From: Campylobacterota bacterium
GTDB lineage: Bacteria > Campylobacterota > Campylobacteria > Campylobacterales > Sulfurimonadaceae
Reading direction: 5' to 3'
Length of the DNA stretch: 29,748 bases
Assembly (NCBI GenBank): GCA_034717975.1
Contig: JAYEMF010000144.1
Coordinates: 1 to 29,748, forward strand
Shown: piece after piece, positions 1 through 29,748 of the stretch
How positions within the stretch are numbered: position 1 is the stretch's first letter
How the letters are laid out: each line of letters opens with the position of its first letter
Translations under genes and position numbers: made by a program
The notes under the pieces: generated by a model
The model's input: the letters and a program-made list of their open reading frames with translations, nothing else
Database searches by the model: none
What the model was told of the DNA's origin: nothing

Positions 1-124
1 ACATGTCCGTGAGTCTGCGTTAGAACCTTGCCACCGTAGCCCTGCTACGCTGACAAGAACCTGCCTTGATCACGAAAATGTATGTAACGCTGATGATATC
101 CAGGGTTTTTAGAGGTGCCCTAAA
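1..124. mobile_element. Probable right part of a MITE-like structured element, truncated by the window edge, ending TTTAGAGGTGCCCTAAA
   Basis: Nested hairpin centred on CGTAGC-cct-GCTACG (35-49) with further flanking pairing. Positions 108-124 are the exact reverse complement of 11538-11554. No ORF. Confidence 0.45.
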
Positions 125-158
125 TAGATATCTCAATTTTTGCACATGTTAATTAGCC

Positions 159-244
159 GTCATTCCGGACCTGATCCGGAATCCACAGCCTTTTTGCCCT
201 GACTTGCTTTGAGAGTGGATCCCCGGGTCAAGCCCGAGGATGAT
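159..244. repeat. REP/dRS3-like double-hairpin palindrome (GTCATTCCGGAcctgaTCCGGAATCCAC ... GTGGATCCCCGGGtcaagCCCGAGGATGA)
   Basis: Two GC-rich hairpins whose outer ends also pair (GTCATTCC-type terminus). Related termini at 24350-24461 and 27141-27170. Confidence 0.75.
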
Positions 245-274
245 GATTAGATAATATATAAAACAAGGAACCAC

Positions 275-1240
275 GTGTTAATAGACAGCTATGGCAGAAC
301 CGTTGACTACCTGCGAGTCTCAGTAACGGAACGCTGCAACTTTCGATGTCAGTACTGTATGCCGGAAAAACCCTTCTCCTGGGTTCCGAAAGAGAACCTT
401 CTGAAATTTGAAGAGCTTTTCGAATTTATGAAAGTGGCTATTGACGAGGGTGTCAAAAAGATCCGTATCACCGGCGGCGAACCCCTGCTGCGTGAAGACC
501 TTGACAAGTTTATCAAGATGATCTATGACTATGAACCCTCTATCGATCTGGCAATGACAAGCAATGCTTTTCTCTTAAAGGGAACCGCACAAAAGCTTAA
601 AGATGCCGGCCTCAAACGCATCAATGTATCGATCGATACTCTCAAACCCGAAGTTGCCCAGGAGATTGCCCAAAAAGATGTCCTTGGCAGCGTCCTTGAA
701 GGTGTGGAAGAAGCACTCAAAGTCGGCTTGAAGGTCAAAGTCAACATGGTTCCGATGAAAGGGATCAATGACAGTGAGATCATCGATGTTCTGGAGTATT
801 GTAAAGCACGCGGGATGAGTATCCGTTTTATTGAGTATATGGAAAACTCTCATGCCAGTGTAGATATCAAAGGGATGAAAAGCAGCGAACTCCTTGAACT
901 CATTCGTCAGCACGCCGATTTTGAAGATGAGGGCTTTGACGGCCACTCCCCTTCACACTACTACAAGATGAAAGACGGTTACCGTTTTGGTATCATCGAG
1001 CCTTATGGTGATGACTTTTGCAAAACCTGTAACCGTATCCGATTAACAGCAGAGGGACAGCTCATCCCCTGCCTCTATTTTGATGAAGCGATGAGTATCA
1101 AAGAGTCGATCCAGCGTGGCGATATCAAAGGGGCCGCACAGGTACTTAAAGAGGTCGTACGCACCAAGCCGGAGAAAAACCGCTGGGGCGGGGATGAGGC
1201 AGAGGCTTCGAGTCGTGCTTTTTATGAGACTGGTGGATGA
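275..1240 (+). CDS. moaA: GTP 3',8-cyclase MoaA (radical SAM, molybdenum cofactor synthesis)
   Basis: [17 protein letters not shown] motif, C-terminal [11 protein letters not shown]...PCL cluster motif, terminal GG. GTG start with AAGGA RBS. Confidence 0.97.
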
Positions 1241-1261
1241 TTTCAAGTTGTAAGGACTTAG

Positions 1262-1565
1262 GTTTCTTCTTTCTTTTTTTGGTGCAAAACAAGAAACAAA
1301 AAAACATTTTTTGGCTGCTCGGAAAGGCTGTCTGTTAAGTTGTATAGGCTCGGTTGGGGTCTGAGTAGATTCTGCCGCCTTTGGATTTGGCTAACTTTTT
1401 GGTTTTTATGGCGTTATAGCAATAGTATCTGTAGTTGTATAGGCTATGATAATCACTGTCAGCCTGATGGTTTTGCAGCACCTCTATCTGGCTGAGTCCG
1501 CGGAGCTTTGGTAGCGAGTTTTTCTTTGCTTACTTTCTTTTTGCCGAAAACAAAAAGAAAGTAAG
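1262..1565. repeat. ~300 bp structured dispersed repeat, copy A
   Basis: Aligns by eye at roughly 80% identity to the reverse complement of ~27575-27841. Perfect 15-bp stem 1529-1543/1551-1565. Lies between convergent moaA and queD. Confidence 0.85.
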
Positions 1566-1604
1566 AGGAGAACGCATTAAAATCTTTGCTTTAAAAGTAT
1601 AGAT

Positions 1605-2186
1605 TTACACTGTATCAGGATTACTAAAACGTTCTCCGGCTTTAATCTTCTCCCACAACTCAAGATCTTTCCAATCCGCCTTAATACCCTCACTGAAAAC
1701 AATCTTTTCCAAATTAATCACACCCATCTTTTCCGAGTAGGCATCCGCTTCAAACCCCTGGGCATAGCCGGTAGCAGTTTCATGCACGATCACACTGTGA
1801 AGTTTGACCTCTTTTTCACCGTTAATAGTGTTTGTCAGGCCCAGAAGCCGGTCGATCATCATAAAGATCACCCGGCTGAACTGCTCGGCTGAAGGAGATA
1901 CGGGGAGCTGGACCCATCTGTCGGAGTGTTTTTTCATATCGGCAAGATAGTCGGTATCATCCTGATCCCACAGCGTAATCGCATGATCAAAACTGTCAAT
2001 AAGCTCTTTCATCCGCTGCTTCGTCAAACCGAAGTCATAAACCATCTGGCCGTTATCGAGATAGTTCGATTCAAACAGGAGCTCGATCTTGTAAGAGTGC
2101 CCATGCAGCGATGCACGACAGCGCTGTGTTGAACAGTTACGGACAATGTGAGCATTTTCAAATTTAAAGAGTTTGCGAATTATCAA
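1605..2186 (-). CDS. queD: 6-carboxy-5,6,7,8-tetrahydropterin synthase QueD (long Campylobacterota type)
   Basis: FENAH, C...LHGHSY, MVYDFG, FDHA, PSAE and VHET motifs of the PTPS/QueD fold. Adjacent to queE. TTG start. Confidence 0.9.
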   Translation of the reverse strand: MIIRKLFKFENAHIVRNCSTQRCRASLHGHSYKIELLFESNYLDNGQMVYDFGLTKQRMKELIDSFDHAITLWDQDDTDYLADMKKHSDRWVQLPVSPSAEQFSRVIFMMIDRLLGLTNTINGEKEVKLHSVIVHETATGYAQGFEADAYSEKMGVINLEKIVFSEGIKADWKDLELWEKIKAGERFSNPDTV

Positions 2187-2204
2187 AAAAATCCTTTTTT
2201 TGGA

Positions 2205-2282
2205 GGGAAGAGGAAAGGGATAAGGAGAAAGAGGAAAAAATATATCACACGATCTCTTCCCACTTTCCCCTTTCCTCTTCCC
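2205..2282. repeat. Heptamer-palindrome element 1 (empty)
   Basis: GGGAAGA GGAAAGG GATAAGG AGAAAGA GGAAAAA, ~15-nt loop, TCTTCCC ACTTTCC CCTTTCC TCTTCCC. Between queE and queD. Confidence 0.85.
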
Positions 2283-2297
2283 TGCTGCAAAGCAGTA

Positions 2298-3056
2298 CTA
2301 AACCCCTTTGTTCTGGTCCCAGATCCGAATGTGAAGTCTATCGGAATAACGGTACCCTTTCCGCTTACAAAACTCGATCACCGCTTCGGTATTGGCTTCC
2401 ACTTCAGTTTTCGAACCGCCCAGCGGCATACAGTAGACCGATTCATGCGGCACATACGCGACAATCTCTTCGATCTCTTTTTCTAATTCCGAACCGATGT
2501 GGGCCTGATCTACCGTAAACTTAAAAAAACTCTCGCGGGCATGAGAAGCGATGTCTATAAATATATCAGGCTTCACCCGTTTGGCATAAGGCTCACCGCT
2601 GTTGGAGAGCTTGACCGAAAGAGCATAGATACATTTACGATAAACCGGATACGCCGTAAAATTAACCGGCATGGCACCGTTAGTCTCGAAAGTCACACGA
2701 TGATCACGCTCTATCAGGTATTGCAAAAATGCTGCAAAGAGCGGATTGTCGGCATAGATGAGCGGCTCACCGCCGGTCAACACAACATCCACATTTTTTG
2801 GAAGTTCATAACTTTCCAGAACATCGATAAGCTGCTGAAGCTCTGTGACCTGCTGCCACTGTGCTCCAAAATGCTGTTTATCAACGGCGTAGACTGTATC
2901 ACATCCCGGTACCGTTACGCCATCAGGAGCCGTCTCCTTACAGCCAAAACCTTCGCAGCGCATATTGCAGCCGCCAAAACGGAAGAAGAGCGACGGAACA
3001 CCCGTGTATTTACCTTCACCCTGGATGGAAAAAAAGTGTTCGACCAGGTAAATCAA
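2298..3056 (-). CDS. queE: 7-carboxy-7-deazaguanine synthase QueE (radical SAM)
   Basis: EHFFSIQGEGKYTG, FFRFGGCNMRC...GCDT, VVLTGGEP, FETNG and RLHIRIW motifs. TTG start. Confidence 0.93.
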   Translation of the reverse strand: MIYLVEHFFSIQGEGKYTGVPSLFFRFGGCNMRCEGFGCKETAPDGVTVPGCDTVYAVDKQHFGAQWQQVTELQQLIDVLESYELPKNVDVVLTGGEPLIYADNPLFAAFLQYLIERDHRVTFETNGAMPVNFTAYPVYRKCIYALSVKLSNSGEPYAKRVKPDIFIDIASHARESFFKFTVDQAHIGSELEKEIEEIVAYVPHESVYCMPLGGSKTEVEANTEAVIEFCKRKGYRYSDRLHIRIWDQNKGV

Positions 3057-3075
3057 AAGGATTCCTTTTGATTTA

Positions 3076-3507
3076 GGGAAGGGGAAAGGGGGAAGAGGGA
3101 AGAGAGAGGGAGCAAGACTTTAAACATTTTCGCTCTTCCTTTTTTTGATAAGACCTTGCAACATTCTTTTAATAGTTTCATTTTTCGCCAAAATCTCTTG
3201 ATGATGGCAATAGTGTAAATTATGTGATATTGTCAGTTGAGTTTCCACTTCCGAACAAGAACCTAATGCAATATATAAAAACTGTATAAACTCTTTATTG
3301 CTTTGCCGAGCAGCACCTTCGGCTATATTTGAAGGGATCGAAACAGCCGCCCTTCGAATTTGATTGGTCAATCCAAATTTTTCATCTGATGGAAACTGTT
3401 GAGTGAGTTGGTATATATCGGTGACTAAATCTACCGATTGCTTCCAGACATCAAGTCTTTTATGCATCGTTTTTTTCCTCTTCCCTCTTTCCTCTTCCCT
3501 CTTCCCC
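3076..3507. mobile_element. Gene-bearing heptamer-palindrome element 2: inverted 7-mer arrays enclosing a four-helix-bundle gene
   Basis: Purine arm 3076-3110 (GGGAAGG GGAAAGG GGGAAGA GGGAAGA GAGAGGG) and pyrimidine arm 3472-3507 (TTTTTCC TCTTCCC TCTTTCC TCTTCCC TCTTCCC) flank an AT-rich ORF. Mobility is inferred, not shown. Confidence 0.65.
3120..3467 (-). CDS. Four helix bundle protein (23S rRNA-IVP / bAvd-like family), 115 aa
   Basis: Signature LDVWKQS...FPSDEKFGLTNQIRRAAVSIPSNIAEG...FLYIALGSCSEVETQL...MLQGLI. Start placed at ATG 3467 (MHKRLDVW), overlapping the moeA stop (ATGCATAA). Confidence 0.93.
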   Translation of the reverse strand: MHKRLDVWKQSVDLVTDIYQLTQQFPSDEKFGLTNQIRRAAVSIPSNIAEGAARQSNKEFIQFLYIALGSCSEVETQLTISHNLHYCHHQEILAKNETIKRMLQGLIKKRKSENV

Positions 3508-4722
3508 GACACTAACCAATGAGGTTTGTGTCTCGCAATTAAATGTAAAACGTGTTGGGATCACTTTGACGCTACTCCCTTTTTCAAGCATCGATACTGT
3601 TTCATCGATCATGATGAAACCGTTGGCTTTCGCCAGCGGCGAAACCATTCCCGGTGCGAACTTCTCAGACGCTTTAAACGACTCTCCATTATAAAAGCCG
3701 GGGATAAGTGTACGGCGTCCCTGTTTGACTTTGAAATCTTCTGCCATTTCCGCCTGCAGTGAACCAAGATACTTTTCATGACCTCCGCTGAGAGCCAGAA
3801 TGATACTCTGTCCGAACAGCTCGAAATTAAGTGCCGCAGCAAGGGGATTGCCAGGGAGGTTTAACACAGCAGTTTTACCGATCTTTCCAAAGGTGGTCGG
3901 TTTCCCCGGCTTAATATTGATCTTGTCAAAGAGTATCTCTAGACCGAAAGCACCAAACGCCTCTTTCGTATAATCGGCATCACCCACACTTACACCACCT
4001 GAAGTGATGATAAGGTCACTGTCCAGCGCGCTCTCAATATGCTCATGTAGTGCTTCGAGCGAATCTTCAGCCGTCCCAATAAAACTGACATCACAGCCAA
4101 GTTCCTGAACGCGTGCTGTAAAAGTCGGGGTGTTCGTATTGTAAAGCTGATGCGATTCCACCTGCTCAAAATGCATCTTCAGTTCACTGCCTGATGCAAA
4201 GAGAGCCACCCGCGGCTTTTTATAGAGATGCACATGACTGATCCCCTGAGAAGCAAGCAGAGTGATATGGTGGGCATAGAGACGGACACCCGATCTCAAC
4301 AGCGCATCATCTGCCTGGATATCCTCACCGCAAAGACGAATATGCTGACCGGCTTTGAGGTTTTCGGGCAAGATCACTTCATCACCGTTAGGCTCGGTAT
4401 TTTCCACAGGAACAATGCATTCCGTTCCCTCAGGGATCTTTGCCCCGGTCATAATCTTGGTGCAGGAGCCTTCAAAGATCTTGCTATCGTCTTTATCACC
4501 GGCGAAAATAGTGTGCAGGACATTGACCGATTTGCCGGCATCGGCAATCTTTACGGCATAGCCATCCATCGCGGAGTTGTCATACGGCGGCAGATTGTGT
4601 ACCGCTGTAACATCGTGAGCAAGTACCCTGCCGAGCGCTGTTTCGATCGGGAGGAGTTCAGTTGATTTAGATGTGACATTCTGATAGATCAGATCTAGTG
4701 CTTCTTCGACAGATACGGCCAT
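3460..4722 (-). CDS. moeA: Molybdopterin molybdotransferase MoeA
   Basis: PPYDNSAMDGYAV, KIMTGAKIPEG, SGGVSVGDAD, IKPGKP and LPGNP motifs. The last ~15 aa are translated heptamer repeat. Confidence 0.95.
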   Translation of the reverse strand: MAVSVEEALDLIYQNVTSKSTELLPIETALGRVLAHDVTAVHNLPPYDNSAMDGYAVKIADAGKSVNVLHTIFAGDKDDSKIFEGSCTKIMTGAKIPEGTECIVPVENTEPNGDEVILPENLKAGQHIRLCGEDIQADDALLRSGVRLYAHHITLLASQGISHVHLYKKPRVALFASGSELKMHFEQVESHQLYNTNTPTFTARVQELGCDVSFIGTAEDSLEALHEHIESALDSDLIITSGGVSVGDADYTKEAFGAFGLEILFDKINIKPGKPTTFGKIGKTAVLNLPGNPLAAALNFELFGQSIILALSGGHEKYLGSLQAEMAEDFKVKQGRRTLIPGFYNGESFKASEKFAPGMVSPLAKANGFIMIDETVSMLEKGSSVKVIPTRFTFNCETQTSLVSVGEEGRGKREEEKNDA

Positions 4723-4737
4723 TAATATCCTTTGTTT

Positions 4738-4809
4738 GGGGAAGGGGAAAGGGGAAGGAGAAAGATGAACTGGCCAACTCCTCTTCCCTCTTTCCCCTTT
4801 CCCCTTTCC
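4738..4809. repeat. Heptamer-palindrome element 3 (empty), in the probable moeA 5' UTR
   Basis: GGGAAGG GGAAAGG GGAAGG AGAAAGA, 16-nt loop, TCTTCCC TCTTTCC CCTTTCC CCTTTCC. Confidence 0.85.
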
Positions 4810-4822
4810 TTATCTATACGGG

Positions 4823-4828
4823 ATTATA
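4823..4828 (-). promoter_or_regulatory. Candidate sigma70 -10 box (TATAAT) for moeA-four-helix-queE-queD
   Basis: ATTATA on + (TATAAT on -), about 100 nt upstream of the moeA start in a divergent intergenic region. Confidence 0.45.
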
Positions 4829-4834
4829 GATAAA

Positions 4835-4846
4835 TTGCGTTAAAAT
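4835..4846 (+). promoter_or_regulatory. Candidate -10 box (TTGCGTTAAAAT), probable leaderless transcript
   Basis: TAAAAT ends 7 nt before ATG 4854 and there is no SD. The identical 12-mer occurs at 9261-9272. Confidence 0.5.
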
Positions 4847-4853
4847 TCCGGTT

Positions 4854-5267
4854 ATGAATGAAATGTATAATATGAGTATTGATTTTCACGATCTTGGTGT
4901 ATTGGGAATGATGGCGGTAATCGCCATCAATATGTTGGTGCTGCTGCGTACCAAAGAGGCAGCCGGATACATTAAAAAACTGCAGATCTATATCAATCCG
5001 GCTTCAAGTACCATGATCGGTGCGGTCATTTTCACCGGAATCATCATGATGGCGGCGAAACATCTCGATTTTACCATTGCCAACATTGCAATGATCATCG
5101 CCTCAATCGCAGTGATCGTCCTGGAAGTGAAACGTACCCGCCTTTGGAAGCAGATAGATATTCGAACCGAAACAGGGTTTGGCCTCTATAAAGCCAAAGT
5201 GACAAAAATGCTGGGAATCGAACTGGCCATAACCGCAGTGATCGGTATCTGGATGCTCATCCTGTGA
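4854..5267 (+). CDS. Hypothetical integral membrane protein (about 4 TM helices)
   Basis: Four hydrophobic segments, FTGIIMMAAKHLDFT motif, overlaps rsmE start (GTGA). Confidence 0.8.
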   Translation: MNEMYNMSIDFHDLGVLGMMAVIAINMLVLLRTKEAAGYIKKLQIYINPASSTMIGAVIFTGIIMMAAKHLDFTIANIAMIIASIAVIVLEVKRTRLWKQIDIRTETGFGLYKAKVTKMLGIELAITAVIGIWMLIL

Positions 5268-5935
5268 CATTTGTATTTGATGAGGATGCCGGCAGCAGTG
5301 AACTGGTACTCAAAGGGGAGAGCTTCAAGTACCTCATCAAAGTACGACGTCATGGTGTGGGGGACCTGCTCGCCTTCAGGCAGCGTGAGCAGCCGTCTAC
5401 ACTCCATCGCTACAAGCTGGTCGCCATTGATGGCAGGCAGGCGCATCTTCAACTGCAAGAGAGCAAAATGTATGAGGTCAAAGCTGGGTACCCTTTACAC
5501 ATCGGCTGGTGTGTGATCGACAGCAAGTCTGTAGAAAAAGTCCTTCCCTCTCTCAATGAGCTTGGAGTCACCAAGATCACCTTTATTGAGTGTGATCGGA
5601 GTCAAAAAAACTTTAAGCCCGATTTCAAGCGATATGAACGTATTTTGGAGGGCTCGATGCAGCAGTGCGGGCGCACCCATAAAATGGTGTTCGAAACAGC
5701 GACCAATATTGCTTCGTTTGTTAAAACAAACCCGGATTGTGCCGTTTTCGATTTTTGCGAGACTGTTTACCCCGATAGTGACCCTTATGAAACCGTACTT
5801 ATCGGTGCCGAAGGCGGCTTTAGCGATAAAGAGCGGGAGATCATGCAGCAGCAAAAGGTTTTTCGACTTGATACAGCGATGATCTTGCGTTCTGAAACAG
5901 CTGCCGTGGCAATTGCCAGTAAGATTCTGCTATGA
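5264..5935 (+). CDS. rsmE: 16S rRNA m3U1498 methyltransferase RsmE
   Basis: LNELGV, SMQQCGR, LIGAEGGFS and ILRSETAA motifs. Confidence 0.93.
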   Translation: MTFVFDEDAGSSELVLKGESFKYLIKVRRHGVGDLLAFRQREQPSTLHRYKLVAIDGRQAHLQLQESKMYEVKAGYPLHIGWCVIDSKSVEKVLPSLNELGVTKITFIECDRSQKNFKPDFKRYERILEGSMQQCGRTHKMVFETATNIASFVKTNPDCAVFDFCETVYPDSDPYETVLIGAEGGFSDKEREIMQQQKVFRLDTAMILRSETAAVAIASKILL

Positions 5936-6053
5936 CACTTCGTCACATCTGAGCATTATTTTTAGATAATTGTCGATAATTTTACGATTCTTGTTTTATA
6001 ATCTATTATCAACCGTGTTCACATGCGCATTGACGTGAAGAAAGGTCAAATAT

Positions 6054-7991
6054 ATGTTCCTACGTCCCGAAAAAAACAAACTGGCAACCATGTTTTCAAT
6101 CATGTTTGCGACTGCATTTATTGTTATTTCTGCTATTTTTTATGTTTATGACTATCAGACGCAAAAAGCGACGCTGAAGCAGAACCTTAAATCACAGGCC
6201 GACTCTGTCCTTGCTTTTGCCGGAGCGCTGCTGGAGTCACGCAACGAGAAGTTTTTCAGCGGCGAATCTTACGAAGTTCCCCAGATCATTCACCGGGAGG
6301 TTTTTGACAAGTTTACGGCCGTTTCCGGCGGAAAGGTGTTCTATAAAGAGGCATCCAATACACCTGTAAATCCTAACAACATGACAACCGACTATGAGAA
6401 AGAGGCGATTGATACATTTGTCAATGACCGTTCACTCGAAACGCTGGAGATGGTCGTCGAAGATGGCGGCAAAGAGTACTATATGATGGCCAAACCGATG
6501 GTCAGCGAACAGCGCTGCATACAGTGCCACCCGCAGTGGACACCGGGGAATGTGATCGCCATTGAAGATGTACGTATCGATATGGTCGATTTCAATGCGG
6601 CACTTTCTGAAAGCCTGGTGATGACAAGCGTCACCGCACTGCTCAATATCCTTGTTATCCTGTTTTTGACACATTATCTGTTCAGTAAACATGTTGCTGC
6701 ACGTATCAACAAGGTACTTGAACTGATCTTCCGAGTAGAAAAAGGACATTTTGTCATTGACGACCTGATCAAAGATGAGCCGATCGAGCAAGGCAGCACC
6801 AATAATGAGATCGATCGCCTCTTCAGACACCTTAACAAAATGGTTGACACCCTTAGACCGGTTATCGGAAACGTTGTTGATTCAAGTAAACTGATGGCGT
6901 TTGAAGCAAGTTACGGCTATGTCAGAATCGATCAGACACACAGCCTTGTCGAAGAGCAGAACAGGGCATTGGAAATTTCACAGGAACATATTGACAAAGT
7001 ACTCAATATCAACGGAACGGCCGGTGAGAACCTGCAAAAACTGCTGGAGAATTCTCAGCACTCCGAACAGATGATTGCATCCGGCCAGAAAGAGATCACC
7101 GGCAACCTCAAAGACAGTGAAAATGCCAGTAGCGCAATGGATGAAACGGTTTTGGCCATCAGTGAACTTCGTGACTTCTCCAATGAGATCTCTTCGACGA
7201 TCGAGGTGATCACCGATATCGCGGATGAGACCAACCTTATTGCGCTCAATGCAGCCATCGAGGCGGCGCGTGCCGGAGAGCACGGACGCGGTTTTGCCGT
7301 TGTAGCGGAGAAGATCCGCGAACTGGCCGAGATATCACTGAGCAATGCTCAGACAATCAACAATGTACTTAAAAACATTCACGGTCATATCGATAAAGTA
7401 ACGAACAATGCCGAGCACTCCAAGGAGGTCATCCGATCATTAGGCGAAAGCTCCATTAAGCTGAATGAGCGTTTTGAAGAGATAAAGGGGGGGATTGATC
7501 TGATGAAAAATGTCCTTGGAGAATTCCGTAATGAGTTTAGCGAAGAGACTATCGCGCTAACTCATACCAGTGAAGAACTGACACACGTCAAAGATTCCAG
7601 CAGGACACTGGTAGATAATGCCAACAGCTCCAAAGAGGTCATGAATATTCTGGTCCAGAAGGGTGGTGAACTGAAATCCTTGGCTGATGGTTTTGAAGTG
7701 GTTTTGAACAAACGAAATGCAAAACGTACCATTATCACACCTCCGATCGAAGGAGTACTTCATGTTAATGGCAAAAAATACGACTCTATCTTCCTGTTCG
7801 ACTGTTCGACAACCGGAATCTCTTTCTATGACATCAGTAGCGATATGGAAACACTCTGCAGAACCGGTGACCGTGGACGCCTGGAGCTTAGTCAGCCGAC
7901 TGATGGACACGACTCTTTCAACTTTGAAGTCGTCTATATCAGTGAAGAATCGATGAAAGGCGTCTTTTTCTATGGCGCGAAAATAAAGTGA
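6054..7991 (+). CDS. Methyl-accepting chemotaxis protein with heme-c (DUF3365-like) sensor domain and C-terminal PilZ-like domain
   Basis: Two TM helices flank a domain with PVNPNN...EKEA and CIQCH. Signalling tip [39 protein letters not shown]-terminal RNAKR and DCSTTG. Confidence 0.9.
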
Positions 7992-8014
7992 TCGTTGCAA
8001 TGGCCTGAATTTTT

Positions 8015-8023
8015 TGCTATAAT
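8015..8023 (+). promoter_or_regulatory. Extended -10 promoter (TGcTATAAT) for rpmE
   Basis: Exact TGnTATAAT preceded by a T-tract, about 115 nt upstream of rpmE. Confidence 0.6.
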
Positions 8024-8140
8024 CGCGCTCTTAAAACGAGTCGTGTCTTTTTTAAAAAGGCATTTACTTGATGCCCGCACCTATACGGGTTAAAATATTA
8101 TAGATATACGTACTATGACGTGTATCACCAAGGCAAAATA

Positions 8141-8341
8141 ATGAAAAAAGAGATCCATCCTACATCAGTAGCGTGTACAGTAACTTGTGCTTGCGGTAAC
8201 ACTTTCGAAACAAGCAGCACCAAAGATACTATGCGTATCGATATCTGTAACGAGTGTCACCCATTCTTTACCGGTTCACAAAAAATTGTTGATACTGCAG
8301 GTCGTATCGAGAAGTTCAAAAAACGTTACAATATGGGCTAA
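8141..8341 (+). CDS. rpmE: 50S ribosomal protein L31 (Zn-binding type)
   Basis: MKKEIHP...CACGN...[12 protein letters not shown]...[13 protein letters not shown]. Start moved to ATG 8141 (AAGG RBS upstream). Confidence 0.97.
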
Positions 8342-8362
8342 TCCGGAATTTTGGGCTGAGCG

Positions 8363-9178
8363 ATGCTTACCCTTGTTCCAACTCCCATCGGCAATATCAG
8401 CGATATTTCGCTGCGCGCCATGGAGACACTTTCACAAGCAGATATTCTACTCTGCGAAGACACCCGAATCACCAAAAAACTTCTTCACCTTTTAAAAGAG
8501 CGTTATCAGTTAGCGACCAAAGAACAGCGTTTCATCTCACTCCACTCCCATAATGAACAGCGCTTTATTGAAACATTGGCACCATCATTTTTTGATGAGC
8601 ATGTTGTTTATGTAAGCGATGCAGGCATGCCGGGCATCAGTGATCCCGGTCAGCAGCTGGTGCGTTACTGTATTGATCATGACATTGACTATGATGTATT
8701 GCCCGGAGCCAATGCAGTCTTAACGGCATTTGCAGCCAGCGGTTTTGTTGAAACGCAGATGCTCTTTTTCGGATTTTTACCGCACAAAGGGAGCGATCGC
8801 AGCAGCGCACTGCAGCAGGCACTTCACAACGGCTTTACGACGGTTCTCTATGAATCCCCTCACCGCCTCGGAAAACTCCTCGACGAACTTGAAGCAGAAG
8901 TACCCGAACGCCAACTCTTCGCAGCCAAAGAGCTGACAAAAAAGTTTCAACGCTATCTTAACGGTACAGCCAAACAGATCAAAATAGAACTCGATGGCAA
9001 TTTTCGAGGAGAATGGGTGGTCGTGATCGAAGCGGGTGAAGCGCGCCACAGCACACTCAGCGAACGTGAGGTCCTTGCCCTTGATCTACCTAAAAAAGCC
9101 GCGGCAAAACTGATCGCCAAAATAACGGGTGAAAATGCAAAAGCCTGTTATCAGAGGTTGGTAAAAGAGGAAACGTAA
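8363..9178 (+). CDS. rsmI: 16S rRNA C1402 2'-O-methyltransferase RsmI
   Basis: LVPTPIGN, CEDTR, VSDAGMPGISDPG, FFGFLP, YESPHR, KELTK, RGEWV. Confidence 0.96.
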   Translation: MLTLVPTPIGNISDISLRAMETLSQADILLCEDTRITKKLLHLLKERYQLATKEQRFISLHSHNEQRFIETLAPSFFDEHVVYVSDAGMPGISDPGQQLVRYCIDHDIDYDVLPGANAVLTAFAASGFVETQMLFFGFLPHKGSDRSSALQQALHNGFTTVLYESPHRLGKLLDELEAEVPERQLFAAKELTKKFQRYLNGTAKQIKIELDGNFRGEWVVVIEAGEARHSTLSEREVLALDLPKKAAAKLIAKITGENAKACYQRLVKEET

Positions 9179-9246
9179 AGGGAAAGGGAACAGTCCAATC
9201 AACTTTTTTCCTCTTTCCTCTTTCCCCTTCCCCCTCTCCTCTTCCC
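9162..9246. repeat. Heptamer-palindrome element 4 (empty), left arm overlapping the rsmI stop
   Basis: Degenerate purine arm 9162-9190 and pyrimidine arm TTTTTCC TCTTTCC TCTTTCC CCTTCCC CCTCTCC TCTTCCC (9205-9246). Confidence 0.8.
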
Positions 9247-9278
9247 AACATTAAGTCATCTTGCGTTAAAATCCCCCT

Positions 9279-9956
9279 ATGTTGATTTATGGAAAACAGC
9301 CAATTTATTATCTACTTGAACACCATCCGCAAAAGATAAAGACACTTTATCTTGCCAAAGAGGTCGATAAAAAAGAGTACAGCCGTCTGATGCGTATGGG
9401 TTTTGAGATCAAACGGATACCTGCCAATGCGGCACAGTCGATGAGTAAAAGCGGTAACCATCAAGGCTTTTTAGCCGAGATAGATGAACTTGAACTCACA
9501 CCACTGCAGCAGATTACGGACAAATCATTTGTCGTGATCTTAAGCGGTATAACCGATGTCGGCAACATCGGTGCTATCATTCGTAGCGCCTATGCCCTTG
9601 GCGTCGAAGCCGTCATCGTCAGTGGCCTGAAACAGTTCCCTCAAGAACCCGTTATGCGTAGCAGTACAGGAGCATTGATGGATATGCCGGTTGTGTTGCA
9701 TACCAATATCCTTGATGTGATGAATGAACTTAAACAAGCAGGTTTTGACCTCTATGGCGCCGTGATGAACGGTACCGATGCCGCCACTGTAAAATTTGGT
9801 TCGAAACGTGCTCTGATACTTGGAAGTGAAGGCGAAGGGATCAGTAAACGGGCCGAAGCCAAACTTGACCATGGAATTACCATAACCATGGCACACGCAT
9901 TTGACTCACTCAATGTCAGTGCAGCCGGTGCGATCTTAATGGACAGGATGAAATAG
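9279..9956 (+). CDS. rlmB: 23S rRNA G2251 2'-O-methyltransferase RlmB (SpoU family)
   Basis: IYGK, NHQG, DVGNIGAIIRSA, LGSEGEG, DSLNVSAAGAI. Confidence 0.92.
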   Translation: MLIYGKQPIYYLLEHHPQKIKTLYLAKEVDKKEYSRLMRMGFEIKRIPANAAQSMSKSGNHQGFLAEIDELELTPLQQITDKSFVVILSGITDVGNIGAIIRSAYALGVEAVIVSGLKQFPQEPVMRSSTGALMDMPVVLHTNILDVMNELKQAGFDLYGAVMNGTDAATVKFGSKRALILGSEGEGISKRAEAKLDHGITITMAHAFDSLNVSAAGAILMDRMK

Positions 9957-10721
9957 ATGAGCAGTGGATTAGAGAGACTTAAGAAAGAAGGTGCTCAAAA
10001 GATCTATGAGACGACCCACATCTCGCGTCAAAACATTGAAGCGATTTTCAATGCTTCTTATGCGGGAATAACGAAGGTCCAGCTCGACGGTTTCATATCT
10101 ATCCTAGAGCGTGAGTACAAAGTCGACCTTTCAGCGGTCAAGGCAGATTATCTTTCATGCCGTGAAACGGTAGAGGAAAATAAAAAAACTGAAGCAGAGC
10201 CGGTTGAAATTTTTACAAACAGTCCCAAACAACGCAGAAGCCTGATCCTTGCCGCTGCTGCTTTTATTGTAGTGATCGCAGCCTTAATAACCTTCCCTGG
10301 TGACGACAACACTTCAGCAGCTATCGAAGTTAATGAGAGTGTTGCGGTTGAAGCGGTCATTATAGAAGAGCTCAATGCAACCGATGAGAACCTGACGATG
10401 GATGAAGAGGTTGTTTTCACTCCATCAGAACCTGTTTTTCCGGAGAAGTTGGTCATCGAACCTAAAGCCAAGTTGTGGATGGGCTATATCGATCTGAAAA
10501 CTTTGCAACGCTCTCAAAAGTTGACCAGCAGATCAATCGATCTGGATCCGAAAAAAGGATGGCTTCTGGTATTCGGGCACGGTTACTTTAAAATACATAT
10601 TGGTGACGAAGTCATGGACTTTTCGGCGAAAGGCAAAGTCCGCATGATATACGAAGAGGGTCAGGTTCGCGAAATTGATTCAGCAGAATTCAAAGAGCGA
10701 AACAGAGGTAACAATTGGTAA
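9957..10721 (+). CDS. Hypothetical bitopic membrane protein, RodZ-like architecture
   Basis: N-terminal helical domain (IYETTHIS...GFISILEREY), single TM, acidic linker, beta-rich C-terminal domain. Confidence 0.75.
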   Translation: MSSGLERLKKEGAQKIYETTHISRQNIEAIFNASYAGITKVQLDGFISILEREYKVDLSAVKADYLSCRETVEENKKTEAEPVEIFTNSPKQRRSLILAAAAFIVVIAALITFPGDDNTSAAIEVNESVAVEAVIIEELNATDENLTMDEEVVFTPSEPVFPEKLVIEPKAKLWMGYIDLKTLQRSQKLTSRSIDLDPKKGWLLVFGHGYFKIHIGDEVMDFSAKGKVRMIYEEGQVREIDSAEFKERNRGNNW

Positions 10722-11536
10722 AAAAACTGCTGTTACTGCTGCTGATCGCCGGAACACTCTGGAGTGACGATCAACTCAATGATAAGATCAAGTCGCTTGT
10801 CGGTGATGCGGCATTTGCCAAAAACCGAAGTTTTATCGAGATTATCTTCAATCCGACAGAGTATTATTACTATAATGGGCATATCGATGTTGTCAAAGTC
10901 GTTGAAACGCTTGAAGAGAATGGACTGCTCAATCTCTTTTACAAGAAACCACAATCGCTGGAACTGACATTTTCGACCAATGGCCCGCCACTCTTTTTTG
11001 TGAAACTGATGGGTGAGACCCTGCGTTCCATGGGCTATTATCGCTATATTACAAAAGCATCCAAACTTGATAGTGCAACCTTTTACTGGAAGGTGCAGCT
11101 GACGACAGAGTACGCAACCAATCCGACGATTTTAAGCAAAGAGCTTCACAAGCGCGGCTGCAGCATTATCGATATTACAAAAGAGCATATGCAGTCATGG
11201 GTTTACGATATCGACATGACCCATGCGCATCTCAATCTGCAGGAGATTCAAGAGGGTCAGCAGATCGTATTCAACCGTTCACTCTATGCACACTGGCTGG
11301 ATGTTTCAAAGGTAAAAAAGCTGCGGGTAACGAGCAATAAAGGAAATTACTGGTTCCCTTACATCGCCTACTATGACAATGCGATGCGCCTGCTGAAAGT
11401 TTATAAGCGTGATAAAAAAAGCTGGCAATTGAAACTCACTCTTCCGCGCGACACAGCTTACATCAAACTGGCAGACCTTTACACGCTCAAAAATATTAAG
11501 AGCGGCTTGCAGATCGAAGGCATAGGGCAAAAATAA
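10715..11536 (+). CDS. Hypothetical exported/periplasmic protein
   Basis: Signal peptide MVKKLLLLLLIAGTLWS, 273-aa ORF coupled to the upstream gene. TTG start. Confidence 0.8.
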   Translation: MVKKLLLLLLIAGTLWSDDQLNDKIKSLVGDAAFAKNRSFIEIIFNPTEYYYYNGHIDVVKVVETLEENGLLNLFYKKPQSLELTFSTNGPPLFFVKLMGETLRSMGYYRYITKASKLDSATFYWKVQLTTEYATNPTILSKELHKRGCSIIDITKEHMQSWVYDIDMTHAHLNLQEIQEGQQIVFNRSLYAHWLDVSKVKKLRVTSNKGNYWFPYIAYYDNAMRLLKVYKRDKKSWQLKLTLPRDTAYIKLADLYTLKNIKSGLQIEGIGQK

Positions 11537-11537
11537 T

Positions 11538-11554
11538 TTTAGGGCACCTCTAAA
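11538..11554. repeat. Isolated 17-bp MITE-end-like sequence TTTAGGGCACCTCTAAA
   Basis: Exact reverse complement of 108-124, immediately after a stop codon. Confidence 0.6.
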
Positions 11555-11646
11555 TGATTTCTAGTGAAAGCTTGCTTCTAAAGAGGCAGGGGATTACTTG
11601 CATAAAGAGATTATGAAAGAAATCCAATTAAAACTTAGTCACTCTA

Positions 11647-11655
11647 TGCTAAAAT
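11647..11655 (+). promoter_or_regulatory. Candidate extended -10 (TGcTAAAAT) for aminotransferase-hom
   Basis: TGnTAAAAT about 50 nt upstream of ATG 11704 in AT-rich DNA. Confidence 0.5.
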
Positions 11656-11703
11656 TCCACTACTTTTTTATAGGGCTAAAAAAATGTCCGATAGGTTTTC
11701 ATA

Positions 11704-12927
11704 ATGTTTGATGAGATACAGTTTGACCGTATTCAAAGATTGCCAAAATATGTCTTTGCCGAAGTCAATGATCTGAAAATGGCTGAGCGCCGTGCCGGCG
11801 CCGATGTAATTGACTTCAGTATGGGAAATCCTGATGGTGATACCCCTGAACATATCCGCGAAAAACTCATAGAGTCGGCGCAAAAGACAAAGACGCATGG
11901 TTATTCCGATTCCAAAGGGATCATCAAACTGCGCAAAGCGATCTGCGACTGGTATGCCCGCCGTTATGATGTCGAGCTTGATCCATTGACAGAAGCAGTG
12001 GCTACGATGGGCTCCAAAGAGGGGTATGCCCACCTCGCTTATGCAATCACCAATCCGGGTGATGTCGTGGTCGTTCCTGACCCGACCTACCCTATCCACT
12101 CCTATGGATTTGTCCTTGCCGGAGGCAATGTTCAGAAGATGGAACTGCCGTTTGATGAAAATTATGATGTTGATGAGGATCAGTTCTTTTTAAATCTTGA
12201 CAAAGCCTTCAAAGAGTCCTTTACCAAACCGAAATATGTGATCGTCAACTTCCCGCACAATCCATCCACGGCAACAGTGACTCCGGAATTTTATGAGCGT
12301 CTGGTCGCTTTAGCGAGAAAAGAGCGTTTTTACATCATCTCCGACATCGCCTATGGTGATATTACATTTGACGGCTATAAGACACCGTCAATTATGTCTG
12401 TTCCAGGTGCAAAAGATGTAGCCGTTGAGTCCTTTACCCTCTCTAAGAGCTACAACATGGCTGGCTGGCGTGTCGGTTTCTTTGTCGGTAACAAAAAACT
12501 GATCGGCGCCCTGCAGAAGATCAAAAGCTGGCTCGATTACGGAATGTTTACACCGATCCAGGTGGCAGCGACCGTGGCACTCAATGGCGATCAGAGCTGT
12601 GTAGAAGAGATCACTGCCAAGTACGACAAACGACAGGATGTCCTTCTTGAGGCATTTGATCGTGCCGGATGGAAAATCCGTCGCAACAAGGCTTCAATGT
12701 TTGTATGGGCCAAATTGCCGGAATCGGTTCTGCATCTTGGGTCACTGGAGTTTTCCAAGCGCCTGCTGGTCGAAGCACAGGTAGCAGTTGCCCCGGGTAT
12801 CGGTTTTGGCGAATATGGTGAAGGGTACGTGCGTATCGCACTCATTGAAAATGAGAACCGTATCCGTCAGGCAGCCAAAAACATCAAACGTTTTTTAGCA
12901 CAATTTGAAGATGAGGCGCAAAAGTGA
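11704..12927 (+). CDS. PLP-dependent class I/II aminotransferase (LL-diaminopimelate / AlaC-like)
   Basis: IDFSMGNPD, GSKEG, PDPTYPIH, NFPHNPS, SDIAY, TLSKSYNMAGWRVG. Upstream of hom. Confidence 0.9.
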   Translation: MFDEIQFDRIQRLPKYVFAEVNDLKMAERRAGADVIDFSMGNPDGDTPEHIREKLIESAQKTKTHGYSDSKGIIKLRKAICDWYARRYDVELDPLTEAVATMGSKEGYAHLAYAITNPGDVVVVPDPTYPIHSYGFVLAGGNVQKMELPFDENYDVDEDQFFLNLDKAFKESFTKPKYVIVNFPHNPSTATVTPEFYERLVALARKERFYIISDIAYGDITFDGYKTPSIMSVPGAKDVAVESFTLSKSYNMAGWRVGFFVGNKKLIGALQKIKSWLDYGMFTPIQVAATVALNGDQSCVEEITAKYDKRQDVLLEAFDRAGWKIRRNKASMFVWAKLPESVLHLGSLEFSKRLLVEAQVAVAPGIGFGEYGEGYVRIALIENENRIRQAAKNIKRFLAQFEDEAQK

Positions 12928-14183
12928 TCAAAGTAGGTGTAATTGGTGTAGGCACTGTCGGTACATCGGTAGTCAATATTCTCAACGAGAACCAGGATAT
13001 TCTAACAGCGCGCTCCGGTGATGAGATCGTTGTCAAAAGCGGCGTAGTTCGTAATCTGGATAAAAAACGCGATCTCGGTATTGAACTCGGCACCGATCCG
13101 ATGAGCATTGTGAATGATCCTGAGATCGACATCGTCGTCGAACTGATGGGTGGTGTCGATGAGCCGTTTGAAGTGGTTAAAAAAGCGCTGCAAAATGGCA
13201 AAGCGGTAGTTACTGCCAACAAAGCACTGCTGGCATATCACCGTTATGACCTGCAGGATATCGCACAGGATATCGCCTTTGAATATGAAGCGAGTGTCGC
13301 CGGAGGTATCCCGATTATCAGTGCCCTGCGTGATGGACTCTCTGCCAATCATATCGAATCGATCCAGGGGATCATGAACGGTACCTGTAACTACATGCTG
13401 ACCAAAATGATGGATGAGGGTGTTGCTTTTGATGCCATCTTGAAAGAGTCTCAGGAACTTGGATATGCAGAAGCCGATCCGACCTTTGATATTGGCGGTT
13501 TTGATGCAGCGCACAAGCTGTTGATCCTGGCATCGATCGCGTACGGTATCGATGCAAAACCGGAAGATATCCTGATAGAAGGGATCGAAAACGTCAGACA
13601 GGATGATATAGCCTTCGCCAAAGAGTTTGGCTACGCTGTAAAACTGCTTGGAATCGCCAAGCGTGATGGCGAAGAGGTCGAACTTCGTGTACACGCCTGT
13701 CTCATCAGCAAAGATGAGATGATCGCCAAGATCGACGGTGTCATGAACGGTATCAGTGTCGTTGGTGACAAAGTGGGCGAAACGCTCTACTATGGCCCGG
13801 GTGCCGGCGGTGATGCAACGGCGAGTGCGGTTGTGGCCAATATTGTCGACATTGTACGTTCGGGCAAACGTTCACCGATGCTTGGATTTGACAAACCGCT
13901 TGAACATGGGTTGAAGCTGAAAGCCAAAGATGCGATCAGTTCAAAATACTACCTTCGCCTGAAGGTCACCGATAAAGTCGGTGTTCTGGCCAAGATCACA
14001 CAACTCTTCGGTGAACACAATATCTCCATCGAGACCATGTTGCAGCGCCCCTGTGAAGGTGAATATGCCAATCTTCTTTTCTCTACGCACGAAGCGCTTG
14101 AACGTGATATTCAAAATGTTCTCAGATCACTTGAAGCCCTTGAATTTATCGCCGCAACTCCCGTGATGATCCGTATCGTCTAA
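12924..14183 (+). CDS. hom: Homoserine dehydrogenase with C-terminal ACT domain
   Basis: GVGTVG, VVTANKA, EASVAGGIP, NGTCNY, GYAEADP, GPGAGG, DKVGVLA (ACT). Confidence 0.97.
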   Translation: MIKVGVIGVGTVGTSVVNILNENQDILTARSGDEIVVKSGVVRNLDKKRDLGIELGTDPMSIVNDPEIDIVVELMGGVDEPFEVVKKALQNGKAVVTANKALLAYHRYDLQDIAQDIAFEYEASVAGGIPIISALRDGLSANHIESIQGIMNGTCNYMLTKMMDEGVAFDAILKESQELGYAEADPTFDIGGFDAAHKLLILASIAYGIDAKPEDILIEGIENVRQDDIAFAKEFGYAVKLLGIAKRDGEEVELRVHACLISKDEMIAKIDGVMNGISVVGDKVGETLYYGPGAGGDATASAVVANIVDIVRSGKRSPMLGFDKPLEHGLKLKAKDAISSKYYLRLKVTDKVGVLAKITQLFGEHNISIETMLQRPCEGEYANLLFSTHEALERDIQNVLRSLEALEFIAATPVMIRIV

Positions 14184-14210
14184 GTCCAAATCTGGACTTG
14201 GTTTAATCTT
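14182..14210 (+). terminator. Possible intrinsic terminator after hom
   Basis: AAGTCCA-aatc-TGGACTT stem followed by T-rich sequence. Confidence 0.35.
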
Positions 14211-14312
14211 TTATTTAATCCTTACACCTTACCCCATTTTTTTATACTTCTTAAGAGACAACTAGGTAGACTCTGATAATTTTGATTTCTCCTTCTCAAA
14301 CAGGATATTTTT

Positions 14313-16376
14313 ATGCAAACAGAACAGACTATAGATAGTGTATGTACCTACTGTGGTGTCGGCTGCGACATCGTTGGCCATGTTGAAAACAACAAGATCA
14401 CAAAGATCTCTGCTGCTCCGGACGGTTACGTCTCCCAGGGAAAACTCTGTATTAAAGGCAAATACGGATTTGATTTTGTTACTTCTAGTAACCGTATCAG
14501 GTCACCGCGTATCAAAAAAGCGTTTTTAGAAAAAAATCCGCAGATCAGATCAGCGATCGAAGGTTCATTGAGGGACTTTGACGATGTCTGGTATGAGACC
14601 GATATCGATACAGCGACCACGGCTGCATCGATGAAGCTTAAAGAGGTGACTGACAAGTATGGTCAGAAGAGTTTCTGTGCCATCGGCGGCGCGCGTACCT
14701 CATGTGAAAGTGCCTACCTCTTTCAGAAATTCACCCGCCATACAATGAAGTCGCCGCACGTTGACAACTGTGCCCGCGTCTGTCACTCGCCAAGCCTCAA
14801 AGGGATGCGTACAACCATAGGTGAAGGTGCGGCTACCAATCCCTACAATGATATATACATTACCGAATTTATGATCGTCATTGGCTCCAATACGACAGAA
14901 GCCCACCCTATCGTTGCCAACCGTATCATTGACGCCGCACAAAAAAGCCATAATCTTGCCGTAATCGATGTACGCGATATCAAGCTGATGAAGTTTGCCA
15001 AACATAAAGCGATCATCCCGCATGAAGCCAATCTGCTGATCCTCAACATGATGGCCTATGTCATCATCGAAGAGGAGCTCTACAATAAAGAGTTCATCGC
15101 TACCCGGACGAAATGGTTTGAGGAGTACAAAGAGAAGATTCTTAACGATCCTTACGCCAATCCTGACTACTTCAAGCAGATCGAAGGGTATGAGTATCTG
15201 GCGAAGATGATCCCGAATATCGCCCGCGAATATGCCATCAAGAAATCGATGATCTTCTGGGGGCTTGGCATCACCGAACATCTGGACGGCTCTTATGCCG
15301 TCATGGCCATTACCCATCTGGCACTGATCACCGGAAACATCGGTCATCACGGAGCTGGATTAATGCCGCTTCGCGGACAGAACAATGTTCAGGGTGCGTG
15401 TGATATGGGATGTCTTCCCTATTATGAACCGGATTATCAGGACGCTAAAGAGGTCGGTCTGATGACACCGGAGCTTGTCGATGCGATGAATGAGGGCAAG
15501 ATCAAAGCCCTGCTAAACATGGGAGAAGATATCACCCATATCCATCCAAATCTGAACAAGATCGATCAGGCGATGGAAAATCTTGAGTTTGTGATGGTCC
15601 AGGAGATCATGATGAACGATATCGCCTCACGTGCCGATATCGTCGTCGGGGTCAAATCAGCCTATGAGAAGACAGGTGTCTATGTCAATGCGATGCGCCG
15701 TCTCCACCTTTCGCAGCCGCTCGTAAAATCCGACCTGCCTGATGACTGGGAAGTGATCCAGATGCTCGATAATAAGATGGGTGGAAATTATAACTACGAG
15801 GACAGTTCACAGGTCTGGGATGAAGTGCGCGAAGTTGCCCACCGCCGTTTCAGCGGAGCTTCCTACCTTCGTCTCGAACGTCATAGAAAACGCGGTCTGC
15901 AGTGGCCGGTCTACACGGAAGACACGCCTGTTCTGCATTTGCTGGATTTCAGAACCGATGATGGACTCGGCGAGTTCCATTACCACCAATATGAACCGCG
16001 CGGGATGATCGAAGAGATCATCAACAAAAAATTGAGCGGCTACTATCTGACAACAGGACGTACACTGGCCCACTACAACAATGCCGCTCAGACAAAACAG
16101 AGTGAGAGCCTCAACAAACGTTATGATGAAGATATTCTTTTGGTCTGTGAAGAAGATGCCAATGACTTCCGGACAGAAAAAGTAATTTTAAAGACAGAGT
16201 TTGGTCAGACCAACCCGCTTACTGTCAAAATCACCGACAAGGTCCAGCCAAAAACGCTCTTTGTCACTTTCCACCATGCCGATTCACGCATCAATGCACT
16301 TTTTGGTGACAGACGTGATGAACTGATTTTGACGGCAGCCTTCAAATCGGTCAAAGTTGATGTTATTCCTGTTTAG
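14313..16376 (+). CDS. FdhF-like molybdopterin oxidoreductase (formate dehydrogenase alpha-like, Cys ligand, no Tat signal)
   Basis: CTYCGVGC...LCIKG 4Fe-4S motif, VDNCARVCHSPS, GSNTTEAHP, PLRGQNNVQGACDMG, LTTGR molybdopterin-binding C-terminal domain. Confidence 0.88.
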   Translation: MQTEQTIDSVCTYCGVGCDIVGHVENNKITKISAAPDGYVSQGKLCIKGKYGFDFVTSSNRIRSPRIKKAFLEKNPQIRSAIEGSLRDFDDVWYETDIDTATTAASMKLKEVTDKYGQKSFCAIGGARTSCESAYLFQKFTRHTMKSPHVDNCARVCHSPSLKGMRTTIGEGAATNPYNDIYITEFMIVIGSNTTEAHPIVANRIIDAAQKSHNLAVIDVRDIKLMKFAKHKAIIPHEANLLILNMMAYVIIEEELYNKEFIATRTKWFEEYKEKILNDPYANPDYFKQIEGYEYLAKMIPNIAREYAIKKSMIFWGLGITEHLDGSYAVMAITHLALITGNIGHHGAGLMPLRGQNNVQGACDMGCLPYYEPDYQDAKEVGLMTPELVDAMNEGKIKALLNMGEDITHIHPNLNKIDQAMENLEFVMVQEIMMNDIASRADIVVGVKSAYEKTGVYVNAMRRLHLSQPLVKSDLPDDWEVIQMLDNKMGGNYNYEDSSQVWDEVREVAHRRFSGASYLRLERHRKRGLQWPVYTEDTPVLHLLDFRTDDGLGEFHYHQYEPRGMIEEIINKKLSGYYLTTGRTLAHYNNAAQTKQSESLNKRYDEDILLVCEEDANDFRTEKVILKTEFGQTNPLTVKITDKVQPKTLFVTFHHADSRINALFGDRRDELILTAAFKSVKVDVIPV

Positions 16377-16377
16377 A

Positions 16378-16407
16378 CGGGGAAGAGGTCCCCTTCCCTC
16401 TTTCCCG
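16378..16407. repeat. Heptamer-palindrome element 5 (minimal)
   Basis: CGGGGAAGAGG...CCTTCCC TCTTTCC CG, directly after the FdhF-like stop. Confidence 0.65.
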
Positions 16408-16426
16408 ACTCGCCAACGGTGAGTCT

Positions 16427-16756
16427 ATGAGCCGGACAAAAGGAGATATCGCGGAAGAGCGTGCCTGCGAAGTTCTCCGAAAAAAGGGTTTCTCCATTAT
16501 TGGCAGAAACTATAGCAGTCGTTTTGGCGAGATCGACATTATCGCCCTCAAAGATAAAGTGCTCCATTTCCTGGAAGTCAAAAGTGCGGCAACTTATGAT
16601 CAGGCTATTCAAAATATTACGCCGGTCAAACTGCAGCGTATCCTCAGAACCACTGATGTCTACATGAAACATCATCAACTCTCTATTGATTACTCAATCG
16701 ATGCAGTAGTGGTTACACCCAAAGATGTAGAAATCATTGAAAACATCACCCTCTGA
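16427..16756 (+). CDS. yraN: YraN/UPF0102 family endonuclease-like protein
   Basis: KGDIAEERA...RNY...GEIDIIA...LHFLEVK. Confidence 0.92.
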   Translation: MSRTKGDIAEERACEVLRKKGFSIIGRNYSSRFGEIDIIALKDKVLHFLEVKSAATYDQAIQNITPVKLQRILRTTDVYMKHHQLSIDYSIDAVVVTPKDVEIIENITL

Positions 16757-16840
16757 AGTAAATAGGAGTAATATTGTCTGATTTAGCTTAGAGGAATAAG
16801 CAGCCTTATAAATTCAAAGCACTTTTAAAGTTTTTAAGGC

Positions 16841-16846
16841 TATAAT
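16841..16846 (+). promoter_or_regulatory. -10 box TATAAT for trxA
   Basis: TATAAT preceded by periodic T-tracts, about 35 nt upstream of the ATG. Confidence 0.55.
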
Positions 16847-16880
16847 TTGGCATCTTTCAACTACATAAAGGGAATTTTAC

Positions 16881-17198
16881 ATGGGTAAATATCTTGAATT
16901 AACAGCGGCAAACTTTGATGAAACAGTCAAAGAAGGTGTATCTTTAGTAGATTTCTGGGCACCATGGTGTGGACCATGTCGTATGATTGCCCCAGTTATC
17001 GAAGAACTTGCAGAAGCATTTGACGGTACAGCGAAGATCTGTAAAGTAAATACGGATGAAGAACAAGATGTTGCGGTTCGTTACGGTATCCGTTCAATCC
17101 CAACTATCCTTTTCTTCAAAGACGGTGAGCAAGTAGACCAGATGGTCGGTGCTGCGTCAAAACAGGCTTTCGAAGAAAAAATCAACTCTCTACTGTAA
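16881..17198 (+). CDS. trxA: Thioredoxin
   Basis: VDFWAPWCGPCRM, GIRSIPT. Confidence 0.98.
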   Translation: MGKYLELTAANFDETVKEGVSLVDFWAPWCGPCRMIAPVIEELAEAFDGTAKICKVNTDEEQDVAVRYGIRSIPTILFFKDGEQVDQMVGAASKQAFEEKINSLL

Positions 17199-17212
17199 GA
17201 AGGTAGTACCTA

Positions 17213-17698
17213 ATGGCCAAACGGGGAGCCAGCCTCTTCTCGGTCAGTACAGTTCTTGCATCTTTTTTTGGCGCCGCGATGATCGCCGGCGCCTTTGCCT
17301 ACTTCAACTACAAATTTTCAGAATACAAATTTATCAACTTCTCCGAGTGGGTTTTTTACCAGGAGAGTGATCTCTTTGTTCCCGATCAGGAACGTTACCT
17401 GATCATCTTTTACAGCTCGAAAATCGAAGGCACGGCTGAGAAAATTGCACAGGCGGATGCGGCTTACCCGGTACTCGCGATCGACTACTATCAGCAGAGT
17501 GCCACATCAACGGAAAACACGACCTTTTTAAGGGCTGGAACCAATACAAATTTACAGTTTATTCAGCGTTTCAATATTTATAAATCACCTAGTATTTTTC
17601 TTATCAAAAAATCCAAAGAGACTCTTTATAAACAAGATAGTATGATACGCGAATTAGATACGTTAGACATCTTATCACAGACACAAAAGGAACTATAG
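17213..17698 (+). CDS. Hypothetical membrane-anchored protein (possibly redox-inactive thioredoxin-like fold)
   Basis: N-terminal TM, LIIFYSS and [16 protein letters not shown] segments, no CxxC. Between trxA and trxB. Confidence 0.75.
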
Positions 17699-17702
17699 AA
17701 CC

Positions 17703-18647
17703 ATGTTAGATTTAGCAATTATCGGAGGCGGACCAGCTGGTCTGACGGCAGGACTTTATGCAACTCGCGGCGGTTTAGAGAATGTTACAATGTTTGAAAA
17801 AGGGATGCCCGGTGGTCAGATCACGCAGAGCTCCGAGATCGAAAACTATCCTGGTGTAACCGGTGAGATCACTGGTATGGACCTGATGATGCCATGGCCG
17901 GAACAGTGCCAGCGTTTCGGATTGAAACATGACATGGTAGAAATAACCCGTGTCGCTCGCAAAGAGGATGGCAATTTCACGATCACTAAAGGTGACGGTA
18001 CAACAGAAGAGGCGATGAGTGTCTTGGTCTGTACCGGTTCAACACCAAAACGTGCAGGCTTTGCCGGTGAAGATGAGTTCTTCGGTAGAGGTGTAAGTAC
18101 CTGTGCCACCTGTGACGGTTTTTTCTACAAAGGGAAAGAGGTCGCTGTTATCGGGGGCGGTGACACCGCTATTGAAGAGGCACTCTACCTGGCCAAGATC
18201 TGTTCAAAAGTCTACCTTATCCACCGCCGAGACGCCTTCCGTTGTGCACCAAATACAACTGAGCGACTTAAAGCTACTGAAAATATCGAACTGGTACTCA
18301 ACAGTGTCCCGGATGAAGTCTATGGTGATGCCATGGGCGTCACCGGTATCTGCGTCAAAGGCAACGACGGCAGTGAACGCAACATCGATGTACCTGGTGT
18401 CTTCGTATTTGTCGGTAATGATGTCAATAATCAAGTCTTGCTCCAGGATGATGAAACATTCCTCTGCGATATGACAGAGTGGGGAGAAGTAAAAGTCAAC
18501 ATTACGATGAATACTTCCGTACCGGGACTATACGCTGCAGGCGATATGCGTATTGATGCGCCAAAACAGGTTGTCTGTGCAGCCGGCGATGGTGCTGTTG
18601 CTGCTTTGCAGGCGATCACCTATGTAGATGAAAAAGTGAACCACTAA
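17703..18647 (+). CDS. trxB: Thioredoxin reductase
   Basis: [39 protein letters not shown]. Confidence 0.97.
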
Positions 18648-19417
18648 TGATAAAAGTCGGTGTATTTGGGGCCAGTGGACGTGTTGGACAACTTATTTTA
18701 GATGATCTTCGTACCGAAGAGGGGATCTCTCTCTCATCGGTTTATGTTCGTAATGAACTGAACTTTTCTATTGACCCATCTGTCCTTGTCACCAATGATC
18801 TGACTACATTTTTAAATGGCTGTGACATCGTCATTGACTTCTCTCTTCCTGATGCAGCACAATCACTCTTTGAAGCTGCACTTATCACTCCTAAACCTAT
18901 TGTCAGCGGTACAACCGGTCTGGATGTTCATCAACTGAACCTGCTTCGTGATGCCAGTGAAGCGATGCCGATTCTTTATGCTACAAACATGTCGCTGGGT
19001 GTTGCCTTGATGAACAAACTGGTAAACATCGCTTCACAGACGCTTGACGGGTTTGATATTGAGATCGTTGAGCAGCATCACCGCCACAAGAAAGATGCCC
19101 CAAGCGGTACGGCATTGACCCTGGCCGAATCAGCGGCCAAAGGACGTGACCTTAGTCTTGACAAGGTTCGTATCAGCGGTCGAAACGGAAACATTGGCGA
19201 GCGTACCAAAGATGAGATCGCTGTCATGGCACTGCGCGGTGGTGACATCGTCGGACGTCATACTGTTGGTTTCTACAACGACGGCGAATTCATTGAGCTA
19301 AATCATACGGCGACAAGCCGCAACACCTTTTCAAAAGGTGCGATCCGTGCAGCAAAATGGCTGCAAACAAAAGAGGCTGGTCTTTACTCCATCGCTGACA
19401 GCCTTGAACTTTTTTAG
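18647..19417 (+). CDS. dapB: 4-hydroxy-tetrahydrodipicolinate reductase
   Basis: [44 protein letters not shown]. Confidence 0.97.
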
Positions 19418-19429
19418 TAAGGACCAGCC

Positions 19430-20785
19430 GTGGAAAGAGCATTAAACGAAGAGTGTGCAGTCGTCGGTATCTTTAATCATCAAGAAGCATCCAGACTCGC
19501 CTATTTTTCACTGCACGCCATGCAGCATCGCGGGCAGGAAGCCGCCGGAATCAGCAGCGGAGACGGTGTACGTCTTCACACCATCAAAAAACGTGGACTT
19601 GTCTCTCGGGTTTTCAGTGAACAGAAACTGGCAAAACTTCAGGGACATATGGCCATCGGGCATACCCGCTACTCGACTGCCGGAGACGACTCCATCCTGG
19701 ATGCCCAGCCGGTACATGCGAACTATGACCTTGGACAGATCTCTATCGTACATAATGGAAATCTTACCAATGCCGAAGAGGTACGTAATGCTCTGATCGA
19801 GAAGGGTTCTATTTTCCAGAGCCATATGGATACGGAGAACCTGATCCACCTGATCGCCCGCAGTGATCAGAAAAAACTAAAAGACCGTATTATTGATGCC
19901 GTCAAGCAGATTGTCGGTGCCTACTCTTTGGTCTTTTTAAGCCGAACCAAAATGTTTGCTGTACGTGATCCGCATGGTTTCAGACCGCTTAGCCTTGGAC
20001 GTGTAGGAGATGGCTATGTCGTTGCTTCGGAGACAAGCGCCTTTGACCTGATCGGTGCCGAGTATATCCGTGATGTCAACCCGGGCGAGATGTTGATCTT
20101 TGAAAAAGACAAAGAGCCGCAATCACTCCAGCTTTTTGAGCCTACACCAAAGCACTGCATCTTCGAGTATGTCTATTTTGCACGTCCTGATTCCAACGTT
20201 TATGGTCAGAATGTTTACCAAAAACGTAAAAACATGGGTATGGAGCTGGCCAAAGAGAAGCCGATTGAAGCCGATATGGTCGTCCCTGTTCCTGATGGCG
20301 GTGTTCCCGCAGCGATTGGCTACTCACAGGCAAGCGGTATCCCTTACGAGATGGGAATTATGCGAAATCACTATATCGGTCGTACTTTCATCGAGCCGAC
20401 ACAGGAGATGCGTGATCTGAAAGTGAAGATGAAGCTCTCACCGATCACCAACCTGATCAAAGGCAAACGTCTTGTCGTCATCGATGATTCTATCGTTCGC
20501 GGCACGACAAGCCGACGTATCGTTCGTATGCTTAAAGAGGCCGGTGCCGCGGAAGTACATATGCGTATCTCATCACCGCCGACTACAGACCCCTGTTACT
20601 ATGGTGTCGATACACCGGATAAAGAGAACCTGATTGCAGCCAATATGACAAATGATCAGATCTGTGAATACATTGGCGCTGATTCGGTGGCCTACCTTTC
20701 CAATGAGGGTCTGCTTCGCAGCGTCAATGCAAGTGATCAATCCACTTACTGTACAGCCTGTTTCACCGGCGACTACATCGTTTAG
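19430..20785 (+). CDS. purF: Amidophosphoribosyltransferase
   Basis: EECAVVG (propeptide then catalytic Cys), QHRGQE, GHTRYST, CIFEYVYFARPDS, VIDDSIVRGTT, C-terminal CTACF. Confidence 0.98.
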   Translation: MERALNEECAVVGIFNHQEASRLAYFSLHAMQHRGQEAAGISSGDGVRLHTIKKRGLVSRVFSEQKLAKLQGHMAIGHTRYSTAGDDSILDAQPVHANYDLGQISIVHNGNLTNAEEVRNALIEKGSIFQSHMDTENLIHLIARSDQKKLKDRIIDAVKQIVGAYSLVFLSRTKMFAVRDPHGFRPLSLGRVGDGYVVASETSAFDLIGAEYIRDVNPGEMLIFEKDKEPQSLQLFEPTPKHCIFEYVYFARPDSNVYGQNVYQKRKNMGMELAKEKPIEADMVVPVPDGGVPAAIGYSQASGIPYEMGIMRNHYIGRTFIEPTQEMRDLKVKMKLSPITNLIKGKRLVVIDDSIVRGTTSRRIVRMLKEAGAAEVHMRISSPPTTDPCYYGVDTPDKENLIAANMTNDQICEYIGADSVAYLSNEGLLRSVNASDQSTYCTACFTGDYIV

Positions 20786-20797
20786 GAATGGCTATTT

Positions 20798-21763
20798 TTG
20801 AAACCTGAACAGATCTACACATTCGGTACCTATCTGCATGACAAATTCGGTACCAAAGTCTATAAGGTGCCCATCTCTATCTCGGGCTTTACCTGTCCCA
20901 ACATTGATGGCACCGTGGCAAAAGGCGGCTGTACCTTCTGTGAAAATGACTCTTTCAGCCCCAGCCTGGATCAGGCCAAACCGCTAAAAGGTTTTTACCT
21001 CAACCTTGACTCAACTGAAAATCCAAACCTGGATAAACAGTTGGAACAGTTGCAGATGCAGTTTGAAAACTTGAGTGCCAGACTCCGACGAGAGTATGGT
21101 GCCAAGAAATTTCTGGTCTATTTCCAATCGTTTACCAACACCTACGCCCCGCTTGAAACACTTAAGACACTTTATGAATACGCATTGGGCTTTGATGATG
21201 TTATAGGATTGAGTATCGGTACACGTTCAGACAGTGTCACTGATGAGGCATTGGCTTACCTCGCAGAGCTCGCTAAAACAAAAGAGATCTGGATCGAGTA
21301 TGGTATCCAGTCAGTTTACGACAAGACGCTAGAGCGTATCAACCGCGGTCATGACAGTGCCAATGTCAAAGAGTGGATTCTCAAATCAAAAGCTTATGGT
21401 CTTAATGTCTGCGGTCATCTTATCTTTGGACTTCCAGGAGAAGACAAGGCAATGATGCTCGAAACAGCAGCCCAGGCATACAGCTGGGAACTGGATTCGG
21501 TCAAATACCATCCGCTCTATGTCGTCAAACGAACAGCGCTGGCGAATGAGTTCTCCCGCGGCGAGTTCAAACCGATAAGCGAAGAGGATTATCTTGACGT
21601 GCTGGTCAAAGCGATAGAGATGAAACCGGCCAATGTTTCCGTTCAGCGGATCACCGCCGGGATAGATGATGACAGTCTGCTTGGACCCGACTGGTGCCGT
21701 GACAAGAACAAGCAGATACGTCATATCAATGCCGCACTAAAACAGGTCGGACTAAAATATTAG
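20798..21763 (+). CDS. YhcC/TIGR01212-type radical SAM protein
   Basis: GFTCPNIDG...GGCTFC, YFQSFTNTY, IGTR, EYGIQS, INRGHD, HLIFGLPGE. TTG start. Confidence 0.92.
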   Translation: MKPEQIYTFGTYLHDKFGTKVYKVPISISGFTCPNIDGTVAKGGCTFCENDSFSPSLDQAKPLKGFYLNLDSTENPNLDKQLEQLQMQFENLSARLRREYGAKKFLVYFQSFTNTYAPLETLKTLYEYALGFDDVIGLSIGTRSDSVTDEALAYLAELAKTKEIWIEYGIQSVYDKTLERINRGHDSANVKEWILKSKAYGLNVCGHLIFGLPGEDKAMMLETAAQAYSWELDSVKYHPLYVVKRTALANEFSRGEFKPISEEDYLDVLVKAIEMKPANVSVQRITAGIDDDSLLGPDWCRDKNKQIRHINAALKQVGLKY

Positions 21764-21809
21764 GCCTTTTTAGGCAAATATTTATGCAATTCATTCTAAA
21801 ATTCCTATT

Positions 21810-22016
21810 ATGATTAAAAAATTAAAAGACAAAGCCAAAGATACCAAAGATCTCTTCAAGGATTATGTTCCAGAAGTACTGGAGTATGATCCCGATATTG
21901 ACGGAAGCGAAGAGCACCTCATCCGTGACCGCCTGCTAGAAGAGAAAGAGAAACTTAAAGACACAATCGGCAAGCTCAAAGACAAGATCCGTGGAACCGG
22001 CAAAGTACGCCGCTGA
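21810..22016 (+). CDS. Small charged hypothetical protein (68 aa)
   Basis: ORF fills the intergenic gap and has TAAAAT 7 nt before its ATG. Confidence 0.6.
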   Translation: MIKKLKDKAKDTKDLFKDYVPEVLEYDPDIDGSEEHLIRDRLLEEKEKLKDTIGKLKDKIRGTGKVRR

Positions 22017-22112
22017 TACCACTGACTTAAAACTTTTTCCTCTCCGCCGCCCTTTATGACCGCTTAATCTCAATAGCACTACAATTCTCCACTTTGACAA
22101 AGGTCTTCCATA

Positions 22113-22799
22113 ATGATCCAACAGGCACACAATGCGTACAACCAAGGTGATTTCACTACGGCGTTTAAACTTTACTCTGATCTTGCGGCCAAAGATGATG
22201 CTACCGCACAGACCTCATTAGCCTACATGTATCAAAATGCACAGGGAACAGACGCTGATGAGCCCAAAGCCCTTGAACTTTATGAAAAAGCAGCAGAAAA
22301 AAAACAGCCCTATGCCCTCTATAATCTTGCTGTTCTCTACACTAACGGTATTGGCGGTGTAGCCCATGATCAGTTCAAGGCCCATGCCCTCTTCCTTGAC
22401 GCTGCTATCGGCGAAGTACCTCTGGCACAGTATGAAGTCGCTCTCATGCTTGAACGCGGTCTGGGATGCCTTCAGAACTACTCAGAGGCCGCTTTCTGGT
22501 ATGAAGAAGCTGCTAAACGTGGAAACATTGAAGCCTTCAATAACCTCGGTGTACTCTATAAAGAGGGCCACGGAGTACCTGTTGACTATGATCGTGCCTA
22601 TATCTGCTTTTCACGTGCAGCAGAAGGAAATCTCGCACAAGGCCAGTACAATCTCGGACTGCTCTATGATCAGGGACTCGGGACTGAAGAGGATCACGAC
22701 AAAGCACTCGATCTTTGCCGAAAAGCCGCCTATAACGGTCATGAAAAAGCCAAAGCAATCATCCAGGGGCTTCAAGAAGAGGGAAAAATCGTCTTTTAA
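22113..22799 (+). CDS. Sel1-like repeat (TPR) protein
   Basis: Repeated A..LA.MY..G.G...D..KA..Y..AA units, about five copies. Confidence 0.92.
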   Translation: MIQQAHNAYNQGDFTTAFKLYSDLAAKDDATAQTSLAYMYQNAQGTDADEPKALELYEKAAEKKQPYALYNLAVLYTNGIGGVAHDQFKAHALFLDAAIGEVPLAQYEVALMLERGLGCLQNYSEAAFWYEEAAKRGNIEAFNNLGVLYKEGHGVPVDYDRAYICFSRAAEGNLAQGQYNLGLLYDQGLGTEEDHDKALDLCRKAAYNGHEKAKAIIQGLQEEGKIVF

Positions 22800-22803
22800 A
22801 ATG

Positions 22804-22957
22804 GGGAAGAGGAAAGAGGAAAGAGGAAAGAGATAATCATCTGCTACAAAAGCTGTTATAATTTATAAAATATTTATCGTTATTGCAAAATATGATTAAA
22901 GGCATACAATGGTTCCTGTTCCGTTCCCCTCTTCCCGCTTCCCCCTTTCCCCTTTCC
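22804..22957. repeat. Heptamer-palindrome element 6 with ~80-95 nt AT-rich loop
   Basis: GGGAAGA (GGAAAGA)x3 at 22804-22831, and ...TCTTCCC GCTTCCC CCTTTCC CCTTTCC ending at 22957. Confidence 0.85.
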
Positions 22958-22979
22958 TTCGCACCAGAGGTGTGAACTA

Positions 22980-23591
22980 ATGTTCACAGGTCTGATCAGA
23001 GAGATGGCAGAGGTCAAAAACTATAGCGGGAACACCCTTTCACTCCGTGCCGGTCATAAACCAAAACTTGGCGATTCAATAGCGATCAATGGCGCCTGTC
23101 TGAGTGTCACACAGATCGTATCTGATGGCTTCAGTGTCGAACTCTCGCCAGAGACCCAGAAACTGATCGCTACCGAAAATCTCAAAGGGAAAGTCCACAT
23201 GGAACCGGCCATGATGATGGGAGACAGGTTTGAAGGGCATATCGTTCAGGGACATATCGATACGGTCGGGACAGTTCAAGAGATCAAGAATAACGGCAAC
23301 AGCTATGATGTCTATATTGCCATCGACAAAAAGTTCATCCCCTATATTGTCCCAAAAGGCTCTATCACCATTGACGGAGTCAGCCTTACGGTCAATGATG
23401 TACTCGAAGATAGTTTCCGTCTGACGATCATTCCGATCACGATGAAAGAGACTCTATTCGGCCAGTACCAGAAAGGCTCAAAGGTCAACATAGAGACCGA
23501 TATGTTTGCCCGTTACATCGCCCACTTTCTCAAACACCAGCAAAAGTCAATGAGCTGGGATGAAGTCGACCATATCAGTTCGCTCTATTAA
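22980..23591 (+). CDS. ribE: Riboflavin synthase (alpha type; ribE or ribC depending on nomenclature)
   Basis: MFTGL start, GDSIAINGACLSV, GHIVQGHID, KGSITIDGVSLTVN, VNIETD. Confidence 0.96.
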   Translation: MFTGLIREMAEVKNYSGNTLSLRAGHKPKLGDSIAINGACLSVTQIVSDGFSVELSPETQKLIATENLKGKVHMEPAMMMGDRFEGHIVQGHIDTVGTVQEIKNNGNSYDVYIAIDKKFIPYIVPKGSITIDGVSLTVNDVLEDSFRLTIIPITMKETLFGQYQKGSKVNIETDMFARYIAHFLKHQQKSMSWDEVDHISSLY

Positions 23592-24342
23592 CCTCTTCAT
23601 CCGTTAATGGCCTGACATCGGGATTACAGCCAATCTTATGACCCATATCAACCGTTTCAAAACCGCTTAACTCGCTTTTTGAAGCTATCGTTCCGTTGCG
23701 GAACCCCTCTCCCCGGATCAGATAGACGTTAAAGCCGTTTTCATAAAGAGCAAGTCGGGTTTTGAGTGCTGTCGAATAGGTAGTAATTACACCGTCGTCA
23801 GATATTAATCGAGCGATATCCGAAAAATACTCTTTCGTCCAGAGTATAGGGTTCACTCTTGGGCTGAACGCATCCTGATAGACGATATCAAACCCTATCG
23901 TGCATCCCCTAAGGTATTCCCTTGCATCCCCGATATAGAGTTCTATCGTGAGTCCCTTCTCTTCATATCTTCCCTCTTTGACCAGTGTTTTGATAATAGG
24001 CAGATAGGATGCAAAGATATCGGGATAGGTAAATTCACTCAGGGACGCTATCAAGGCCGCATCCAGCTCCGGAGAGTAGATAGCGACTGACTTGTCCAGC
24101 TTGTTCTGCTTCAGATAATAGAGTGTAGCCAGGGTGTTGAAACCCAATCCAAAGCAGATATCCAAAACCGTGATAGTCTGCTTATGCTGTTGGGTAGAAA
24201 AAGCAGGGATGACATGCTTGTTGAGCGATTCGTTCAGAGCCCCGTCGCTGGTGGAGTGGTAGTGTTCATCATATTCGGAAGAGTAAGCGGTAAAGCTGCC
24301 ATCCTCACTTTGGACCATTGTATGTTGCTGATCGTTAAACAT
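23575..24342 (-). CDS. MnmC methyltransferase-domain-only protein (MnmD-like tRNA mnm5s2U34 methyltransferase)
   Basis: EDGSFT.YS..YDEHYHS..GA..ES, LDICFGLGFN, GDA, YQDAFSP..NP.LW, TYS. No FAD oxidase domain. Confidence 0.85.
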   Translation of the reverse strand: MFNDQQHTMVQSEDGSFTAYSSEYDEHYHSTSDGALNESLNKHVIPAFSTQQHKQTITVLDICFGLGFNTLATLYYLKQNKLDKSVAIYSPELDAALIASLSEFTYPDIFASYLPIIKTLVKEGRYEEKGLTIELYIGDAREYLRGCTIGFDIVYQDAFSPRVNPILWTKEYFSDIARLISDDGVITTYSTALKTRLALYENGFNVYLIRGEGFRNGTIASKSELSGFETVDMGHKIGCNPDVRPLTDEEVNRAN

Positions 24343-24349
24343 TTATCTC

Positions 24350-24461
24350 CCGTCATTCCTGCGAAGGATATCTCCCGTTAAAAAAAGGTGAGTGCCCTCA
24401 CATTTTTAGGGAGTAAAGTAAGATTAATAGGCTAAGATTCCTGCTTTCGCAGGAATGACGG
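24350..24461. repeat. REP/dRS3-like element with perfect 16-bp terminal inverted repeats
   Basis: CCGTCATTCCTGCGAA (24350-24365) and TTCGCAGGAATGACGG (24446-24461). The right arm is itself a hairpin, ATTCCTGC-tttc-GCAGGAAT. Confidence 0.8.
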
Positions 24462-24475
24462 ACCTCATAATAGAT

Positions 24476-25063
24476 TTACAGCCCGTTACCCCACATATGC
24501 ATCTTTTTGGCCATTACCAGATCATACTCCTCGAAAATATCTATTTGATTGGCTGCGCGATACTCCGATTTTTCCAGATCTTCGTACATCTTAACGATAT
24601 CCATCTCCCCTTTGGGAACAGTAATAATAACTTCACCTGTATTGGCCAGTGTCGTATAACAGGCTTTCAAAATACGTTCCGGAGAGGTATGACGATGAAA
24701 AACATCGTGGAGAATAACAATATCATTGTCCCGAGGTAGTGCCCTGAAAGGTTTGGCAAAATCAGGTACTGTATGCAGTTTCAGATGTTCGGAAGCTTCA
24801 AAGTGTTGATGCTCACCCGGGAATAGAGAAAGAGAAAGCCGTCCATCATAAGGGATAAGAAAATCAATAAGCAGCTGTGTCAATGCATCGGCATGCGTTG
24901 TGACCTCCAATAGTTTATATCCCGGTTGCGGATGGAATAGCTCTAAAAATTCTCTGTGTTCTTTTTTTTGAGAAGGGGAAAGAGGAAAGTGGGAAGAGGA
25001 TGGTGTACTTATCCTGTTTTGCTCTTTCTCTTTCCTCTTCACGATTTCCTCTTTCCTAATCAT
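24476..25063 (-). CDS. Hypothetical protein with degenerate class I methyltransferase-like fold and repeat-derived N-terminus
   Basis: PGYKLLEV, DIVILHDVFH, ILKACYTTLANTGEVII resemble MTase motifs, but GxGxG is absent. Coupled to the upstream gene (TAATG). Confidence 0.75.
   Translation of the reverse strand: MIRKEEIVKRKEKEQNRISTPSSSHFPLSPSQKKEHREFLELFHPQPGYKLLEVTTHADALTQLLIDFLIPYDGRLSLSLFPGEHQHFEASEHLKLHTVPDFAKPFRALPRDNDIVILHDVFHRHTSPERILKACYTTLANTGEVIITVPKGEMDIVKMYEDLEKSEYRAANQIDIFEEYDLVMAKKMHMWGNGL
24970..25056. repeat. Heptamer-palindrome element 7, in frame inside the CDS 24476-25063
   Basis: GAGAAGG GGAAAGA GGAAAGT GGGAAGA, loop, TCTTTC TCTTTCC TCTTCAC GATTTCC TCTTTCC. About 87 bp. 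Confidence 0.8.
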
Positions 25064-25365
25064 TAAATGGCCAGTTCATTGAGCTCTTTAAATAAAAAGG
25101 CCTCGACAATATCATCAATACTGCGCTGCGTATGGGCAACAAGTACCATTACCTGCTCTTCGATGAAGGACATTACCGGTTCAAAATCATTCGTGACGAC
25201 AACTGCTTCAACCCACTCTTCAATAGCTTCACGGGTGTCATAATATTTGATCTCGACTACCTGACCCTCTTCGAGAACAATCAGTGCCCATTTTTTCACT
25301 TCGTTAATTGAAACAAGTCTTCCTTCTTGCGTATCGTCACTGTCCATTGGGAGTAAAATGTTCAT
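25063..25365 (-). CDS. Acidic hypothetical protein, distantly NifB/NifX-like
   Basis: MNILLPMD start and ...SIDDIVEAFLFKEL end resemble the NifX-like pattern. Coupled to luxS (TGATG). Confidence 0.7.
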   Translation of the reverse strand: MNILLPMDSDDTQEGRLVSINEVKKWALIVLEEGQVVEIKYYDTREAIEEWVEAVVVTNDFEPVMSFIEEQVMVLVAHTQRSIDDIVEAFLFKELNELAI

Positions 25366-25874
25366 CAGAGTCCTTCAACCTTCGACATATCAAGTTTTAA
25401 AGCATCGTTATCCATCACGCCGATACCGGCATTTAGAACATCGTTTGCAATCTCTTTGGCATCTTTAAGCGAATGCATCTTGTAGGTACCGCACTGATAG
25501 ACATTGAGTTCAGGAATATCATTTTGGTTCTCAACTTCCAATATATCTTTCATTGACGCTTCCCAAGCGTTGGCTACCGTTGCTTCATCCGGTTCACCGA
25601 TCAGGCTCATATAAAAACCTGTCTGGCAGCCCATCGGTGAGAGATCGATGATCTCGACCGTATCTGAGTTGAGATGATCACGCATAAACCCGGCAAAGAG
25701 ATGTTCGAGTGTATGGGCACCTTCCGTACTCATCTTCTCTTTGTTCGGCTTGTAAAAACGCAGATCAAATACAGTAAGTTTGTCACCCGATGGCGTCTGC
25801 ATCCCTTTGGCACGGCGAACTGCCGGAGCAGGCATAATGGTATGATCAACGGTAAAACTGTCCAGTAGTGGCAT
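25365..25874 (-). CDS. luxS: S-ribosylhomocysteine lyase LuxS
   Basis: [53 protein letters not shown]. Confidence 0.98.
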
Positions 25875-25932
25875 TTTCTTATCCTGATAATTTTTAAGTA
25901 TGGTAGCAAGTTGCTCTTTAAAGCAAGATAGG

Positions 25933-25938
25933 TATAAT
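25933..25938 (+). promoter_or_regulatory. -10 box TATAAT for the class II aldolase gene
   Basis: TATAAT 24 nt upstream of ATG 25963 in the luxS-divergent gap. Confidence 0.45.
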
Positions 25939-25962
25939 TTTCAAAAAGAAAAAAGCAAAATT

Positions 25963-27132
25963 ATGACAAGTTTATTTGACGAAAAACATGCCTCCACTTT
26001 GAGTTCCAAACTGGCGATGCGTGTCTATACCTCACGCCTTTTGGGCCAGGATGCCGACCTCGTACTGCATGGCGGCGGTAACACCTCCGTAAAAATCGAC
26101 GATACGATCTATGTGAAAGGGAGTGGATGGGATCTCTCTTCCATTGAAGAGCCCGGCTTTTCACCCGTTGATCTTGGCATACTTCAAAAGATGGCAACAC
26201 GTGATCATCTGAGCGATACACAGATGGTAAAAGAGCAGCGTGAAGCCCTAAGAGACAGCAGTGCCCCCAATCCTTCCATCGAAGCGATCCTGCACGCGAT
26301 TATCCCCTTTGAGTTTGTAGACCATACCCATGCCGATGCAGTAGTCACCCTTTCCAATACCCCTGATGGCAAAGCACTTATCGAAGAGGTATATGGCGAC
26401 ACTGTACTTATCATCGATTATGTCATGCCAGGTTTTTTACTTGCCAAAGATATCTATGAAAAAACTAAAGATATGGACTGGAGCAAACTGGAGGGGATCG
26501 TTTTACTTAACCACGGTATCTTCACCTTTAATGATGATGCCAAAAAAAGCTATGAGAAGATGATCGAGCTGGTCACCAAAGCTGAAGCCTATATCTATGA
26601 AGCCGCCCTGCTCTTTCCTAAATGTATCTCCGGCGAGATCAGACCCGCTATGCTTGATGAACTTCAAAATGCGGTCTCAAAACTGCGCGGTACAGATATC
26701 ACCCTAAAAGTCATCGACACCATCGACACCTGCACACTATCAAAGCGGCTCAACATCGAGGCTATCGTTCATCGCGGCGGTCTGACACCGGAACATGTCA
26801 TCCGCATTAAACCATTTCCAGCCATTATCGAAAATGACGTTCAAAAAGGCCTCGACAAGTTCGTCAGTGACTATAAAACCTACTTTCGGGAAAATGCCAC
26901 CGATACACATATCTGCCTTGATCTCGCCCCCCGCTACGCTATTGTCAAAGGCGCCGGAGTCGTTACCTTTGGAAAAGATGATAAAGAGGCCAGTGTCATT
27001 GGTGACATCGTCGAACATACGGCAAAAGCGATGCTTACTGCTGAACATCTTGGCGGATGGCAAAGTCTTAAGCCAAGTGATATTTTTGATATGGAATACT
27101 GGGAACTAGAACAAAATAAACTAAAAAAATAA
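25963..27132 (+). CDS. Class II aldolase/adducin family protein (aldolase part of the bifunctional RhaD-SDR type, without the SDR domain)
   Basis: LVLHGGGNTSVK, VKGSGWDL, PSIEAILHA, VDHTHAD, YVMPG, NHGIFTF, TPEHVIR, EYWELEQ. Start chosen at ATG 25963. Confidence 0.88.
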   Translation: MTSLFDEKHASTLSSKLAMRVYTSRLLGQDADLVLHGGGNTSVKIDDTIYVKGSGWDLSSIEEPGFSPVDLGILQKMATRDHLSDTQMVKEQREALRDSSAPNPSIEAILHAIIPFEFVDHTHADAVVTLSNTPDGKALIEEVYGDTVLIIDYVMPGFLLAKDIYEKTKDMDWSKLEGIVLLNHGIFTFNDDAKKSYEKMIELVTKAEAYIYEAALLFPKCISGEIRPAMLDELQNAVSKLRGTDITLKVIDTIDTCTLSKRLNIEAIVHRGGLTPEHVIRIKPFPAIIENDVQKGLDKFVSDYKTYFRENATDTHICLDLAPRYAIVKGAGVVTFGKDDKEASVIGDIVEHTAKAMLTAEHLGGWQSLKPSDIFDMEYWELEQNKLKK

Positions 27133-27140
27133 CATCCAAA

Positions 27141-27170
27141 CTGTTATTCCTGCCTTCAAAGGAATGACAG
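27141..27170. repeat. Collapsed GTCATTCC/GGAATGAC-type palindrome
   Basis: CTGTTATTCCT-gccttcaa-AGGAATGACAG. Confidence 0.55.
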
Positions 27171-27189
27171 AAAATGAAAAGGAGAGACT

Positions 27190-27486
27190 ATGAAAGTCAC
27201 TAAAAAAGTAACATTTATCGCTAAAGAAGGGCATGAAAAGCAGCTCTCTACCCTTCTCAATGAGATGATCACACCATCACGCAACGAACACGGATGTCTG
27301 CTTTACGACATTTTTCAGTATGAAAGTGATTCGAAAAAGTTTATCGTGATCGAGTCATGGGCAGATGAAGAAGCACTTGATGGACACAAGCACTCTAAGC
27401 ATTACCTGCACTACAAATCACATTATGAAGTGCATACCGATGATAAGTTTAGTGATAATCTTAATATTTTGGGAGATCTTTTTTAA
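27190..27486 (+). CDS. ABM/LsrG-family protein, paralog 1
   Basis: PSRNEHGCLLYDIF...FIVIESW.DEEALDGH...HY motif. GGAGAG RBS. Confidence 0.88.
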   Translation: MKVTKKVTFIAKEGHEKQLSTLLNEMITPSRNEHGCLLYDIFQYESDSKKFIVIESWADEEALDGHKHSKHYLHYKSHYEVHTDDKFSDNLNILGDLF

Positions 27487-27505
27487 GAATGTCTATCGAC
27501 GATTT

Positions 27506-27841
27506 TCTTTCTTTTTTATTCCGAAAAAAAGAAAGAGGGCACGTGTGTCCAATGCCATTTCAAAGCATTGGATGAAGAAAAAATACGTTTACCAAAGCTC
27601 CGCGGATTCAATTAGTTAGAAGTGCCTTAAAAGTATCAGGCTGACAGTTATTGTCATAGCCTATGAAACTACATACGCTGTACCCTCATGCCATAAAAAC
27701 TCAAACGTCAGCCAAATCCAAAGACAGCAAAAATTACTCAGACCACAACCGAGCCTATGTAACTAAACAGACACCCTTCCCGAACAGCCAAAAAAATGTT
27801 TTTTTGTTTCTTGTTTTGCGCCAAAAAAAGAAAGAAGAGAC
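27506..27841. repeat. ~300 bp structured dispersed repeat, copy B (inverted relative to copy A)
   Basis: Reverse complement aligns with 1262-1527. Terminal stem 27506-27517/27525-27536, extra hairpin 27548-27572. Between convergent ABM genes. Confidence 0.85.
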
Positions 27842-27856
27842 TTCTATAAAAAACAG

Positions 27857-28144
27857 TTAGCTCAACACTTCCAACTCATCACTATATTTTTCCAAACAGT
27901 ACTGCTCGTAACTCGACTTATACACCTTATAGTGTGCCGTACTCTTATGGCCATCAAGCGCCTTTTCATCTCTCCACGTCTCTACCGCCATAAACTTTTC
28001 AGGTCTGTTTTCATACTGAAAGATATCGTAAAAAATACATCCATCTTCAGCTTTTGACGGCTCTACCATTGCTGTTAAAAGCTCTTTCATTTTAGCAATG
28101 CCATCAGGTTTTGCAATAAATGTTACACGTTTTGTTATTGTCAT
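27857..28144 (-). CDS. ABM/LsrG-family protein, paralog 2 (probable P-DPD isomerase by context)
   Basis: PSKAEDGCIFYDIF...FMAVETW.DEKALDGHK..HY. Directly downstream of lsrK. Confidence 0.88.
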   Translation of the reverse strand: MTITKRVTFIAKPDGIAKMKELLTAMVEPSKAEDGCIFYDIFQYENRPEKFMAVETWRDEKALDGHKSTAHYKVYKSSYEQYCLEKYSDELEVLS

Positions 28145-28162
28145 ATTTTCCTCTTTAAATAA

Positions 28163-29728
28163 TTATAGGCCCGGAGCTTTCCACATCGATGTAGTTACCC
28201 CTGCATCGACCAGTGCCAACTGAGCAGCATAGGCATTTTGCCACTGCTTTGAAATCTCCAGATATCGTTTATGATTTTGTAAATTTGGTTCATACGTTTT
28301 ATCCCAACTCACCAAAGATGTAGCTGCCTCTTCGATTGAACCATAGGTACCAACCGCTGTTCCAGCCGCAAAAGCACCACCAAGGGCGGTGGCTTCATTA
28401 ACAGCCGGGATTTTGACATTTTTTCCAGTTACATCAGCTAATATCTGGCTCCAGAGTTTTCCCTTGCTGGCTCCACCGGCAAAAGTAATCGTATCGGTAC
28501 TCACTCCGGTAAATCTAAAGATCGCTTCCAGATTCAACATCGAGACAATGGCCGCATTCTCTTCAAGCGAACGAAACATTGCCGCTTTCGAGCCAATTGC
28601 CGGATCAATAGAGAGGTTTAAGAATGAAGGGGCCGCGTGATACCATTTTCCGTAGTGCATTGTATCGGAAAAGATCGGTAAAATCCCATGTGAACCAACG
28701 GGTACATCAGCGGCCATTCTTTCTAGAAGCTCATAAGGGTCTATTCCCATCTCTACGGCACGCTTCTTCTCGTCCTGTGCCAATGCATCACGAAACCAGC
28801 GCATGATCAAACCGGAAAAAAAGGTAATCCCTTCTGCCTGAGAGATACCAGGGATGACATGCGGATTGATACGGATATCCATCGTCGGATCTGTTTTGGC
28901 CGTCGGCATATTGACCAGCTGCTGCCAGAATGTGCCGCCAAGTACAGCAACCTGATTTGGCTTGACAACACCAAGACCTGCACTTCCCAGCTGTACATCA
29001 CCGCCACCCATAACAACAGGCGTCCCTGTAGCAAGACCTGTTTCATCGGCGGCTTCTCTAGTCACTTCGCCTATAATGGTCCCAGGCTCATAAACCGGCG
29101 GAAAGATATCATCTTTCAGACCGACTTCTTTAGCCATCTCAGGCATCCATTGTCGGCTTTTAAGGGAAAAAATACCGCTGGTACCCCCGTTGGATGGATC
29201 CGTAGCAATTATACCGCTTAGTTTTGTCAACGCCCAGTCGCTGATCATATTGATCGAAGCGACTTTCTCATAAATCTGTGGTTGGTTCTTTTTTACCCAA
29301 AGAAGTCTTGGGAGCGCACCAAGGGCGAAGGTCTGCCCGCTGTGTTCATAAAAGCTTCGCTCAGCATCGGGGTAAGTCAGGTTTAGTTCAGCCACCTCCT
29401 TGTCTGCACGTGCATCAACATTGGCTACACCAAAGAGCTCATTGCCCTCTTTATCATAAAGCAGTATTCCCTCACGCATACTGGTTGCTGTTACTGCTAC
29501 TATTTCACTGCTTCGAATACCCGCTTTAGCAATTGCCTCCCGTATACATTCACAGAGAAGTTTCCAATTGATTCTAAAATCAAATCCCATTGAATTTGGG
29601 ACACCCGGCTCACTAAGATGGGTCCACTCCTGCTGTCCAATGGAAATCTGACGCCCTGCTGCATCAAAGATAACAGCTCGTCCACTTCCTGTACCGGCAT
29701 CGATAGTCATAAAGTATTGATTTGGCAT
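28163..29728 (-). CDS. lsrK: Autoinducer-2 kinase LsrK (FGGY family)
   Basis: IDAGTGSGRAVIFD, TSMREG, NVDARA, SGQTFAL, DPSNGGTSG, GGGDVQLG, LGGTFWQQ, RINPHV, WYHAAPSF, FAGGASKGKLWSQILADV, and the C-terminal WKAPGL typical of LsrK. Confidence 0.92.
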   Translation of the reverse strand: MPNQYFMTIDAGTGSGRAVIFDAAGRQISIGQQEWTHLSEPGVPNSMGFDFRINWKLLCECIREAIAKAGIRSSEIVAVTATSMREGILLYDKEGNELFGVANVDARADKEVAELNLTYPDAERSFYEHSGQTFALGALPRLLWVKKNQPQIYEKVASINMISDWALTKLSGIIATDPSNGGTSGIFSLKSRQWMPEMAKEVGLKDDIFPPVYEPGTIIGEVTREAADETGLATGTPVVMGGGDVQLGSAGLGVVKPNQVAVLGGTFWQQLVNMPTAKTDPTMDIRINPHVIPGISQAEGITFFSGLIMRWFRDALAQDEKKRAVEMGIDPYELLERMAADVPVGSHGILPIFSDTMHYGKWYHAAPSFLNLSIDPAIGSKAAMFRSLEENAAIVSMLNLEAIFRFTGVSTDTITFAGGASKGKLWSQILADVTGKNVKIPAVNEATALGGAFAAGTAVGTYGSIEEAATSLVSWDKTYEPNLQNHKRYLEISKQWQNAYAAQLALVDAGVTTSMWKAPGL

Positions 29729-29748
29729 TATTGTTCCTTATTAAGAAA

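Follow-up and report, generated by a model that had tools for sequence, protein, structure and literature searches.

The intervening sequence (IVS) in the 23S rRNA of Coxiella carries an S23p gene, forms a 28-bp stem with heptamer repeats and is excised by RNase III (PMC4990558). Genes of this S23p or four-helix-bundle (FHB) family have also been described inside cas operons (PMC3936711), and Avd, whose pentameric barrel resembles that of S23 proteins, binds RNA through each of its five protomers (10.1101/2023.10.23.563531).

Heptamer arrays have been catalogued separately. Xanthomonas campestris contains 186 GGGAATC arrays, mostly of four units, which lie mainly between co-directional genes with the G-rich strand just past the stop codon and include 70 inverted cases (PMC4692102). 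The accessible part of that report reads these repeats and the GGGGAYT repeats of Nostoc as G-quadruplex formers and draws no link to the FHB gene; row 15 of its S2 table places a four-unit array over the start of XCC0516, with no partner arm listed. TAACTGA repeats of Beggiatoaceae, Cyanobacteria and Bacteroidetes are intergenic, patchy and mostly direct, with two to six units near start codons; a binding protein has been postulated for them, and the available text treats the repeats as unexplained (PMC4679880). Its main text contains none of the terms 'four helix bundle', 'intervening sequence' or 'S23', and a literature set without most subscription journals yielded no paper joining the FHB family to intergenic heptamer pairs outside rRNA.

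The excess of heptamer repeats in bacteria and the function of S23p/FHB proteins have both long been unexplained, and the genome described here, G000, ties them together. REP/RAYT systems and MITEs offer another precedent, in which one gene-bearing copy is accompanied by many gene-less palindromes with clade-specific motifs. The window, the whole 29,748-nucleotide stretch analysed here, is contig C144 of G000. From peptide snippets we take its host to resemble sulfur-oxidising Campylobacterota, and the gene names rho, murI, gmhA, gmhB, hemE, arsC, arsB and mnmG in G000 are presumed from the same kind of snippet.

An FHB gene between inverted heptamer arms

The gene at the centre of the locus (Table 1) belongs to the FHB family. 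Its product matches PF05635 over the whole model (E = 1e-40; 138.6 bits, cut-off 33.8) and TIGR02436 with 138.9 bits (cut-off 24), and a solved homolog, XCC0516 (2GSC, five chains), is found at E = 7e-28. Arrays flank it on both sides and its GC content is 36%, compared with 45% for the genome, so the first-pass annotation was right to describe an AT-rich FHB gene inside heptamer arrays. There are two further paralogs in G000. The copy on contig C9 is 82% identical and 3′-shortened, and differs from the window gene over codons 1–87 at 32 synonymous and 11 non-synonymous codons; the third, on C55, is 21% identical.

Two familiar settings of the family were considered and rejected. A diversity-generating retroelement does not fit, with the Avd model NF033474 at 25.8 bits against a cut-off of 80 and no reverse transcriptase (PF00078) found anywhere in the G000 assembly, which extends to the whole genome the earlier remark that none was recognisable in the window. 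A 23S rRNA IVS is rejected by location, as the cassette sits between moeA and queE, outside an rRNA gene; an Rfam search of the window gave no match. One feature by which an IVS is recognised is present all the same: an S23p ORF enclosed by terminal inverted repeats that could pair into a long stem.

Table 1. Positions of the FHB cassette and of the empty copies in the window
Feature	Position	Strand	Basis
FHB gene (PF05635 / TIGR02436), 115 aa	3120..3467	-	profile matches and solved homolog
Upstream arm, coding strand reads about four GGRAAGR units	about 3470..3507	-	array scan
Downstream arm, coding strand reads the complementary pyrimidine units	3075..3112	-	array scan
24-codon relay ORF	3053..3127	-	predicted from sequence: FHB stop, downstream arm, TTG start of queE
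Empty pair, queE/queD, with a GC-stem triloop mini-hairpin outside	2203..2283		array scan; fold z -6.3
Empty pair, divergent junction upstream of moeA	4738..4810		array scan
Empty copy, rsmI/rlmB, worn purine arm	9162..9246		array scan; fold z -1.4
Minimal empty copy, formate-dehydrogenase-like gene / yraN	16378..16407		array scan
Empty pair ahead of ribE, loop long and AT-rich	22803..22958		array scan
Empty pair within an ORF (24476-25063) that runs on into the next gene	24972..25057		array scan

The arms are woven into the neighbouring reading frames. MoeA is extended at its C terminus by translation of the upstream arm, and its stop (3460) lies over the FHB start; MoeA of G000 is 420 aa long, and that of relatives ends about two codons past residue 404. 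On the other side, the start of the predicted relay ORF overlaps the FHB stop and its own stop overlaps the queE start. Fusion or relay of this kind affects 37 of 77 downstream arms across many loci (16.2 expected) and 14 of 37 empty copies (5.7 expected), counts that come from a crude gene caller with some high null values. The median arm has 4.3 units. The cassette folds arm to arm (z = -3.1), and most empty copies are foldable too.

The gene order moeA–FHB–queE is derived by inversion: in relatives the order is moaA–(FHB)–queE–queD, facing moeA. One breakpoint of the inverted FHB–queE–queD segment lies just outside the upstream arm and the other in a repeat of ~300 bp at 1241–1604. The first-pass annotation had proposed comparing moeA–queE junctions in relatives for empty sites. 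Cassette-free sites exist, for in G019, G036, G007 and G092 moaA and queE overlap or adjoin each other, but the junction it named is not ancestral. An FHB cassette lies between moaA and queE in G094, G106 and G112, where arms of another word align by position with the downstream arm of G000; these three have the whole cassette, and G124 and G138 retain only the FHB 3′ end and a worn arm. In g8 genomes, AATGGWR words at this site align unit for unit with GGRAAGR of G000.

Several other observations concern the same region. The inversion, spanning window 1241–4722, is specific to G000, and at its breakpoint beside the upstream arm moeA lost its stop codon. Another repeat family, ~300 bp long, occurs at window 1262–1526 and 27575–27841 and has matches on at least eight other contigs. 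The ~530 bp between moaA and queE in G002 (L063) presumably encode a RelE/ParE-type toxin–antitoxin module.

Arrays across the genome

A whole-assembly scan found 102 arms in 69 loci, comprising 31 pairs and 38 single arms; an order-4 Markov control of 800 kb, read on both strands, gave three arms. Only two pairs enclose an FHB gene (C144 and C9) and 29 are empty. In all 31 the purine arm precedes the pyrimidine arm (binomial p = 9e-10), and the dominant units are GGGAAGA (84) and GGAAAGA (69). Single arms account for 24 of the 55 strong loci and occur in both orientations (10 purine-sense, 7 pyrimidine-sense).

The six empty copies first reported for the window held up in part. Four are full pairs (2203–2283, 4738–4810, 22803–22958 and 24972–25057); at 9162–9246 and 16378–16407 only the pyrimidine arm passes the threshold, the purine arm being short or worn. 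The queE/queD pair is intact in G002, decayed in G001 and absent from G007, G029, G083 and G092, where the two genes are adjacent or overlapping. The pair upstream of moeA is common to G000 and G002, worn in G001, and lacks one 7-nt unit, at 4790, in DNA run X3. No arms are present at the rsmI/rlmB copy in G001. In genus g8 (L038, L064 and L066–L068) the queE–queD gap holds a different palindromic element of 110–150 bp where G000 and G002 have the GGRAAGR pair.

The empty loops, 13–132 nt long, are unrelated and share nothing beyond one 14-mer. They hold no trace of the FHB gene (longest shared word, 9 nt), and the arrays show no target-site duplication (flank match, 4.5 nt; null, 4.3). By junction, 26 pairs are co-directional, three divergent and one convergent, and one is at a contig end; the co-directional share (26 of 30) is not significant against a background of 77% (p = 0.13). 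Intrinsic terminators, short GC hairpins with a U run at convergent junctions, were rejected on junction orientation, with only 1 of 30 pairs convergent. GC-stem triloop hairpins (TTT, AAA or TCT) stand outside the arms at 11 of 55 loci in G000, compared with 3 of 828 control junctions; examples are C27:47160, C50:10266, C62:13848, C130:12826 and window 2283. They do not seem to be a general part of the unit, because under looser rules cassettes of other genomes show no enrichment (31 of 103 versus 35 of 89). The window itself holds 7 of the 55 strong loci where 0.65 are expected, but its arrays were the reason for choosing it, and across the genome as a whole the loci are not significantly clustered (p = 0.095).

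G000 is rich in other repeats. A 14-mer family has 48–77 copies and a GC-rich hairpin family ~32, and pieces of these repeats lie inside some empty loops (C39, C114). At C130:12826–13600, right after an empty pair, a gene 5′ end and its upstream stretch recur in several tandem repeats across assembly gaps; we take the repeated gene to be flhB-like.

The heptamer word and the gene clade

The C55 paralog is enclosed by an AATTTWR-like word, and G000 also holds gene-less AATTTWR arrays of the same polarity. One such empty pair, at C111:33750–33813, lies between two tRNA-like sequences. Inverted arms (stem score at least 14) flank 103 of 142 FHB loci, compared with 5 of 142 shuffles, and 52 of 79 FHB loci outside Campylobacterota, in many other phyla, are armed; the suggestion that gene and arms form a unit therefore holds well beyond the window. 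The period is 7 nt in 78 of the 103 armed loci and 8 nt in 16, and G exceeds C in the 5′ arm of 100 of them. Some cassettes (L007, L099, L151 and L097) use 8-nt or ~11-nt units instead. Weak Avd-like matches in relatives have no arms. On viral contigs, 9 of 17 homologs reach a stem score of at least 14. Among L316–L321, which are viral, some homologs are armed, and those of L318–L320 have a C-rich 5′ arm, contrary to the usual polarity.

For 100 armed FHB loci, arm similarity exceeds 0.3 in 67–92% of pairs with more than 65% protein identity and in 2–3% of those below 55%; a quick tree was relied on for its well-supported tips only. Paralogs within one genome have different words in 12 of 13 pairs, the exception being the 82%-identical G000 pair. 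Because arm similarity tracks protein identity and nearly all same-genome paralogs differ, the word appears to travel with the gene: as a correlation, the heptamer word follows the gene clade and not the genome. The idea that each paralog clade has its own heptamer is well borne out, in G000 by AATTTWR around C55 and GGRAAGR around C144 and C9.

An FHB match above cut-off was found in 39 of 301 genomes searched. Among 150 family genomes, a sample assumed to lie inside that of 300 genomes, at least four matches to two degenerate array patterns occur in 19 of 30 genomes with an FHB match above cut-off and in 7 of 120 without, so arrays are commoner in FHB genomes, as had been anticipated. The patterns were derived from cassette arms, some matches are those very arms, and the counts were transcribed by hand. 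Genus g8, for which strict paired-arm patterns were too narrow, supplies 11 of the 19 positives, and kin are not independent; without g8 the counts are 8 of 19 and 3 of 115. The link between array and gene is not tight. G032 and G113 have a cassette and no further match of its word; in G094, G124 and G138 CGTGTTA arrays are numerous, and no gene of the corresponding clade was detected; and G002, G100, G134 and G142, which are 72–94% complete, have arrays and no FHB gene found with the query used. G002 (83% complete) has intact arms, and may be a strain mix because two versions of one junction are present.

Shared sites and word swaps

The array sites are old, and different species and genera have them in common. 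The 62 loci in relatives yield ten distinct cassette junctions whose flanking genes are neighbours in G000 (the genes beside most of the others are missing there, and L017 was set aside as a false adjacency), and four of the ten carry arms in G000, where ~3.5% of junctions do (p = 3e-4). From 47 gene-less array loci in other genera come 16 distinct junctions, of which nine also carry G000 arrays, mostly with another word. Neighbouring junctions carry G000 arrays in 4 of 23 cases, and against this local baseline 9 of 16 gives p = 0.017.

The 28 G002 loci examined give 13 distinct array junctions between adjacent G000 genes: 11 have GGRAAGR in G000, one has AATTTWR and one is bare. G001, which is 100% complete and in which no FHB gene was found, has worn arms or no arms at each of the six shared junctions. 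The units GGRAATG/ATA make up 13 of 44 at shared sites in G002 (possibly a strain mix) and 1 of 80 in G000, a lineage-wide shift. One junction, C130 60/61, carries four words, in G000, in G001 and G002, in G129 and in G134. Locus L029 consists of an arm, half a gene and an arm.

A proposed junction-dwelling cassette and its alternatives

Starting from the unit structure, the polarity, the link between word and clade, the deletion intermediates, the shared sites and the word swaps that we observe, we put forward, at about an even chance, a junction-dwelling cassette from which the gene is repeatedly lost while sites are re-used and arms rewritten. We picture the unit as a small selfish element in which two inverted arms, each of about four heptamers, enclose an FHB gene. 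It would sit just behind the stop codon at gene junctions; judging by the reading frames, translation would often continue through it by read-through or a relay ORF. The gene would be lost by internal deletion, with intermediates in relatives, and arm pairs or single arms would remain. The shared sites suggest that empty copies stay put and have no spread of their own, and that a limited set of junctions is re-used, the arms there being replaced or rewritten with another word. The simplest route would be for a new cassette to recombine into an old site and be lost again, presumably through host recombination, the cassette itself not appearing to encode a DNA-moving enzyme. The empties would then be both residues and landing sites of a cassette repeatedly occupying the same junctions. 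By analogy with XCC0516 and Avd, the protein is probably a pentamer that would bind its own heptamer array as single-stranded nucleic acid, with about one unit per subunit; we infer some four to five units per pentamer because the median arm has 4.3 units and Avd contacts RNA with five protomers. Such binding would keep the arms intact while the gene is present.

The main weakness of this reading is that the loops hold no trace of the gene and ~50 losses are required; G000 alone would call for no fewer than 50 independent events of gain and loss. The shared sites could be ancestral rather than re-invaded, and the local baseline leaves 9 of 16 at only p = 0.017. Also against it are the intact arms of G002 with no FHB gene found, the CGTGTTA arrays of G094, G124 and G138 without the clade gene, and the cassettes of G032 and G113 without further word matches. 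No joint skipping the FHB gene was found in the DNA contigs of four runs from one study. A bolder version, which we think rather unlikely, is that FHB pentamers read the clade-specific heptamer and, together with a host enzyme, bring about the writing or overwriting of arms at operon junctions that form a fixed set. G-rich units added to both 3′ ends of a break would give the fixed polarity, and a large share of bacterial heptamer repeats, including Xanthomonas GGGAATC, would be explained.

TRAP is a precedent for a protein that binds repeats, and FHB pentamers might likewise serve the host, binding arrays in transcripts at a few percent of junctions and tuning translation or stability, while selection keeps the arms at ancestral sites and shifts the word with the protein. 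We rate such a regulon as unlikely, though deserving of serious thought: sites are conserved across genera, words shift lineage-wide, arms decay in G001, the gene is under purifying selection (32 synonymous versus 11 non-synonymous) and Avd binds RNA with all its protomers (10.1101/2023.10.23.563531), but only 39 of 301 genomes have an above-cut-off FHB gene, single arms face either way, stepwise selection could not produce a full word swap at one site, and Rehm et al. saw no regulatory role for the Xanthomonas repeats in the part of their report available (PMC4692102). Arms selected to pair as RNA, with RNase III cutting the insert out and the empties as processing sites, would bring the locus closest to the Coxiella IVS, which has the same gene, a 28-bp stem, heptamers and RNase III cleavage (PMC4990558); the cassette folds arm to arm, and its stems are of similar length (median, 36 nt). 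On the sense strand, however, G·U does not exceed A·C in cassettes (88 versus 113; wider set, 190 versus 237) or empties (69 versus 72), so selection for an RNA hairpin is not supported, nor is the RNA-level processing that the first-pass annotation had entertained. With 24 of 55 strong loci single-armed, arms often predicted to be translated and a cut mRNA not rejoined, we regard this possibility as distinctly improbable; the wobble counts and the either-way single arms fit binding-site arrays better than RNA stems under selection.

The first-pass annotation had read the empties as derivatives or binding targets of the gene-bearing unit, and they might be non-autonomous palindromes moved by it in trans, as REP elements are by RAYT. 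Two empty word families match the two resident clades, arrays and gene co-occur (19 of 30 versus 7 of 120), the window is dense in loci (7 of 55) and G000 has six Y1_Tnp matches. Yet the five Y1_Tnp loci checked have no GGRAAGR doublet and no such arms (0 of 5), on which REP/RAYT was rejected, and a MITE or non-autonomous IS derivative fails on the unrelated loops and the flank match (4.5 nt against a null of 4.3). Neither loop nor length is common to the empties, no target duplication marks them, and their old sites recur in other genera. The clustering, moreover, is not significant (p = 0.095), and the window had been chosen for its arrays. Mobile derivatives of either kind are not supported, and this account is quite unlikely. 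That the arrays are slippage-born simple repeats or terminators, linked to the gene by shared ancestry alone, seems highly improbable. Unit indels do occur, genus g8 has long pure runs, and g8, whose members are kin, supplies 11 of the 19 positives. Against slippage stand the fixed polarity (31 of 31 pairs, 100 of 103 cassettes), the presence of arms at 52 of 79 FHB loci spread over many phyla, the single convergent pair among 30 and the co-occurrence that persists without g8.

The part most worth testing is site sharing with word swaps. G000 offers two resident clades with two words and orthologous junctions with different words per lineage, and for the solved homolog XCC0516 the repeats of the host genome have already been catalogued. 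Should the arms prove to be rewritten as the resident protein changes, the family would amount to a programmable scaffold for binding repeats, and operon junctions would be edited by a route not described before.

Comparison with known systems

The G000 system shares with REP/RAYT and MITEs a gene-bearing copy, gene-less palindromes and clade-specific words, but its unit contains no HUH transposase, neither loop nor length is conserved, target duplication is lacking and the sites are fixed over genera. What G000 adds suggests that its empties, at sites shared with relatives, are not mobile derivatives. In contrast to Avd systems, no reverse transcriptase was found in G000, its protein scores 26 bits against the Avd cut-off of 80, and weak Avd-like matches in relatives are armless. 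The TAACTGA repeats are, like the arrays of G000, intergenic heptamer arrays; they are mostly direct as far as described, and those of G000 are inverted (PMC4679880). With Xanthomonas GGGAATC the empties share their anatomy, so far as the published description goes (PMC4692102). Quadruplex heptamers (Rehm 2015) are defined by four G3 tracts per array; in G000 the units GGGAAGA and GGAAAGA dominate, whereas many FHB-linked words are A/T-rich and unable to form quadruplexes, and many related words have no G run.

The closest likeness is to ORF-bearing 23S rRNA IVS such as that of Coxiella, in whose accessible description a gene of the same family lies inside terminal inverted repeats of ~30 bp, with heptamers before the start codon, heptamer copy-number variation and internal ORF deletions (PMC4990558). 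In contrast to that IVS, the G000 cassette, known here from its sequence, sits at protein-gene junctions with arms that are often predicted to be translated, is accompanied by 29 gene-less pairs and has no enrichment of sense-strand wobble. The cassette is real and well above chance; by these tests it is not an IVS, a diversity-generating retroelement, a REP/RAYT system or a MITE, yet it is built like an ORF-bearing IVS.

Follow-up and report, generated by a model that had tools for sequence, protein, structure and literature searches.

A gene cluster in a Sulfurimonadaceae genome (Campylobacterota) probably encodes an importer-less salvage pathway for DPD. LsrK would phosphorylate LuxS-made DPD, an ABM-fold protein would isomerise the product (P-DPD) to P-HPD, and a class II aldolase, replacing LsrF, would release DHAP and acetate. 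Judged from its sequences, the module very probably has a pathway role of this kind, and we give the hydrolytic, acetate-releasing chemistry of the aldolase slightly better than an even chance. Gene identities, gene absences, co-occurrence, operon position and tree shape were observed, and from them we infer each reaction. The window analyzed (29,748 nucleotides) is the whole of contig C144, which ends 20 bases upstream of lsrK. It carries five genes of interest, whose presence and orientations had been given correctly in an earlier sequence-only reading:

25365..25874, minus strand: luxS, S-ribosylhomocysteine lyase, 169 aa, with DPD and homocysteine as products (PF02664, E 6e-56; NF002602, 300 bits, cut-off 197)
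25875..25962, no strand: 88 bp of intergenic DNA from which luxS and the aldolase gene diverge, with a TATAAT hexamer on the plus strand
25963..27132, plus strand: protein of 389 aa with a class II (metal) aldolase fold, put forward as a replacement of LsrF (PF00596; NF006196, positions 1-400 of 657)
27190..27486, plus strand: ABM1, a candidate P-DPD isomerase with the ABM fold (98 aa), its gene following that of the aldolase (PF03992; below the LsrG cut-off)
27487..27856, no strand: spacer of 370 bp on which the two ABM genes converge, consisting of a dispersed repeat that forms A/T-rich hairpins
27857..28144, minus strand: ABM2, also a candidate P-DPD isomerase with the ABM fold (95 aa), its gene following lsrK after 18 bp
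28163..29728, minus strand: lsrK, AI-2 (DPD) kinase, 521 aa (NF008187, 852 bits, cut-off 528)

The longest open reading frame of the aldolase opens at 25900, but its homologues start from the ATG at 25963, so that the divergent luxS and aldolase genes are 88 bp apart. Promoter and terminator scans, this intergenic region included, gave no excess over shuffled sequences. The spacer between the ABM genes contains a hairpin at 27506-27536, has 14 further blastn matches elsewhere in the genome and shows loose ends in read contigs; it is a dispersed repeat and no part of the pathway. One read contig extends 514 bases beyond the window end. In both same-genus genomes, a four-gene oxidoreductase operon, which we take from its sequence to be porCDAB, lies upstream of lsrK. 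Here, this operon stops 113 bases short of the end of contig C120, and no overlap was found between the ends of C120 and those of the window contig.

By sequence, lsrK encodes a true AI-2 kinase. The next family model reached 182 bits, and the protein is 56% identical to LsrK of E. coli and 57-58% identical to those of S. meliloti and enterobacteria. Of the E. coli LsrK residues listed as the putative DPD site in the available text of PMC8016206, all 10 are identical here; the site is a homology model there, and several of the listed residues are family-wide. Among 251 sampled genomes of the family, which is one of sulfur oxidisers, 182 have LsrK above the cut-off. This kinase is what the genome shares with the canonical Lsr system, whose LsrACDB importer, LsrR repressor and LsrF thiolase are missing. 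It had been suggested that lsrF, lsrR or lsrACDB could lie beyond the contig end, which the genome, 99.9% complete, contradicts: neither tblastn nor profile search detected lsrF, LsrR gave no PF04198 and no tblastn match, and LsrB, LsrC and LsrD gave no tblastn match. LsrF over its cut-off was likewise found in 0/80 family genomes and 0/5 others (positive control: Clostridium, 406 bits vs a cut-off of 297). At the locus level, LsrR was absent from every lsrK locus of relatives; lacking this regulator, the module would act in metabolism rather than as a signalling switch.

The isomerisation of P-DPD to P-HPD may be carried out by an ABM protein, or by the cupin found in place of ABM2 in same-genus relatives. 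The description of the ABM proteins as LsrG-like holds for the fold and fails for orthology: by sequence they are not LsrG orthologues, with 30-32 bits on the LsrG model NF007791 (cut-off 135) and 21-23% identity to E. coli LsrG (51% to each other). ABM1 keeps E54, H65, H70 and Y71 of E. coli LsrG and has Met in place of N25; E54, H65, H70 and N25 are presumably important active-site residues of that enzyme. Within the family, an ABM gene was present in 40/40 lsrK-positive vs 4/40 lsrK-negative genomes.

Comparison across genomes bore out the linkage of the aldolase to lsrK, which is tight in relatives. The aldolase was detected in 57/57 lsrK-positive vs 5/103 lsrK-negative Campylobacterota genomes tested (40/40 vs 5/40 within the family and 17/17 vs 0/63 in other families), counts that are not independent events because the genomes are related. 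The five lsrK-negative genomes bearing it are all fragmented assemblies. Of 70 importer-less lsrK loci flanked on each side by 5 kb or more, a set that includes a few duplicates, 57 also had it. Clustering of the aldolase with lsrK exceeds chance. Its candidacy as a replacement of LsrF drew further support from operon position. Among 22 loci carrying lsrK, lsrR and lsrB, the gene after lsrB was the aldolase in 12, lsrF in 10 and both in none. All 12 operons with the aldolase belong to Alphaproteobacteria, Sinorhizobium meliloti among them, and no LsrF over the cut-off was found in four alphaproteobacterial genomes with this operon type. A class-wide LsrK search around Ensifer returned 1/401 genomes, the centre genome alone; the alphaproteobacterial set was accordingly assembled by similarity searches and is an uneven sample. 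Other arrangements exist. LsrK occurs with neither lsrF nor the aldolase on one Deinococcus plasmid (search of the plasmid), and four metagenome loci carry lsrK-lsrG with neither (locus level). Long forms of the aldolase, which retain a dehydrogenase domain, are also found in sugar-uptake clusters, and in Shinella a long form directly adjoins an LsrF that passes its cut-off.

In terms of the bifunctional aldolase/short-chain dehydrogenase family, the 389-aa protein is the aldolase portion alone. It stops where the C-terminal dehydrogenase domain would begin, and the read contigs showed no frameshift. On TIGR02632 it scored 197 bits (cut-off 568), no rhamnose genes were found near it, and an atlas search matched unnamed Aldolase_II clusters only. 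The three metal histidines, catalytic glutamate and phosphate pocket of the class II aldolase/adducin fold are all present: E107, H121, H123, H184 and N40 are invariant across 91 sequences and, together with S54-G55 and S105, match FucA motifs as judged by eye. An hhalign comparison with one FucA sequence gave a weak match, in which H184, aligned to H155, was the only one of these residues placed. The structure model (pLDDT 96.7) matched 3M4R, FucA, YgbL, DrdA, POD and NovR in Foldseek. A second conserved domain spans residues about 230-389, with no role assigned. In quick trees, a single clade of the short, dehydrogenase-less lsrK-linked aldolases was rejected (p-AU 1e-38), and a third short-form clade was found in Actinobacteria. 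Convergent residues that might mark lsrK-linked aldolases came to only four weak, mostly conservative columns relative to mtnA-linked forms and were discarded as a signature; the substrate is therefore not readable from the aldolase sequence.

The proposed last step would proceed as follows. P-HPD is 5-deoxyribulose-1-phosphate with the C4 hydroxyl oxidised to a ketone, and the enzyme would keep the DHAP half on its metal, in line with the class II aldolase mechanism (PMC6079011, available text). The acetyl carbonyl would be hydrated and then deprotonated by the conserved E107, giving C-C cleavage to the DHAP enediolate and acetic acid. As acetic acid and no aldehyde would be formed, the fused aldehyde-handling dehydrogenase of relatives would be unneeded. 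Triose-phosphate isomerase would bring DHAP into metabolism and acetyl-CoA synthetase would do so for acetate; tpi and acs are both encoded in the genome. No class II aldolase is known to us to have been shown to perform such a hydrolysis, and we know of no description of the reaction for this fold. A different last step is unlikely, whether CoA-dependent thiolysis to acetyl-CoA, O2-dependent enediol cleavage, or the action of an unlinked reductase yielding a 5-deoxy-pentulose-1-phosphate and then acetaldehyde. The metal triad, the glutamate and the DHAP-type phosphate pocket do not differ between lsrK- and mtnA-linked forms, and locus clustering found no dehydrogenase family recurring beside the short form. 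These points are set against the oxygenases and decarboxylases in the fold (POD, NovR and YgbL, from Foldseek), the presence of the second conserved domain and the dehydrogenase kept in long forms, which could carry out the reduction.

The short form tracks lsrK and not mtnA, since mtnA is absent in 37 of the 46 genomes with a short-form aldolase. The genome studied here has mtnK and mtnA on another contig, beside their own 208-aa class II aldolase, and four lsrK-negative, mtnA-bearing genomes have no aldolase of the kind linked to lsrK. The clustering or co-occurrence with mtnK/mtnP and mtnA that defines the DHAP shunt was thus not found for the lsrK-linked aldolase. It is for these reasons improbable that the protein is a plain DHAP-shunt enzyme (a 5-deoxyribulose- or methylthioribulose-1-phosphate aldolase) whose proximity to lsrK and luxS reflects clustering of SAM by-product genes, a reading favoured by its nearest relatives (54-56% identical), which are aldolase-dehydrogenase fusions adjoining mtnK-mtnA, and by metK and mqnE as frequent lsrK neighbours. 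It would also leave the alphaproteobacterial position after lsrB unexplained. mtnA was present in 9/9 lsrK-positive genomes having only an intact long form, four of which carry a single abm-lsrK-metK-mtnK-mtnA-aldolase cluster.

An internal supply of DPD exists, as luxS was detected in 38 of 40 lsrK-positive family genomes; in the genome studied here, pfs is present and sahH was not found. The inclusion of luxS in the cluster is correct for this locus and does not extend to a fixed membership: luxS lies within 5 kb of lsrK in 16 of the 38 genomes, a lineage-limited arrangement that arose in two separate families. The homologous S. meliloti operon has a full importer in an organism described as lacking luxS in the available text of PMC2561040, and three transporters of the AI-2E family are encoded in the present genome, as is a single RbsB-like protein of the periplasm. 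The module might then serve mainly to quench or scavenge AI-2 from the surroundings, taken up by a route that has escaped recognition. This we consider very unlikely given the internal supply, and the proposed quenching of outside AI-2 found no support: LsrB was found in 0/57 lsrK-positive Campylobacterota genomes (best 30 bits vs 636 and 325 for controls), no transporter family recurs at lsrK loci, and the RbsB-like protein has a GGDEF-EAL sensor as its partner instead of an ABC system. An ABC transporter located between the aldolase and lsrK in two genomes was considered as an AI-2 importer and turned out to be PotABCD-like. FGGY kinases switch substrate readily and the DPD site is a model, yet a kinase drifted to another small sugar, in a module unrelated to DPD, is scarcely credible against its score and identity values, partner genes that mirror the lsrG and lsrF slots, and a luxS adjacency gained twice.

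The salvage pathway proposed here is likely, from its gene content, an importer-less variant of the known AI-2 breakdown pathway with a class II aldolase in the place of LsrF. In the known pathway, LsrG isomerises P-DPD and LsrF yields DHAP and acetyl-CoA (PMC8016206, available text). The E. coli/Salmonella Lsr system (lsrRK, lsrACDBFG) shares with it an orthologous LsrK, an ABM-fold partner and the predicted end product DHAP. It differs in that the importer, repressor and LsrF are lacking here, luxS is often adjacent, and the last step is assigned to a class II metal aldolase fold unrelated to LsrF. The S. meliloti pSymB operon is given as lsrBDCARKG, with no F, in the available text of PMC2561040; this and similar alphaproteobacterial operons have lsrK, no lsrF and an aldolase of the same family (40-43% identical) after lsrB. 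Unlike the locus described here, they include an importer, a repressor and a closer LsrG homologue, their hosts lack luxS, and their short aldolases form a separate tree branch. The bifunctional rhamnulose-1-phosphate aldolase/short-chain dehydrogenase (TIGR02632, PRK08324) is homologous over its N-terminal 400 residues, including the metal and phosphate motifs, whereas it carries a dehydrogenase domain and is distant in the tree. The DHAP shunt and 5-deoxyribose salvage (MtnK-MtnA-Ald2; DrdK-DrdI-DrdA), which convert a SAM by-product to DHAP (available text of PMC10986504 and PMC6079011), follow the same kinase-isomerase-class II aldolase logic. Here, however, the kinase is the FGGY-type LsrK, the isomerase would be an ABM protein or cupin, the substrate would be one oxidation level higher, and the aldolase is a 390-aa two-domain type instead of the roughly 210 aa of Ald2/DrdA. 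No publication on an AI-2 kinase/aldolase module in Sulfurimonas or Sulfurovum was found by title or abstract start.

In its fullest form, which we put forward tentatively and at somewhat less than even odds, the proposal has three parts. First, a class II aldolase of the DHAP-shunt type would have been recruited two or more times, losing its dehydrogenase domain, and would be a second, unrelated last-step enzyme that splits the beta-diketone P-HPD by hydrolysis into DHAP and acetate. Second, together with LsrK and an ABM or cupin isomerase, it would let free-living Campylobacterota recycle, with no importer, the five carbons lost per SAM methylation. Third, a single fused aldolase in some Sulfurimonas would act in the DPD route as well as in the 5-deoxyribose/methylthioribose route.

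The aldolase is a candidate for the missing LsrF step of the S. meliloti-type lsr operon, and a new reaction is predicted for a well-studied fold. For AI-2 work, a DPD sink of three genes and no regulator would be a compact tool. On the question of whether the LuxS product AI-2 is signal or waste, the frequency of LsrK in the family, together with no LsrB in the 57 genomes tested and no repressor at any of the loci, points to carbon recycling. If this is true, low AI-2 in culture would not imply low LuxS flux, and abundant bacteria of vents, sediments and groundwater would consume their own DPD.

The 29,748-base window makes up all of contig C144, and the genome carrying it (2.52 Mb in 149 contigs) is rated 99.9% complete. 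All five genes laid out in the sequence-only reading (luxS, a class II aldolase gene, ABM1, ABM2 and lsrK) were present as described. LuxS and the kinase both scored above their NCBIfam cut-offs. For the kinase, the AI-2 kinase model gave 852 bits and the xylulokinase model 182, and 10/10 of the modelled DPD-site residues listed in the accessible part of PMC8016206 are kept in it. The label "LsrG-like" is loose for ABM1 and ABM2, which fell below the LsrG model cut-off (30-32 bits versus 135). Position 25963 is the most likely start of the aldolase, giving 389 aa; the protein corresponds to the first 400 positions of the bifunctional aldolase/short-chain dehydrogenase family and ends where the dehydrogenase would begin, and its gene showed no indel in read contigs. 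The spacer between the ABM genes (27487-27856) is a dispersed intergenic repeat with 14 further matches in the genome, one of them inside the window near 1262-1526; a short ATTCC-GGAAT type palindrome at 27137-27179 is another such repeat, with 35 copies. Positions 3120-3512 hold a four-helix-bundle gene (PF05635, 23S rRNA-intervening sequence protein) between moeA-like and queE-like genes.

A tblastn search of the genome with the E. coli lsr proteins matched only LsrK, one weak LsrG and generic ABC ATPases, and family searches of the whole genome found no LsrF, SorC/LsrR-type domain or SAH hydrolase. Its sole sugar-binding periplasmic protein pairs with a HAMP-GGDEF-EAL protein (L246:2307-5729, contig C64, an RbsB-like protein beside a membrane protein); LsrB-model matches in some relatives were weak and similar in size to this RbsB-like protein. 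In same-genus genomes an oxidoreductase operon lies upstream of lsrK, and here the same operon stops at the end of contig C120, which probably joins the lsrK end of the window.

The importer-less module of lsrK, ABM (or cupin) and aldolase is real and conserved. LsrK scored above cut-off in 182/251 Sulfurimonadaceae genomes and, in a sample of the phylum, in 34/301 genomes and 8/14 family groups; it was found in 0/90 and 0/124 genomes of the two largest groups, probably Campylobacteraceae and Helicobacteraceae. Within the family, 40 of 188 lsrK-positive and 40 of 62 lsrK-negative genomes were chosen. The aldolase was present in 40/40 versus 5/40 (these five being 56-97% complete, in 190-290 contigs each) and an ABM homologue in 40/40 versus 4/40. 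LuxS occurred in 38/40 and 39/40, and the module is therefore accessory to luxS. In other families the aldolase was detected in 17/17 lsrK-positive versus 0/63 lsrK-negative genomes (63 of 260 tested). Because the genomes are kin, these counts describe a pattern rather than independent trials. LsrB was found in 0/57 lsrK-positive Campylobacterota genomes, and LsrF exceeded its cut-off in 0/80 family genomes and 0/5 further genomes, a Clostridium control having passed. The proposed clustering with luxS stood in part: luxS adjoins the aldolase gene in 13/38 family genomes and lies within 5 kb in 3/38, but is elsewhere in 22/38. A separate occurrence of an aldolase-lsrK-luxS-metK run was seen in 1/17 loci from other families. 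Two genes running on from luxS in the window (25063-25365, 100 aa; 24476-25063, 195 aa) are conserved behind luxS in relatives and have no family match, the 195-aa product showing faint methyltransferase-like matches. A literature search found no paper on the module, key primary papers and supplements lying outside that search.

The replacement of LsrF by the aldolase, as proposed from the sequence, gained support from complete lsr operons. We fetched 221 lsrK loci, including some duplicates and near-identical strains and many short ones; 131 carry the aldolase, 11 lsrF and none both. Where lsrR and lsrB are both present (n=22), the same-strand gene directly after lsrB is the aldolase in 12 (Ensifer, Sinorhizobium including S. 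meliloti 1021, Kaistia, Martelella, Paracoccus, Thalassospira) and lsrF in 10 (E. coli, four Firmicutes, five enterobacterium-like metagenome contigs). A gene in the S. meliloti operon is reportedly labelled aitF, possibly, by Pereira et al. 2008. The alphaproteobacterial aldolases in this slot are 40-43% identical to that of the window, and no LsrF over cut-off was found in four alphaproteobacterial genomes searched whole. The S. meliloti operon is listed without an F gene in the accessible part of PMC2561040. The aldolase is a probable non-homologous replacement of LsrF. Neither gene lies near lsrK on a Deinococcus plasmid and in four metagenome loci (L235, L236, L238 and L243, about 10001-11900), where lsrK is followed by lsrG with neither within 10 kb. 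An enterobacterium-like metagenome contig (L241:8648-11575) has an importer-less lsrK and divergent lsrF-lsrG, the same minimal logic built from canonical enzymes.

The middle step varies like the last one, between ABM/LsrG and a cupin. In some Campylobacterota, in Deinococcus and in Firmicute operons that have lsrF but not lsrG, the gene after lsrK encodes a cupin, a candidate non-homologous replacement of LsrG.

Cupin genes after lsrK (products of 124-147 aa)
L041:10622-10996, cupin
L099:10079-10483, cupin
L106:11563-11961, cupin

The cupin was found in 14/57 lsrK-positive versus 0/23 lsrK-negative genomes, and in 0/27 family genomes carrying an ABM2-type gene. One ORF (L078:4900-6453, 517 aa) fuses an ABM2-type domain to the aldolase, a single case that may be a read-through error.

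At 54-56% identity, the window aldolase is closest to 653-aa fusions of aldolase and dehydrogenase whose genes lie next to mtnK and mtnA, an arrangement that matches the DHAP shunt in the accessible parts of PMC10986504, PMC6079011 and PMC13474568. For this reason, and more so because the genome itself encodes mtnK-mtnA, on contig C83, we considered the rival that the aldolase serves the shunt. However, a separate class II aldolase-fold gene (208 aa) accompanies the C83 pair, mtnA is absent from 37/46 genomes with the short form (without the dehydrogenase domain), and four lsrK-negative genomes with mtnA have no member of the aldolase family. The divergent gene after mtnK-mtnA (L132:7865-8491 on C83; 201-208 aa, also in several related genomes) scores below the MtnB cut-off and is possibly an Ald2 equivalent. 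Where the fusion (long form) is the only intact form in lsrK-positive genomes, mtnA is present in 9/9, and four of these nine have a single cluster abm-lsrK-metK-mtnK-mtnA-aldolase-mqnE. In such SAM by-product clusters of Sulfurimonas type (L117:7027-15500, also L122-L124) the dehydrogenase joined to the aldolase is a candidate enzyme for the shunt's unassigned aldehyde-reducing step. One neighbour genome has lost mtnK-mtnA and part of the dehydrogenase but kept the aldolase. A 908-aa ORF (L118:10340-13066; aldolase, partial dehydrogenase and MqnE), in a genome missing mtnA, apparently arose by deletion.

In quick maximum-likelihood trees of 69 and 52 hand-thinned rows, Campylobacterota short forms nest among Campylobacterota long forms, and those of Alphaproteobacteria form a clade apart, sister to an mtnA-linked Ruegeria long form (support 100 and 94). 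Rooted on long forms, the trees suggest that the dehydrogenase was lost twice, in an order of events that we infer. A third dehydrogenase-less clade comes from Actinobacteria (P0081 and P0088; Timonella, Ruania). A single clade of 13 lsrK-linked short forms was rejected by an AU test (38 rows, p 1e-38). Some long forms were also found within sugar clusters. The Shinella long form adjoins an LsrF that scores as true, in an operon (L144:6053-14261) with a sugar ABC transporter, a non-LsrK FGGY kinase and glycerol-3-phosphate dehydrogenase, an undescribed sugar route whose intermediates might include P-HPD (isomerised P-DPD).

As to how the aldolase could act in place of LsrF, its structure model (pLDDT 96.7) matched the uncharacterised 3M4R first, then FucA, YgbL and DrdA. 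Residues E107, H121, H123, H184 and N40 are invariant across 91 sequences and fit the FucA motifs by eye; the active sites of short and long forms were indistinguishable by sequence. In DrdA, according to the accessible text of PMC6079011, the metal holds the DHAP enediolate and a glutamate initiates cleavage. P-HPD differs from the DrdA substrate solely by a ketone at C4, and the predicted aldolase cleavage of hydrated P-HPD would give DHAP and acetate. A precedent for a leaving group at a higher oxidation level is YgbL/OtnC, which yields DHAP and CO2. LsrF itself was once modelled as yielding acetate and DHAP (a working model in the portion available of PMC2728841) and later proved a thiolase (PMC8016206, likewise in part). 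Family searches found Pfs, acetyl-CoA synthetase and triose-phosphate isomerase in the genome. With Pfs present and SAH hydrolase missing, the DPD would therefore come from the Pfs/LuxS route and, given the other two enzymes, both predicted products would be usable.
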